From NCBI GenBank assembly GCA_963752475.1, contig CAVVYR010000008.1, positions 480,001-544,000 of the forward strand: 64,000 nucleotides of DNA. Reading direction: 5' to 3'. Positions within the stretch are counted from its first letter, which is position 1, and each line of letters starts with the position of its first letter. This DNA is from an uncultured Chloroflexia bacterium. Lineage in GTDB: Bacteria > Chloroflexota > Limnocylindria > Limnocylindrales > CSP1-4. The translations under genes and the position numbers were made by a program. Below are positions 1 to 64,000 of this stretch, piece by piece. Below the pieces are notes generated by a model that saw only the letters and a list, made by a program, of their open reading frames with translations, made no database searches and was not told the origin of the DNA.

Positions 1-164
1 GTGTCGGTGCCGTCGCCACGCAAGGCCTGACCGGAAAAGCCCGGTGCCAGTCGCCGGAACGCCTCGGTGCGGATATCGAGGATGACCACCTCGTGCCCCT
101 CTTCCGCCAGCTGGCTCGCCATGCCGGCGCCCACGCGCCCGCTACCTACGATGATCACACGCAT
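1..164 (-). CDS. trkA: TrkA/KtrA family potassium uptake NAD-binding (RCK_N) protein, 3' part outside window
   Basis: Manual translation MRVIIVGSGRVGAGMASQLAEEGHEVVILD...GDGTD; GxGxxG Rossmann motif typical of TrkA_N; follows USP gene by 2 nt. Confidence 0.85.
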   Translation of the reverse strand, partial: MRVIIVGSGRVGAGMASQLAEEGHEVVILDIRTEAFRRLAPGFSGQALRGDGTD

Positions 165-166
165 CG

Positions 167-655
167 TCAGACCCTCTTCATGGTTTCGTCGCGCCGCTCG
201 CTATCGGCCACCGGCTCTCGCACGACGATGACGCGGCAGGGGGCATTCTTGAAGACATAGGGGATGGTCTGGCCGAGGGCGAAATCGCCGCCGAAGCGCA
301 CCTTGTAGGGCAGACCCATCACGATGGCGTCGGCCTCGATGGCCACGGCCTCATCCACCAGCGCGGCGCCCACGTCGCGCGCCTGCAGCAGCTGCGACTC
401 GAGCGGCACACCTTCCTTCTCGGCGAGGCCTTCGGCCAGATCCAGCGCGCGCGATGCTTCCTCGCGTTGATCCTCGAGGTCATCGTCGAGGTCGTGGCTC
501 CAGTCCACCTCCACGACGTAGACCGCCATCAGCTCCGCCTCATCGGCACGGGCGAGCTTGCAGCCGCACTCGATGACGAGCTCGTCGGTGGGGCCGCCGT
601 CGAGGCTGAGGACCGCGCGCTTGACCGGCGCGCCGAGGGAGGTTTCGTTGGGCAC
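167..655 (-). CDS. universal stress protein (USP)
   Basis: USP fold motifs (AVLSLDG, AVYVVEV, ADAIVMG, G-T-YVFKNAPCRVIVVR). Confidence 0.85.
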   Translation of the reverse strand: MPNETSLGAPVKRAVLSLDGGPTDELVIECGCKLARADEAELMAVYVVEVDWSHDLDDDLEDQREEASRALDLAEGLAEKEGVPLESQLLQARDVGAALVDEAVAIEADAIVMGLPYKVRFGGDFALGQTIPYVFKNAPCRVIVVREPVADSERRDETMKRV

Positions 656-733
656 GATGGGCAGCCTACCACCGCCCCGCGGAGCCGGGCAGGACGATGT
701 GGGAGACGCTCGACCCGGCCGGCCACATGGGCG

Positions 734-2896
734 TCACCGGCGCCATCCGAAGCGCCGTCTCGGCGGTTCATCGGCGGCCTCCTCGACCGACCGATCTGGC
801 GCCTGTTCGGGGTCGGCGTCGGCGCGCACGCGGGTGTCAGGACCCTCGCTCTGGCGCATCGCGCCGTAGGGCACATCAGCCACGACCGTGTTGGGTCGGC
901 CCACGAGGGCTTCGCGGATGCGATGCGCCTTCTGATTGTGCAGGATCCTGTCCCACCAGTGGCGTGGCACGTAGTCGGGCAGGACTACGATGGTGATGGT
1001 GTTCGGTGGCGTCGGGGCCATGACGTCGAGGTAGTGCAGGAATGGCAGCACCAGCGAGCGGTACGGCGTCTCGATGATGACCAGCGGGACCTCCGGGAGC
1101 ATGCGCTCCCAATCCACCCGTAGCTCCTCCGCGGCTTCTGCATCGACGGTGATGTGCACCGCGCGCACTTCGTCGGAGAGCGTGCGTCCGAACTGCACCG
1201 AGCGCACCACCGCGCGCGAGAGTGAGGGCACCGGGATGATCACGCGGGACCTCTTGGTGGGCGCGCCGTACACGCGCGATTTGTCCACCTCCAACTCCTT
1301 GGCCGCGGTGTCGTACTCGTGGTGGATGAACCACATGATCGCCACCAGCACCGGGATGAGCACGAGCACGAGCAGCGAGGCCGGCGCCTTGACCACGGCC
1401 ACATCGATGGCCACCAGCCCGGTGATGACGGCGCCGATGGCGTTGACCGTGAGCCGCCTGCGGTAGCCCGCGGGCCGCTCGCGGAGCCAGTGGCGGATCA
1501 TGCCCGTCTGGCTGATGGTGAAGTCGATGAACACGCCCACCGCGTAGAGCGGGATGAGGGCGTGGGTGTCGCCCCCGAAGACGACGATGAGGATCCCGGC
1601 CAACACACCCAGGACGACGATGCCGGCGGTGAAGGCCAGGCGGTCACCGCGGTAGGCGAAGCGACGGGGCATGAAGTTGTCCTCGGCCAGCACGGCCGAC
1701 AGGCGCGGGAAGGCGGAGAAGGAGGTGTTGGCCGCAAGCATGAGGATGATGGCGGCGAAGGTGAGGAAGAGATAGAACCCGATCGACTCGAGGCCGAAGA
1801 CGTTGCCGGCGACCTGGGACAGGACCGTGGCCTCCTCGTTGGGTATCACTGCATAGCCGGTAGCCAGGAAGGTGACGCCGATGAAGAGCACGCCCAGCAG
1901 CACGGCCATGACCGCCAGAGTGGAAGCGGCGTTCTTCGACTCAGGCGGCTCGAAGGCGGGCACGCCCGTGGCGATGGCCTCGGTCCCGGTGAGTGCGACC
2001 GCGCCGGAGGCGAACGCGCGCATAGCCAGCAGCAGCACGGCCACCGACGCCAGGTCCAGCGAGGATTCCCGGATGGCAGGGTAGGAGGCGCCGGCCCCCT
2101 GGACCAGGATCTGCCACGCACCCAGCACGATCATCAGCAGCGCCGTGCCCACGAAGAGGTAGGTCGGGACGGCGAAGATGTTGCCGGCCTCGCGCACGCC
2201 GCGGAGGTTGGCCATGGTGACGGCCGCGACCACGACCACCGCGATGAGCACCTGCCACTCGCCGAGCGTGGGGATGGCCGCCACGATCTGCTCCGAGGCT
2301 GAGGAGATGGAGACCGCGACCGTGAGCACATAGTCGATGAGCAGGGCCGCAGCAGCCACGAGCGAGGGCAGCTTGCCCAGGTTGGCCTTGGATACCGAGT
2401 ACGAACCACCGCCGCTGGGGTAGGCCACCACGACCTGCCGGTAGCTGATGGCCACGACGCCCAGCAGCAGGGCGATGCTGATGGCCACCGGCAGTGCCAG
2501 ATGCAACGCCGCCAGGCCGACGCCCGCGAGCAGCAGCGCACGCAGGATCTCCTCGGTGGCATAGGCGCTCGATGAGATGGCGTCCGAGCTGAAGATGGCC
2601 AGGGCCTTCTTCTTTGATAGGCGCTCGCCGATCTCCTCGGCCGTGGCCAGCGGGCGCCCGAAGAGCGTGCGTCGGACCGCGGCCATGGCCCGGCCCCGCG
2701 TCTCGACTTCCTCGTGCGCCTTGGGCCGCGCTTCGAGCGCGCCCGAGGGCGTGTAGCGGAAGTACTCGCTTCGCGTGCGCTCGACGCGGACGCGCCGGTT
2801 GCCCGGCTTCTGGCCGCTCAGGCCGGCGGGTCTGGCTGTCTGGGTCGTTCGCTCCAGGTCGGATGGCGGCGGTGCGCCACCCTTGTCACTCGTCAT
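734..2896 (-). CDS. APC family permease, KimA/YdaO-like K+ transporter (copy 1)
   Basis: GRPL..ERLSKKKALAIFSSDAISSSAYATEE, YPSGGGSY, NLRGVRE, TGTEAI, LIPLYAVGVF, C-terminal PYRSL and WWDRILHNQ motifs. Confidence 0.9.
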   Translation of the reverse strand: MTSDKGGAPPPSDLERTTQTARPAGLSGQKPGNRRVRVERTRSEYFRYTPSGALEARPKAHEEVETRGRAMAAVRRTLFGRPLATAEEIGERLSKKKALAIFSSDAISSSAYATEEILRALLLAGVGLAALHLALPVAISIALLLGVVAISYRQVVVAYPSGGGSYSVSKANLGKLPSLVAAAALLIDYVLTVAVSISSASEQIVAAIPTLGEWQVLIAVVVVAAVTMANLRGVREAGNIFAVPTYLFVGTALLMIVLGAWQILVQGAGASYPAIRESSLDLASVAVLLLAMRAFASGAVALTGTEAIATGVPAFEPPESKNAASTLAVMAVLLGVLFIGVTFLATGYAVIPNEEATVLSQVAGNVFGLESIGFYLFLTFAAIILMLAANTSFSAFPRLSAVLAEDNFMPRRFAYRGDRLAFTAGIVVLGVLAGILIVVFGGDTHALIPLYAVGVFIDFTISQTGMIRHWLRERPAGYRRRLTVNAIGAVITGLVAIDVAVVKAPASLLVLVLIPVLVAIMWFIHHEYDTAAKELEVDKSRVYGAPTKRSRVIIPVPSLSRAVVRSVQFGRTLSDEVRAVHITVDAEAAEELRVDWERMLPEVPLVIIETPYRSLVLPFLHYLDVMAPTPPNTITIVVLPDYVPRHWWDRILHNQKAHRIREALVGRPNTVVADVPYGAMRQSEGPDTRVRADADPEQAPDRSVEEAADEPPRRRFGWRR

Positions 2897-3023
2897 GGGT
2901 CATGGCCCGGCGCCAAGGCGCCTGGTGAACACGCGCTTCGGTGGGAGGCCGTGGCGCGCTCATCGTTCCTTCATCGAAGCCGGGGCTGCGCCCTGCACCG
3001 GTGGGGCGGATACGCATCGGCGG

Positions 3024-3058
3024 CTTTCGTTTCGAAACTATCCGTACAACAACGAAAG
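3024..3058. promoter_or_regulatory. candidate operator/promoter upstream of KimA-like copy 1
   Basis: AT-rich island with perfect palindrome GTTTCGAAAC (3029-3038) and inverted repeat CTTTCGTT...AACGAAAG. Confidence 0.35.
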
Positions 3059-3110
3059 TGACAGGGGCACTTGGTCACGTGATACGGGCCGGATGGCGGG
3101 GCCGACGGCC

Positions 3111-5336
3111 CTACCTGGCGGCGTCGTCTTCGTGACCAGCCGCCTCGTCGGTCTCCTCCTGCGACGCCGTCGAAGCGTGCTCGCGGTTCTCGTCGCCGGA
3201 GCCATCACCGCGCGCGTCGTCGTTGCGGTGCCAGAGTCCACGGAAGCTGATGCCGGCGTGGCGGTGCTCGGAGCCGTAGGGCACGTCGGCCACGACCGTG
3301 TCAGGCCGTCCCACGAGCGCGTTCTTCAGCTGGTTGGCCGTCTGGTTGTAGAGGATACGATCCCAGAAGTGGCGCGGCACGTACTCGGGCAGGACCACGA
3401 TGGTGATGGTGTCCTCGTCCGTTGGCGCCATCACATCGAGGTAGTGCAGGAACGGCGTCACCAGTGAGCGGAACGGCGTCTCCACGATGACCAGGGGCAC
3501 GCCCGGCAGTGCCCTCTCCCACTCCCCGCGCAGTTTCTCGCCCTCGTCGAGATCGGAGGTGATGAGCACCGCCTTGACGTCGTCGCTCAGCGAGCGGCCG
3601 AATTGGACCGACTGCACCGACGCGCGCGAGAGGCTCATGACCGGGATGATCACGCGGTTGTCCTTGCGCGGCGCGTCGAAGACCTGGTCAGGATTGAGCT
3701 CGAGATCGCTGCCCACGGTGTCGTACTCGCGCCGGATGAACCACATGACCATGACCTGGACGGGCAGGACCACCAGCACCAGCAGGGACTCCGGCGCCTT
3801 GGAGATGATCACCGACACGAGGATGATTCCGGTGATGACCGCACCGAACGCGTTGATCACGAGCCGGACGCCCCAGCCCGGCGTCTTGTTGCGCAGCCAG
3901 TGCAGGACCATGCCCGACTGGCTGATGGTGAAGTCGGTGAAGATGGCCGTGGCGTAGATCGGGATGAGCGTGGTCGTGCTGCCGCCGAAGGCCACGATGA
4001 GCACCGCTGCCATCACGCCCAGCACGACGATGCCGAGGGTGTAGGCCAGGCGCTCACCGCGGAACGAGAACGCCCGCGGGAAGAAGCCGTCGCTGGCCAG
4101 CACCGAGGCCAGCACCGGGAAGGCTGCGAACGAGGTGTTGGCGGCGAGGATGAGGATGAGCGTGGTGAACGTGAGGAAGAGGAAGAAGCCGATCGAGCCC
4201 ACGCCGAAGACCGCCTCGGCCGACTGGGCGATGATCGTGGTCTCATCGTTGGGGATGAGGCCGTAGCCGTTGGCCAGGAACGTGATGCCGATGAAGAGGG
4301 TGCCCAGGATGACCGACATCACGGCCAGGGTCGTGGCCGCGTTCCGGGCCTCGGGCGGTCTGAAGGCGGGCACGCCGGTGGCGATGGCCTCGGTGCCGGT
4401 CAGGCCGACCGAGCCGGCCGAGAAGGCCCGCACGGCCAGCAGCACCAGCGCCAGGCTGCTCATGTCTGCGGTCGCACCAGACAGCGAGGGGTAGGCCGCG
4501 TCCACTCCCTGGACCATGATCTGATACGCGCCCAGGCCGATCATCAGCAGGGCCATGCCCAGGAAGAGGTAGGTCGGGATGGCGAAGATGTTGCCCGCCT
4601 CACGCAGGCCGCGGAGGTTGCCGAGGGTGATGAGGAAGACGGCACCGACCGCGATGAACGTCTTCCAGTCGGCCAGGGCCGGCGCGGCCGAGGCGATCTG
4701 GTCCGAGGCTGACGACACCGACACCGCCACCGTCAGCACATAGCCCACGAGCAGGGCGCTGGCGGCGACCAGCGAGGGGATCTTGCCGAAGGTCGCCTTG
4801 GAGACCGAGTACGAGCCGCCGCCGGTGGGGTAGGCCATCACGATCATGCGGTAGGAGAGCGCCACGACGCCGAGCAGGACGGCCAGGGCGATCGAGACCG
4901 GCAGCGACAGCGAGAGATAGCCGTAGCCGACCCCGGCGGTGGCACCGGCCAGGACCAGCGCGCGCAGGATCTCCTCGGTGGCATAGGCACTCGAGGAGAT
5001 CGCGTCCGAGCTGAAGATGGCCAGCGCCTTCTTCTTGGGCAGGCGCTCCTCGCCCTCTTCCTCAGAGGCCAGCGGGCGGCCGAAGAGCACGCGCCGAGCC
5101 GCAGCCAGGCCACGACCCAGCGGGCGCTTCTCCTCGTGGGCCTTGGGTCGGGCCACGAGCGTGTCCTTGGCGGCGTAGCGGAAGTACTCCGCCTGTGGAC
5201 GTTCCACCCGGACGCGGCGGTCGCCGAGCTTGCGCCCCCTCAGGCTCGCGTGCCGGGATGCGGGGCTGCTGGAGCGACTGCTGTCGCCTCCACCTCCACC
5301 ATCGTCGTCGCCGTTGCCGCGGCGTTCGTCGGCCAT
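3111..5336 (-). CDS. APC family permease, KimA/YdaO-like K+ transporter (copy 2)
   Basis: Same motifs as 734..2896; clear tandem paralog. Confidence 0.9.
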   Translation of the reverse strand: MADERRGNGDDDGGGGGDSSRSSSPASRHASLRGRKLGDRRVRVERPQAEYFRYAAKDTLVARPKAHEEKRPLGRGLAAARRVLFGRPLASEEEGEERLPKKKALAIFSSDAISSSAYATEEILRALVLAGATAGVGYGYLSLSLPVSIALAVLLGVVALSYRMIVMAYPTGGGSYSVSKATFGKIPSLVAASALLVGYVLTVAVSVSSASDQIASAAPALADWKTFIAVGAVFLITLGNLRGLREAGNIFAIPTYLFLGMALLMIGLGAYQIMVQGVDAAYPSLSGATADMSSLALVLLAVRAFSAGSVGLTGTEAIATGVPAFRPPEARNAATTLAVMSVILGTLFIGITFLANGYGLIPNDETTIIAQSAEAVFGVGSIGFFLFLTFTTLILILAANTSFAAFPVLASVLASDGFFPRAFSFRGERLAYTLGIVVLGVMAAVLIVAFGGSTTTLIPIYATAIFTDFTISQSGMVLHWLRNKTPGWGVRLVINAFGAVITGIILVSVIISKAPESLLVLVVLPVQVMVMWFIRREYDTVGSDLELNPDQVFDAPRKDNRVIIPVMSLSRASVQSVQFGRSLSDDVKAVLITSDLDEGEKLRGEWERALPGVPLVIVETPFRSLVTPFLHYLDVMAPTDEDTITIVVLPEYVPRHFWDRILYNQTANQLKNALVGRPDTVVADVPYGSEHRHAGISFRGLWHRNDDARGDGSGDENREHASTASQEETDEAAGHEDDAAR

Positions 5337-5342
5337 ACCCGG

Positions 5343-6065
5343 CTAGACCCCCATCTCGAGTCGGTCGGCCAGGCGGCCCGGCAGCTTGGTGGCACGGATA
5401 GCGTCCTGCGTGGCCTCGATGTCGTAGTCGAAGCGCAGCCACTCGACTTCCGCGGACGCCGTATCGATGGTCATGGCGCAGGCGCGCGGGTCGCCATCCC
5501 GCGGCTGGCCCACCGAGCCAGGGTTGAGGATGCAGCGGCGTGCATCGAGCGTGAGCCTGGCCTCATCCTCGGCCAGGAGTGCCTCCACCTGACCGTCGTC
5601 GTCGCGGAACGTGAGTTGGTGGTGGGTGTGGCCCACGATGCAGTAGGGCGTCTCGAAGGCAGCCAGGTTGATGCGCGCGGCGGGCACCGAGAAGAGGTAC
5701 TCCCAGAGGGGGTCGCGCGGGCTGCCGTGCGCGAGCGTGAAGTCACCCTCGACGCGCGTCTCCGGCAGCTCGGCCAGCCAGTCGAGGTTGGCCGGCTTCA
5801 TCTTCTCGGCCGTCCACTCGACAGCCGCCTTGGCCAAGTCGTTGAACGTGCCCGTGGGGATCCGCCCCAGGACGGCGGCGTCATGGTTGCCCTGGACGGC
5901 GACCACATCGAGTTCGGACAGTCGCTCCACGACCTCGTCGGGATGCGGTCCGTAGCCCACGATGTCGCCCAGGACCCACAGTTGGTCGAAGGTGCGGACG
6001 GCCTCGAGGGCGGCCTCGAGGGCAGGGGCATTGGAGTGGATGTCCGAGAGGACCGCGACGCGCAT
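5343..6065 (-). CDS. metallophosphoesterase (calcineurin-like, YfcE-type)
   Basis: SDIHSN, LGDIVGYG, GNHD, AHGSP, GHTH, NPGSVGQPRDGDPRA motifs; start chosen at MRVAVL. Confidence 0.9.
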   Translation of the reverse strand: MRVAVLSDIHSNAPALEAALEAVRTFDQLWVLGDIVGYGPHPDEVVERLSELDVVAVQGNHDAAVLGRIPTGTFNDLAKAAVEWTAEKMKPANLDWLAELPETRVEGDFTLAHGSPRDPLWEYLFSVPAARINLAAFETPYCIVGHTHHQLTFRDDDGQVEALLAEDEARLTLDARRCILNPGSVGQPRDGDPRACAMTIDTASAEVEWLRFDYDIEATQDAIRATKLPGRLADRLEMGV

Positions 6066-6133
6066 CGGCGCGAGCGTAGCAGGGCGCACGATGCCGCGAG
6101 CCGTGCGCGTCGCAGCCGCCCGATCGGCACCGT

Positions 6134-6982
6134 TCAGCGCTTCCTCCGGCGCCGCACACCGGCTGGGCGCGGATAGGCCCCCGGCGTCGTGCGCTCCTTG
6201 GGCACCACCACCAGGCGATGGTCCGCCAGCGACGGCGCCTGCACCGGAACCACGCGAGGCCGACCGGCTCCAGCGGCTCGGATGATGGAGCCGGCGCCCT
6301 GCAGTTCGGCCCGTAGTCCACCGCGCTCCTCCTCGCGCTTCCAGACCACGACGGCGCCGCCGACCCTCGTCAGTGGCAGGCTCAGCTCCAGCACCTCAGC
6401 GAGGGAGCCGACAGCGCGCGAGACGACGACGTCCCAGGCTTCGCGCACCTCCTCGATCTCGGCCACGGCCTCGGCTCGCTCACCGATGGCTTCGATCTGC
6501 ACGGCCGCCTCGGGATCGTCCACTGCATCGGCCAGGATGGCGGACACGGCGTCACCAGCGACCTCGAGGAAGCGGGCCTTCTTGCCCACCGAGTCCAGCA
6601 GTGAGACGCCGCCCAGCGGCAGGGCCGCCGCCAGGGGCAGCCCCGGGTAGCCGCCACCACTGCCGATGTCCAGCAGGCTCACGCCGGGCCGCACCAGCGG
6701 CTCCAGGACCGGTACCGCGCTGAGGGCGTCGCAGACATGGCGCAGCGCCATGGCCTCGGGGTCTCGGATGGCGGTGAGGTTGATAGCGCGGTTCCAGTCG
6801 CGCAGCAGCCGGGCGTGGGCCTCGTACGTGCGGCGCGCGAGGGCCGAGCCGGCGCGCGTATCAAGCAGGTCCAGTTCGGTCAGCCCGGCCTCGAGGGCGG
6901 CCTCGAAGGCCTCGCCCATGGGTTCCAGGGTCGCAGGGTCGGTGGGAAGCTCGCGGCGCCGCGGGGCAGCGGGTTCGGTCAA
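6134..6982 (-). CDS. rsmG: 16S rRNA (guanine(527)-N7)-methyltransferase RsmG
   Basis: WNRAINLTAI, H..D, LDIGSGGGYPGLPLA, LDSVGKKARFL, RAE, SRAV, YPRPAG motifs; TTG start. Confidence 0.92.
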   Translation of the reverse strand: MTEPAAPRRRELPTDPATLEPMGEAFEAALEAGLTELDLLDTRAGSALARRTYEAHARLLRDWNRAINLTAIRDPEAMALRHVCDALSAVPVLEPLVRPGVSLLDIGSGGGYPGLPLAAALPLGGVSLLDSVGKKARFLEVAGDAVSAILADAVDDPEAAVQIEAIGERAEAVAEIEEVREAWDVVVSRAVGSLAEVLELSLPLTRVGGAVVVWKREEERGGLRAELQGAGSIIRAAGAGRPRVVPVQAPSLADHRLVVVPKERTTPGAYPRPAGVRRRRKR

Positions 6983-7044
6983 GGCAGGATTCCCCAGGAG
7001 ATGATCGGTGATCGGTCAGGGCGCGATCGTGACCGAGACACGAA

Positions 7045-7275
7045 AAGTGCGCCGGAAGCGACCCTCCTCATGGCCGGTTCGCGGTCGTCGTCGCGAACAC
7101 GGTACCCGGGCCAAAGCCGCTCCCGGCGCTGGAACGTTCCTCGCACCCGTCGGCGTTTCGGTCTTCCGACACCCGGACGGTCGTCGCGTATGGATCTCTC
7201 CATACATCGTCACGGGCGGCGTTACCGTACTCCGCCGCTGCACGACACCACGTAGGGCACCGCGTGGTGCAGGAA
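7045..7275 (-). ncRNA. candidate structured ncRNA or long leader of unknown class
   Basis: Several hairpins (GTATGGA-GAGA-TCCATAC; GCGGCG/CGCCGC; 14-bp GCGCCGGGAGCGGC/GTCGCTTCCGGCGC stem followed by ACTTTT) behind a TTGACG-N17-GACACT promoter-like element. Confidence 0.45.
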
Positions 7276-7279
7276 GGGC

Positions 7280-7308
7280 AGTGTCCGCAGCCATGAGCGG
7301 GCCGTCAA
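7280..7308 (-). promoter_or_regulatory. sigma70-like promoter
   Basis: TTGACG-N17-GACACT on minus strand. Confidence 0.45.
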
Positions 7309-7313
7309 GCGGG

Positions 7314-7376
7314 TTATCCACGATTCACGGTGCCTACTGGCACCACTGTGGAAAACCCGGCTCTGACGGTGGATAA
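7314..7376. promoter_or_regulatory. cluster of three DnaA-box-like 9-mers
   Basis: TTATCCACG (7314-7322,+), TTTTCCACA (7347-7355,-), TTATCCACC (7368-7376,-); each one mismatch from TTATCCACA. Confidence 0.55.
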
Positions 7377-7409
7377 GCCCCCGCGCCGGTGGACATCGGT
7401 GCCGATCGG

Positions 7410-7769
7410 TCAGGCGTCGGAGTTGCGGCTGGTGCTGCGCGCCGGACGGCCCATCCCGCGGCGCACCACGTCCATGACCTCCGAGGTGGCGGTGTCAGGG
7501 TCGCCGCTCTTGGCGGCCGATGTGACGCAACCCTGGACGTGGTCCTCCATCAGCAGCATGGTCACCGAGTCGACCGCGGCTCGCAGGGCTGCGGTCTGCT
7601 GCAGGATGTCGACGCAGTCCTCGTCCCGCTCGATCATGCGCGACACACCCCGGACCTGGCCCTCCATGCGTGCCAGCCGACGCAGCACCTGTTCACGCGA
7701 GCCCCCGTAGGGTCGCGTCTGGGGCGCTGTCCGACTTCGCCGCTTGCCTGCGCTGGAGCTGCCGCTCAC
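7410..7769 (-). CDS. csoR: CsoR/RcnR family metal-sensing transcriptional repressor
   Basis: RRLARMEGQVRGVSRMIERDEDCVDILQQ...EDHVQGCV (C-H-C ligands); GTG start after GGGAGA RBS. Confidence 0.88.
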   Translation of the reverse strand: MSGSSSAGKRRSRTAPQTRPYGGSREQVLRRLARMEGQVRGVSRMIERDEDCVDILQQTAALRAAVDSVTMLLMEDHVQGCVTSAAKSGDPDTATSEVMDVVRRGMGRPARSTSRNSDA

Positions 7770-7790
7770 CGCTGTCTCCCATACCGATCG

Positions 7791-7807
7791 ATACTGGGTG
7801 GGAGTAT
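7791..7807. promoter_or_regulatory. CsoR-type operator
   Basis: ATACT-GGGTGGG-AGTAT: G-tract flanked by an AT-rich inverted repeat, 22 nt upstream of csoR start. Confidence 0.7.
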
Positions 7808-7822
7808 ATCGAACGCGACCGA

Positions 7823-8241
7823 CTACGGCGCTGGCGGCTTCTCGGCGAAGAGCTCGAGGACGCCCCAGGTCGCGACGGCCATGCCCACGACGGCCAGCCA
7901 CAGTCCCGGTGCATCGAGCGGCGTGAGACGGTACTGCTCCTCGCCTCCGAGGAGGTCGATGATCGCCACCGCCAACCCGCCGATACCCACCACCAGGAGG
8001 GCCAGGAACGTGACCGGTCGGTCGAGCGTGACCTGTCGCGTCTCGGTGGTGAATGGCAGCACGATGAGCGCCAGCATCAGCACAGCGGCGATGAACATGA
8101 CCACGCCTGGGCCGGCGAAGCCCCACTCGGTGCTCACCGGCAGCACGATGCCTCCCGCCGTCTGCCAGGCCAGGAACATGGAGATGATGCCGAGCACCGC
8201 GCCGATCGCGATGAGCGAGCGGCCTCGGCCGAGACCTCGCC

Positions 8242-8245
<4 letters not shown>
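7823..8245 (-). CDS. hypothetical membrane protein (about 4 TM)
   Basis: Four hydrophobic segments; 4-nt overlap with hpt stop. Confidence 0.75.
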
Positions 8246-8799
<554 letters not shown>

Positions 8800-8846
8800 G
8801 CGCTCCGCTCCTCCTTCGTGGCTTGGGTGGCGCGCTCCGGGCGCGG

Positions 8847-9272
8847 TCAGTGGTTGCGCGGCTGCGTGGGCGCGGCTCCCGAGGCATCGGCCGCGACGAC
8901 CTTCTTGGGCGGGGGCTGGCCCTCGATACCGATGAGCGAGGCGGCCGCATCGAGGCGACCGTACTTGAGCATCAGCGCCTTGAAGTCGCGAGCGTAGAAC
9001 AGCTTGATCCTGATCATGGGGTAGAGCTCGCGCAGATGCCGCAACTTGCGGTTCTTCTTGCGCACGAGGCTCTGCTTGAGCGTGGTCAGCTCGACGTAGA
9101 GCTCCAGCTCCGGCAGATAGAAGTCCGGCGCGAACGACTCCACCACCATGCCCTCCGTGTTCCAGCGGATGGGGAAGGTGTGCGGCTCGTACTCCCACTC
9201 GACCTTGTAGTAGTCGAGGATGCGGGCCAGCTCGCCTTCGCTGGCGTGGGCGAAGTGGGGAGTCGCGGTCAA
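8847..9272 (-). CDS. PD-(D/E)XK-like (restriction endonuclease-fold) hypothetical protein
   Basis: FAHASE..LARILDYY.VEWEYEP..F...FAPDFYLPELELYVELTT pattern. Confidence 0.7.
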   Translation of the reverse strand: MTATPHFAHASEGELARILDYYKVEWEYEPHTFPIRWNTEGMVVESFAPDFYLPELELYVELTTLKQSLVRKKNRKLRHLRELYPMIRIKLFYARDFKALMLKYGRLDAAASLIGIEGQPPPKKVVAADASGAAPTQPRNH

Positions 9273-9628
9273 CGCGCCTCACCATCGAAGCGAGCGATGA
9301 GCTGATGCACGTCGCCCTCGAAGTCATCGAGCAGGTGGTGGACGTCAAGCACGTCATCCGCTGTCACGGGCCCGCCATCTGGGGCCGCGTCCGGATCGGG
9401 CTCCTCCACGCGCACGAGCTCACCACCCTCGAGGGTGGCGCTGTCGCCATCGATCTGGATGGTCACGATGGCCACGGCCTGCGAGCCGCAGTGATCGCAT
9501 GACAGATCCACGAAGAAGAGCTCCTCACGCTGGGCGATGAGACGGATGTGTCCCTGGCCGTAGGCCTGTCCGCATGCCGCACAGCCGAAGGACGCAAGCT
9601 CGCTCGTCAACCAACTCTCAGCGTCCAT
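9269..9628 (-). CDS. zinc-ribbon hypothetical protein
   Basis: CAAC...CDHC pairs and C-terminal VTADDVLDVHHLLDDF; overlaps next gene. Confidence 0.75.
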   Translation of the reverse strand: MDAESWLTSELASFGCAACGQAYGQGHIRLIAQREELFFVDLSCDHCGSQAVAIVTIQIDGDSATLEGGELVRVEEPDPDAAPDGGPVTADDVLDVHHLLDDFEGDVHQLIARFDGEAR

Positions 9629-9769
9629 GTCCTCAGTCTATCGGCAGTGTCATGCGGGGACGTTGCGTCGGTGTTGCCATTGGGGTCCGATTCGCGAATC
9701 GGCGTGTCGGGCTTGTTCATGCGTGGTATACCGAGGCGACCCAAGAGAAACAGAGGAGGAGTCACTCGC

Positions 9770-10618
9770 ATGGGTTCATTCAGGAAGGGTGCTGTCGCCA
9801 TCGGTGCGGCGGCCGTCCTCGCCGTCTCCGCGGTCGCACCGATGGCCGCGCAGGACGCCGATCATCTCCAGCGGGTCATGGACAAGGGCATCGTCGTGAT
9901 GTCGACCGACCCGCTGTACCCGCCGCAGTCGTTCCTCGATGACGACGGTGAGATCGTCGGCTTCGACCTCGATGTCGGGCAGGCCATCGCTGACAAGCTG
10001 GGCGTGCAGTTCGTGCCCACGCCGACGCCGTGGGCCGTGGTGGCCTCCGGGCGCTGGGCCGATCGCATGGACTTCAGCGTCGGCTCCATGACCATCACGC
10101 CCGAACGCCAGGAGTCGATCGACTTCACCCGGCCGTATCGCTACGACACCGCCGGTGTGGCGCTGCGCGAAGGCGTCGAGGCCGACAGCCTCGAGGGCCT
10201 GACCGTCTGCGTCGGCGAGGCCACGACGTACTTCGACTGGCTCAACGGGACGCTCACGCTGGCCGAGGGCACCGGAGCCTTCGCCACCGATCCGCCCGCC
10301 AACGTCAACGTCGTGACTCGCGAGACCGACCGCAACTGCGCCGACGAGTGGGCCTCCGGCCGCGCCGACGCCGACGCCTGGGTGACGTCCGAGCAGACCA
10401 TCGCACAGGCGGTGGAAGAGGGCCTGCCCGTCGTGCCCATCGGCGAGGCCGTGTTCGGCGAGCCGCTGGCCGTCGCCTTCGACAACTCCGTCGAGGACAA
10501 CGACTCCCTCGTGGCGCGCGTCGACGAGATCGTCGGCGAGCTGCGCGACGAGGGCGTGCTGACCGAGCTATCGGAGAAGTGGTACGGGGTGGACCTGACC
10601 ACGCCTCCCACCGAGTGA
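9770..10618 (+). CDS. polar amino acid ABC transporter substrate-binding protein
   Basis: Signal peptide, DPLYPPQSF, GFDLDV, SMTITPER...DFT.PY, LSEKWYG; AGGAGGAG RBS. Confidence 0.9.
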   Translation: MGSFRKGAVAIGAAAVLAVSAVAPMAAQDADHLQRVMDKGIVVMSTDPLYPPQSFLDDDGEIVGFDLDVGQAIADKLGVQFVPTPTPWAVVASGRWADRMDFSVGSMTITPERQESIDFTRPYRYDTAGVALREGVEADSLEGLTVCVGEATTYFDWLNGTLTLAEGTGAFATDPPANVNVVTRETDRNCADEWASGRADADAWVTSEQTIAQAVEEGLPVVPIGEAVFGEPLAVAFDNSVEDNDSLVARVDEIVGELRDEGVLTELSEKWYGVDLTTPPTE

Positions 10619-10647
10619 CGCATCAGCATCGGCGCTAGCCGGCAATC

Positions 10648-10672
10648 GAGGGGGCGCCTTGAGCGCCCCCTC
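10648..10672 (+). terminator. intercistronic stem-loop after SBP gene
   Basis: GAGGGGGCGC-CTTGA-GCGCCCCCTC; no U-tract, so probably an mRNA-stabilising or attenuating hairpin. Confidence 0.55.
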
Positions 10673-10692
10673 TCGCCGTATCCGGGGGCTCC

Positions 10693-11607
10693 ATGACCGA
10701 GAACACGCAGCCGAAGCCGGAAGGCTCGAGCGGGCCAGATCCCCATGCCATCGTCGGCCGCATCACCCAGGCCGACCGACGCCGACAGGTGCGTTCGCGG
10801 ATCATCTTCGCCGCGACCTGGGCCGCCATCGTGGGCGGCCTCGTGGCGACCCTGGCGCTTGGGGGTGCCATCGACCTGGACTTCCTCAGCGAGGGTCCAC
10901 CGTGGTGGCGGTTCATCCTCGGTGAGGTGGAGGTCACGAGCGACGGCTTCGCCGGCATCGCCATCGGGCCGCTCCAGTTCGTCATCACCGGTGCCTTCGC
11001 CACGATCCTCATCTCGGTCGTGGCCATCACCATGGCCATCGGCTTCGCGCTCCTCGGGAGCATCGGCCGGTTGTCGAAGAACTCGGTCGTCTACGCCGTG
11101 GCCACGCTCTACGTCTCGCTCGTGCGAGGCACGCCGCTGCTGGTGCAGATCCTCTTCATCTGGCTGGCGCTGCCCCAGATCTGGCAGGGCTTCGGGCAGG
11201 TCGACGCGCTCATCCTGGGCACGTTCGCGGTGGCCTTCAACTACGGCGCCTATATGACCGAGATCTTCCGCGCCGGCATCCAGGCCGTTCCCAGCGGACA
11301 GCGTGAGGCGGCTGCGGCCCTGGGCCTGAGCGATCGTCGGATCTTCGGCCGGATCGTGCTGCCGCAGGCGTTCCGCATCGTCATCCCGGCCATCGGCAAC
11401 GAGTTCATCGCCATGATCAAGGACACCTCGCTGCTGGCCGTCATCGGCGTGCAGGAGCTGCTGTGGAAGGCACGTACGGTCGGCTCCCAGAACTTCAAGA
11501 TGCTCGAGACGCTCATCCTCGCGGCGCTCGTGTACTGGGTCCTGACCATCATCTTCAGCTACTTCCAGGAACGCATGGAGCAACGCATGGCACGAGGTGA
11601 CCGATGA
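10693..11607 (+). CDS. amino acid ABC transporter permease (HisM/GlnP type)
   Basis: RGTPLLVQ, AYMTEIFRAGI..V..GQREAA.ALG, KDTSL. Confidence 0.92.
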   Translation: MTENTQPKPEGSSGPDPHAIVGRITQADRRRQVRSRIIFAATWAAIVGGLVATLALGGAIDLDFLSEGPPWWRFILGEVEVTSDGFAGIAIGPLQFVITGAFATILISVVAITMAIGFALLGSIGRLSKNSVVYAVATLYVSLVRGTPLLVQILFIWLALPQIWQGFGQVDALILGTFAVAFNYGAYMTEIFRAGIQAVPSGQREAAAALGLSDRRIFGRIVLPQAFRIVIPAIGNEFIAMIKDTSLLAVIGVQELLWKARTVGSQNFKMLETLILAALVYWVLTIIFSYFQERMEQRMARGDR

Positions 11608-12479
11608 GCGTCCCGTTGGGCGGTGTCGTCCTCGAGGCGACCGCGATCGAGAAGTACTTCGACGACAACCATGTCATCCGCGGTATGAGCCTGGCTGTGC
11701 GCAAGCACGAGACGGTCATGCTCATCGGCCGCTCCGGCTCCGGCAAGACGACCTTCCTGCGCTGCCTGAATTTCCTCGAGGAGCCGACGGTCGGGTCCGT
11801 GTCGATGGGGGACCTGCGCGTCGAGGCTGACCCGCTGCAACGGGCCGGTCGCGAACGCAAGACCCACATCCGTCAATTGCGCCAGCAGACCGGCATGGTC
11901 TTCCAGGAGTTCAACCTGTTCCCGCACATGAGCGTGCTCGACAACTGTATCGAGGCGCCGGTGAACGTCAAAGGCGTGAGCAAGGACGAGGCCATCGCGA
12001 CGGCCGAGCGCTACCTCGACAAGGTCCAGATGATCGAGAAGCGCGACGAGTACCCAGCGCGCCTGTCAGGCGGACAGAAACAGCGTGTGGCCATCGCCCG
12101 TGCCCTGTGCATGGAGCCGGAGGTGCTGCTCTTCGACGAGCCCACCTCGGCCCTCGACCCCGAGCTCATCGGCGAGGTCATCGTGGTCATGGAGCAGCTC
12201 GCCCACGAAGGCTCCACGATGATCGTGGTCTCGCACGAGATGGCCTTCGCGCGGGAGGCTGCCGATCGGGTCGTCTACCTCGAGGGCGGCGTCATCGTGG
12301 AGGAGGGACCGCCCGAGCAGGTCCTTGACGATCCGCAAGAAGAGGCCACGCAGCAGTTCCTGCGCCGCTTCCTGAGCGAGGGTGCCAAGGCCCCCACCGC
12401 TCACGATCCGGAGCCGGCCTCACCCTTCGTCGACCCGATCACTCAGGCATCGCTGCATGGCGGTGGTGGTGCGGGCTGA
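11604..12479 (+). CDS. amino acid ABC transporter ATP-binding protein (GlnQ type)
   Basis: GRSGSGKT, VFQEFNLFPH, LSGGQKQRVAIARAL, FDEPTSALDPE, HEM.FA. Confidence 0.93.
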   Translation: MSVPLGGVVLEATAIEKYFDDNHVIRGMSLAVRKHETVMLIGRSGSGKTTFLRCLNFLEEPTVGSVSMGDLRVEADPLQRAGRERKTHIRQLRQQTGMVFQEFNLFPHMSVLDNCIEAPVNVKGVSKDEAIATAERYLDKVQMIEKRDEYPARLSGGQKQRVAIARALCMEPEVLLFDEPTSALDPELIGEVIVVMEQLAHEGSTMIVVSHEMAFAREAADRVVYLEGGVIVEEGPPEQVLDDPQEEATQQFLRRFLSEGAKAPTAHDPEPASPFVDPITQASLHGGGGAG

Positions 12480-12500
12480 CTCAGAGCAGCGCCGGAGCGG

Positions 12501-13214
12501 CTAGATCTCGCCCAGGTAGGAGCGGCGGACGTCCTCGTTGGAGGCCAGCGCCTGGGCCGAGTCAGCCATGATGATCTGGCCCGACTGCAGCACATAGCCG
12601 CGGCTGGCCACGGTCAGTGCCGTGGCCGCGTTCTGTTCCACCAGCAGGATGGCGGTGCCTTCCGAGTGGATGCGCTCGATGGTCTCGAAGATGTACTCGA
12701 CGAGGTTCGGCGCCAGTCCCATGGAGGGCTCGTCCAGCAGCAGGATGCGTGGCTTGGTCATGAGCGCGCGGCCCATGGCCAGCATCTGCTGCTCACCACC
12801 CGAGAGCGTGCCCGCCACCTGCGCGCGACGCTCTTCGAGGCGCGGGAACATCTCGTAGGCGTTCTGCACGCCCTCTTCGACGATGCTCTCGTCGTCGACC
12901 GTGAAGGCACCCATGCGCAGGTTCTCCTCGACCGTCAGTTGAGCGAAGATGCGTCGGCCCTCGGGCACCTGCACCACGCCCCGGGTGACGACCTCGTGGG
13001 GCGGTACATGCGTCAGGTCTTCACCATCGAAGACGACCCTGCCGGTCTTGGGCACGAGCAGGCTGCTGACGGTGTTGAGCGTCGTGGTCTTGCCGGCACC
13101 GTTGGCACCGATGAGGGTCACGATCTCGTTCTCGTCGACCTCCAGCGAGATGCCGCGCAGGGCGTGGATCTTGCCGTAGAAGGTATTCAGGTCGTGGATC
13201 TCGAGCAGGGCCAT
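12501..13214 (-). CDS. livF: branched-chain amino acid ABC transporter ATP-binding protein LivF
   Basis: GANGAGKTT, VPEGRRIF, LSGGEQQMLAMGRAL, DEPSMGLAP, VEQNA. Confidence 0.93.
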   Translation of the reverse strand: MALLEIHDLNTFYGKIHALRGISLEVDENEIVTLIGANGAGKTTTLNTVSSLLVPKTGRVVFDGEDLTHVPPHEVVTRGVVQVPEGRRIFAQLTVEENLRMGAFTVDDESIVEEGVQNAYEMFPRLEERRAQVAGTLSGGEQQMLAMGRALMTKPRILLLDEPSMGLAPNLVEYIFETIERIHSEGTAILLVEQNAATALTVASRGYVLQSGQIIMADSAQALASNEDVRRSYLGEI

Positions 13215-13216
13215 GG

Positions 13217-14101
13217 TCAGTCGTTCTCCGCCGGGGTGGATGCAGCCTCTGGCTTCTCGGCCACCGGCTCGGGTTCGGGTTCTGTCTCGCTGCTCGCCTG
13301 CGCGGCGCCAGCCGCCTCGGCTTCAGCCGCAGCTTCGGCGGCGGCCTTGCCCAGGTAGGCCTCGATGACCCGCTGGTCGCTCTGGATCTCGGCGGCCGTG
13401 CCCTCTGCGATGCGCTCACCGTAGTCGAGCACGGTGATGCGCTCGCTGATGTCCATGACCACGCGCATCTCATGCTCGATGAGCAGGATGGTGATGCCCA
13501 GCTCATCGCGCAGCTTGCGGATGAGGCCGGTCAGCTCGTGGGTCTCGGCGGGGTTCATGCCGGCGGTGGGCTCGTCCAGCAGCAGCACTCGCGGGCTGGT
13601 GCCCAGCGCACGTGCGATCTCCAACCGTCGCTGGTCGCCGTAGGGCATGTTGCTCGCGAGGATGTCTCCGGAGCCGGCCAGGCCGACGTAGGCCAACAGT
13701 CGCTCGGCCTCCTCGACCGCCTCGTTCTCTTCGGTGCGCTGACCCCTGGTGCGCAGGACCGCGTGGACCCAGTTGGACTGGAGGTGCTGATGCTGGCCCA
13801 CGAGCACGTTCTCGTTGGCGGTCATGCCACCGAAGAGGCGGATGTTCTGGTACGTCCGCGACAGCCCCAGCCGAGCGATCTTGTCGGGCCGCAGCTCATG
13901 GATCTCGGTCCCGTCGAGGGTGATGGCGCCCTCGTCGATCTGGTAGAAGCCGGCGATGCAGTTGAAGAACGTGGTCTTGCCCGCGCCGTTGGGGCCGATG
14001 ACGCTGACGATGGCGCCCTCTTCGAGGTCGAAGGTCAGGTCGTTGACGGCGACCAGGCCACCGAAGCGCTTGGTCGCGTTGTGCGTTTCGAGCAGGGCCA
14101 T
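13217..14101 (-). CDS. livG: branched-chain amino acid ABC transporter ATP-binding protein LivG
   Basis: FGGLVAV, GPNGAGKTT, RTYQNIRLF, YGDQRRLEIARAL, DEPTAGMN, VIEAYLG. Confidence 0.93.
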   Translation of the reverse strand: MALLETHNATKRFGGLVAVNDLTFDLEEGAIVSVIGPNGAGKTTFFNCIAGFYQIDEGAITLDGTEIHELRPDKIARLGLSRTYQNIRLFGGMTANENVLVGQHQHLQSNWVHAVLRTRGQRTEENEAVEEAERLLAYVGLAGSGDILASNMPYGDQRRLEIARALGTSPRVLLLDEPTAGMNPAETHELTGLIRKLRDELGITILLIEHEMRVVMDISERITVLDYGERIAEGTAAEIQSDQRVIEAYLGKAAAEAAAEAEAAGAAQASSETEPEPEPVAEKPEAASTPAEND

Positions 14102-14104
14102 GTC

Positions 14105-15966
14105 CTAGGCACCCCCCGTGCTGGCGGCAGGAGCCCCATCCGGTCCGTCACCGGATGCGGGTGGCGGCCCCTCACCTTCGAGAGCCGGTTCATCGTGGTG
14201 CATCTCCTGGCGTCCGACGCGCGACGGCAGCAGACCCTCCGGTCGCCAGTGCATGACCAGGATGAGCGCGATGCCGTAGAAGAGGAAGCGGTACTCGGCG
14301 AACTCGCGGAAGAGCTCGGGCAGGCCGATGATGACGATGGCCCCGAGGATGACACCGGGGATACTGCCCATTCCGCCGAGCGTGACGATGGTCACGATGA
14401 GGATGGACACGTTGAGGTTGATCGAGCTGGAGATGATCGAGCCGTAGAGGGCCGCGAAGATGGCCCCGCCGAGGCCGGCGAAGGCGGCGCCCAGCATGTA
14501 GGCCAGCGACTTGGTCTGGACCAGGTTGATGCCCAGGGCCTCCGCTACATCCTCGTCCTCGCGGATGGCCACCCACGCACGACCCAGGCGGGAATCGCGC
14601 AGGCGGATGGCGATGAACGAGATGATGACGATACATATCAATGAGATGTAGTAGATCTGGTTCGGTCCCGCTAACCAGTGGTCGGGCGGGATGTCGATGC
14701 CCAGCGAGGCCAGCGGCTTGGGCACGTTGAGGATGCCGCGGGGGCCGCCGATGAAGTCCTTGAGCAGGTCGGAGCGCGCGAGGATGGCGATGATCTCGCC
14801 GAAACCGAGGGTGGCGATGGCGAGGTAGTCGCCGCGGATGCCCAGGATGGGCAGGCCCAGCAGGATGCCGAAGCCCATGGCTACCAGCATGGCGAATGGG
14901 ATGGCGAAGAAGAAGTTCCATTCGGCGATGCCCAGCTCCCCGGTGCTGGTGAGCAGCGCGGTGGTGTAGGCGCCGACAGCGAAAAAGGCCACGAAGCCGA
15001 GGTCCAGGAGGCCGGCCAGGCCGAGCGTGATGTTGAGCCCCAGGCCCATCAGCGCGTAGAGGGCGATGAGCGCGATGACCGCGGGGATGAAGCCGGTGAA
15101 GCCCAGCGGCAGCAGCAGCACCACGATGAGCACGAGCGCGCCCAGCGGGATCGTCAGCATGGGCGAGCGTTGGCTCTCTCTGGGAAGCGCCTGCCAACGC
15201 TTGCGCGGCTGGAAGACCACCCAGATGCCGTACATCACGGCCACCGAGACGGCCACCAGGATGGCGCCCGGCATGCGCAAGCCGCTGGAGCTGAACAGGT
15301 CGCGGGCGACGCCGGAGCTGACGTCGTGCTGCAGCATGGGTGAGCGGATGACGCTGGCGAACATGCCCATGACGATGACCGCGCCGACCATGAACACCAG
15401 GAGGTTGCGCAGGTGGCGCGGCATCAGCGTCAGCAGACCGCCGATCACGCCCGTGGACATGGCCACCACGGCCGGGAACCAGAACGTGATCGGGAAGGCC
15501 TCGCCACGCCACATCTCACGGGTGTTCTCGAGCCCGAAGAACTCGGCCCCCGAGATGAGGTTGTAGAGGTCCGGGGAGGCGTTGGGGAAGTAGTCGCGCA
15601 GGTCCAGCGCTGGACCCACGATGAGCAAGATCGAAAGCGCAGAGCCGGCGATGAGGCCGGTCACGGCCGCGCCGATGATGGCGTTGAGTGGGCCCTTGGG
15701 CGCACGCATGGAGCCGGTGTAGCCGCCGAAGGCGAAGGTCACCAACAACAGGGTCTGACCGAGTGTGATGACATCCTCGATCATGTCGCGTTCCTGGAAC
15801 GTGTTGACGATGCCCACGAGCGTGAGGTAGAGGGACGCGAAGGCGAAGAGCAGGCCAGCGATGATGACCGGTCGCCAGGCGTGGCGATCGGTGTTCAGGC
15901 TCCAGTCCACGGGTTCGTTGGTGGTCACGGTCTTCTCGGGTGCGTCAGGCGTGGTCGTCCGGGCCG

Positions 15967-15970
<4 letters not shown>
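14105..15970 (-). CDS. livM: branched-chain amino acid ABC transporter permease LivM with extended N-terminal membrane domain
   Basis: GLNITLGLAGLLDLGFVAFFAVGAY, RGDYLAIATLGFGEI, SRLGRAW.AIREDE, GGMGSI.G. Confidence 0.9.
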
Positions 15971-17076
<1,106 letters not shown>

Positions 17077-17112
17077 GGGCGGCGGATCCGGTGCGAGTTA
17101 GAGGGTGGACAT

Positions 17113-17146
17113 GGACGAGCCGGGCGTTGATACGCCCGGCTCGTCC
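17113..17146 (-). terminator. intercistronic stem-loop after SBP gene
   Basis: 15-bp perfect stem GGACGAGCCGGGCGT/ACGCCCGGCTCGTCC. Confidence 0.6.
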
Positions 17147-17180
17147 TTTGTCAGCTGGTCAGTCAGTCCCTGGCGGGTGG

Positions 17181-18407
17181 CTAGGCCTCGGGGGCCCAGA
17201 CCACGGCCGGCGGCCAGACCTCATCTTCGATGGTGTCGGCGCCGACCTGGTAGACGGCGATGATCGGCGCGCTGCAGTCGCCGTCCTCGGTGCAGGTCAG
17301 GTTGCCGGTGACACCGGGGTAGTCCGCGGTAGCGTAGAGCGCCTCACGTAGGGCACCCAGATCGACGTCGAGCGAGCCGTCGTCGTTCTCGACCGCGACC
17401 TCGGCCACGGTGTCGAGGATGATGGCGGCGGCATCATGCGCATGCGCATGGAAGGCCTGCAACGGGGCGTCGAGGCCGCTGATGTCGAGGTAGGACTCGA
17501 CGAGATCGGCGTAGGTCTCCTGCATGGCGCCGAAGTTCGGGCTCGACAGGTACATGCCCTCGACGTTGGGGCCGGCGGCGTTGACGAAGTCCTGCGAGAA
17601 CAGGCCGTCGGAGCCGATGAGGACGACGTCCTCGAGACCGCCCACATCCGCGTACTGGTCGGCGATGAAGCCGCCCTCAGCGGTGAAGATCGGGAAGTAG
17701 ATGACCTCAGGCGCGGCAGCCGCGACGTTGGTCAGGACCGGGTTCATGTCGGTCTGGCCGGCAGAGACGGCCTCGGAGACGACGATCTCGCCGCCCAGCT
17801 CCGCGAACGCCTCCTCGAACACGCCCACCAGCGCCTCGGCGTAGGCCGAGCCGTCATGGATGGTGGCGGCCTTGGTCAGACCCAGCTCGCCCGACACGAA
17901 GTCGGCCACGAACTTGCCCTGGATGGCATCGGACCAGGCCGTGCGCAGGAAGCCTTCGTACTCGGCACCGCGATCGGGGAACGTCAGCGACGGGCGGGTA
18001 GCTGAGCCGGAGATGGCGGTCAGGCCGGCCTCGGTGATGGTCTGGATGCCGCCGACGGTGGCGTCGGAGCACGAGGAGCCGACGACGCCGATGACGGTCG
18101 GGTCGTTGGCCAGCGCGAGTGCGGCCTGAGCGCCACCCTCGACGGTGCAGAGCTCGTCCTGGATATTCAGCTCGATCTCGTGACCGAGGATCTCGCCGCC
18201 ACGGTCCTCGACCGCGACCTCGATGCCGTAGACCATGTCCTGGCCGAGCACGGCGTTGGGGCCGGAGAGCACCTGATACACGCCAAGCGTGATGGGCTCA
18301 CCTTCGGGGATATTGATGACCTTGGAATCCTGGGCCAGCGCGGGCGCGGCGACAGCGGTGGCCAACAGGCCGGTCGCCGCGGCGACGCCGAGGGTCTTTC
18401 GCATCAT
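17181..18407 (-). CDS. branched-chain amino acid ABC transporter substrate-binding protein (LivJ/K)
   Basis: Signal peptide, D.LC...G, VVGSSCS, SAT.P.LT, D..QG, HDGSAY; GGAGGAG RBS; heads the liv operon. Confidence 0.9.
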   Translation of the reverse strand: MMRKTLGVAAATGLLATAVAAPALAQDSKVINIPEGEPITLGVYQVLSGPNAVLGQDMVYGIEVAVEDRGGEILGHEIELNIQDELCTVEGGAQAALALANDPTVIGVVGSSCSDATVGGIQTITEAGLTAISGSATRPSLTFPDRGAEYEGFLRTAWSDAIQGKFVADFVSGELGLTKAATIHDGSAYAEALVGVFEEAFAELGGEIVVSEAVSAGQTDMNPVLTNVAAAAPEVIYFPIFTAEGGFIADQYADVGGLEDVVLIGSDGLFSQDFVNAAGPNVEGMYLSSPNFGAMQETYADLVESYLDISGLDAPLQAFHAHAHDAAAIILDTVAEVAVENDDGSLDVDLGALREALYATADYPGVTGNLTCTEDGDCSAPIIAVYQVGADTIEDEVWPPAVVWAPEA

Positions 18408-18622
18408 GGTTCCTGTGGTCTCCTCCTACGGATGTCGATGCGGCGCGTTCCGGCGCCAAAAACATGCGGCCTCGGTCGGGTGCCACGAGCCCGGCGACGA
18501 CGCGTAGAAAGCCCCATTCCAGGTGCCGCATGCACCGTTTCCTGGTCCCCCTTGAAAGAACGCCGCGCTTCTTACTGGGTCGCGCGCGCACGACGGCCTG
18601 AGACCGCTGAAGCGTGCGCCAC

Positions 18623-18661
18623 ATTCTAGACGCCTCTCCGGTGCCTGCAAGGTGACCTTGC
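18623..18661 (-). promoter_or_regulatory. sigma70-like promoter of liv operon with overlapping palindrome
   Basis: TTGCAG-N16-TAGAAT; palindrome GCAAGG-TGA-CCTTGC (18647-18661) overlaps the -35. Confidence 0.5.
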
Positions 18662-18766
18662 GGCTCCATCTCGGTTACGGCCTCGTGCAGCGCCGAGTGG
18701 GAACGCCTCCGCTGTTGCGTTCGGGCAACACCCGCACCCGGTGGCGGCGAATCGAAACGACCGGGG

Positions 18767-18816
18767 CGCAGGGCCCCGGTCGTGTCTCACTGAGGCCGGT
18801 CATGCCGGCCTCAGTG
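18767..18816 (-). terminator. tandem hairpins downstream of small lipoprotein gene
   Basis: CACTGAGGCCGG/CCGGCCTCAGTG and an adjacent ACGACCGGGGC/GCCCCGGTCGT stem followed by TTCGATT on minus strand. Confidence 0.55.
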
Positions 18817-18966
18817 TCACTCGGACTCTTCCTCGGTGGCGTCTTCTGCCGGCTCCTCGACGGCCGGCTCGTCTGCCGGGGCCTCGGTGGCGTCGTCGTC
18901 ACCGTCGCAGGCGGCGATGGCGAAGGCGAAGACCAGGGCAGCGAACAGGGCGGTGATCCTCTTCAT
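18817..18966 (-). CDS. small acidic lipoprotein (49 aa)
   Basis: MKRITALFAALVFAFAIAAC lipobox followed by D/E/A/P-rich tail; GAGGAGGG RBS; upstream TTGCAT-N16-TATGAT (19082-19109). Confidence 0.8.
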   Translation of the reverse strand: MKRITALFAALVFAFAIAACDGDDDATEAPADEPAVEEPAEDATEEESE

Positions 18967-19387
18967 TCGGGACTTCCCTCCTCGGACTGGTTGGGTGGTA
19001 GGCCGGCGACAGCGTCGTCGGTGGATCAGGTGCGGCACACCCACACGAAGGGACACGCTCACGGCAAGCGCTCCGTGAAGTATCATAAGCGTCGGCGTTT
19101 CGAATGCAAGACGCCTTGAGCGCCCCGGGCGTGTGCGGACAGCGACCCTCTGCGGTCCCTGGAACACCCGGTGCGGCGCGTTCGAGGATCGTTTGACGCC
19201 ACCGTCGTGATCAGACAGACCGTAGAAGCCCGCGGGGCCCGGTCGTCACCAGGAGCTCGACACATCAGCAACGACCGGACACACGACCTGCGATGCGCGC
19301 TGGGCTCTGCCCTTGGCGGCGACCGTCGCCTCGAGTGTCCCCTACGCTGAGTCGCCAGCTGCGGCTCGCACTACACAGGAGTCCTGC

Positions 19388-21247
19388 GTGAGCAAGAACG
19401 TCGCCGTCTTCGTTGACGTTGCGAATATCTTCTATGCGGCCAAGGCCGCGGGGGTGGACATCGACTACGTCACCCTCCTCAAGTCGGCCACGGCCAACCG
19501 CGACTTCGTGCGCGCGTACGCCTACACCGGCCTCGATCCCGAGAACGAGAACCAGCGCCAGTTCCACGCCTTCCTGGCACGCTCCGGCTACAAGGTCGTG
19601 AGCAAGGACATCCGCAAGTACGGCGACGGCCGCGTCAAGGCCAACCTCGACATCGAGCTCGTCGTCGACATGATGCGCATGGCGGACAAGATCGACATCG
19701 CCATCGTCGTCTCCGGCGACGGTGACTTCGCTCCCGCCATCACGGCTGTCCAGCAGAAGGGTGTGCGCGTGGAGGTCATCAGCTTCCGCGGTAACACCAG
19801 CAGCGATCTCATCGATGTGGCCGACATCTTCATCGACATCACCAGCGTCGCCAAGGTCGAGAAGGGCGCCCGCAGCGGTCGCCGCGTCGCATCCGACGGC
19901 GATCTCTCCATGACCGAGGTTCCGGACAAGGAATCGGGCGTCAAGCCGCGCCGCCGTCGCCGCAGCGATGCGGATGACAAGACCGAGAAGCCCAGCCGCC
20001 CCCGCCGGCGTGGCGGCCGCAAGCCAGACGCGGAGAAGGTAGAGAAGGTCGAAGCAGCGGACAAGACAGAAGCGACCGCCGCAGCAGCGACAGGCGTTGC
20101 TGCGACAGGCGCTGCAGCGCTCGTCGCTCTGCCCGGCGAGAAGCTCTCGCGCGGCGCAGAGGTAGCAGAGGCTCCGGCCCAGACCGAGGAAGCCCCTGCG
20201 GCCGAGTCCACCGAACCTGCTGATGAGCAGTCCGGTGAGGACACCGGCCGTCGTCGTCGCCGCCGCCGCGGTGGCCGCGGTCGTGGTCGTGGCGGCCGTG
20301 GCGGTGAGGCTGCGCCTGAGGTGCCGGCCGAGGAGGCCGCTCCTGTCGAGGCCACCCTTGCGGAGGACGAGGTCCCGACGCTGCCCCAGCACTCCGGTTT
20401 CGGCTCCGTCTGGGATAGCCAGATCGGCGTTCCCGCGGACACGGCTGCGACCGCCACCGGAGGTGCCGAGGACCTCGAGGACCTCGAGGATGAACCGGAG
20501 GTGCCTGAGTACCTCCTGTCGGAGAAGAAGCAGGGCCGCCGCCGTGGCCGCAGCGGCCGCAGTGGCCGCAGCGGGGGTGGCTATCGTTCCGCGCTGGACC
20601 GCGAGCGCTACGGCGTCAGCGGTGGCTCTTCGCGCGGCTCGGGACGCGGCAAGGGCCGCTCGGCCAGCACGCCGCGTGCCTCTGCCCAGTCGATGGAGCC
20701 CATCGAGCAGACGCCCGGTGGCGACCCCTGGAGCGAGGTCCCACCGGAGGTCCAGGAGCTGCTGAAGGCTGAGCTTGCCCGGCGTGACGGCACCGACAGC
20801 AAGTCCCAGCCCGAGGCTGCTTCCGAGAAGGCCGACGAGGCCGAGGAGAAGCCCAAGAAGCGCACCACCCGCAAGCGCACGACCCAGAAGGCCGCTCCGG
20901 CCAAGGACGACGCGCCTGCCGACGAGGCCGAGAAGGCCGACGAGGCCGAGGAGAAGCCCAAGAAGCGCACCACCCGCAAGCGCACGACCCAGAAGGCCGC
21001 TCCGGCCAAGGACGACGCGCCTGCCGACGAGGCCGAGAAGGCCGACGAGGCTGAGGAGAAGCCCAAGAAGCGCACCACCCGCAAGCGCACGACCAAGAAG
21101 GCCGCTCCGGCCAAGGACGACGCGCCTGCCGACGAGGCCGAGAAGGCCGACGAGGCTGAGGAGAAGCCCAAGAAGCGCACCACCCGCAAGCGCACGACCA
21201 AGAAGGCCGCTCCGGCCAAGGACGACGCGCCTGCCGACGAGGCCTAG
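19388..21247 (+). CDS. NYN (LabA/DUF88, PIN-like) domain protein with long low-complexity C-terminal tail
   Basis: VFVDVANI, KANLDIELVVD, VSGDGDF, S.DL...AD.FIDI; GTG start after AGGAG. Confidence 0.88.
   Translation: MSKNVAVFVDVANIFYAAKAAGVDIDYVTLLKSATANRDFVRAYAYTGLDPENENQRQFHAFLARSGYKVVSKDIRKYGDGRVKANLDIELVVDMMRMADKIDIAIVVSGDGDFAPAITAVQQKGVRVEVISFRGNTSSDLIDVADIFIDITSVAKVEKGARSGRRVASDGDLSMTEVPDKESGVKPRRRRRSDADDKTEKPSRPRRRGGRKPDAEKVEKVEAADKTEATAAAATGVAATGAAALVALPGEKLSRGAEVAEAPAQTEEAPAAESTEPADEQSGEDTGRRRRRRRGGRGRGRGGRGGEAAPEVPAEEAAPVEATLAEDEVPTLPQHSGFGSVWDSQIGVPADTAATATGGAEDLEDLEDEPEVPEYLLSEKKQGRRRGRSGRSGRSGGGYRSALDRERYGVSGGSSRGSGRGKGRSASTPRASAQSMEPIEQTPGGDPWSEVPPEVQELLKAELARRDGTDSKSQPEAASEKADEAEEKPKKRTTRKRTTQKAAPAKDDAPADEAEKADEAEEKPKKRTTRKRTTQKAAPAKDDAPADEAEKADEAEEKPKKRTTRKRTTKKAAPAKDDAPADEAEKADEAEEKPKKRTTRKRTTKKAAPAKDDAPADEA
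20825..21244 (+). repeat. 4 x 105-bp in-frame tandem repeat
   Basis: Unit encodes EKADEAEEKPKKRTTRKRTT(Q/K)KAAPAKDDAPADEA; copies differ at two positions. Confidence 0.95.
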
Positions 21248-21256
21248 CCTCCGACC

Positions 21257-22372
21257 ATGGATCGTGCCGCCGAGCCTATCGCGCCCGGCGGCACCTTCCT
21301 GACTCGCGGCCACGCCGCGGCTCTGGCGGCGGTCGCACGCGCCGTCGTCAGCGAGCATCCGCCGCATGCCCTGCTGCTGGTGGGGCCTCGCGGCGTGGGC
21401 AAGACCACGCTGGCGCTCGATCTCGCGGCCGGTCTGCTGTGTCTGGATCACGAGCCGGCTGACCGCCCCTGCCGTGACTGCTCGGCCTGCCGCAAGGTGG
21501 CCACCGACAACCATGCCGACCTCCACCTCGTCGAGCCTGAGGGCGCGGGTGAGCAGATCCGTATCAGCCAGGTGCAGGGGCTGGCATCCGAGTTGGCGCT
21601 GACGGCCATGGAAGGCCGATTTCGTATCGCCGTCATCACCTCCGCCCAGCGACTCAACCCCGATGCTCAGAACGCGCTGCTCAAGACCCTCGAAGAGCCA
21701 GGTCCGGCGACTTGCCTGGTGCTCTGCGCGGACGATGCCGCACCCCTGCTGCCCACGGTCATCTCCAGGGCTGCCCGCCTACGCCTCGCGCCCACGCCCA
21801 TCGGTGCCCTTACCGAACTGCTGATCGAGGAAGACCGCGCCCAACCGGCGCAGGCGCGTGCTCTGGCCATCGCTTCCGGCGGACGGACCGGACTGGCCCT
21901 CCGGCTGTCGACGCAGCCGGAAGCCGTCATCGCCCGCGCTCGCATCAGCCACACGCTGCTCGAGCTCAGCACGGCCGACCGACGAGCGCGTCTCGAGGCC
22001 GCAGCCGATCTCATCACCGACGGGGCCGCGGTCGACGCCGCCTTGCGCGGCGAGGTGGCCCCCTCGGGCAAGAAGCTGCAGCCGGTCGAGCGCCGTCGGG
22101 CAGTGACGCTCGTCATCGATGTCTGGCGCGACCTCGGGCGCGACCTCGCGATGGCCGCCCAAGGGGCGGGGCAAGGCGTCCGCGACCTCGACCAGCTCGA
22201 GGGGCTGCTCGATATCGGATCACGCATGGATCTGGGCACCTTGCGGCGTTTCCTCGACCGTCTCGACCGTCTGGCGCTGGCCATCGAGGGCTACGCCAGC
22301 CCTGAGCTGACGCTGGATGCGCTGCTGTTGACGTGGCCGCACCCGCGCTCTGGCGGGAAGGCCGCCGCATGA
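21257..22372 (+). CDS. holB: DNA polymerase III subunit delta'
   Basis: HALLLVGPRGVGK, C...PC..C.AC zinc motif, H.D, AQNALLKTLEEP, LLPTVISR. Confidence 0.9.
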   Translation: MDRAAEPIAPGGTFLTRGHAAALAAVARAVVSEHPPHALLLVGPRGVGKTTLALDLAAGLLCLDHEPADRPCRDCSACRKVATDNHADLHLVEPEGAGEQIRISQVQGLASELALTAMEGRFRIAVITSAQRLNPDAQNALLKTLEEPGPATCLVLCADDAAPLLPTVISRAARLRLAPTPIGALTELLIEEDRAQPAQARALAIASGGRTGLALRLSTQPEAVIARARISHTLLELSTADRRARLEAAADLITDGAAVDAALRGEVAPSGKKLQPVERRRAVTLVIDVWRDLGRDLAMAAQGAGQGVRDLDQLEGLLDIGSRMDLGTLRRFLDRLDRLALAIEGYASPELTLDALLLTWPHPRSGGKAAA

Positions 22373-22671
22373 GTTCGCCCGAGCGGCGACTCGTGGCCAT
22401 CGTCCGCGGCATGGTCCAGGGCGTCGGATTCCGCTGGTTCGTGCAGCGCGAGGCGGGGCGGCTCGGCCTCGACGGCTGGGTCGCCAACCAGGCCGACGGC
22501 TCGGTCGAGGTGGTGGTGGAGGGCTCGGAGGCTGCGCTCGGCGAGCTCGTGCTGATGCTGTGGGAGGGTCCTCCGGGCGCGTCGGTCGGTGGCGTCGACG
22601 TGCGCCATGAACCCGCACGCGGCAACATCGCCGGCTTCACCATCCGCAGCGGTGCACATCGCGGTGACTGA
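22369..22671 (+). CDS. acyP: acylphosphatase
   Basis: GMVQGVGFR, GWVAN.ADGSVE, GPP.A.V. Confidence 0.93.
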   Translation: MSSPERRLVAIVRGMVQGVGFRWFVQREAGRLGLDGWVANQADGSVEVVVEGSEAALGELVLMLWEGPPGASVGGVDVRHEPARGNIAGFTIRSGAHRGD

Positions 22672-22689
22672 GGGCTCGAGCGGTCGCTG

Positions 22690-22960
22690 CCACCGGCTTC
22701 AGCGCGCGGCAATGGGATCTGCCCGACCTTGGCGTAGGCGCCTTCGAACGCAGCGTGCTGCCGGCGATGACCGACCACGACGAGCCAGCCACCGTTCCGC
22801 GGTCTCGTTCGCGGGCACCATCACGCAGGGCGTGTCCGGCCTCGGGAAGTTCGGCATCCCTGGCAACTCGACGGTGATGCTGCACTTGACGAAGGCCCGC
22901 TCACCGGGTACCGCACCGCCGAGCATCGCAAGCCACTGCGCGCGCTGCTCGGAGATGTGC
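22690..22960 (-). pseudogene. possible degraded, frameshifted gene remnant
   Basis: Two consecutive minus-strand frames with GC3-rich codons (AFVKCSITVELPGMPNFPRPDTPCVMVP then WLVVVGHRRQHAAFEGAYAKVG); no clean start or stop. Confidence 0.3.
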
Positions 22961-22983
22961 TCGGCTAGGCTATCGTGACTGCC

Positions 22984-25900
22984 ATGGACTTCCGCATCGC
23001 CCGTCCGGCCCGTGACCGCTATGGCTTCGACGAAAGCCTCTTCTCGAGTGACGGAGACGCCATCGTCTTCGACCCCGCCCGCGCCATCGCGCTGGCTGAG
23101 CGCTTCGTCGACGAGGACGCCGACCGTGCCCGGGCGGCCTCGGAGATCGCTGCCATCGGCCTCATCCATGAGCTGGGTCACCGTGCTGTCTCGGTAGAGC
23201 GTCGGGGTGACCCCGTCGGTGGCGGTCCGATGGCCCGTGGACTTGCCGAGCTCGACTCACGCGTCGGTGAGGACGCGGTCGATGAGGGACTCTCGAACTA
23301 CGAGACCGCGTTCCCGGCCCTGCCCGTCTACCGCGACGAGGTGCCGGTCGGTGAGTGGCTGGCGCGGCCCAAGAGCGACGTACCCGGTCGCGAGGCGGCA
23401 CTCGAGGAGCTGGCCTTGACGAGCATCGCAGCGCGCAATCCGGCCGCCGCGCCCTATCGCGAGTTGACCTCCGACCCATCGCTCACGGAGTCGACCCAGA
23501 AGCGATTGCTCGACGCTGTGGCCGGTGCCGACCTCGACCCTGACGACCCGGACCTTGAGCGAAAGGCACCCGCGCACACGCTGTGGCAGCGCCTCATCGA
23601 ACCGATGGAGACGGCGCCCCAGTCGCTGGCCGCCCAACTGCGCTGGATCCGCATCCATTGGGCCGGCTGGCTCGACGATGCCGACCTGCTGCACATCGAC
23701 CGCCAGCTGGGTGTGCTCGACGAGATCGATCGCCTGGCGTGGCTGCGGGCGCAGGGTGGCCCAGGCAGCGGCGACCAGGCCGACTCGGCGGCGCTGTCGG
23801 GCTTCGGCGGCTTCGACGACGAACCGGAGGCCTTCAGCGAGGACCGCGACTGGATGGCCGAGCTCGTGCTCGTGGCCAAGTCCACCTACGTCTGGCTCTC
23901 GCAGCTCTCTCGCGACTACGGCCGTGAGATCACGCGTCTCGACCAGATCCCGGACGAGGAGCTCGACGAGCTGCGTGCGCGGGGCTTCAGCGGGCTCTGG
24001 CTGATCGGCCTCTGGGAGCGCAGCCCGGCCTCTCGGAAGATCAAGCAATGGCGCGGTAATCCTGACGCCATGGCCTCGGCCTACTCGGTGGCTGACTACC
24101 GCATCGCCGACGAGCTGGGAGGTGACCCGGCTTGGCAGAACCTGCGCGATCGTGCGGCCGCACGCGGCATCCGCCTGGCCGCGGACATGGTGCCCAACCA
24201 CATGGGCATCGACTCCACTTGGGTCGTGGAGCGCCCCGACTTGTTCATCTCCACGCCGTACCCCCCGTTCGAGTCGTACTCCTTCACGGGTGATGATCTC
24301 TCGAGCGACGACCGTGTCGTCATCCAACTGGAGGATCACTACTGGGACTCGTCGGATGCGGCGGTCGTCTTCAAGCGCATCGACAAGGCCTCGGGCGAGG
24401 AGCGCTACATCTACCACGGCAACGACGGCACCAGCTTCCCCTGGAACGACACGGCGCAACTGGACTACCTCAGGGAGGAGGTGCGCGAGGCTGTCATCGG
24501 CCAGATCCTCGAGGTCGCGCGCCGGTTCAACGTGATCCGCTTCGACGCTGCCATGGTCCTGGCCCGACGTCACATCCAGCGCTTGTGGTACCCGCTGCCG
24601 GGTCACGAGGCCGGGATCCCCTCACGCTCGGTCGCGGCCGTGCCGGCCGACGAGCTGCGACGGCTGATGCCGCAGGAGTTCTGGCGCGAGGTCGTCGACC
24701 GGGTCGCCCAAGAGGTGCCGGACACGCTCCTACTGGCCGAGGCCTTCTGGCTCATGGAGGGCTACTTCGTGCGCACCCTGGGCATGCACCGCGTGTACAA
24801 CAGCGCCTTCATGCACATGCTGCGGGACGAGAAGAACGCGGAGTACCAGCAGGTCATCCGCGAGACCGTCCAGTTCGACGCACGCATCCTGGGCCGCTAC
24901 GTCAACTTCATGAACAATCCCGACGAGCGCTCGGCCGTCGATCAGTTCGGTAGTCATGATAAGTACTTCGGTGTAGCGACGCTGCTGGCCACGCTGCCGG
25001 GCCTGCCCATGTTCGGCCACGGCCAGTTCGAGGGCTACAGCGAGCAGTACGGGATGGAGTTTCGCCGGCCGCAGCGTGACGAGTGGCCCGATCAAGGGCT
25101 CGTCGAGCGGCACCGTCGGGAGATCAGCCCGCTTCTGCACGAGCGCTGGCGCTTCTCCGGCGCTGCCGGCTTCCGCCAACTCACCGCACTCGAAGGTGGG
25201 GGAGCGACCCACGATGTCTTTACGTATGCTAACGATGCGGAGAACGGGCCCCGGGGCGCGATGGAGAAGCGCTCGCTGGTGGTCTATCTCAACCGCTACC
25301 CGCGGGCGCACGTGCGCATCCCCGGCGTGGCCGAGGCACTGAGCCTGGGCTTCGAGCGTGACGGCTACGTCATCCTTCGCGATCACCAGACCGGGCTGGA
25401 CTACCTGCGCCAGCTCGCTGACCTGCGACAGAACGGCCTCGAGCTGGAGCTCGATGGCTACGGCTGCCATGTCTTCCTTGCCTTCGAGGAGGTCTCCGAC
25501 GCCGGTGGTGCCGGTTGGGCCGAGCTGGCCCAGCGCCAGGGCTTGGCCGGCATGCCCGACGCCCACGCGGCGCTGCGCCGGATGCGGGACGAGCCGGTCC
25601 GCGAGGCCGTGCGCGCGGTCTTCGCCACGCGCGTGGCCGAGGAAGCATTCCTGCCGGATGTCTCGGGTGAGCCCGATACACACGCCGGCGCCGACGCTGC
25701 CCGGAGCGCGCTCACGACCGCGTTCGAGCGACTAGCCTCGGTCGTCGGCTCGCAGACTGACGTCACCGGCACCGCCATCGAGACGGCGCGTGTGGCTGCG
25801 AGCGTGCGTACGGTCCGCCCTCGCCTGCTGGCCCAGGCGTTGGCCGGCTGGACCATCTTCAGCGCCATCGGCAGCGTCGCTTGCGACGGTCATGCCGGCC

Positions 25901-26298
25901 GCACCAGCGACGTCTTCGGAGCCTGGGATGGCGCCGACGCGGTCGGTGATCTTGCGCGCAGGTCGGGGACCGGCGATGCGCAGGCATGGCGGGCGGCCGA
26001 GCTGGCTCATGCACTGCTTGCCATCGAGCCCGGCCAGCTGCTTGAGGCGGCGGACGCTGACGGACTGCCGGCCGCGTGGTTCGAGATCCCGGCCGTGCGT
26101 GCCGCGACCGGCTGGAACCAGTGGGAAGGTGCAACGTACATCTCGGCCGAAGCCTGGGACCAGTTCGTCGATGCCCTCGCCGAACGAGAGATGCTACTCG
26201 ACCTGCCGGGTGCCAGCGACCATGCTGCTGAGCTGCGGCGACGCGCGGCAGAGGCCTCGTACCAGATCGACGCCACGGACGATCGCGACGCACGATGA
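22984..26298 (+). CDS. alpha-amylase family (GH13) glycoside hydrolase, large
   Basis: GLWLIGLWERS, AYS..DY, DMVPNH, WNDTAQL, IRFDAAM nucleophile, AEAFW acid/base, NNPDE. Confidence 0.88.
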   Translation: MDFRIARPARDRYGFDESLFSSDGDAIVFDPARAIALAERFVDEDADRARAASEIAAIGLIHELGHRAVSVERRGDPVGGGPMARGLAELDSRVGEDAVDEGLSNYETAFPALPVYRDEVPVGEWLARPKSDVPGREAALEELALTSIAARNPAAAPYRELTSDPSLTESTQKRLLDAVAGADLDPDDPDLERKAPAHTLWQRLIEPMETAPQSLAAQLRWIRIHWAGWLDDADLLHIDRQLGVLDEIDRLAWLRAQGGPGSGDQADSAALSGFGGFDDEPEAFSEDRDWMAELVLVAKSTYVWLSQLSRDYGREITRLDQIPDEELDELRARGFSGLWLIGLWERSPASRKIKQWRGNPDAMASAYSVADYRIADELGGDPAWQNLRDRAAARGIRLAADMVPNHMGIDSTWVVERPDLFISTPYPPFESYSFTGDDLSSDDRVVIQLEDHYWDSSDAAVVFKRIDKASGEERYIYHGNDGTSFPWNDTAQLDYLREEVREAVIGQILEVARRFNVIRFDAAMVLARRHIQRLWYPLPGHEAGIPSRSVAAVPADELRRLMPQEFWREVVDRVAQEVPDTLLLAEAFWLMEGYFVRTLGMHRVYNSAFMHMLRDEKNAEYQQVIRETVQFDARILGRYVNFMNNPDERSAVDQFGSHDKYFGVATLLATLPGLPMFGHGQFEGYSEQYGMEFRRPQRDEWPDQGLVERHRREISPLLHERWRFSGAAGFRQLTALEGGGATHDVFTYANDAENGPRGAMEKRSLVVYLNRYPRAHVRIPGVAEALSLGFERDGYVILRDHQTGLDYLRQLADLRQNGLELELDGYGCHVFLAFEEVSDAGGAGWAELAQRQGLAGMPDAHAALRRMRDEPVREAVRAVFATRVAEEAFLPDVSGEPDTHAGADAARSALTTAFERLASVVGSQTDVTGTAIETARVAASVRTVRPRLLAQALAGWTIFSAIGSVACDGHAGRTSDVFGAWDGADAVGDLARRSGTGDAQAWRAAELAHALLAIEPGQLLEAADADGLPAAWFEIPAVRAATGWNQWEGATYISAEAWDQFVDALAEREMLLDLPGASDHAAELRRRAAEASYQIDATDDRDAR

Positions 26299-26990
26299 GC
26301 GGCGATCGCCTCGGCGATCTCGTCGCTGACATCACTACCTGCCGCCGCTGTCCGCGCTTGGTCGAGTGGCGCGAGGAGGTGGCGCGCACGAAGGTCGCGC
26401 GCCACCGCGACTCGGTCTACTGGGGTCGCCCGGTGCCTGGGTTCGGCGACCCGGAGGCTCGCCTGCTCGTGCTGGGACTGGCGCCGGCAGCCCACGGAGC
26501 CAACCGCACTGGACGCGTATTCACCGGCGACAACCCCGGCGGCTCCGGGGAGATCCTCTACGAGGCGCTGTATCGAGCGGACTACTCTCCGCGACCCCGC
26601 TCGATGGGCCCAGCCGACGACCTCAAGCTGCAGGACTGCTACATCGCCGCGGTCAACCGCTGTGCGCCACCGGCCAACAAGCCCACCACCGAGGAGCGGG
26701 ACAACTGCATCCCGTTCCTCGCACGCGAGCTGCGGCTGCTGGCGCGCGCGCGCGTCATCCTCGTGCTTGGCGGCTATGCCTGGGACGCGACCTTGCGCGT
26801 ACTCGCCGGTGAGGGACACAAGCTCACGCCGAAGCCGAAGTTCGGGCACGGCGCGGAGGCTGCGGTCGGGCCCTACACGCTCGTGGGCTGTTATCACCCC
26901 AGCCAGCAGAACATGTTCACCGGTCGGCTCACGACGGACATGCTCGACGAGGTGCTGGCGCGTGCACGGGACCTGGTGGAGTCCCCGTAG
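26295..26990 (+). CDS. uracil-DNA glycosylase, family 5 (UdgB-like, Fe-S)
   Basis: CRRCPRLV.WRE, YWGRPVPGFGD, GLAPAAHGANRTGR.FTGD, RCAPP.NKP, YHPSQQN. Confidence 0.92.
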   Translation: MSGDRLGDLVADITTCRRCPRLVEWREEVARTKVARHRDSVYWGRPVPGFGDPEARLLVLGLAPAAHGANRTGRVFTGDNPGGSGEILYEALYRADYSPRPRSMGPADDLKLQDCYIAAVNRCAPPANKPTTEERDNCIPFLARELRLLARARVILVLGGYAWDATLRVLAGEGHKLTPKPKFGHGAEAAVGPYTLVGCYHPSQQNMFTGRLTTDMLDEVLARARDLVESP

Positions 26991-27114
26991 CCGAGTAGAT
27001 CGGCCGTGACATTTGGTCATCGCTGCGCTATACCTTTCCCAAGGGCTGTGAAGAGGGAAGGCAGAGTGCCAGGCCGGGGGGTCCGGTCCAGTGGACTCGC
27101 AGGAGATCATCGAG

Positions 27115-28350
27115 ATGACCCCCAGGAAGACCGTTGTGCTCATCGCAGCGTCAGCGTTGGCTGTGGCGCTGGCGGCTCCGGTATCGGCCCAGCCCACCAT
27201 CGAGGTCGTGGCCGAGGGCTTGCATGCCCCCAGAGGGCTGGCCGTAGCCGGCGACGGCAGCCTGCTCGTGGCTGAGGCCGGCCAGGCCGGCGACGTTTGC
27301 CCCGAGATGGCCGCAGGCTTCTGCTTTGGTGCGTCCGGCTCCATCGCACACATCAGCGACGGCAGCGTCGAGCGCATCATCGAGGGTCTGCCGTCCTCTG
27401 GCTCCGGCCCCGAGCTGGTGGGTCCGTCCGACGTGGCCATGGTCGATGAGGACCACTTCTACGTGGTCGTGAACAGCGGTGCCGACCCGGCTATGCGCGA
27501 GGGCCTGCCTCCGGAGATGTCCGCTATGGGCTGGCTTGTGATGGGCTCCAGCGACGGCAGCTCAAAGCCGGTCGCAGATGTCGCCGGTTTCGAGTCGACC
27601 GATGATCCTGACGCGGAGTACTCGGGCGGCGTGCCCGACGCCAACCCACACTCCGTGGCCCTCGCTGCGGATGGCAGCGTGGTCGTGGCCGATGCCGGCC
27701 AGAACGCGCTGCTGGGTGTGGACGACGCCGGCACGGTCTCGCTCATCACGCTCTTCCCGCCCCGCGAGCACCTGTTCTCGGCCGAGCTGATGGCGGCGAT
27801 GGGCCCACCACCGGAGGTCGATGGCGAGATGGCGGCGGAGGGTGAGGCCATGGCCGAGGGCGCTGAGATGGGCGAAGCCGACGAGATGGCCGAGGCTCCA
27901 CCGGAGGGCGCGATGGTCCCGGTCCCGGTCGAGTCCGTGCCGACGGCCGTCGTGCTCGGACCCGATGGTGCCTACTACGTCGGAGAGCTCACGGGCGGCC
28001 CGTTTCCGGTCGGCGGCGCGAGCGTTTGGCGCGTGGTCCCGGGCGAGGAACCCACCGAGTATGCGACCGGGCTCACCAACATCATGGACCTTGGCTTCGG
28101 TCCCGACGGTACGCTCTACGTGGCTGAGATCGTGCACGAGGGCTTGATGCCTCTCTTCATGGGTGGCGACGTTGCGCCGATCGGCGCGGTCATGAGCGTT
28201 CCATCCGGCGGCGGAGCGGCCGCGGTCCTCGCTACGGGCCCGGAGCTGATGGCCCTCGGCGGTCTGGCCGTCGGTGACGATGGCGCCATCTACGTCAGCG
28301 CCAACACGCTTGGCCCCGAGGGCGGCACGGTCGTCAAGATCACTCCCTAG
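27115..28350 (+). CDS. ScyD/ScyE family secreted beta-propeller protein
   Basis: Signal peptide, GL.APRGLA, VAEAG, ANP, VADAG.N, ESVPT.V..GPDGAYYVGELTG.PF, FGPDGTLYV. Confidence 0.82.
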   Translation: MTPRKTVVLIAASALAVALAAPVSAQPTIEVVAEGLHAPRGLAVAGDGSLLVAEAGQAGDVCPEMAAGFCFGASGSIAHISDGSVERIIEGLPSSGSGPELVGPSDVAMVDEDHFYVVVNSGADPAMREGLPPEMSAMGWLVMGSSDGSSKPVADVAGFESTDDPDAEYSGGVPDANPHSVALAADGSVVVADAGQNALLGVDDAGTVSLITLFPPREHLFSAELMAAMGPPPEVDGEMAAEGEAMAEGAEMGEADEMAEAPPEGAMVPVPVESVPTAVVLGPDGAYYVGELTGGPFPVGGASVWRVVPGEEPTEYATGLTNIMDLGFGPDGTLYVAEIVHEGLMPLFMGGDVAPIGAVMSVPSGGGAAAVLATGPELMALGGLAVGDDGAIYVSANTLGPEGGTVVKITP

Positions 28351-28374
28351 CCCCGAGGTTCACCCGCGATCGAC

Positions 28375-28403
28375 GACGGCTCGCCCCTCCGGGGCGGGCC
28401 GTC
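28375..28403. terminator. hairpin between convergent genes
   Basis: GACGGCTCGCCCC-TCC-GGGGCGGGCCGTC. Confidence 0.6.
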
Positions 28404-28417
28404 ACTTCATGTGGCGG

Positions 28418-29272
28418 CTAGCCGTCCAGGTGGCGGAAGTTCGGCCACAGCTGGAGGTCGATGTGCGGGGCCATCTCCAAGAGCTCCCGGACGTCGCCCT
28501 CCAGCGACTCCACCAGGTCGGCCGGCTCGTCGAGGGCAGCAGGGGAGGGCCGCTTCTTCGAGACGTTGTAGGCCTTGCCCAGGTCCTCGGGCGGCGGCAC
28601 CCAGTCGTCAAGCTCGAGGAACTCCAGCGTGCGCTGGTACTCGGCCGCCGGATCCTGCAGGCACTTCTCGAACTGCAGCACGAGCAGGCGGTCCAGCCCG
28701 TAGGCCTCCACGTACGGTCGCAGCGCGAAGGCGTAGAACGAGCGGGCGTAAGCATCCTTGCGGCCGGCCCACAGGTTCAGCCGCTTGCCACGCCGCTCCT
28801 TGTGCTTCTGCCACTGACCCACACCCGAGCGGTAGCGTTCGACGGGATCCCGTAGCAGCACCACCAGCTTGGCCTTCGGGGCCACGGCCTTCATCGCTTC
28901 GACCACGCCCGGCACGTTCATATACCGCGGCGTCCACTCGCCGACCATCTTGCCCTCGGGCCGGGGGAAGTAGCGGTAGTACTCCTCGCGATCGGCGTCG
29001 AACAGCGGCCGCCAGCCGAAGCGGCTCAGCTGGTGCGTCTCCTTGAGCTGCCAGCCGACCACGTCGGGGTGCTTGACGATGAGCTTCCACCAGCGGGTGG
29101 TGCCGGCCTTCTGTACGCCGATGCCGATGTAGTCGGGCGGACCCGTCGTCCAGCCCTCCTTCAGCGGTGGCGGCGGCGCACCGCTGCCCGAACGCCGTTT
29201 GCCGCTGCTGTTCGGTGCGTCCGACGATCTCCTCGGCCGGACCAGGCGCTGCACGCGTCGCTTGATGTTCAC
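28418..29272 (-). CDS. PAPS-dependent sulfotransferase family protein
   Basis: PDYIGIGVQKAGTT (5'-PSB), KETH, GEWTPRY, LLRDPVERYRS (3'-PB); GTG start after GGAG. Confidence 0.85.
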   Translation of the reverse strand: MNIKRRVQRLVRPRRSSDAPNSSGKRRSGSGAPPPPLKEGWTTGPPDYIGIGVQKAGTTRWWKLIVKHPDVVGWQLKETHQLSRFGWRPLFDADREEYYRYFPRPEGKMVGEWTPRYMNVPGVVEAMKAVAPKAKLVVLLRDPVERYRSGVGQWQKHKERRGKRLNLWAGRKDAYARSFYAFALRPYVEAYGLDRLLVLQFEKCLQDPAAEYQRTLEFLELDDWVPPPEDLGKAYNVSKKRPSPAALDEPADLVESLEGDVRELLEMAPHIDLQLWPNFRHLDG

Positions 29273-29329
29273 GTCTCCGAGTGTGCCATGTCCGCGGCCG
29301 GCCGCGCCGCTCCCTAGACTGAATGGTGA

Positions 29330-30631
29330 ATGCACAGGCTCCACCCGATCGTCGGCACCCTCCGACGCAACCCTGACTTCTCACGCCTCTACCTGGCGCT
29401 GCTCATCGCCTTCGCGGCCGACTGGTTCGCCACGGTCGCGCTCATCGATCTCGTCCTCGAGACGACCGATTCGGCAGCAGCAGCCTCGGTCATCCTGGTG
29501 CTGCAGATGGCGCCGTTCCTGGTGGCCACGCCTATCGCGGGCATGCTCGCCGACCGATTCGACCGACGGCTCCTGCTCACCGGCGCCAACGTCGCGCGTG
29601 GGGTCGTGTGCATCGGGTTGCTCTTCGCCGTCGATGCCGAGACGGTCTGGATCGCCTTCGCCGTGGTCGGCCTGCTGGCCTTCGGGGCGGCCTTCTTCGA
29701 GCCCACCGTCAGTGCCTCGTTGCCGAACCTCGTCGATCGGGCGGACCTGCCCACGGCCAACGCGCTCGTCGGATCGGCCTGGGGCACGATGGTCGCCTTG
29801 GGTGCGGCCATCGGCGGGGTCGTCACCGCCACCGTCGGGCGCGAGGTCACCTTCCTCATGTACCCGCTGCTCTTCTTCGCCTCGGCCGCGCTGGTGTGGA
29901 CGGTCCGACGCTCGATGCGCGAGGAACATGCCGTCGCCCCGGAGGACGCCCCTCGCGGCATCAGCGGCCTGGTCTCGACGGTCACCGAGACGCTTGCCCT
30001 GGCGCGCCGCGATCACGCCGTGGCCTCGTTGCTGTTGACGAAGCCGACCTTCGGTGTTGCCACTGGCATCGTGCACATGCTGGCCATCACCAGCGACGAC
30101 ATCTGGGGCTCCGGCCAGCTGGGCGTGGGCATCCTCTTCGCGGCTCGCGGTCTCGGTGCCATCGTGGGCCCGTTCCTGGCTCGGACCTACGCGGTCGACG
30201 ACATCAGCCGCCTGCTGCGTGGCATCAGCCTGGCCTTCGTGGTGTACCTGGTCGGGTACGCGCTGCTACCGCTTTCCCCGGTCATCTGGGCTGCGGCCGT
30301 GTTCGTCTTCGTGGGCCACGTCGGCGGCGGTGCGCAGTGGACGCTCTCGTCCTTCGGGCTCCAACGTACGACGCCGGACCGGGTACGTGGACGCGTCTTC
30401 GCCGTCGACTTCGGGATCGCCCTGGCCATCTCCTCGGTCTCGACCCTGACGGCCGGCTGGCTCGCGGGCACCATCGGCCCGATCCCGACGCTGTACGTGA
30501 TGCTGGGCGCGATGGCCATGACCGTCGGGCTCTGGTTCTGGTGGACCGGGCCCGTCCGCCGAGGCGAGGCTACACCGGTCCATGACGTGGACGAGCCACC
30601 ACCCCACGCCTCACCCGAGCCGCCGATCTAG
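29330..30631 (+). CDS. MFS transporter
   Basis: 12 TM pattern, GMLADRFDRR motif A, RGRVF. Confidence 0.9.
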   Translation: MHRLHPIVGTLRRNPDFSRLYLALLIAFAADWFATVALIDLVLETTDSAAAASVILVLQMAPFLVATPIAGMLADRFDRRLLLTGANVARGVVCIGLLFAVDAETVWIAFAVVGLLAFGAAFFEPTVSASLPNLVDRADLPTANALVGSAWGTMVALGAAIGGVVTATVGREVTFLMYPLLFFASAALVWTVRRSMREEHAVAPEDAPRGISGLVSTVTETLALARRDHAVASLLLTKPTFGVATGIVHMLAITSDDIWGSGQLGVGILFAARGLGAIVGPFLARTYAVDDISRLLRGISLAFVVYLVGYALLPLSPVIWAAAVFVFVGHVGGGAQWTLSSFGLQRTTPDRVRGRVFAVDFGIALAISSVSTLTAGWLAGTIGPIPTLYVMLGAMAMTVGLWFWWTGPVRRGEATPVHDVDEPPPHASPEPPI

Positions 30632-30676
30632 CGAGTGCCCAGCGGCCTCGACGGTATCGGGAGCTCAGTGGCTCCT

Positions 30677-30824
30677 TATCCCCTGCTGGCTGGACTCGAC
30701 CAGCCTGCGCTCCCGAGTGCACGGCTCGAGCACAGTAGAGGCTGAGACTGACGATCCGAGCCTGCTGGAGGCTGAGACGGAGCACTTCGGCCTCGATGAC
30801 GTCGAGTTCAGCCATCAGGGGATA
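30677..30824. repeat. 148-bp element bounded by 24-bp inverted repeats (MITE-like or structured RNA)
   Basis: TATCCCCTGCTGGCTGGACTCGAC versus reverse complement of 30801-30824 (TATCCCCTGATGGCTGAACTCGAC), 22/24 identical; internal GAGGCTGAGAC twice. Confidence 0.6.
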
Positions 30825-30941
30825 GCCGCTGGAGCCGCGGGAGTCCTTGCCTCGGGCCACCCGGAACCAGGACGTTGCGTCGTGGCAGGACCAGCATGGA
30901 CTGACAGGGTCGTTCATCAGCGACACGCCGATGGCGCACGT

Positions 30942-30985
30942 TAGTCAACGTGGTATAGACTATCTACTGATGATTGACTATCAAC
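30942..30985. promoter_or_regulatory. putative MarR operator pair
   Basis: TAGA-CTA-TCTA (30956-30966) and TTGA-CTA-TCAA (30974-30984) palindromes in an AT-rich tract just before marR. Confidence 0.6.
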
Positions 30986-31004
30986 GTAATCTCGAGCGAC
31001 TGGG

Positions 31005-31493
31005 ATGAGCGAGGCGCGCCCCGATCCCACCACCGGGCGCCTGAGCCGACTGATGCACCGGCTCGGCTCCACCCTGGGCCCATCACACGAGGACGTGGCC
31101 GATATCGATGTCCCGCGCCACCAGATGCGGGCGCTCTTCATCGTGGCCAAGCACGGTCCGCTGTCCGTCAGCGCTCTGGCCAAGGCCATCGACGCCAGCC
31201 TGGCGAGCACGTCCTCGCTGGCAGACCGCCTGGTGAAGGCCGGCTACGTGAAGCGCCAGCCCGATCCCGAAGACCGGCGACGCGTCTCGCTGATCGCCAC
31301 CGGCCGCGGTCAGGAGGCGGCTGACGCGCTCATGCGTCGCTTCCATGAGCGCTTCGAGCGACTCATCGAGGCCATGAGCCCCAAGGGACGCGAGGCACTG
31401 GAGGCCGGACTCATCGACATGATCCGCGCGGCAGAGGAGCTCGGCCTGCGCGACGACCATGACCACCCTCCCCACCCTGGAGACCAGGCATGA
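31005..31493 (+). CDS. MarR family transcriptional regulator
   Basis: wHTH with DRLVKAGYVKR.PDPEDRR motif. Confidence 0.92.
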   Translation: MSEARPDPTTGRLSRLMHRLGSTLGPSHEDVADIDVPRHQMRALFIVAKHGPLSVSALAKAIDASLASTSSLADRLVKAGYVKRQPDPEDRRRVSLIATGRGQEAADALMRRFHERFERLIEAMSPKGREALEAGLIDMIRAAEELGLRDDHDHPPHPGDQA

Positions 31494-32485
31494 CGACCGC
31501 TACGGGCGCCAACGCGATGGTCGAGGTCCGGGAGCTGGCCCGCAGCTTCGGTGACATCGAGGCCGTCAAGGGCGTGTCCTTCGAGATCCACGAAGGCGAG
31601 ATCTTCGGCTTCCTCGGCCCCAACGGCGCCGGCAAATCCACCACCATCAACATGCTCTGCACGCTGCTGCGCCCCACGGCCGGCGCGGCCACGCTCAACG
31701 GCTTCGACGTCCAGCAGGACCGCAGCGACGTGCGCCGCTCGATCGGCCTCGTCTTCCAGCAGCCCACACTCGACGAGTACCTCACCGCCGAGCAGAACCT
31801 CAGGTTCCACGCCTACGCCTACGCCGTCCCCAAGGACGTGCGCGACCAGCGTATGCGTGAGCTGCTCGAGATGGTCGAGCTCTGGGACCGCCGCAAGTCA
31901 CCGGTGCGCACGTACTCGGGCGGCATGAAGCGGCGCCTCGAGATCGCACGTGGGCTGCTCCACCATCCCCGCGTCCTCTTCCTCGACGAGCCCACGCTGG
32001 GATTGGATCCGCAGACGCGCCGCAGCATCTGGAACTACCTGCTCGAGCTGCGCGAGCGCGAGAACCTGACCATCTTCCTGACCACGCACTACATGGACGA
32101 GGCTGAGAACGCCGATCGCATCGCGGTCATCGACCATGGTGAGATCCAGGCGCTCGATACGCCAGTGGGCCTGAAGGCCATGGTCGGGGGCGACCTCGTG
32201 ACCGTCGGCGCGGAGGACCTCGACGCTGCAGTCGCGGAGATCAAGGATGGCTTCGGGTTCGAGACGATCCGAGACCATGACGCACTCACGTTCCACGTGG
32301 ACGGCGGCGAGGCCTTCCTGCCCGAGTTCGTGCGCGGTTTCAGCCAGCCCATCACCTCCATCGGCCTGCGCAAACCCACCCTCGACGATGTCTTCCTCGA
32401 GGTCACCGGCCACGAGATCCGCGACGAGGAGGTCAGCGAGCACGCACAGATGATCCAGAACATGGGACGGGGGCCTCGACACTGA
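31490..32485 (+). CDS. ABC exporter ATP-binding protein (DrrA-like)
   Basis: GPNGAGKST, YSGGMKRRLEIARGL, DEPTLGLDPQTR, TTHYMDEA, PTLDDVFL. Confidence 0.92.
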   Translation: MTTATGANAMVEVRELARSFGDIEAVKGVSFEIHEGEIFGFLGPNGAGKSTTINMLCTLLRPTAGAATLNGFDVQQDRSDVRRSIGLVFQQPTLDEYLTAEQNLRFHAYAYAVPKDVRDQRMRELLEMVELWDRRKSPVRTYSGGMKRRLEIARGLLHHPRVLFLDEPTLGLDPQTRRSIWNYLLELRERENLTIFLTTHYMDEAENADRIAVIDHGEIQALDTPVGLKAMVGGDLVTVGAEDLDAAVAEIKDGFGFETIRDHDALTFHVDGGEAFLPEFVRGFSQPITSIGLRKPTLDDVFLEVTGHEIRDEEVSEHAQMIQNMGRGPRH

Positions 32486-33285
32486 TGCTGCACTCAGAGA
32501 CCGTCCGCGGCACCTGGGTCGTGGCCTACCGCGAGCTGCTGCGCTACGTCACCGAACGCTCGCGCATCGTCAGCTCGCTGGCCATGCCTCTGCTCCTGCT
32601 GGTCGTCTTCGGCGCCGGATTCACCAACGTCATCGGCGGCATGGCTCCAGGCATCGACTACATCCAGTTCATGTATCCCGGCATCATCGCCATCACCGTC
32701 CTCACGACGTCGCTCTTCGCGGGCATCTCGGTCGTATGGGATCGCGAGTACGGCTTCCTGCGCGAGATCCTGGTGGCGCCCATCTCACGGACCGGCATCG
32801 TCCTGGGCAAGGCCATCGGGGCCACCATGCAAGCGTCCATCCAGGTCGCGCTGATGCTGATGCTGGCCCCATTGCTGGGCGTGGAGCTGAACCCACGGAT
32901 CATCATCGGGCTCATCCCCATGATCATCATCCTTTCCCTGGGCCTCGCCGGGCTGGGCATCTTCATGGCTTCGTTCATGCGCTCGCAGCAGGGCTTCCAG
33001 ACGATGATGCAGATCATCATCTTCCCCCTGATCTTCCTCGCCGGCGTGTTCTTCCCGGTCAACGACGTGCCGGTCTGGATGGAGGTCATCAGCAAGGTCA
33101 ACCCCCTGACCTACGGCGTCGATGCCGTGCGCCAGGTCTTCCTCGGTTCTGAGGCCAGCGCGCTGGGTCTGGGTGTGACCATCGGTGAGCACACCTTCAC
33201 CATGGCCCAGGACATCATGGTCGTGGCGGCCATGACTGCCATCGCCCTGGGCGCGGCCATCTGGGCTTTCAACCGCCAGGAGTAG
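32485..33285 (+). CDS. ABC-2 type permease (DrrB-like)
   Basis: WDREYGFLREILVAP, FLAGVFFP, NPLTYGVDA. Confidence 0.9.
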   Translation: MLHSETVRGTWVVAYRELLRYVTERSRIVSSLAMPLLLLVVFGAGFTNVIGGMAPGIDYIQFMYPGIIAITVLTTSLFAGISVVWDREYGFLREILVAPISRTGIVLGKAIGATMQASIQVALMLMLAPLLGVELNPRIIIGLIPMIIILSLGLAGLGIFMASFMRSQQGFQTMMQIIIFPLIFLAGVFFPVNDVPVWMEVISKVNPLTYGVDAVRQVFLGSEASALGLGVTIGEHTFTMAQDIMVVAAMTAIALGAAIWAFNRQE

Positions 33286-33324
33286 GCCGGTTCCGATGGG
33301 CCGGCAGTCGGAGGATCGCTCGGC

Positions 33325-34014
33325 TTGAGCACAGCAGCCCCACATACACCGAGCGTCGAGGAGAAGCCCGAGCCACCGCTCGATTGCGACACGCCCACGT
33401 CCCGCCGCTGGGTCCTGCTGCTGTGGCTGCTTGCGCTGGCCTGGTTGACGATGCTGGCGGTGCCGGCTTTGGCGGACATCGTGCAGCAGGTCGACGACCA
33501 TGTGACGGAGTGGGTGGTCTCGATCGAGCAGGACCTGCTGGTGTCGGTGGCGAAGGCCTTCCGCGCCTTCGGTGGCACGATCGCCAGTGCGATCGTGGTC
33601 GTGGTGGTCGCCGTGCTGCTTGCCTGGCAGCGACGCGGCCCGGCGCTCGTGGTCTGGCTCGCCGCGGTCGGCTTGTCCGAAGTCCTCAACGCCCTCATCA
33701 AGGGCCTCTATGAGCGAGCCAGGCCTCCGCTCAGCGTGGTGGAGGAGACCTCCTACTCGTTCGCCTCCGGCCACTCGCTGACCGCAGCCGTCCTCTCCAT
33801 CACGCTCGTGCTGGTCTTCGTGCCGGCCGGTCCACGCCGCCGCGCCTGGCTCGTCGTGGCCGTCGGCTACGCCTTTCTCATGGCCGCCAGCCGGGTCTAC
33901 ATCCGAGCGCATTGGCTGAGCGACACGCTCGCCGGCGTCACCATCGGTGCGGCCTGTGCGCTCAGCGTGGCCCTCGTGGCCAGCTGGTGGTACGTGCGGG
34001 GCCAGACGTCCTGA
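33325..34014 (+). CDS. PAP2 family phosphatase
   Basis: K...ERARP, SFASGH, SRVYIRAHWLSD motifs. Confidence 0.88.
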   Translation: MSTAAPHTPSVEEKPEPPLDCDTPTSRRWVLLLWLLALAWLTMLAVPALADIVQQVDDHVTEWVVSIEQDLLVSVAKAFRAFGGTIASAIVVVVVAVLLAWQRRGPALVVWLAAVGLSEVLNALIKGLYERARPPLSVVEETSYSFASGHSLTAAVLSITLVLVFVPAGPRRRAWLVVAVGYAFLMAASRVYIRAHWLSDTLAGVTIGAACALSVALVASWWYVRGQTS

Positions 34015-34118
34015 CGATCCACTGGCGCCGGATCCAGACGTGGAGCAAGTACGGCGGCCGACCCTCGCTGGGCCGGCCGCTGTACCGTTCGTCCGTTTCG
34101 GGGCTAGGCCCAGACCGG

Positions 34119-34958
34119 TCAGGCGGCCACGTCGCGCCGCTTGAAGAGATACACGCTCAGGACCAGCGGGATCACGGCCAGGATCGCCAGCAGTGCGGCC
34201 GAGGCCCAGTCCACGCCACTGCCCATCGGGTCGGTGGCGATGAAGTGCTGCCAGGGCGAGAGCCAGGCGAGGTCGTTGATCAATTCGTTCCCGGCCATCG
34301 GCAGGAAGGCCGAGATGGCGTACATGACCACGGCCACGAGCATCGCCAGGAGGATGGCCAGCACACCGCGGCCGCTGACGATCGAGACGACCATGGCGAT
34401 GCCCCCGACGAAGACCGAGATGAGCGTGACCATCAGGTGGATGGCCAACACCTGGTCGAAGCCGATGTCGATGCCCGCGAGCAGGACGCCCACTTGGGTC
34501 AGGATGGCGATGATGGCCGAAGCCAGGACCACGTGGACGACCATGGCCGCGACCTTGTCGACCGCGATGCGCGTGCGACGCGTCGGCGTGGACATGACCA
34601 GGCCCAGCGTGCCGTTCTCCATCTCGCCGCCGAAAGCTCGAGCGGCCGACGAAGCGGCCACGAACATGAGCACGAACGGCACCATGATCGAGTACATCTC
34701 GCCGGTGTACCAGCCGGTCGGCGTAGCCATGTCGACGCCGCCGGCGATGGCGAAGAGCTCTTCGGGCATCTGGGAGAGCATCTCCTCGAGGACATCCTCG
34801 AGAGCGAGATACATCGGGCCCATCAACAGGTTCAAGGCACCCATCGCCAGGCCGGCGATGACGACCAGCAGCATGCGATCGGCGATGGCCTTGGTGAGGG
34901 TGTTGGTGAGGGCGAAGCGCTGCCACGAGCGCACGCCCGGGATGGTGGTGGAGGTCAT
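34119..34958 (-). CDS. ABC-2 transporter permease
   Basis: GEMENGTLGLVMSTP..R, LSPW, F.RRDV C-terminus. Confidence 0.88.
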   Translation of the reverse strand: MTSTTIPGVRSWQRFALTNTLTKAIADRMLLVVIAGLAMGALNLLMGPMYLALEDVLEEMLSQMPEELFAIAGGVDMATPTGWYTGEMYSIMVPFVLMFVAASSAARAFGGEMENGTLGLVMSTPTRRTRIAVDKVAAMVVHVVLASAIIAILTQVGVLLAGIDIGFDQVLAIHLMVTLISVFVGGIAMVVSIVSGRGVLAILLAMLVAVVMYAISAFLPMAGNELINDLAWLSPWQHFIATDPMGSGVDWASAALLAILAVIPLVLSVYLFKRRDVAA

Positions 34959-34962
34959 GGGA

Positions 34963-35763
34963 CTACCCCTTCAGATCCCGGCGGTCGAGCCGATAGGCGC
35001 CTGCGGCGAAGAAGGCCGCGGCGAACCCCAGCGCGATCACCAGCAGCACCGGGTCGAGGCCCTCGTAGAGCGCCTCTGCACCCGAATACAGGTACCAGGG
35101 CGTGAGCTTGGCGACATCCGCCAGCTCCTCGACCACCGGTAGCAGGGTGGTGATGAAGTACGAGATGAGGGCTAGTCCGGCAGCCACGCCGACGCCCAGG
35201 GCGGAGACCCCGGTGGCGGCGCTGACGCCTAGCGAAAGTGCGCCGAACAGCAGCACCAGACCCACCAGCTGGATGGCCGGCGCAAGCTGATCGTGCTGCG
35301 ACATGTCCAGCCCGAAGAGCGCAGCCGAGACCTCGATACCCAGCCACATGCCGGCGATGACGACGATCACGCCGATGACCACGACCGCTGTCTTGGCCAC
35401 CAGGATGGATCGGCGGCGCAGGGGGCTCGAGAGGAGCACCGGCAGCGTCTTGCTCTCCTCCTCGCCGACCGCGGCGCTGGAGCCGAGGCCGATGGCGTAG
35501 GCCAGCAGCACGATGGGCGCCATGATCGAGTACATACCCGCGAGGGCCATGCCGGCAGCGGTGCCGTCCTGCGTGCCGTAGATGCTGGCGAGGGCCTCCG
35601 GGAAGTCCTCCAGCATGGTCACGTAGGCCTCGCCCGAAGTGCTCATGACGGCCACGTACATCGCGGCCAGGAGCCACAGGGCAACGACCGCGATGATGGT
35701 CCAGGTCAGCCAGTCACGGACGGACTTGGTGAAGACGCTTCCGAGCAGGCGGTCACGCAACAT
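34963..35763 (-). CDS. ABC-2 transporter permease
   Basis: GEEESKTL.VLLSSPLRR, TPWYLY, RRDL C-terminus. Confidence 0.88.
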   Translation of the reverse strand: MLRDRLLGSVFTKSVRDWLTWTIIAVVALWLLAAMYVAVMSTSGEAYVTMLEDFPEALASIYGTQDGTAAGMALAGMYSIMAPIVLLAYAIGLGSSAAVGEEESKTLPVLLSSPLRRRSILVAKTAVVVIGVIVVIAGMWLGIEVSAALFGLDMSQHDQLAPAIQLVGLVLLFGALSLGVSAATGVSALGVGVAAGLALISYFITTLLPVVEELADVAKLTPWYLYSGAEALYEGLDPVLLVIALGFAAAFFAAGAYRLDRRDLKG

Positions 35764-36670
35764 CGGGGCCGCCGTTCGTGTAGTAGGTCAGGAAGATCTG
35801 CTCCAGATCGGCTTCGCGGCTGTTGATGTTGACCACGTTGTGATCCAGCGCAGCACGCAGAAGCGCGTTGACCGAGCCCTCGAACGAGACGACCACGGTG
35901 TTGCCGCGAGCCTCGGCTGAGTGCACACCGGCGATGCCCTCGAAGGCGGACTCCTCCACGGGCTCGTCGAACTCGAGGTCGATGCGACGGATGGCCTTGC
36001 GCTTCAGCGCATCGAGCGGCTCCACGACGACGAGGTGACCATGGCGCAGGATGCCCACGCGGTCGGCCACGCGCTCCACCTCGGCCAGGCTGTGGCTCGA
36101 GAGGAAGACGGTGCGGCCGTCCTCGCGGACCTCGCGGATGAGCGCCTGTAGCTCCTGCTGCATCAACGGGTCGAGACCGGTGCTGGGCTCGTCGAGGATG
36201 ATCAGCTCGGACTTGTTCATGAAGCCCTGGATGAGTCCGACCTTCTGTTTGTTGCCGGTCGAGAGGTCGCCGACCTTGCGGGTGAGGTCGACCTCGAGTC
36301 GCTCGGCGAGCTCGTTGACGTAGTCCGTGTCCACGCCACCGCGCAGGTTGGCCAGGTAGGTCAGGTTCTCGGCGCCGGTCAGCTTGGGGTACAACGAGTA
36401 CTCCGATGGCACATACGCCACTCGGCTGCGTACCTCGACCGCGTTGGTGGCCACGTCCAGCCCGAGCACGGTCGCCTTGCCCTCGGTGGGGAAGAGGAAG
36501 TGAAGCAGGCTGCGGATGGTCGTGGTCTTGCCCGCGCCATTGGGTCCAAGGAATCCGAAGACCTCACCGCGCTGGACTTCGAGGTCCAGCCCGACAAGAG
36601 CCTTCACATCCCCGTAGTGCTTGGTCAGCCCCTCGGTCATGATGGGGGCTGCACCGTCGGTCGTCGTCAT
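35753..36670 (-). CDS. ABC transporter ATP-binding protein
   Basis: GPNGAGKTT, LSTGNKQK, DEPSTGLDPLMQ, SSH.L.EV. Confidence 0.92.
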   Translation of the reverse strand: MTTTDGAAPIMTEGLTKHYGDVKALVGLDLEVQRGEVFGFLGPNGAGKTTTIRSLLHFLFPTEGKATVLGLDVATNAVEVRSRVAYVPSEYSLYPKLTGAENLTYLANLRGGVDTDYVNELAERLEVDLTRKVGDLSTGNKQKVGLIQGFMNKSELIILDEPSTGLDPLMQQELQALIREVREDGRTVFLSSHSLAEVERVADRVGILRHGHLVVVEPLDALKRKAIRRIDLEFDEPVEESAFEGIAGVHSAEARGNTVVVSFEGSVNALLRAALDHNVVNINSREADLEQIFLTYYTNGGPDVA

Positions 36671-37149
36671 TCGTCCTCTTTCGTTTCTTCATGTCGTCGG
36701 TCCCAGCGTTCCACGAGCTTGGGGATCTCGGCCGCCCAGAACTCGGAGAACTCGATCAGCTCGGTGAGGCCGTCGGTACGGGTCGCGCCACCGTCGGCCA
36801 AGGTACGTCTGGCCATGTCGGCCAATCGCTCGAAGCCACCGAGCTTCACCACGGTCACCTCGACCCACCAGCTGCTGCGTAGGCGGTAGTAGGTCTTGCG
36901 GTCACCGACACGGTGTCGCTCTTCGATGGCATTCATCGAGAGCAGCAGCCGAGCACTGGAGCTGACCGAGGCTCGACTGATGCCGCTACCGGTCGCGATC
37001 TCGCCGGCGGACTGCTCCGCGGGATCGCAGGCCAGCAGGTAGCCGAACATCTGCCCGGCGGCTCGCGGTACCCCCATGGACGAGAACCAGCGGCCCATGA
37101 ACTCGATCGGGTCAGACGTGCCGGCCACCCCATGTGTGGTATCAGACAT
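36667..37149 (-). CDS. GbsR/MarR family transcriptional regulator
   Basis: G.PR.AG..FGYLL, S.ASVS, GDRK.YY; TCAG-N6-CTGA palindrome over the start codon. Confidence 0.82.
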   Translation of the reverse strand: MSDTTHGVAGTSDPIEFMGRWFSSMGVPRAAGQMFGYLLACDPAEQSAGEIATGSGISRASVSSSARLLLSMNAIEERHRVGDRKTYYRLRSSWWVEVTVVKLGGFERLADMARRTLADGGATRTDGLTELIEFSEFWAAEIPKLVERWDRRHEETKEDE

Positions 37150-37252
37150 TACTGAAAGTTCCGTTCATACAGACATCAGCGTATCTCAACGCCATCCACC
37201 GGGTAGTGCCGAACGTCCTGACCGGGCCGCCGTTCTTCCTGACCAGGTCGGA

Positions 37253-38356
37253 CTAGCGGCTGTCCCAGGAGCGCGGATCGCCGCGACGCAGGCCGTAGAT
37301 GATGAAGACCGCGTAGAGGATGAAGGCTACGCCGGTCCATACGCCCGCGGCCTGGCGCACCATCTGCACCTCCGCAAGATCGGCCAGGATGCGCAGCGCG
37401 ACCGAGAAATGCAGCACCGCCAGCGGCACGTAGGCGAAGGGCGTGAAGCCGATGGGGCGCTCGATGACTGCGGGGAAGATGATCGGCGCGTGGCCGAAGA
37501 CCATGGAGAAGACGAAGCCGAGCGCGATCGCGTGCAGGTAGGCGTCATAGCTGAAGCCCGCGAACACCGGCTCGTTGAACAACACCACCGCGCCGCCGAC
37601 CCCGAGCCAGACGTAGCCCGAGAGGAGGCAGGCGGCGACGAACTGCGGCAAGCCAGAGCGGCGGATGGTCAGCAGCGCGATGTCGTAGCGCAGCAGCCAG
37701 ACCGTGAGGGCGACCATGCCCACACCCGAGAGGCGCATACCCAGGCCTTCATCCACGACCATCAAAAGCAGTGCGCCGATATAGGCCGCGACTGCCAGAC
37801 CGAACGTGACCTGCGCCATCTGCCCGTGGGCGCGCAGCTTGGCCAGCTCCAGTCGTTCGCCCACGATCGTGAGCACGAGGAAGGCGATCCACCACGGGGT
37901 CAGGAAGGGGACCGGTCGCTCGGCCAGCCAGGCCAGGTCGGCCAGCATGAGGAAGACCGCGCCCAGCACCATCGTGAGCACGTCGAGGGTGGGGGAGCGG
38001 CGCAGGAAGAAGAGGTTCACCAGCACCAGCACGGCGGCGCCCGCGGCCATCAGCACGATCGCCGGCGTCGTGGCGCCCTGCACCAGCAACACGATGAGCC
38101 CGGCTCCGCCGAGCACGGGCGCCAGATCGGCGAAGGTCCACGTCCGGCCCAGTAGCGTCTTCATGGCCACCGCCCGCTCGAGTGCGATGAGCGTGCCGAA
38201 GACACCGGCGATGAGGATGGGTCCATGGAGCATCACTCGCTCCGCTGCCGGATCGGGCATCGCGATACCGAGGCGGCCGAGCCCCGTGGCGATGCCGATG
38301 ACCATGCCGGCGACGATGAGCGCAAACAACGGCAACTGAAGGAGTGATCGTTTCAC
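37253..38356 (-). CDS. polytopic membrane protein, NnrS-like (His-containing)
   Basis: About 12 TM; HG.......GTLIALERA, TIVGERLEL, YDA.LHAI.LGFVFSMVFGHAP. Confidence 0.65.
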   Translation of the reverse strand: MKRSLLQLPLFALIVAGMVIGIATGLGRLGIAMPDPAAERVMLHGPILIAGVFGTLIALERAVAMKTLLGRTWTFADLAPVLGGAGLIVLLVQGATTPAIVLMAAGAAVLVLVNLFFLRRSPTLDVLTMVLGAVFLMLADLAWLAERPVPFLTPWWIAFLVLTIVGERLELAKLRAHGQMAQVTFGLAVAAYIGALLLMVVDEGLGMRLSGVGMVALTVWLLRYDIALLTIRRSGLPQFVAACLLSGYVWLGVGGAVVLFNEPVFAGFSYDAYLHAIALGFVFSMVFGHAPIIFPAVIERPIGFTPFAYVPLAVLHFSVALRILADLAEVQMVRQAAGVWTGVAFILYAVFIIYGLRRGDPRSWDSR

Positions 38357-38462
38357 AGGACCAGCCTAGGAACGTCGGTCCCTGACGGGCACGTTCAGGC
38401 GGCCCCCGATTCACGTGACGTTCAGCCTGAGCGATCACGCCGCTGTTCCGCGGCGCTCGCCG

Positions 38463-38921
38463 CTACTCCTGGTCGAACCCCCAGTGGACGATGGCGCGGC
38501 GCTCGCCGGTCGCCAGCATCTTCAGGGCGATCGCGTCGACGGGTACGAGCGGCTCCGGCAGCGAGATCAGCGGTGCCCACATGACTCCGCCGCTGTGGAC
38601 GGTCTCCTTCGCCTCCGGCTCGCCTTCCCAGCGAGAGACCGTGAAGTAGAAGTCCACCCGCTGCCCACCATCGCGCTCGTTCTGGCGCCGGTGGATCGTA
38701 CACACGGGCTCCAGGTCCGCCTCCCGGATGCGTACTCCCAGTTCCTCGCCGGCCTCGCGAACCGCGGCCGCGGTCACCGATTCTTCGCGCTCCACGTGAC
38801 CAGCCGCGCTGAACGACCAGTGGCCGTCCATGTAGCCGGTGTTCTGGCGCTGCTGCAGCAGGACCTCGCCATCGCGAACGAGGGCGACGTAGGCGGCGGG
38901 CACGAGCGCGAACCGAGGCAT
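38463..38921 (-). CDS. NUDIX hydrolase
   Basis: RQNTGYMDG, AGHVE..ES...AAVREAGEELG Nudix box. Confidence 0.9.
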   Translation of the reverse strand: MPRFALVPAAYVALVRDGEVLLQQRQNTGYMDGHWSFSAAGHVEREESVTAAAVREAGEELGVRIREADLEPVCTIHRRQNERDGGQRVDFYFTVSRWEGEPEAKETVHSGGVMWAPLISLPEPLVPVDAIALKMLATGERRAIVHWGFDQE

Positions 38922-39067
38922 GGTCCCCCAAGGTAACCCGTCAGAGGTGCGGGCCGTGCGGTGCGACGCACCCGGCGATGTCGGCGATGGCGCCGTTCCT
39001 GATGCTCGCGAGGTCGACATGCCAGCGTCGCCGACGCATGCGCGATCGACCGATGGGGTCGAGGGAT

Positions 39068-39143
39068 TGGCGCGCCCAACAGGATTCGAACCTGTGGCCT
39101 TCTGCTCCGGAGGCAGACGCTCTATCCACTGAGCTATGGGCGC
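39068..39143 (-). tRNA. tRNA-Arg(CCG)
   Basis: GCGCCCA acceptor stem, D arm, TCTGC-CT-CCG-GA-GCAGA anticodon arm, GGTTCGAATCC, encoded CCA; 76 nt. Confidence 0.96.
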
Positions 39144-39199
39144 GCGGAACACAATTAGACCACACGCCTGGGCCTGTCCACGTCCTCGACCCAGAGGCA

Positions 39200-39412
39200 G
39201 TGCGGACGCAGCTCGCGGGCATGAAGCAGGAGCGCGACGACTTCGATGCCCTGGTCGGTGTGCAAACGCCGTTCGTGCTGAACCTGGAGCCGCGGAAGAT
39301 GGCCGGCGAGGTCTCGGAAGCCATGTTCTTCGATCTCGGCTACGCCGATGGCGTGGACCCGGCGCCGACAGTGCCCGAGCGCCCGCTGCCCAACGGCACC
39401 CGCGCCGGCTGA
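39200..39412 (+). pseudogene. 5'-truncated tRNA-binding OB-fold protein (CsaA/Trbp111-like)
   Basis: RTQLAGMKQER...FVLNLEPRKMAGEVSEAM.FD.GY...P.RP.PNG matches the C-terminal half of the family; N-terminal D.RVG.I strand is missing. Confidence 0.65.
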
Positions 39413-39489
39413 CGGCCCGGGTCCTCAACCCACCTTGCCCCTGGTCGTAAACTAAAATTAAGAGAGGTCATCAACATTATTTGAGTGTG

Positions 39490-39536
39490 GGATTTCGACA
39501 GAAATCCTTGACTGGCATCAGCGCCAAGCCTAGTGT
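39490..39536 (+). promoter_or_regulatory. promoter and upstream palindrome of alkaline phosphatase gene
   Basis: TTGACT-N17-TAGTGT (39508-39536); GGATTTC-GACA-GAAATCC (39490-39507) abuts the -35. Confidence 0.55.
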
Positions 39537-39591
39537 GGTCGGACCGACTGTGCGGGGGCACAGCTCCGGTGACACAACGGGGGGAAGGTTC

Positions 39592-40974
39592 ATGAAGAGA
39601 CCACTCGCAGCCGCGCTCGCAGTAGCACTGGCCACTTGCACGGGAGCGATCGCACCGGTCGCGGCCGAGGAACCACAGGCGAACGCCAAGAGTGCCATCC
39701 TGCTCATCGGCGACGGCATGAGCCTGGCGCAACTGTACTCCGCCCAGATCTTCGCCGAAGAAGTGCTTGCGGACACACTCGTGATGCCAGGCATCGCGGA
39801 AACGGCTGTGACGCGGACGCACTCGGCCGATTCGATGGTCACCGACTCCGCCGCGGCAGGGACCGCGCTCCACAGTGGACAGAAGGCAGACAACGGTGCC
39901 ATCAACGTCCTGCCCGATGGCACCTGGGCCTACACGCTCGGACAGGCTGCTCAGGAGGCGGGCAAGTCGGTGGGTGTGCTGAGCACCGCCCGCATCACTC
40001 ACGCGACACCGGCGTCGGTCTACGGCCATGACGCCGACCGCGACATGGAGAACCTCTTCGCGGAGCAGATGGTCGAGTTCCTGCCCGAGGTGGCCCTCGG
40101 TGGTGGCGCCCGCCACTTCCTGCCCGACGGCAAGCGAGACGACGGCCTCGATCTCGTCGATGAGTTGGTCGCTGCCGGCTACACGAACGTGACCGACGCG
40201 GACGAGCTCGCGGCGGTCGACACCGAGAACACCGACTATCTGCTGGGGTTGTTCACCGGCTCTCACATGTCGTACGAGATCGACCGTGTGAACGCCGACA
40301 AGCCCGAACCATCATTGGCCGAGATGACGGCAGTCGCCCTGGACGTCCTGGACAATGACCCCGACGGCTTCTTCGTCTCGATCGAATCCGGCCGCATCGA
40401 CCATGCCTGTCACGACCACGACATCGCTGGCTCGATCTGGGACACGCTCGCCTTCGACGAAGCAGTCGAGGTGGCGCTCGACTACCAGGCCGAGCACCCC
40501 GACGTGCTCGTGATCGCGACAGCCGACCACGAAACGGCCGGCATGTCCCTCGGACACGGCACCGAATACTTCACCACCTTCGAGAGCCTTGCGGACGTGA
40601 CCTGCAGCCTGGCCTCGCTGAGCGACATGATCGGCGATGATCCCGGCAACGCCGTGGCTATCGCCGAAGGCTGTGGGCTGGTCCTGGGCGATGATCACGT
40701 CGCCATGCTGGGCGAACACCCGCCCGAGGCCGAGGAGGTCGAAGGCATGGACCTGGGCTACGCCTACACCTGGGCCCACTACGTGCTCGCGCTGGCCGAG
40801 GCCGAGATGGCCGGTATCGAGTTCGGGCCCTGGGCGCACACCGGTCTGCCGGTGATCACGTACGCCGTTGGACCGGGCGCCGAGATGTTCAACGGCACCA
40901 TCGACAACACCCAGTTGCCTGCCTACGTGGCCGAGGTGACGGGACTGACCATGGAGGCTCCCGCGATGCCGTAG
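39592..40974 (+). CDS. phoA: alkaline phosphatase (PhoA family)
   Basis: Signal peptide, LIGDGM, TDSAAAGTA (catalytic Ser), THATPA, E.GRIDHACH, TADHET, HT. Confidence 0.92.
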   Translation: MKRPLAAALAVALATCTGAIAPVAAEEPQANAKSAILLIGDGMSLAQLYSAQIFAEEVLADTLVMPGIAETAVTRTHSADSMVTDSAAAGTALHSGQKADNGAINVLPDGTWAYTLGQAAQEAGKSVGVLSTARITHATPASVYGHDADRDMENLFAEQMVEFLPEVALGGGARHFLPDGKRDDGLDLVDELVAAGYTNVTDADELAAVDTENTDYLLGLFTGSHMSYEIDRVNADKPEPSLAEMTAVALDVLDNDPDGFFVSIESGRIDHACHDHDIAGSIWDTLAFDEAVEVALDYQAEHPDVLVIATADHETAGMSLGHGTEYFTTFESLADVTCSLASLSDMIGDDPGNAVAIAEGCGLVLGDDHVAMLGEHPPEAEEVEGMDLGYAYTWAHYVLALAEAEMAGIEFGPWAHTGLPVITYAVGPGAEMFNGTIDNTQLPAYVAEVTGLTMEAPAMP

Positions 40975-40994
40975 GCCTCGACCACAGCACCGAG

Positions 40995-41027
40995 CAGAGG
41001 GGCAGCCGTGTGACGGCTGCCCCTCTG
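40995..41027 (+). terminator. stem-loop after phoA
   Basis: CAGAGGGGCAGCCGT/ACGGCTGCCCCTCTG. Confidence 0.65.
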
Positions 41028-41100
41028 TCGTAGGCCGCTATCGAACGCCCTGTCCTCGGTGGGCGTTCGCCGCGCTACCCTTACGGTGTAAACTCGAACC

Positions 41101-41569
41101 ATGGGAACCATCATCGCGCTCCTCGGAGCGTTGCTCATCGGCCTGGTCGCGATCGCGGGCGTCCTCTTCGGAGGGATGCGTGCGCACTGGCCGCCGGCCA
41201 CGGAGGCCGTCCGCCGGCTGACGATGCTTCTGAACAAGGGCCAGTCGGGTGCCGGAGGACCGGGTTCGAGCTACGGCAAGCTCCGGCACATCGGCCGCAG
41301 GTCCGGCAAGAGCTACGAGACTCCGCTGGGTATCGAGCGCACCGAAGACGGCTTCGTCATCGCCATCGTGTACGGGGAGAAGACCCAGTGGGCCAAGAAC
41401 GTGCTCGCCGCCGGCAGTGCCGAGATCGTGCTCGAGGGCGAGACCTACCCCGTCGAGCGGCCGGAGATCGTGCCCATCGAGGAAGCCAACGCCTACATCC
41501 CCGAGCGCGACCAGCGCATGTCCAGCCTCGTCGGTGTGACCGAGGCGCTGCGGCTCTACCATGCGGAGC

Positions 41570-41577
<8 letters not shown>
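41101..41577 (+). CDS. deazaflavin (F420)-dependent nitroreductase family protein
   Basis: H.GRRSGK.Y.TP, YG..TQW.KNVLAAG motifs; N-terminal TM helix. Confidence 0.8.
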
Positions 41578-42976
<1,399 letters not shown>

Positions 42977-43075
42977 GTCAGTCGGCTTGCCATCATCGGC
43001 ATGTGCCGCCAGGTCTGCCCGGAGGTCGTCGAGGGAAAGAGGGGACGGTGTCATCAGAAGACGCCCCCAGAATCG

Positions 43076-43105
43076 AAGCGACCCCGTCGAAACGGGGTCG
43101 CTTTT
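43076..43105. terminator. intrinsic terminator, probably bidirectional
   Basis: AAGCGACCCCGT-CGAA-ACGGGGTCGCTT followed by TT on plus strand. Confidence 0.75.
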
Positions 43106-43109
43106 AACT

Positions 43110-43250
43110 GTCCCGGCTGATCCGGAGCGAACTCCGGGTCTTCTGCCACGTCGCAAGGGCATCTATGACGCCGGCTTCACCGGCTACCCTAACCCAACCT
43201 ACCCATGACCTTGCGTCTAGGTCAGTAGTGCTGTCGAGCAGCACGGGGAC
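43110..43250 (-). ncRNA. candidate small structured RNA of unknown class
   Basis: End pairing GTCCC/GGGAC, internal CGCAAGGTCAT/ATGCCCTTGCG stem, CCGGAG-TTCG-CTCCGG hairpin, upstream TTGAGT-N18-TACTAT, downstream terminator. Confidence 0.55.
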
Positions 43251-43358
43251 GATAGTAAGCGCATACACCCCCGGAACTCAAGCGCTTATTCACCTTGCAT
43301 AGATGAAGGTTCCATAACATTTCGTCTCGCGCGTAGGATCCGACGCCCTTTGGGGTGG

Positions 43359-44060
43359 TCAGGAGACGGCGGCGATGGCCTCGCCCAGGTCGACCGCGCC
43401 AGTGAACAGCGCCTCGCCCAGGATGACACCCGCGACGCCGGCATCGCGCAGCTGCCGAAGCCCATCGAGGCTGTCGACCCCGCCGGCGACGACCACCTCC
43501 GCGTCGAGCCCGTCGGCGAGGCGCCGCATGACCTCGACGCCGCCCTCGCCCACGTGTGAGAACACGAATCGATACACGCCGGCCCCATGCAGCTCGACGA
43601 TCAGCTGCTCCAGCGTGGGTTCGGGACGATGGCGCCACGGGTAGCCGCGCAGGCTCGCTGGTCGAGCGTCTATGCCTACGGCCAGCCAGTCACCGCCGAC
43701 CTCGATCGACTCGGACAGGACGGCGTCGTCCTCGACCACCGCCCACAGCGGCATGACCACGCGGGTGGCGCCGGCCGCGAAGGCGATGCGGATCTGATCG
43801 GGTCCGTCGACACCACCAGCGAGTTGGAGCGGCTTGGCTACGGCGCGCGCGATGGCGCCGATGGCATCGAGGTTGGCCGGAGCCCCCTGGGTCGCACCGT
43901 CGAGGTCCACGAGGTGGACGGCCGGGGCGCCTTGGGCCACGAAGGCCTCGGCCACCTTCTCCGGCCTGTCCGACGGAGTGCCGATGCCGGTCGCCGCGCC
44001 CGGCCACCACACGAGCCGGGAGCGTCCCTGCTGCAAGTCGATGCTGGGCAGGACGTACAT
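43359..44060 (-). CDS. HisA/HisF-related TIM-barrel protein
   Basis: PSIDL..G, HLVDLDGA, QLAGGV, VGIDAR, VAGGV.S, G.ILGEALF. Confidence 0.8.
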   Translation of the reverse strand: MYVLPSIDLQQGRSRLVWWPGAATGIGTPSDRPEKVAEAFVAQGAPAVHLVDLDGATQGAPANLDAIGAIARAVAKPLQLAGGVDGPDQIRIAFAAGATRVVMPLWAVVEDDAVLSESIEVGGDWLAVGIDARPASLRGYPWRHRPEPTLEQLIVELHGAGVYRFVFSHVGEGGVEVMRRLADGLDAEVVVAGGVDSLDGLRQLRDAGVAGVILGEALFTGAVDLGEAIAAVS

Positions 44061-45727
44061 CAGGCGGCGGTGCCCGGTGACGGCGTCGGCCCGCCACCCT
44101 CGCCGGCCAGCAGACGGCGGTGGAACGAGACCGGCAGGCTACCCGAGTAGAGCAGCGCATCGTGGAAGGCCCTGAGCGAGAAGGCCTTCCCGAGCCGTGC
44201 TCGCTCATCGTCGCGAAGGCGCAGCAGCATGACCTTTCCCAGCAGGTACGAGAGGTTGTAGCCCGGCACGGTCGTATAGCGTTGCACTTCAGCCTGGGCC
44301 ACGGATCGCTCGAAGCCCGTGTGCTCGATGAGGAAGTCGACGCCTTCGTCCACCGTGATCTCGCCCCGATGCAGGCGGATGTCGAGGATGATGCGGGCCG
44401 CCCGCCAGATGGCATCGGTGGCCACCATGACCCGTCGCTCGGGGGTGTCCTCGAAGCCCTCTTCGAGCATCATCTGCTCGCAGTACATGCCCCAGCCCTC
44501 GACGAAATCCGGTGCCTGCGCCAGCAGCCTGGCCGGCGTGGGCGTGGCCAGCGCTGCGGTGAGCTGCAGGTGGTGGCCCGGGTAGGCCTCGTGCACGCTG
44601 GTATTGACCATCGACGACCAATTGTGCTCGCGCATGGCGCCGGGATCGTCGCCCACTGACGGCGTCACGACGTAGGTGCCACGCGATCGCTCGTCGAAGG
44701 CCGCGGGGTCGAAGTAGGCCGCTAGCGGTAGCACGCTGCGCATGAACCTCGGCGTGGCCACGACCTCCAGGTGATCGGCGGCCGGGAACGTGGCCAGCCC
44801 TCGCGACTCGATGTGGTCACGCGCTCGGAACATGGCGTCCCGGTAGCCGTTCAACGCAGCCTCGAAGTCGGTCGGTCCGTCCGCCTTGACCCGAGCCACG
44901 ACTGCGTTCTCGGTCAGGGTCGGGTCGACAAGCCGGCCGGCCTCACGACGTGCGGCGTGTTGTGCTTCGAGCTGTTCCCAGCCGATGGCCAGGATCTCGT
45001 CGGTGGTGAGCCCTTCGAGCGCACGTAGCTCGACGAGCCGGTCGAGCTCATCGCGGCCCAGGGCCACGCGTTCGCCCGCGACTTCGATGCGGGTCTCGAG
45101 CCAGGTGCCGTAGTCGAGCAGCGCAACGTCGGCCGCACGTGCCGCCGATCGGAGACGCTCGCGCTCGGGAGATCCCGCCGGCCAGACCTCGTCGGCGCTG
45201 GCCGCGATGTCGGCGATGAGCCCGGGCAGCTCGGCCGCGGTCGCGGCCTCACGCTCCAGCCACAGCCGAACGGTGTCCTCACCGAGGCGGTCGCGAACCT
45301 GCCCCAGAGCCGTCGGGATGCCCTCGATGCGGCTGGTCATCGAGCCCAGTCGCTCGGCCGGCGGTGCGAAGTCCCGGGCCATGAGCAGGAAGAGGGCGTA
45401 GCCGATGTCGTCGGTGGCCGTCGAACTCCGTTCCCACTCCCGAGAGACTTCGCCCTCGAAGAGCCGCAGCCGAGCGTTGTGCAGGGAGAGCTCGCGTTCG
45501 AACGCCGCAGCGTCGCTCAGGGTCGCGGGGTCGACCGCCTCGAGCTCGCGCACGAAGTCGCGGTCGGCTTCGATGTCGGCCAGCTTCGCCGCACGCGAGA
45601 GGTCGGGCAGGTCGCCGTCGTAGCGGTGGATCCCAAAGCTCGTCGCCCATTGCGGCCAGGTCGCGACCCAGTCGTCGAAGCGTGACCCGATGAGTGCCGT
45701 GACGAAGTCGTCCCCGGTGGTCTGCAT
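44060..45727 (-). CDS. DUF885 family protein
   Basis: HEAYPGHHLQ, EGWGMYCE, RAARIILDIRLH, EVQRY...PG...SYLLGK, FHD.LL..GS.P. Confidence 0.9.
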   Translation of the reverse strand: MQTTGDDFVTALIGSRFDDWVATWPQWATSFGIHRYDGDLPDLSRAAKLADIEADRDFVRELEAVDPATLSDAAAFERELSLHNARLRLFEGEVSREWERSSTATDDIGYALFLLMARDFAPPAERLGSMTSRIEGIPTALGQVRDRLGEDTVRLWLEREAATAAELPGLIADIAASADEVWPAGSPERERLRSAARAADVALLDYGTWLETRIEVAGERVALGRDELDRLVELRALEGLTTDEILAIGWEQLEAQHAARREAGRLVDPTLTENAVVARVKADGPTDFEAALNGYRDAMFRARDHIESRGLATFPAADHLEVVATPRFMRSVLPLAAYFDPAAFDERSRGTYVVTPSVGDDPGAMREHNWSSMVNTSVHEAYPGHHLQLTAALATPTPARLLAQAPDFVEGWGMYCEQMMLEEGFEDTPERRVMVATDAIWRAARIILDIRLHRGEITVDEGVDFLIEHTGFERSVAQAEVQRYTTVPGYNLSYLLGKVMLLRLRDDERARLGKAFSLRAFHDALLYSGSLPVSFHRRLLAGEGGGPTPSPGTAA

Positions 45728-45747
45728 GTGTGCCCCTCCCTCGTGAG

Positions 45748-46842
45748 CTAGACGGCGGCGGCCGAGAGACCGCTGGCGGTCAGGGCCTCGTGCGTGATCG
45801 CCAGCGCGTGCTCGATATCGCTCTGCTCGATGCCGTAGTGGGTCAGCGCCCGCACACGCCCGCCCGGGTACCCGATGTAGGCCAGGCCACGGGACTCCGT
45901 CTCGGCCATGAAGGCGTCGCGTGCCTCGAGCAGGTCCCGACCCGGCCGTGGCTGCAGGCCGAAGACGATGTAGTTGGTGCTGATGTCGGCGGGGTCAAGG
46001 CCGATGACCCCGTCCATGGCGGCGAGCCCTTCGGCCAACGCCCGGGCATTGGCGTGGTCCTCGGCCAAGCGCTCGATCATGCCGTCTGGGCCGTCCCCGA
46101 GGGCCACCAGGCCGGCGGCGGCGATGATGCCCGCCTGGCGCATGGCGCCGCCCACGAGCTTGCGGCCGCGATGGGCGCGCTCGATGAAGTCGGGCTCACC
46201 CACGACCAGCGAGCCGACCGGGCAGCCGAGGCCCTTGGAGAGGCAGAACGTGCCGCTGTCGGCATCTGCCAGCAGGGCAGCGGCCGTGGTGCCCTGGGCC
46301 ACGACGCTATTCCACAGGCGTGCGCCGTCGACGTGGAGCGGCACGCCCTGCTCGTGCGCGATGGCCGCGACGTCAGCGCTGTAGTCGGCGCTGAGCGGGC
46401 TCCCCAGCGAAGGGGAGTGCGTGTTCTCGATGGTTACCAGCGCGGTCGGTGGCTGGTGGTAGTCGTCAGGACGGAAGGCGGCACGCAGCTGGTCGAGGTC
46501 CCAGGTGCCATCGCGCTCGGCGGCCAAGGTGCGGACGGTGGCGCCGGTGACCACGGCGTAGCCGCCGGCCTCCATCTGCACAAGGTGGGCACCGGCATCG
46601 GCGATGATCTCGCCGCCCCGTGGCACGTGGGCCATGTGCGAGACGAGGTTGCCCATGGTGCCGCTGGGCACGTACAGGGCGGCGGGCTTGCCGGTCAGCT
46701 CGGCCGCTCGCTCCTGCAGGGCGAGGACCGTGGGGTCGTCGCCGAAGACATCGTCGCCGACCTCCGCTGCGGACATCGCGCGTCGCATGGCTGGGCTGGG
46801 CTTGGTGACGGTGTCGGAACGCAGGTCGATGAAGTCAGGCAT
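45748..46842 (-). CDS. ltaE: low-specificity L-threonine aldolase
   Basis: IDLRSDTVT.P, VGDDVFGDDPTV, SGTMGN, ENTH, HVDGARL, CLSKGLG.PVGS, GGAMRQAG. Confidence 0.92.
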   Translation of the reverse strand: MPDFIDLRSDTVTKPSPAMRRAMSAAEVGDDVFGDDPTVLALQERAAELTGKPAALYVPSGTMGNLVSHMAHVPRGGEIIADAGAHLVQMEAGGYAVVTGATVRTLAAERDGTWDLDQLRAAFRPDDYHQPPTALVTIENTHSPSLGSPLSADYSADVAAIAHEQGVPLHVDGARLWNSVVAQGTTAAALLADADSGTFCLSKGLGCPVGSLVVGEPDFIERAHRGRKLVGGAMRQAGIIAAAGLVALGDGPDGMIERLAEDHANARALAEGLAAMDGVIGLDPADISTNYIVFGLQPRPGRDLLEARDAFMAETESRGLAYIGYPGGRVRALTHYGIEQSDIEHALAITHEALTASGLSAAAV

Positions 46843-46914
46843 GGTCAGCCGAGCATATCGCCGCGGCACGTCCGGCGTACTCGCGCGGTCTCTGCTACAT
46901 TTTGCGTTCCGCAG

Positions 46915-46991
46915 GGACCCGTAGTGTAGTGGCCTAACACGCCAGCCTGTCACGCTGGAGATCGCCGGTTCGAATCCGGTCGGGTCCGCCA
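46915..46991 (+). tRNA. tRNA-Asp(GTC)
   Basis: GGACCCG/CGGGTCC acceptor stem, CCAGC-CT-GTC-AC-GCTGG anticodon arm, GGTTCGAATCC, encoded CCA; 77 nt. Confidence 0.96.
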
Positions 46992-47053
46992 GTCCCTACT
47001 TCCACCCGCCCTGGACCGCTGTGCCCGCCGACGAGGGGAGACGTCGAGCCCGG

Positions 47054-48779
47054 ATGACCGACCAGACTGACGAAGTACGCCGCGCGCGGCAGTGGTCCAA
47101 GGTCTTGGTGCTTGCCTTGGTGGGCCTCTTCGTCTTCGGCATGCTCGGCTTCGCGCTGGCCGTGATGGATACCGAGCCCGAGGCGACCGAGCCACCGGCA
47201 CCCTCGCTCCCGGCCTTCCTCGACGACCTGCCATCGCCTGCGCCCTCTGAAGAGGCCGCCACACGTCGCTTCCTGCTGGCCGTGGCCGACACCTCACCGT
47301 CCCCCTCCGCCGAAGCCCAGGTCCAGGCCTCACCCCAGGCCTCACTCCAGGCCGAGCCCGTGGCCACCACGGTCGAGTCGGCCATGCCGGTCGTGCCCGG
47401 TGACCGGCTTCTGGTCCAAGGCCGACGGGTTGAAGCGCGCCAGGGTCAGGCAAGCGCTCGCCGACGGCGAGCTCAAGGGCTACCGCCGCATCGTCGTGGA
47501 CAAGGACATCGCCGACGCCCTCGCAGCCGAGCTCGACCTCGAGCTCCACGAGGACGTGCGCGCGATCAGGGCCGAGCGCGTGGCCAAGGCCGTGAGCAAG
47601 GGCGCCCTCGGGTTCGTGGCCGCCACCAGCCTGGCGCCCTCGATGCGGGCCCTCGACATCGGCGGCGTCTCGCTCCACGGCCATGACCGCATCGACGATG
47701 TCGACGACTGGCCGCTGACGGTGCCGCTCGAGCTCGCGCCCGCGGATGCCTGGGACCCGTCGCGGACCTGGGTGCTGGTCGCGGGCGGCGACGCCTTCAC
47801 CGACCGTGGCGTCTACGACACGGTCGTGCTCGAGGGCAAGGGCGTCGACTACCCCTTCGACGGCGGCACGGCCGAGGTCACCGGTCATGGCTGCTGTGAC
47901 CCGGTGTTCGATGACAACGTCGTCCCGCGCTACCGGCTCACCGGCGACAAGGGCCTCGTGCGTCGCCTCTTCAAGGGTGCCGAGCTGGCCGTGGTCAACC
48001 ACGAGCAGCCGGTCACCGGCGGCTGGGCGCACCACACCAGCGGCTTCCGCTTCAGCGGCAAGCCCGAGCTCACGCGCATCTTCACCCGCGCGGGCATCGA
48101 CTTCCTCTCGCTCGCCAACAACCACATCGGCGACTACGGCGCCAAGGGCATCCGCGACTCGCGGCGCATCCTCAAGGACCACGGCCTCGCGGTCGGTGGT
48201 GCCGGCAAGGACCTCGAGCAGGCGCGCACGGTGGACCTGCTCGACGCTGTCGGGACGCAGGTCGCGATCATCCCCTGCCTCGACTTCGTCAGGGTCTACT
48301 GGGCCGAGTCGGAGCGGGCCGGGGCCACGCCCTGCGTGGACCAGTACATCCGCAAGGACATCCGCAAGGCCAGGCGGGCCGGGGCCGACGTCGTCATCGT
48401 CTTCCCGCACTGGGGCGTGGAGTACACGCGCCAGCCGCTGGCGTCGATGCGCAAGCACGCCGCCCGCTGGGTCGATGCCGGCGCGGACCTGGTCATCGGC
48501 GCGCACAGCCACGTGGCCGGGGCCATCGAGGCGATCGAGGGCGTGCCCGTGCTCTACTCGCTGGGCAACCTCGTCTTCGACCAGCACTGGTCCACGAACA
48601 CGATGGAGTCGGCCTTGCTGGTGGCCACGTTCCACCGCGACCAGCTCATCGAGCTGCGGCTGCAGCCGTACATCATCCATGACACCAGCCAGCCCAACCT
48701 GCTCGACCCCGCGACGGGCGAAGGACGCCGCCTGCTGCTGGAGATGAAGCAGGCCTCGGCCGACTGGCTCGACTGGTAG
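47054..48779 (+). pseudogene. CapA/PgsA family metallophosphatase-fold membrane protein with a one-base frameshift at ~47396-47399
   Basis: N-terminal TM and Pro-rich linker (47054-47399) continue in another frame as VTGFWS...GGD, VNHE, SLANNH..DYG, PHWG.EY, IGAHSH, YSLGN..FDQ. Confidence 0.75.
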
Positions 48780-48839
48780 GTCACGCGATCGTCACGGATG
48801 ACGCGCTCGATGTCAGCGACGTCACGCGCGCGTCACGGA
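48780..48839. promoter_or_regulatory. two pairs of GTCAC direct repeats with 11-bp spacing
   Basis: GTCACGCGATCGTCACGGA (48780-48798) and GTCACGCGCGCGTCACGGA (48821-48839). Confidence 0.5.
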
Positions 48840-48860
48840 CGGGTCCGTAGCCTGTCGGCC

Positions 48861-49547
48861 ATGGAAGCACTCCTCGTCACCTTCGGGCTCGGTCTTGGCT
48901 CGGCCGCGAGCCCCTGCCTGCTGCCGCTCTATCCGGCCTACCTCGCCTATCTCACCGAGTCGGTCAGCAAGGACGCCGCCGACGGCCAGAAGCGCAAGAT
49001 CTCCGGCTTCCTTGGCCTGGCAATCCTCGCCGGTGTGCTCACGGTGATGCTCGGCGTGGGCATCATCTTCGCCGTCCTGACCGCGCCCCTCGGGCAGTTC
49101 CTGACCATCGCCGTGCCGGCCGTGGGCGTGCTGCTGGTGATCATCGGCGTGATGATGATCGCAGGCCGGAACCCATTCCTGCGGTTGGCCTCGGTGCGTG
49201 CCCCGGGCACCAACGGACCCATCTCGCAGGCCTACGTCTACGGGCTCTTCCTGGGGCCCATCGCGATCCCCTGCGCGGGCCCGTTCCTGGTGGCCGCGCT
49301 GGCCGTCTCGGTAGGCGTTGCCAGCGCCTTCGAAACCATCGTCACCTTCGTCGTCTTCGGCCTCGGCTTCGGCCTGCCGCTGGTGCTGCTGGCCGTGCTC
49401 GCGCGCGCACGTCAGGACACCGTGGTGCGCTTCATCGCGCGGCACCACCGGGCCATCGAGATCGGCTCGGGCGTGCTGCTCGTGGGCGCGGGCATCTGGT
49501 ACGTCTGGATCAACCTGGACACCCTGCTCCTGACGCTGGGCTACTGA
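48861..49547 (+). CDS. ccdA: cytochrome c biogenesis protein CcdA (DsbD transmembrane domain)
   Basis: SPCLLPLYPAYL and PCAGP motifs, 6 TM. Confidence 0.85.
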   Translation: MEALLVTFGLGLGSAASPCLLPLYPAYLAYLTESVSKDAADGQKRKISGFLGLAILAGVLTVMLGVGIIFAVLTAPLGQFLTIAVPAVGVLLVIIGVMMIAGRNPFLRLASVRAPGTNGPISQAYVYGLFLGPIAIPCAGPFLVAALAVSVGVASAFETIVTFVVFGLGFGLPLVLLAVLARARQDTVVRFIARHHRAIEIGSGVLLVGAGIWYVWINLDTLLLTLGY

Positions 49548-49551
49548 GCCG

Positions 49552-50397
49552 TCAGGCCAGTCCGGCCTCTCGGGCGGTGGGCCAGAGCGAGAGATCGAGG
49601 TCGGGCCACAGCTGGGCCAGCTGGGCGAGGTCGCTGGCATAGCCCTCGGTCAACGATGCGTGCAGCGCTGCGGAGGGCTCGAACTTCGCTCGCGTCGTGG
49701 GGTTGACCTCGCCCCGGAAGGCGTCCGCGTCGAGTTCGTGTGGTTCGAGCCCCAGGAAGGCATAGGTGCGAGCCAGCTCGCCTGACGGATCGGCACGGCA
49801 GGCCTCGTACTGGCCGACCCACAATTGCTCGGCGGGGAAAGCTGCGAGTACACGTCGCAGCTGCGGCGCGTAGATGCCGCGCTGGAAGGCGCCCTGGATA
49901 TCCCGATGCTTCAGGGGCTCGCGCGAGGTCGCGAGCTGGTGTGTGAGCCCGGACCGGAAACGGTCGATGGGATCGCGCAGCAGCACCATGATGCGGGCGT
50001 CCGGTGCGGCCCGGGCGATGAGCCCCGGCGTCCAGAAGTCGATGAGATAGCCCGGCGTCCACTCGCCGGCGACCGAACCCTCGGGCACCGGGAAGTAGCG
50101 CTGGTAGCGCTCGATGTCGGCCTCCCCGAACGGGGTCTCCCACGAGCGGTCGAAGAAGTGCAGCTCCTTGGGCTGGCCGCCCGCGTTGACCACGGCGGGA
50201 TGCGCCTGGACGAGCCGGTTCCACCACGAGGTCCCGGCCTTCTGCGCACCGACACCCACGTAGTGCGGCGGGCCGACTCGCCATCCGGCGGGGGTCCTGG
50301 GGGGCTCGGGCGGTTCCGGCTGGCGCGGGCCGCGGAGGCGATACCAGGCACGCGACCCGCGAACGGCCAGGCGACGGACGCGGGACTTCAGTGTCAT
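49552..50397 (-). CDS. PAPS-dependent sulfotransferase family protein
   Basis: YVGVGAQKAGTS, KELHFFD, GEWTPGY, LLRDPIDRFRSG. Confidence 0.87.
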   Translation of the reverse strand: MTLKSRVRRLAVRGSRAWYRLRGPRQPEPPEPPRTPAGWRVGPPHYVGVGAQKAGTSWWNRLVQAHPAVVNAGGQPKELHFFDRSWETPFGEADIERYQRYFPVPEGSVAGEWTPGYLIDFWTPGLIARAAPDARIMVLLRDPIDRFRSGLTHQLATSREPLKHRDIQGAFQRGIYAPQLRRVLAAFPAEQLWVGQYEACRADPSGELARTYAFLGLEPHELDADAFRGEVNPTTRAKFEPSAALHASLTEGYASDLAQLAQLWPDLDLSLWPTAREAGLA

Positions 50398-51170
50398 CGC
50401 GGCATCTGCCACAGCGAGAGGTCGAGGTCGTCGGGCAGCAGGGCCGCCAGCCGCTCGTTCTCCGGGGCGTAACGGCGGACGAGCTGCTCGGCCTGCCACT
50501 GGCTGAGCGTGACCTTGGGGCCGCGCGACTCGTTGACGCGACCGCCGAGGTCGAGGCCCGCGGGGACCTCCGGCTCCAGGCCGATGAACTCATAGGTACG
50601 CTGCAGCTGCTCTCTGGGATCGGCCACGCAGCGCTCGTACTGCAGCACCAGCACCTGCTCACGGGGGAAGGTGTTCCATAGCCGCAGCAGCTGGTCGGCG
50701 TAGATGCCGCGGTTGAAGGCGGCGTTGGCGGCCGCGCGTGCGGTGGAGCCGACGGTGAAGCGGTTCTCGGCCAGCGTCCGTCCGGAGCGAAAGCGCTCGA
50801 CGGGGTCGCGCAACAGCACCAGCAGGCGGGCATCGGGAGCCGCCTGTCGCAGCAGGCGCGGCGTCCACACGTCGAGCATGTAGCCCGGCGTCCACTCGCC
50901 GCTCAGGCTGCCCTCTGGCCGAGCGAAGAAGGCGTGATAGCGCTCGATATCGGTCTGGCTCAGCTCGCCCGTCCAGCAGCCATCGAAGAAGTGGACCTCC
51001 TTGGGCGTGTCCGCGGGACGGCTGACCCGAGGGTGGGCGCTGATGAGGCTGTCCCACCAGGTCGTACCGGAGCGGGCCGTGCCCACACCGACGTAGTCGG
51101 GCGCCGCGGGCGTCCAGCCGTCAGGTGCGACGGGTGGCTGGGGCAGAGGGTCGGTGGTCGTGGCCGGCAT
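50394..51170 (-). CDS. PAPS-dependent sulfotransferase family protein
   Basis: PDYVGVGTARSGTT, KEVHFFD, GEWTPGY, LLRDPVERFRSG; start could be 51188. Confidence 0.87.
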   Translation of the reverse strand: MPATTTDPLPQPPVAPDGWTPAAPDYVGVGTARSGTTWWDSLISAHPRVSRPADTPKEVHFFDGCWTGELSQTDIERYHAFFARPEGSLSGEWTPGYMLDVWTPRLLRQAAPDARLLVLLRDPVERFRSGRTLAENRFTVGSTARAAANAAFNRGIYADQLLRLWNTFPREQVLVLQYERCVADPREQLQRTYEFIGLEPEVPAGLDLGGRVNESRGPKVTLSQWQAEQLVRRYAPENERLAALLPDDLDLSLWQMPR

Positions 51171-51195
51171 CACCGAGATGATAGGCACACGAAGT

Positions 51196-51228
51196 GAACG
51201 GCCCGCCCCCTGAAGGGACGGGCCGTTC
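51196..51228 (-). terminator. stem-loop downstream of Flp pilin A
   Basis: GAACGGCCCG...CGGGCCGTTC. Confidence 0.6.
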
Positions 51229-51253
51229 GCGTTAGCTCTCAGTGAGCGGCGAG

Positions 51254-51412
51254 CTAGATGCTGTCGCCGATCTCGTTGAGGATGCCGGAGATCTCGCCGC
51301 CGAGGAAGATGAGGGCGGCGATGGCGATGATGGCGATGAGCGCCAGGATCAGCGCGTACTCGGCCAGGCCCTGGCCATCCTCGTCGTCGCGGCGAAGCAG
51401 GAAGTCGACCAT
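51254..51412 (-). CDS. flp: Flp family type IVb pilin (A), 52 aa, absent from the ORF track
   Basis: MVDFLLRRDDEDG/QGLAEYALILALIAIIAIAALIFLGGEISGILNEIGDSI; G|xxxxEY prepilin motif; GGAGG RBS. Confidence 0.92.
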   Translation of the reverse strand: MVDFLLRRDDEDGQGLAEYALILALIAIIAIAALIFLGGEISGILNEIGDSI

Positions 51413-51558
51413 GTCAGTGGTCCTCCGTAGGTTTCGGCTCCCCGCGCTTGCGGTTCGCCATGGATTTGATGAATACGCTCGGTCGCCCCTGGGGGCTGCC
51501 GTGCTCGGCGGACGTTACAGCGCCGCCGCCAACTGTGCACTGGGACTGCCGGCAGGCC

Positions 51559-51605
51559 AGCTGCGAGTCCTCAGTGCCGGAATGATGATGGTGGCCTTGA
51601 GGACT
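51559..51605 (-). promoter_or_regulatory. conserved pilin-leader motif, copy 1
   Basis: ACCATCATCATTCC-N8-GGA-N2-CGCAGCT inside AGTCCTCA/TGAGGACT stem. Confidence 0.55.
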
Positions 51606-51709
51606 TTCCATGGCACCTACGGGTGACACGGAGCGGGACTTTAGGCGGTGCTAGAGCACCGGTTCCAGTGGGTCTGTTGTGGTTGGTCCTGTTCTGGTGT
51701 GGTGACTAC

Positions 51710-51898
51710 TCAGGTACTCGAATTGATCGTGGCCCCGATCTCGTCCATCAGTCGGTTGATGGTGTCACCGAGAAAGATGAGTGCGAGGATGGCCACGATG
51801 GCGATCAGCGCCAGGATCAGCGCGTACTCCGCGAGGCCTTGGCCCTCCTCGTCGCTGGCAGGCCAGTACGCGGTCAGCCAACGGACTACGACGGACAA
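51710..51898 (-). CDS. flp: Flp family type IVb pilin (B)
   Basis: ...DEEG/QGLAEYALILALIAIVAILALIFLG...; TTG start after GGAGG. Confidence 0.9.
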   Translation of the reverse strand: MSVVVRWLTAYWPASDEEGQGLAEYALILALIAIVAILALIFLGDTINRLMDEIGATINSST

Positions 51899-52109
51899 AT
51901 TCGTCCTCCGATCCGATCTGTGGTGGGTTCGGCCTTCCGTCCCCGAGAAACCGAGAGCCAGATCGATGCTCCAGGTGTCCGACGGTCTCGAACAGCGTGC
52001 GTCGCGGAAGTCACAGATGTCGCCGTTCCAAGGCGACCCAGGTGCTGGTCTGCCGGATGGCATTCGGCCGGACCGCGTCCCCCTGGACGCGTGAGGCGCT
52101 AGCTGCCTC

Positions 52110-52505
52110 CTACTCTCCGATGACCGACCAGATGAAGCCCATGAAGATGAAGATGCCGGCGAAGAGCCCGATGAGGGCGGGGACGCCGATCGTGTTCACT
52201 TCGAGGTTCATGCTCGCCAGAAACCCCATCGCCAGGGCCCACACGATGATGAGCACGAGGAAGAGGTACTTGGCGTTGACGGTCGTGATGGCCTCGACCC
52301 AGGCTGTCCGCCGTCGCTCCGGGACCAGCATGACGATGAGCAGGAACGCGACCATCACGGCACCCATCAGCGCGCCGCCGATGAAGCCGATGTAGGAACT
52401 GGCTTCCAGCTCCGTGCGCAATGCGCCATACACGGCCGTGATCACCGCCCCCAACAGAAGGAAGGCGGCCACGTAGCCGAGTGTGCGCAAGTTCGCCCAA
52501 GTCAT
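52110..52505 (-). CDS. hypothetical membrane protein (4 TM)
   Basis: Four hydrophobic helices; sits between pilin genes. Confidence 0.75.
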   Translation of the reverse strand: MTWANLRTLGYVAAFLLLGAVITAVYGALRTELEASSYIGFIGGALMGAVMVAFLLIVMLVPERRRTAWVEAITTVNAKYLFLVLIIVWALAMGFLASMNLEVNTIGVPALIGLFAGIFIFMGFIWSVIGE

Positions 52506-52740
52506 GAGGATCGGAATCCTAGCAAAACAACCAGCCGCGAGAACAACGTTTCCGCGGACCCCCGCGACCCGGGTCGCTCGCGACCATGCGGGGTGGACCG
52601 CCGAACAGTACCGTGCGCGCCCGGAGATGGGAAGCATGAGAGCGCTCCCGTTCCGCGTATCGTTGCCCACGGACAACGCCAGGCAGCGCGAAACGGCCAC
52701 ACCCCGGGGCGCGGCCGATCGGCTCGGAGCTTGCGACGAC

Positions 52741-53013
52741 CTACCCGCTGTTGATCACGCTGTCTACGTGGCGGAAGCCCTCGTTGATGATGTCCTCGAA
52801 CAGGCCGCTCACGCTCGTGCCCAGGAAGATCAAGGCCACGATGGCCACGATGGCGATGAGCCCCAGGATGAGTGTGTATTCGGCGAGGCCCTGGCCTCGC
52901 TGGTCAGTAGCCTTGCCGGGATCCGGCAGCAGGAGGGCACGCAGCGACCGGACCGGCCGTGAGCGAGCGACTCTCTCGGTGACCTTGACCACCGTGTCTC
53001 GTAGCTTCTCCAT
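52741..53013 (-). CDS. flp: Flp family type IVb pilin (C) with long leader peptide
   Basis: ...DQRG/QGLAEYTLILGLIAIVAIVALIFLG...; GGAG RBS. Confidence 0.88.
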   Translation of the reverse strand: MEKLRDTVVKVTERVARSRPVRSLRALLLPDPGKATDQRGQGLAEYTLILGLIAIVAIVALIFLGTSVSGLFEDIINEGFRHVDSVINSG

Positions 53014-53063
53014 CAGGTGTCTCCGATGGCGGATGACAGAGCACGCCATACGTCTCCACGGTG

Positions 53064-53106
53064 AGCTGCGTATCCGGCCATCGGGAATGATGATGGTTCG
53101 ATGGCC
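53064..53106 (-). promoter_or_regulatory. conserved pilin-leader motif, copy 2
   Basis: ACCATCATCATTCC-N8-GGA-N2-CGCAGCT with GGCCATCG/CGATGGCC stem. Confidence 0.55.
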
Positions 53107-53377
53107 GCTCGCCGCAGCGAGGTGGTGATGCCGGGGTCGCTCGGAGCTGCCCCTGTTGGTCGTTCTCGGTCGATCCGAGGATGAGATGAATGCGCCGTTC
53201 CGCAACCTGGGCCGTCGGGCCACGCGGTTCAGCCACGCCAACCTACCTCTGCTCACCGCGCACCGATATGGCCCCAAAGAGCCACGCGGGTGGTGACGGC
53301 GGGCACCATCCGGCCCTGCTCCTGAGCAGGGATGGAAGTGTGGACGGGGGTATCATCGCGGCCGAGCAGGAGGGACC

Positions 53378-54895
53378 GTGGTCACGACAGACGAACAAGA
53401 CACCTGGATCAATCCGCGCGATCCGGCCAAGGCGCTGGGTCCGGACGGACAGCCGGCCCGCAGCCGTCGCGCCCCCTACTACGCGGATGTGCCCGACGAG
53501 CAGTGGGACAGCTGGAAGTGGCAGCTCTCGAACCGCGTCAACGACCTCGAGACGTTCACCCAGATCCTCGAGCTGACCGACAACGAACGGGAAGGACTCG
53601 GCGCGCCGGACAAGTTCCGCGTCGATATCACGCCCTACTTCATCAGCCTCATCGACCCCAACGACCCCAACGACCCCATCCGCCGTCAGGTCATGCCGCT
53701 CGGCGACGAGCAGGAAGCCTTCACCGCGATGATGGACGACTCGCTGCGCGAAGATCAGCACTCGCCGGTCCCGGGCCTGGTCCACCGTTATCCCGATCGC
53801 GTGCTGATGCTGGTGACGACCCAGTGTGCGGTCTACTGCCGCTACTGCACACGCTCGCGCATCGTCGGCGACGCCACCCAGAACTTCAACTCGAAGGACT
53901 TCGAGGCCCAGCTCGACTACCTCCGTCGAACCCCTCAGGTCCGTGACGTGCTGCTCAGCGGCGGTGATCCGTTGACGATGTCGCCCAAGCTGCTGGAGCG
54001 GGTGCTGCGTGGGCTGCGCGAGATCGAGCACATCGAGATCATCCGCATGGGCACGCGCGTGCCGGTATTCATGCCACAGCGCATCGACGACGACCTCTGC
54101 GCCATGCTCGAGCGCTACCACCCGATGTGGGTGAACCTCCACTTCAACCATCCCAACGAGATCACCCCAGAGGTCGCTCGGGCGGTCGACAAGCTCAGCC
54201 GTACCGGCGTGCCCATCGGCAACCAGTCGGTGCTGCTGGCGGGCGTCAACGACTGCGTCCACATCCAGCGAGACCTGGTCCACAAGCTGGTCGAGAACCG
54301 CATCCGTCCGTACTACCTCTACCAGTGCGACCTGGTGCAGGGTGCCGGCCACTTTCGGACGCCGGTGGGCAAGGGCCTCGAGATCATCGAGGGCCTGCGC
54401 GGGCACACCTCCGGCTACGCGGTGCCGACGTACGTCGTCGACGCCCCCGGTGGCGGGGGCAAGATCCCGGTCATGCCCAACTACCTCATCAGCTACTCCG
54501 ATCACAAGGTCGTCCTGCGTAACTACGAGGGTTACATCACGACCTACGAGGAGCCGAGGGAGTACAGCCCGCATGACCAGCGTGCCTGCTCCTACTGCCG
54601 GAACCAGCGCTCCGAGCCCGGCCAAAGCGGCGTCCACGGCTTGCTCCAGGGCGACGCCATGTGGATCGAGCCAGCCGGGCACACCGAGATCCATGCCCGC
54701 GGCAACACCGAGGCCCATCGACTGCAGGCGCCCGAGAAGTGGGTGCCCTACGGCGTCGGGCCCATCGAGGGCCAAGCCGCGCCCGCTCAGGCAAAGCTGG
54801 CGGGCGGCGACGAGACGCCCCAGTACGGCCCCGGCGAGGAGCCACGACCGCGCGAGGGTGAGCCCACCGGCTCCGCTCACGGCGAATTGCTCTAG
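53378..54895 (+). CDS. kamA: lysine 2,3-aminomutase (KamA family radical SAM)
   Basis: W..W.WQL, GLVHRYPDRVL, CAVYCRYCTR, LSGGDPL, HFNHP.E, PYYLYQCD, DAPGGGGKIP (PLP Lys). Confidence 0.92.
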   Translation: MVTTDEQDTWINPRDPAKALGPDGQPARSRRAPYYADVPDEQWDSWKWQLSNRVNDLETFTQILELTDNEREGLGAPDKFRVDITPYFISLIDPNDPNDPIRRQVMPLGDEQEAFTAMMDDSLREDQHSPVPGLVHRYPDRVLMLVTTQCAVYCRYCTRSRIVGDATQNFNSKDFEAQLDYLRRTPQVRDVLLSGGDPLTMSPKLLERVLRGLREIEHIEIIRMGTRVPVFMPQRIDDDLCAMLERYHPMWVNLHFNHPNEITPEVARAVDKLSRTGVPIGNQSVLLAGVNDCVHIQRDLVHKLVENRIRPYYLYQCDLVQGAGHFRTPVGKGLEIIEGLRGHTSGYAVPTYVVDAPGGGGKIPVMPNYLISYSDHKVVLRNYEGYITTYEEPREYSPHDQRACSYCRNQRSEPGQSGVHGLLQGDAMWIEPAGHTEIHARGNTEAHRLQAPEKWVPYGVGPIEGQAAPAQAKLAGGDETPQYGPGEEPRPREGEPTGSAHGELL

Positions 54896-54897
54896 CC

Positions 54898-55338
54898 GTG
54901 GGTCTTCTCAAGCGTCTCTTCGGTGGCGGCGCCGATGATGGTGACATGCCCAGCGGGCAGCCTGCCGACGATGCCGAGTGGCGCCAGTCGGCCGAAGCCA
55001 CCTTCGAGGCTCACGGGGACAAGCACCGCGTGACCTTCTGGATGCGCCTTTACGACCCCGACTTCGAGACCATGCGCGAGCAGCAGCGGGTGTTCGCCCT
55101 CGAGAACGCGCTCATGCGTGCGCTCGACGAGGCCGGTGCCGGCGAGCACGACACCAACTCGCTGGAGAAGGGCTACATGGCCATGCGCATGGTGGGCGAC
55201 GATGCCGACGCCATCGTGGCCGTGGTCCTGCCGCTGTTGGCGGAGGCCCCGGCGGGCAGCTACCTGGCGGTGCGCCGCGGGCCTGCCGGTGAGGGCGAGG
55301 ACCGCATCGAGGTCGGCCTCGGCGCCGACGAGTCCTAG
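54898..55338 (+). CDS. hypothetical protein
   Basis: Coding-like GC3; MGLLKRLFG amphipathic N-terminus; 2 nt after kamA. Confidence 0.75.
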   Translation: MGLLKRLFGGGADDGDMPSGQPADDAEWRQSAEATFEAHGDKHRVTFWMRLYDPDFETMREQQRVFALENALMRALDEAGAGEHDTNSLEKGYMAMRMVGDDADAIVAVVLPLLAEAPAGSYLAVRRGPAGEGEDRIEVGLGADES

Positions 55339-55352
55339 CCTCACCAGCGACG

Positions 55353-55766
55353 ATGCGACTGCGCCAGACACCGGGCCTGCCCGACCCGAACATCCAGCCG
55401 CCCGTCGTGGCCGAGCCTGCCGATCCCTTCGCCCAGCTGCGTGTCGTCCACCTGCTCGGGCGCATCCCGCGCGGCACGGCCGTGCGCGTGCGCGACATCG
55501 TCGACCAGCTCGATGCCGACTACCTCGACTGGTCCTTCTCGCGGGATGTCGTGGTTTCGACGGTGGTGCAGCTGCAGGCGAACTGGCTGACCGACTATCG
55601 CAACAGCGACGGCATCGTGCTGGACGACGGCCCCACCGGTCTCGAGCTGACCATCGAGGACAGCAGCCGGGTCGACCCCTGGATCGTGCGCCAGGCAGAG
55701 CGACTGGCCTTGGCCTGTGCCGAACAGCTGGTGGAGTTCTCGGTCGAAGAGGGCGGCGCCGCCTGA
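55353..55766 (+). CDS. hypothetical protein
   Basis: Coding-like ORF in the kamA gene run. Confidence 0.75.
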   Translation: MRLRQTPGLPDPNIQPPVVAEPADPFAQLRVVHLLGRIPRGTAVRVRDIVDQLDADYLDWSFSRDVVVSTVVQLQANWLTDYRNSDGIVLDDGPTGLELTIEDSSRVDPWIVRQAERLALACAEQLVEFSVEEGGAA

Positions 55767-55767
55767 T

Positions 55768-56850
55768 TCAGGCCCGAGCCCTGGCTTCGTAGACCTCGTC
55801 GATGACGCTGAGCGAAACCTCGATCGGCGCCTGCCAGTAGTTGGTCAGGAAGGCCACCGCGAAGCCATGCTCGGGCTCGACCCACAGGCGGCCTCCGGTG
55901 ATCCCGCCATGGGTGAAGGCACGAGCGGAGCCCGTCCAGTGTCGCTGCGGCAGCCGCCAGCCCAACCCCTGGCGGACCTCCCGCTCGACGCCGTCGTCGG
56001 AGACATGGGTCCAGCCCTCGGTGTGGTTGCGCGTCATCTCCGCGATCGCGCCCTGGGACAGCACCCGCGGACCCGGGGCACCGGGATCGGGAGGCAACAG
56101 CGCGCGACCCAGCCGTAGTAGGTCTCCGAGCGTGCCGAACATGCCTCCGCCAGGCATCCGAGCTACCGCCAGGAAGCGCATCAGCACCTCCTGCACCAAT
56201 CGGTTGTCGGCCCCGAAGCCGCGGACCGGGAGCGCCCGGTCGCGCAGGGGCCGCGCATCGAAGGTCGTGTCCACCATGCCCAGCGGCTCTGTCAGCCGCT
56301 CGGCGAGGGCCTCGTCGAAGGGGCGCTTGCTGAGGGCCGCCATGACTTCGGCCAGGAGGATGAAGGCCACCGAGTTGTAGTCGTAGGCCGAGCCAGGCTC
56401 GGTCTCGCAGCGCGATTCGCGGACCCAGCGGATGGCGCGCTCGTAGGTCGGTCGCTCCGAGCGCAGCGACTCGACGGGCATGTCTGGCAGCCCGGAAGTG
56501 TGCGTCAGCACCTGCGCCGCGGTCACCGCGCCGGCGTCGCTCTCGGCCATATCCGGCAGATAGCGCCGCAGCGGTGCTTCGAGGTCGAGCCGACCCTCGT
56601 CGACGTAGCGCATCACGGCCGTGGACACGACGCCCTTGGTCAGCGAGGCCAGGAAGAAGACGGTCCGCAGGTCGATGGTGCCTTCACCACCGGGCACGAA
56701 GTCGCAGCGACGGCGTCCGGCGGCGTCGATGACGCCGATCGCGGCACAGGAGACGACCCCGTCCGCGACCCAGCGAGCCGCTCGCTCGCGCGCGGGCCCG
56801 AGGTCGATGTCGAGGGGCTGGCTGGCGATGGCGTGGGCGGGAACGGTCAT
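55768..56850 (-). CDS. serine hydrolase (beta-lactamase class C family)
   Basis: F.LASLTK (SxxK), LTHTSGL, YDYNS, PLGM.DT, HGG.TG. Confidence 0.9.
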   Translation of the reverse strand: MTVPAHAIASQPLDIDLGPARERAARWVADGVVSCAAIGVIDAAGRRRCDFVPGGEGTIDLRTVFFLASLTKGVVSTAVMRYVDEGRLDLEAPLRRYLPDMAESDAGAVTAAQVLTHTSGLPDMPVESLRSERPTYERAIRWVRESRCETEPGSAYDYNSVAFILLAEVMAALSKRPFDEALAERLTEPLGMVDTTFDARPLRDRALPVRGFGADNRLVQEVLMRFLAVARMPGGGMFGTLGDLLRLGRALLPPDPGAPGPRVLSQGAIAEMTRNHTEGWTHVSDDGVEREVRQGLGWRLPQRHWTGSARAFTHGGITGGRLWVEPEHGFAVAFLTNYWQAPIEVSLSVIDEVYEARARA

Positions 56851-56858
56851 CTGGCCCG

Positions 56859-57200
56859 ATGATAGGCGGCGTGACCCGAGACGAGTACATCACCGCCACA
56901 CGTGCCCTCATCGCCGAGGGCGAACGCATCAGCGCCCGTCCCTCGATGCCGGCCCTGCAGACCTGGATCGCGGCCTCGGATGAGCTCCTGCGCAACGCCT
57001 GGGGCTCGATGGATCGCTATCACCTCTCCTGGCTGATGGTCGGCCGCCCGGCCGATGCCGTGCGTGGCCGCGCCATGACGCCTGAGGAGGAGATCGACTA
57101 CGTGCAGGAGGTGGCCGTGGCCAAGACAGCCGCGTTGCGCATGAGCCTCAAGGCCGTCGAGGAGGACGGCATGCCCTTCGTGGGCGAGACCACGGCGTAG
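56859..57200 (+). CDS. hypothetical protein
   Basis: Coding-like ORF (WGSMDRYHLSWL); start may be GTG at 56871. Confidence 0.72.
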   Translation: MIGGVTRDEYITATRALIAEGERISARPSMPALQTWIAASDELLRNAWGSMDRYHLSWLMVGRPADAVRGRAMTPEEEIDYVQEVAVAKTAALRMSLKAVEEDGMPFVGETTA

Positions 57201-57206
57201 CGACCG

Positions 57207-57683
57207 TCAGGCGGAGCGCGGCCGGGCGCCGAACAGGGCAGCCAGCACGTACAGCACCAGCCCCGCCACCTCGAGCCAGCCGAGCTGCGGGCTGAGCCAA
57301 TCGAGGAAGGGCGTGTGCTGCAGACGCTCGACGAACGTGCGCGTCGACTCTTGCAGCAGGGCCATGGCCGTCATCCAGGTGAGCATGAGCCCGACCAGCC
57401 AGGACAGGGCCGCGATGAGCACGGCGACGACAGGATGGGCGCGCACCGACCACAGGATCTGGCCTATGAGCCAACCGCCGACGACGGCGACGGCCAGGAC
57501 ACCGGGGAACTCCAGCACGCCCTTGAGGAAGGCCCAGGCCACGGCCGAAAGGAGCGCCACCAGCACGGCCTCGGCGAGCGCGACGCGCAGGCTCCGGGGC
57601 CGGAAACGGTCCGGACCCTCGACGTGGTGCACCGGTGGTGGAGGGGTGCTCGATGTCGGGCGGCGGTCGCCGGGCTCGGTCAT
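57207..57683 (-). CDS. hypothetical membrane protein
   Basis: Four hydrophobic segments; start chosen at MTEPG to avoid overlapping the divergent gene. Confidence 0.7.
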   Translation of the reverse strand: MTEPGDRRPTSSTPPPPVHHVEGPDRFRPRSLRVALAEAVLVALLSAVAWAFLKGVLEFPGVLAVAVVGGWLIGQILWSVRAHPVVAVLIAALSWLVGLMLTWMTAMALLQESTRTFVERLQHTPFLDWLSPQLGWLEVAGLVLYVLAALFGARPRSA

Positions 57684-57738
57684 GGCGACAACTCTAGCCG
57701 CGCGAGGCTCGCTGAGGTCGCTAGACTGTTGCTCGCCC

Positions 57739-58239
57739 ATGTCACACCCCGCGATCGGACGACCTCCCGCTGACGCCACCGCCGGACATCCGGCCGTGGC
57801 CGCACGCCTGCGAGGCGCGGCCCGCCTGCCAGCCACTGCGCTCGAGGCGGCCTACCGCATCGACCAGACGCTCCCCGAGCGCTACGACGAGCTGATGCAG
57901 CGCAAGTTCCTGCGCGACTACGAGCAGTACATCGAGCAGCTCGCACGAGCGATCGAGACCGACGAGGACCACTTCCTCGTCGTGTGGGGCGAGTCCATCG
58001 TGCCCATCTACCGCCGCCGCAACGTGCGCATGAACGACGTGGTCTCGCTGGTGCGGGGCCTCGAGGAGGCGGCCGTGGCTGCCGGCCCCGCTGGCGACGC
58101 GCAGATCATCCGCGCACCCATCGATGCCCTCGTCGAGCGGCTCCGCCACCATCGTCGGCTGCCGGGCGACCACGAGGGCAACGCTGCGGTCCGCTTCGTC
58201 TGGAAGGGCGCCGGCTTCGGCGACGACACCGTCGTATGA
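57739..58239 (+). CDS. hypothetical all-helical protein, globin/phycobiliprotein-like
   Basis: KFLRDYEQYIEQLARAI...IVPIYRRRNV...V..L pattern; ATGA overlap with next gene. Confidence 0.7.
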   Translation: MSHPAIGRPPADATAGHPAVAARLRGAARLPATALEAAYRIDQTLPERYDELMQRKFLRDYEQYIEQLARAIETDEDHFLVVWGESIVPIYRRRNVRMNDVVSLVRGLEEAAVAAGPAGDAQIIRAPIDALVERLRHHRRLPGDHEGNAAVRFVWKGAGFGDDTVV

Positions 58240-58526
58240 CCATCAAGTGGATCAACTCGGACCCGTTGGTCATGAACGGCGAACCCTTCTGCTACGGCAC
58301 CCGACTGACCGTGCGCAACCTGCTCGAGATGCGCAGCAACGGCGTGACCCCGGCGGAGATGCTGGGCCAGCACCCCGAGCTCAAGCAGGTCGGCATCGCC
58401 GAGGCTTTCCGCTACGCGCTCGAGAACCCCGACCGCTACGAGGGCTTCCTCGAGCCTGACGGGTCGCTGAAGGGTCCGGGCTTCGACCCCGAGACCGCCG
58501 AGCGACTCCCCCAACACCTACGCTAG
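58236..58526 (+). CDS. DUF433 domain protein
   Basis: I.SDP.VMNGEP...GTRLTV..LL....G....E.L..HPEL....I.EA..Y. Confidence 0.85.
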
Positions 58527-58545
58527 CCCGGCGGATGTGAGGCCC

Positions 58546-59691
58546 ATGAGCAAGACCATCGGGATCCTCACCGCCGGCGGCGACAGCCCCGGCCTCAACG
58601 CCGCCATCCGCGGCGTCGGCAAGACCGCCATCGGCGCCTACGACATGCGCGTCATCGGCTTCCGCGACGGTTTCCGCGGACTGATGGAGAACCGCGGTGT
58701 CGACCTCGACAAGTCGCAGCTCTCGGGCATCCTCACCATCGGCGGCACCATCCTGGGCACCAGCCGCGACAAGCCCCACCGCATGCTCGTTGGCGGCCAG
58801 ACGCTGGACATGACCGACGTCATCGTCGAGAACTACACGAATCACCACCTCGACGCGATCGTCTGCCTTGGCGGCGGCGGGACCCAGAAGAACGCGTACC
58901 GCCTGCACAAGAAGGGTCTCAACGTGGTGACCCTGCCCAAGACCATCGACAACGACGTCTTCGGTACCGACATGACGTTCGGCTTCGATACCGCCCTGGG
59001 CATCGCCACCGAGGCCATCGACCGCCTGCACAGCACCGCCCACAGCCACCACCGCATCATCGTGGTCGAGGTCATGGGCCACAACACCGGCTGGCTGGCG
59101 CTGGGGGCAGGGGTCGCCGGTGGTGCGGACGTCATCCTCATCCCGGAGATCCCCTACGACATCGAGGCTGTGGCCGAAGCCATCCGACAGCGCCACCGTC
59201 GTGGGGCCTCGTTCAGCATCGTGGCCGTCTCCGAGGGGGCCCTGTCACGCGACCGCGCCGAGGCGCTGGCCGAAGCCGAGGCCAAGGTCGCCGCCGCCAA
59301 GAAGGCCAAGAAGAGCGGTGACGGCGATGACAAGGACATCAAGGCCGCCAAGGCCCGGGTCGCGGAGGTTCGGGGACACATCGGCCGGGCCACGCTCGAG
59401 CTCTCCGAGCAACTCGAGGAACGCACCACCCTCGAGTCACGCGTGACCATCCTGGGGCATATCCAGCGCGGCGGCACACCCTCCGCAGCGGATCGTCTGC
59501 TGGCGACGCGCCTGGGTGCCGCCACCGTCGAGGTCATCAACGAGGAACGGTTCGGCGTCATGGTCGCGTCTCGCGGCGAGGAAGCGGTGCCGGTGCCACT
59601 CGCGAAGATCGTGGGCAAGCGCAAGACCGTGCCCCTCGACCACCCCTGGGTCCAGACGGCGCGCAGCATCGGGACCTCGCTCGGGGACTGA
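58546..59691 (+). CDS. pfkA: 6-phosphofructokinase (ATP/PPi group III type)
   Basis: [49 protein letters not shown]. Confidence 0.93.
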
Positions 59692-59746
59692 TCACACAGG
59701 CCGCTACTGCGGGATTCGGCCGGGCGCGGTGTAGGATGGCTCGACC

Positions 59747-60106
59747 ATGTCTGATCCGACCATCACCAACGACTCCATCGGCCCCACCATCGCCCCTGCC
59801 GACGACGAGCAGCCGGCGTTCGATCCCGTGCAGCGCTCGCGTGAGCTGGCGGTCCTCGATGCCCTGCGCTCCGTGGTCGACCCGGAGATCGGCATGAACG
59901 TGGTCGAGCTCGCGCTCATCAGGCAGGTCATCCTGGGAGACGAGCTGACCGAGATCAAGATGATCCTGACCACGCCCTTCTGCCCCTACGCCGGGTCCAT
60001 GATCCAGCAGGTGAAGGAAGCCGCCGAGGAGGCCGAGGGCCACGAGGTCAAGGTGACGCTCCTGGCCGAGCGTTGGGACCCGCGCGATGCGGGCCTGACC
60101 TGGTAG
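59747..60106 (+). CDS. metal-sulfur cluster assembly factor (DUF59, SufT/PaaD-like)
   Basis: L..V.DPEIGMNVVEL.LI, LTTPFCP. Confidence 0.9.
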   Translation: MSDPTITNDSIGPTIAPADDEQPAFDPVQRSRELAVLDALRSVVDPEIGMNVVELALIRQVILGDELTEIKMILTTPFCPYAGSMIQQVKEAAEEAEGHEVKVTLLAERWDPRDAGLTW

Positions 60107-60135
60107 CTCGCCGGGCGGCGATCCGCCGCAGCGTC

Positions 60136-60717
60136 GTGGCCACGGGGGTGGGGGACGACGGCACCACTGGTCTGCTCTTCGGCGGCCGTGTGCCAAAGGA
60201 CGATCCCCGCACCGAGGCCTATGGCACGGTCGATGAGGCCGTGTCCTGCCTGGGGCTGGCGCGCGCCGAGCTCGTGGCGCTCGAGGCCTCCGGCGTGTTG
60301 CCTGCCTCGCTTTCCGATCTTGCCGCCACGGTGCTGCAGCTGCAGCGCGACCTCTTCGTGGCCGGTGCCGAGTTGGCCGCCAACCCTGAGGCCTGGGACC
60401 GCCTGGTCGACGGCCAGACGCGCGTCGACGAGCCGATGTTGGAGCGTCTCGAGACCCTCCTCGCCGAGGCCGAGGCCAGCGTCGAGATGCCTCGTGAGTT
60501 CACCGTTCCCGGCGCCGACCGTGTCTCGGCCGCGCTGGAGTTGGCGCGCGCCGTGACTCGCCGCGCAGAGCGTCGCGTGACCTCGCTCGATCGCAACGGC
60601 CAGGTGGCCGGCGACTGGGTCGTGCCCTGGCTCAACCGCCTCGCGGATCTGCTCTGGACGTACGCCCGGCTCGTGGAGCAGGCCGGTCTGGGCACGACCG
60701 AGACCGTCCGCACCTGA
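60136..60717 (+). CDS. PduO-type cob(I)alamin adenosyltransferase
   Basis: TG.GDDGTT.L..G.V.KD..R.EAYGTVDE, Q.DLF..G.ELA, R...RRAER, LNRL.D; start uncertain (ORF open from 60073). Confidence 0.88.
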   Translation: MATGVGDDGTTGLLFGGRVPKDDPRTEAYGTVDEAVSCLGLARAELVALEASGVLPASLSDLAATVLQLQRDLFVAGAELAANPEAWDRLVDGQTRVDEPMLERLETLLAEAEASVEMPREFTVPGADRVSAALELARAVTRRAERRVTSLDRNGQVAGDWVVPWLNRLADLLWTYARLVEQAGLGTTETVRT

Positions 60718-60806
60718 CGCGCAGCGGGGCGATTCCGGCCCGCTCGCTAGACTGGAGGACTCATCGGCCCGCGTTCGCGCGGGCGCTTGGAAAGGAATCG
60801 AAACCC

Positions 60807-61568
60807 GTGCAGTCACGCGACAACGACCCCTACAACCGCTCTCAGGCGCCGGCGACGGTGTCCGAGCGGGACCAGACCGTCGAGACCCTCGGTGGTGTCA
60901 TCGAGTCCAGCCCGCCGCGCGAAGGCTTCCTCACCGGCGCTTTCGTGTGGATGTTCGTGGGTGTGCTCCTCTCGGGCATCTCGGCCTCGTTCGTGATGAA
61001 CAATGCCGCCCTGATGGAGACGGTCCTCGACTACTGGATCTTCCTCTTCATCGGCCAGATCGGCCTGGTGATGGTCATCAGCTTCGCCATCAACCGCATC
61101 TCGTCCACCGCGGCGCTGCTGCTGTTCTTCGTCTACGCCCTGACCATGGGCCTGACGCTGGGCGTCATCGTGACCGCTTACGTGGGCATCATCGGTGCCT
61201 CTGGCGTGGTCTCGGCCTTCGCCGGCGCGGCCGCCATCTTCGGTGGTGCCGCGGTCTACGGCTACGCCACCGGCCGCGACCTGACCAGCCTCGGCGGCAT
61301 CCTCTTCATGGGCCTGCTGGGACTGATCGTGGTCATGGTCCTGCAGATCTTCTTCTTCGCTGACAGCACCACCGCCAGCCTGCTCATCGGCATCGGCGGT
61401 GTGGTCATCTTCACCGGCCTCACCGCCTGGGACGTGCAGCGTCTGAAGAACGGCGCCATGCAAGGCATCAACAAGGAATCAGCCACTGTGCTGGGTGCGC
61501 TGATGCTCTATCTCGACTTCATCAACCTGTTCCTGTTCATGCTCCGCATCTTCGGCAGCAGTCGCTGA
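60807..61568 (+). CDS. Bax inhibitor-1/YccA family membrane protein
   Basis: 7 TM, F.GLTAWD.Q.LK, GAL.LYLDFINLFLFMLR. Confidence 0.92.
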   Translation: MQSRDNDPYNRSQAPATVSERDQTVETLGGVIESSPPREGFLTGAFVWMFVGVLLSGISASFVMNNAALMETVLDYWIFLFIGQIGLVMVISFAINRISSTAALLLFFVYALTMGLTLGVIVTAYVGIIGASGVVSAFAGAAAIFGGAAVYGYATGRDLTSLGGILFMGLLGLIVVMVLQIFFFADSTTASLLIGIGGVVIFTGLTAWDVQRLKNGAMQGINKESATVLGALMLYLDFINLFLFMLRIFGSSR

Positions 61569-61667
61569 TCCCGAGCAGTCGACGGTCACGACCGTCTCCA
61601 TCCGCAACATCTGAGAGGGCCTCGCCGGTGAACGGCGGGGCTCTCGTCGGATCGAAGAGGGGTATCC

Positions 61668-62549
61668 ATGAGCGAGGCACGAGTCGGCTTCTGTGGTCTG
61701 GGCACGATGGGCGCGGCGATGGCCGCCAACGTGGCCGGGGCCGGGTTCGGGCTGACCGTCTGGAACCGCACGCCGGGGAAGGCGGCCGACGCCGTCGCGG
61801 CCGGGGCCGTGGAGGCCCTGGGTCCGGCTGCCGTGGCCAGCGCCAGCGAGATCGTGGTCGTCTGTGTGTCGGACACGCCGGACGTGGAAGCCGTGCTCTT
61901 CGGCGAAGGCGGACTGGCCCACGGACTGGATGAGGGCGCGCTCGTCATCGACTGCTCGACCATCTCGCCCGCTGCCACCCGCGAGTTCGCCCAGCGAATG
62001 GCCGAACGAGGCGTGGGCTACGTCGACGCGCCGGTCTCGGGCGGCTCAGAGGGCGCGCAGAAGGCGACGCTCGCGATCATGGTCGGTGGTTCGGCGGAGG
62101 ACGTGGAGCGGGCTCGACCCGTGCTCGAGGCGATGGGCTCGACCATCACGCATATGGGTCCGGTCGGCGCGGGGCAGACGACCAAGGCGGTCAACCAGGT
62201 GATCCTTTCGGGTGTCTACCTGGGCGTGGCCGAGGGCATGGTCCTGGCCATGAAGTCCGGTCTCGATGCACGTCAGGTGGCAGAGGCGCTGACTGGCGGT
62301 GCTGCTGGCTCGTGGGTCCTGGCCAATCGCGCCGAACGCATGATCGATGACGACTATCCGCTCGGCTTTCGCATCGCCCTGCACCTCAAGGACCTGACCA
62401 TCGCGCTCGACCAGGCGCGCGAGGTGGGAGCGGCACTGCCGGTCTCGGCCCTGGCCGCCCAGATCGAGGCCGGGCTCGTGGCTCGCGGCCACGGCGACGA
62501 CGACAACTCGGCCCTGGCCCGGGCGGTCCGCGAGTGGAGCGGGATGTGA
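61668..62549 (+). CDS. NAD(P)-dependent beta-hydroxyacid dehydrogenase (3-hydroxyisobutyrate DH/GarR family)
   Basis: GFCGLGTMG, DCSTISP, DAPVSGG, GQ.TKAVNQ, F...LHLKDL. Confidence 0.9.
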   Translation: MSEARVGFCGLGTMGAAMAANVAGAGFGLTVWNRTPGKAADAVAAGAVEALGPAAVASASEIVVVCVSDTPDVEAVLFGEGGLAHGLDEGALVIDCSTISPAATREFAQRMAERGVGYVDAPVSGGSEGAQKATLAIMVGGSAEDVERARPVLEAMGSTITHMGPVGAGQTTKAVNQVILSGVYLGVAEGMVLAMKSGLDARQVAEALTGGAAGSWVLANRAERMIDDDYPLGFRIALHLKDLTIALDQAREVGAALPVSALAAQIEAGLVARGHGDDDNSALARAVREWSGM

Positions 62550-63769
62550 GCGGCGCAACGGCGGAGCACGCCGACGTCGCCATCATCGGAGCCGGCATCG
62601 TAGGCCTGGCCACGGCCCTGCGGCTGCTCGAGCAGAAGCCGGACCTGCGGGTGGTGCTGCTGGAGAAGGAGGCCACAGTGGCCTCGCACCAGACGGGCCA
62701 CAACAGCGGCGTGCTGCACGCGGGGCTGTACTACCAACCGGGTTCGCTCAAGGCCCGCCTTTGCCGGGAGGGCAAGGCCGATCTGGAGGCCTACTGCGAA
62801 GCCCATGACGTGCCCATCGAGCGCACCGGCAAGCTGGTCGTGGCGCTCGACGAGTCCGAGCTCGGCCGCTTCGAGGCGCTCAAGGAGCGGGCCCTCGCCA
62901 ACGAGGTGCCGGGTCTGGAGGAGGTCGGGCCGGAGCGCATCCGCGAGCTCGAGCCACACGCGGTCGGGCTCAAGGCGTTGTGGAGCCCGGGTACGGGCAT
63001 CGTCGACTTCCTGGAGGTGTCGCGTGCGTTCGCGCGCGATGTCAGCGAGCGGGGTGCGGCCATCGAGACCCGCCGCGCCGTGGAGTCGATCGAACAGCGT
63101 GGCGATGAGATGGTCATCGGCACCTCACGCGGGGACCTGGTCGCGCGCCGGGTCGTCGCCTGTGCCGGTCTGCAGGCCGACCGCGTCGCGGCCATGACCG
63201 GCGACGACGTCGATCGGCCGCGCATCGTGCCCTTCCGTGGCGACTACTACACGCTCAAGCCGGAGGCGCAGCACCTCGTCAAGGGGCTCATCTATCCGGT
63301 GCCCGACCCGGCCTTCCCGTTTCTCGGAGTGCACCTCACCAAGCGCATCGACGGCAGCGTCCTGGCCGGGCCCAACGCCGTGCTGGCCACGGCCAGGGAG
63401 GGCTATGGCCGCTTCGACGTCTCCGCGCGCGACCTGCGCGACACCCTGACCGATCCGGGGTTCCGCAAGCTCGCGCGCAAGTTCTGGAAGATGGGCGCAC
63501 GGGAGATGTGGCGCGACTGGTACAAGGGTGCGTTCCTGGCCGACTTGCGCCGGTTCGTGCCGGCGCTCAGCGGAGACCACCTCGTCTTCGGGCCATCGGG
63601 CATCCGGGCCCAGGCGCTCAACGCCGACGGCTCGATGGTCGACGACTTCCAGCTGGGCGGCTCTGACCGCGTGCTGCATGTCTTCAACGCGCCCTCTCCC
63701 GCAGCCACCTCCTCGCTGGCCATCGGGCGAGTGCTGGCCGGAGAGGCTGTGGAGCGGTTCGATCTCTAG
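62546..63769 (+). CDS. lhgO: L-2-hydroxyglutarate oxidase
   Basis: IIGAGIVGLA, HQTGHNSGVLHAGLYY.PGSLKA, PFRGDYY, IYPVPDP.FPFLGVH, GIRAQA, NAPSPAATSSL. Confidence 0.92.
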   Translation: MSGATAEHADVAIIGAGIVGLATALRLLEQKPDLRVVLLEKEATVASHQTGHNSGVLHAGLYYQPGSLKARLCREGKADLEAYCEAHDVPIERTGKLVVALDESELGRFEALKERALANEVPGLEEVGPERIRELEPHAVGLKALWSPGTGIVDFLEVSRAFARDVSERGAAIETRRAVESIEQRGDEMVIGTSRGDLVARRVVACAGLQADRVAAMTGDDVDRPRIVPFRGDYYTLKPEAQHLVKGLIYPVPDPAFPFLGVHLTKRIDGSVLAGPNAVLATAREGYGRFDVSARDLRDTLTDPGFRKLARKFWKMGAREMWRDWYKGAFLADLRRFVPALSGDHLVFGPSGIRAQALNADGSMVDDFQLGGSDRVLHVFNAPSPAATSSLAIGRVLAGEAVERFDL

Positions 63770-63857
63770 GCCACTGCGCGGACCATTCGTACCGCTGTCG
63801 CCGGCCAGTCGAGCGTGTAGGCTACGAACGCCTGTCATCCATCGATGAGGTTGTGAC

Positions 63858-64000
63858 ATGACGTGGGAATCCCAGGGCCCCGCGCCGCAGGATCAGAACG
63901 CGGCCGGCTCCCAACAGCCACAGGAGCAAGTGCCTCCGCCCGGCTATCAGCCGCCGCAGGGGCAAGTGCCTCCCCCTGGCTATCAGCCGCCGCCTCCCTA
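63858..64000 (+). CDS. Pro/Gln-rich N-terminus of a protein, truncated by window end
   Basis: MTWESQGPAPQ...QVPPPGYQPPQGQVPPPGYQPPP; GAGG RBS. Confidence 0.6.
   Translation, partial: MTWESQGPAPQDQNAAGSQQPQEQVPPPGYQPPQGQVPPPGYQPPPP

Follow-up and report, generated by a model that had tools for sequence, protein, structure and literature searches.

On the minus strand of the window (the whole stretch of 64,000 nucleotides analyzed here), the region from about 43244 to 43076 very probably represents a real non-coding RNA gene, separately transcribed and folded, of a family that has not been described. An earlier reading of the letters alone, which we call the sequence-only reading, had proposed a stand-alone structured small RNA of a new class at this place, and the proposal has held up: the gene has its own conserved promoter and terminator, its helices covary, and it has no match in Rfam. 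The Limnocylindria, in which it is found, are abundant in soils and fresh water and are mostly known from metagenome-assembled genomes; we know of no regulatory RNAs described from them.

Gene boundaries and promoter

Thirty loci from the window's own genus are nearly identical from the GUGCUG that begins at 43244 through to the end of the terminator, while both the spacer between the promoter boxes and the 6-8 nt after the -10 box are different in nearly every genome. In a wider BLAST comparison with 61 related genomes, the stretch was conserved in 59. The TTGAGT-N18-TACTAT element pointed out by the sequence-only reading is present and its boxes are conserved among relatives, whereas the spacer, 18 nt in the window, varies in sequence and is 17-18 nt long across the same-genus loci. 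Considering the kept boxes, the variable spacer and pre-start stretch, and the bounded conservation together, the pattern is that of a promoter, a transcript and a terminator. A consensus promoter and terminator scan gave nothing above its thresholds, the TACTAT -10 box being below threshold. The features of the locus are collected in Table 1.

Table 1. Features of the RNA gene and its surroundings, in window coordinates
Feature	Positions	Strand	Remarks
Whole predicted RNA, about 169 nt	43076..43244	-	inferred start at G43244; last part is the terminator hairpin
Upstream box GTTATGGAACCTTCATC	43302..43318	-	family consensus about GGTTAAGGAATTTTCACC; kept upstream of the -35 box
Second conserved box ATGCAAGGTGAATAA	43286..43300	-	directly upstream of the -35 box
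-35 box TTGAGT	43276..43281	-	(C)TTGAG kept in 30/30 same-genus loci
-10 box TACTAT	43252..43257	-	TAnnnT in relatives
P1, 5' hairpin GUGCUG-CUCGA-CAGCAC	43228..43244	-	double changes in 6/6 pairs (40 family sequences)
P2 closing helix, 5' strand ACUGACCU	43219..43226	-	A43222 unpaired
P3 core stem, 5' strand CGCAAGGUCAU	43205..43215	-	one U.C mismatch with its partner
Internal loop, G-rich 5' strand GGGUAGGUUGGGUUAGGGUA	43185..43204	-	15 variants in 110 rows (98 loci, three families)
P4 hairpin GCCGG-UGAAG-CCGGC	43170..43184	-	2/5 pairs covary between families; 1/5 with double changes within the family
Internal loop, 3' strand GUCAUAG	43163..43169	-	pattern G-N-N-A-N-A-G
P3 core stem, 3' strand AUGCCCUUGCG	43152..43162	-	pairs with 43215-43205
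P5 hairpin GACCCGGAG-UUCG-CUCCGGAUC	43119..43140	-	double changes in 8/9 pairs; contains CCGGAG-UUCG-CUCCGG
P2 closing helix, 3' strand GGGACAGU	43107..43114	-	covariation count on 40 sequences
Terminator hairpin, 12 bp, 4-nt loop	43076..43103	-	seen in the fold; stem pairs covary
His_biosynth-family gene	43359..44060		one flank of the RNA
fumC	41561..42976	+	other flank, converging
Alkaline phosphatase gene	39481..40974	+	between tRNA-Arg(CCG) and the RNA
tRNA-Arg(CCG)	39068..39143	-	ancestral downstream neighbor, here 3.9 kb away

Two other conclusions of the sequence-only reading also stand. The strong terminator is the hairpin listed in the table, although on the minus strand its U-tail is weak and the scan left it below threshold; the UUUU run is on the plus strand, and the hairpin probably also ends the converging fumC transcript. 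A clear U-tail on the RNA's strand is found after the terminator in most other genera. The absence of any same-strand gene downstream was confirmed as well, fumC being the converging neighbor.

The two boxes upstream of the -35 box suggest that transcription is under dedicated control. The one at 43302-43318, which would be a likely site for a dedicated regulator, is common to the window's family, to other genera and to the second order of the class, and its distance from the -35 box differs among them. A regulon sharing this box was considered and rejected, since its pattern GTWANGGAWNNTTNANC has a single match in the 4.25-Mb genome, at the RNA promoter itself. In some genera (loci L022, L053, L057 and L007), a palindrome of the form ATGCA-N3-TGCAT lies right against the -35 box; the window has a degenerate version of it (ATGCAAGGTGAAT).

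RNA libraries give a weak hint of expression. Fourteen runs recorded as RNA, coming from several studies, contained 18-27% of the sampled words of a 551-nt query, a share that corresponds roughly to the length of the RNA. A single contig of 203 nt spans 43061-43246, so that its end at 43246 is two bases upstream of the inferred start, and two longer contigs include the promoter too; these contigs were assembled from four runs and carry no starts, ends, strand or level, and DNA carry-over into them is possible. One of the four runs (X4) had zero cover of the RNA, and the cover of fumC in the RNA-library runs comes from relatives.

Conserved fold

The RNA is predicted to fold into a 5' hairpin (P1), a closing helix (P2), a putatively functional arm consisting of P3, an internal loop and the capping hairpin P4, and a variable side arm (P5). 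The full-length fold has 37 pairs, of which 94.8% of cells are paired and 21 show double changes, at least one of them in every helix; these counts come from 40 sequences, of which 28 are from other genera and 12 were picked among the 30 same-genus loci so as to represent their variation, all fitted to a covariance model built from the genus (R2), so that the alignment leans towards that structure. All five helices are supported by compensatory changes in the relatives, and the G-U pairs are compatible with the minus strand only. P2 is paired in every one of the 40 sequences over its 7 pairs, with double changes in one pair and a one-sided change in another; its outer pair is G-C in 23, A-U in 13 and G-U in 4 of them, and it can be written as ACUGnCCY with GGGaCAGY, where the single freely varying base faces an invariant A. 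For P3, covariation was seen in 4 of 10 pairs across two families and in 5 of 10 within the window's family.

The case for the core was also made separately. In a two-family alignment of 50 sequences, which reduce to 15 distinct rows, 99.6% of the cells are paired and 6 of 15 pairs have changed on both sides, against at most 44.9% paired in a control where the partners were slid. An unaided RNAalifold consensus of the second order gave the same P3 stem, the open G-rich loop and a capping hairpin, in this case a 6-bp P4 stem with a GAAA loop. The arm of P3, loop and P4 is the only part common to all three families that have the RNA, and everything outside it is scaffold, built by each lineage from different sequence: the second order lacks the P5 arm and closes with GAUUC/GAAUC, and the small-genome family (the second family of the window's order) closes with AGCUG/CGGCU, as judged from sequences compared by eye. 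The loop of the side arm in the small-genome family (L031-L050) has a conserved sequence of its own, UGACUUGUUC, and part of it, CUUGUUCG, occurs a second time within the RNA, in its 5' single-stranded stretch.

Folding energy alone says less. The fold of 43076-43250, terminator included, has a z of -4.72, and that of 43107-43244, without the terminator, a z of -1.33, with 20 of 200 shuffles folding equally well. Since the energy stands out only when the terminator is included, the case for structure rests on covariation.

Several elements of the fold had already been seen by the sequence-only reading. The inner stem with one mismatch (43215-43205 with 43162-43152) is present and covaries; so is the apical GCCGG-UGAAG-CCGGC hairpin at 43184-43170, whose pairs covary, and so is the CCGGAG-UUCG-CUCCGG hairpin, which lies within P5. 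The outer closure that it described, GUCCC with GGGAC, does appear in the minimum free energy fold of the single sequence, but GUCCC differs in almost every relative. As GUCCC lies between the -10 box and the onset of conservation, this closure is a single-sequence folding artefact, and the conserved partner of GGGACAGU is ACUGACCU (43226-43219) instead. Its description of the whole as a rod does not apply to the window's family, which has a three-way junction; in the second order, the unaided consensus is a rod. For the switching that it suggested we see no evidence: GUGCUG/CAGCAC is the covarying P1, which coexists with P2, and UGACCU/AGGUCA is not conserved in other genera.

Two other helices were tried and rejected. 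RNAalifold on the window's genus alone offered a core pairing of AGGGUA with UGCCCU, which shows no covariation and, read by eye, is broken in L242 and L243, where P3 survives by compensating changes. In the window the two are close in energy, at -23.0 kcal/mol against -20.5 to -21.7 kcal/mol for the P3 fold; we reject it as the conserved fold, and it is a possible conformer. A helix CUGCC/GGCAG beside the core is disrupted in L241 and also in the window's subclade, where the sequence reads ACUGACC, whereas P2 fits all of the variation, again as read by eye.

Distribution

When searched with a covariance model (R1) of the 70-nt core, which spans 43149-43218 in the window, 141 of 151 genomes of the order were found to have the RNA, representing 25 of 27 genera. 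Across the class, the count was 96 of 151 genomes, the families with the RNA having it in 42/44, 6/6 and 47/50 genomes and those without it in 0/49 and 0/1; these class tallies include two unpublished genomes, G264 and G246, and become 45/48 and 94/149 when those are left out. Elsewhere in the phylum, the core model had no match in the 136 genomes of other families, and a permissive search of five genomes from the family lacking the RNA gave only hits of at most 16 bits with E above 4. The exact G-tract pattern was also matched in public records; among the matches listed, the record titles name Chloroflexota, mostly Candidatus Limnocylindria or Limnocylindrales.

The carrier genomes belong to three families and measure between about 1 Mb and more than 4 Mb, and nearly every one has a single copy. 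With the small-genome family, whose genomes are 1.0-1.4 Mb, only the central 70 nt are held in common, at about 83% identity. The fact that the 70-nt core has stayed almost unchanged while the neighboring proteins drop to about 55% identity implies that the RNA likely does something central. The RNA is a concrete, well-bounded candidate for Rfam, and its core is a defined object for binding and structure studies.

The G-rich loop and its possible function

The G-tract GGGUAGGUUGGGUUAGGG remarked on in the sequence-only reading is present at 43204-43187 of the minus strand, within the 5' strand of the internal loop. The loop is asymmetric, with 20 nt on one side and 7 on the other, between P3 and a capping P4 of 5-6 bp. 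All 15 variants of the long strand have the pattern G3-N2-G2-N1-3-G3-N3-G3 with all 11 G invariant, the consensus being G3-(U/A)A-G2-N1-3-G3-U(U/C/A)A-G3 and the short tract being GG without exception. The sequence of the linkers is variable, and so is the length of the middle one, at 1-3 nt. The short strand has six variants, all of which retain the two A as well as the G at either end, and the P3 pairs adjoining the loop (AAGGYCAU/AUGCCCUU) are nearly fixed in sequence.

The most likely mechanism, which we favor tentatively, is that of a trans-acting RNA that binds a protein through the G-cluster loop. Transcription begins at about G43244 from a housekeeping-type promoter and stops at about 43076 at the intrinsic terminator; the invariant G-clusters, the 3' strand of the loop and the flanking pairs would then make up a site of defined shape in three dimensions. 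This site would be recognized by a conserved cellular protein, which the RNA would either sequester or scaffold into a ribonucleoprotein. While the boundaries of the gene, its fold, its distribution and its lack of coding potential are shown, the action in trans, the protein partner and the identity of that partner are what we infer. A site of the protein type is indicated since sequence conservation extends over the two loop strands and the stem pairs next to them, and since the G-clusters stay fixed while the linker lengths change. Against it, none of the candidate partners was found in the genome, which is 88.79% complete: CsrA (PF02599), Hfq (PF17209) and Ro/TROVE (PF05731) all had zero matches.

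The G-rich single strand could equally serve as an antisense seed or as a site for a ligand. As an antisense RNA acting in trans, it would expose one or two seeds for C/U-rich sites in mRNAs and so alter their translation or decay. The anatomy is the usual one for such RNAs, with its own promoter, a long conserved single-stranded segment and a terminator, and the position is independent of the genes downstream. Nevertheless, 20 invariant nucleotides together with a conserved opposite strand and flanking pairs are more than a seed needs, and a contiguous duplex would be broken by a mid-strand insertion or deletion of the kind seen in the linker. Apart from the gene itself, no site in the genome reaches 20 complementary positions out of 23, a search that bears on long targets only; the lack of a long complementary target argues for a site of the protein type rather than an antisense seed. 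The failure to find Hfq in the 88.79%-complete genome also counts against this explanation, and altogether we consider it unlikely.

It seems quite unlikely, too, that the RNA senses a ligand by means of a vacancy G-quadruplex, in which the tracts of 3, 2, 3 and 3 G would stack into three quartets with one empty place. On this explanation, either a G from the 3' strand or a free guanine compound (GTP, GMP or an alarmone) would occupy the vacancy, and the action of the RNA would change as a result. What speaks for it is that the tract pattern is fixed in 15 of 15 variants, with GG exact and linkers of 2, 1-3 and 3 nt free to vary, that four G-tracts with short linkers are found in every variant, and that the loop is placed between two helices. 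There is precedent of a kind: in PMC5066627, DNA quadruplexes with a guanine vacancy are described as binding GMP or GTP, and an artificial GTP aptamer as forming an intermolecular quadruplex with its ligand. The class V GTP aptamer and the guanine-vacancy quadruplexes resemble the RNA here in having conserved G in asymmetric bulges between helices, and the G3-G2-G3-G3 series with its short linkers would fit the need for one vacancy; they differ in being artificial RNA and genomic DNA, and for the present RNA the energy model predicts no quadruplex (PMC5066627 for the known motifs). The quadruplex option of ViennaRNA predicted none in the RNA, in the core or in the isolated strand; a canonical quadruplex of three layers cannot form, and one of two layers was scored as unfavorable. 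Moreover, the conserved G could be contacts for a protein instead. Were the explanation true, the RNA would be a free-standing, trans-acting sensor of the guanine nucleotide pool and would correspond, as a natural RNA, to the artificial class V GTP aptamer, although a natural RNA quadruplex missing one guanine, with GTP, GMP or an alarmone completing its third quartet, is in our judgment very unlikely. The RNA does offer a test of whether loops with G-clusters, which may be quadruplexes, serve as functional RNA sites in bacteria.

Comparison with known RNA families

At the gathering scores of Rfam 15, only tRNAs were found in the window, and the RNA itself was without a match; for the region and for seven homologous loci, too, nothing other than tRNAs came above threshold. 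Relaxed searches of the window and the seven loci gave hits to istR, RsmY, rsmX, rimP and STnc100, which we rejected as they lie wholly or largely over the terminator hairpin. The sub-threshold scores for rsmX and RsmY, 13.9 and 21.9 bits, compare with gathering scores of 56 and 57.

The sequence-only reading had gone further and taken the RNA to be 6S- or Ms1-like, which we do not uphold: there is no match to the 6S model, and in the window's family the fold has a three-way junction and an asymmetric loop instead of a long rod. 6S RNA is a long rod with a closing stem, a large central bubble open on both strands and a long apical stem; it binds the RNA polymerase holoenzyme and templates a product RNA. 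Ms1, an actinobacterial RNA of about 300 nt that binds the core polymerase, is unlike the present RNA in size (135-170 nt here) and in host, which here belongs to the Chloroflexota. The 6S model had no hit in 42900-43450 even with E allowed up to 10, nor any in the genome with an E limit of 1, and Rfam 6S was found in none of 151 genomes of the class. Across the phylum, Rfam 6S is found in 34 of 151 genomes, which belong to particular families (e.g. 9/9, 5/5 and 4/4).

There remains the idea of a functional stand-in for 6S, an unrelated RNA that binds the polymerase holoenzyme with a loop mimicking an open promoter; we regard it as very doubtful. Like 6S RNA (RF00013), the RNA is single-copy, is 135-170 nt long, has a housekeeping-type promoter and carries a conserved loop between helices. 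The unaided consensus fold of the second order is a rod, and the class, with Rfam 6S in 0/151 genomes, stands opposite the phylum with its 34/151. Unlike 6S, however, the loop here is G-rich and strongly asymmetric (20/7 nt), the duplex beyond it is just 5-6 bp, the window's family has a three-way junction, and neither in sequence nor in structure is there any similarity to 6S. Both RNAs are missing from one family of the class and from many families across the phylum, so the complementary distribution carries little weight and is no evidence of replacement.

Other known systems offer partial likenesses. The CsrB/RsmZ sponges are also stand-alone RNAs in which conserved purine motifs would be the protein sites, the kind of mechanism favored here; they have many GGA in hairpin loops and need CsrA, whereas the RNA here has one G-cluster loop and no GGA. 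Domain IV of the SRP RNA shares the asymmetric conserved loop, the covarying helices, the short cap, and the single-copy, clade-wide occurrence, and its loop is a protein site, but the loop sequences are unrelated and the genome has a separate SRP RNA of its own on another contig. The 6C RNA of Actinobacteria is clade-wide and syntenic, with functional homopolymer-rich conserved loops that are C-rich hairpin loops. It is similar to the present RNA as a clade-wide syntenic small RNA with homopolymer-rich conserved loops, and dissimilar in that the clusters here are of G and in an internal loop; the present RNA also has no Rfam match. For Y RNA and Ro, neither a Y-like Rfam match for the RNA nor a Ro gene in the 88.79%-complete genome was found. 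In the library searched, no paper contains the G-tract strings, and among the papers listed there was nothing relevant on Limnocylindria small RNAs or on Chloroflexi 6S RNA.

Neighborhood and action in cis or trans

In the window, the RNA sits between the His_biosynth-family gene and the converging fumC. The ancestral order, all on one strand, is a DUF885 gene, the His_biosynth gene, one or two cyclophilin genes, the RNA and tRNA-Arg(CCG). A cyclophilin match was found at 39 of 40 loci of the window's family outside its genus, at 25 of 25 loci of the small-genome family and at 6 of 6 of the second order, compared with 6 of 34 in the window's genus, and in the window itself the cyclophilin genes are gone from the locus. 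At eight loci examined with Pfam, the cyclophilin gene is on the strand of the RNA and 78-239 nt separate its end from the RNA. We know of no RNA role for cyclophilin, this conserved upstream neighbor. Most genera (L239-L258 and others) have two tandem genes for cyclophilin-type prolyl isomerases upstream of the RNA, a longer one with an N-terminal extension (217-305 aa) and a short one of 153-165 aa.

On the other side, tRNA-Arg(CCG) directly follows the RNA on the same strand at 5/5 loci of the small-genome family, 7/7 of the second order and 6/18 of the window's family. The 3.9-kb gap in the window looks like a lineage-specific insertion or rearrangement; the stretch 39068-43076 holds the alkaline phosphatase gene and fumC, both on the strand opposite to the RNA, and fumC adjoins the RNA in part of the genus only. 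The genes downstream of the RNA vary among relatives. As the RNA is retained unchanged where the tRNA has been separated from it, which is the case in the window and at 12 of the family's 18 loci, it would appear to act in trans, on its own rather than on a neighbor.

The same observations bear on the suggestion that the RNA is a cis-acting leader of tRNA-Arg(CCG), or a partner processed together with it, whose terminator gates read-through. The tRNA is directly downstream at 18 of the 30 relatives' loci. But in the window's family, 12 of 18 loci have either no tRNA or a distant one and still keep the RNA unchanged, the gap in the window is filled with opposite-strand genes, and no anti-terminator pairing was seen. 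In several loci of the second order, a -10-like TAGACT or TACACT lies 12-18 nt before the tRNA, which suggests that the tRNA has a promoter of its own. An aptamer and terminator directly upstream of a same-strand gene, the arrangement of a riboswitch or cis-acting leader, was not found in the window, where fumC converges, although the tRNA does come next at the 18 relatives' loci just counted. The leader explanation is highly improbable.

Coding potential

A small protein gene of 46 codons, running from a GUG at the first base of the transcript to a UAA at 43106-43104, deserves next to no credence. This frame belongs to an ORF at 43104-43268, and in the window's genus each of 30 copies has it open across the core. 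In the second order, however, stops close every one of the three sense frames there in 20 of 20 copies; the open frame of one family in the window's order is not that of the other, third codon positions are invariant even though the neighboring proteins are only about 55% identical, the length of the middle linker differs by 1-2 nt between lineages, and there are zero Pfam matches. Because it is closed in the second order, the leaderless-style frame (43104-43244, minus strand) is probably a by-product of composition. In the small-genome family, no frame is open in 7 of 20 copies, and a different one from that of the window is open in the other 13.
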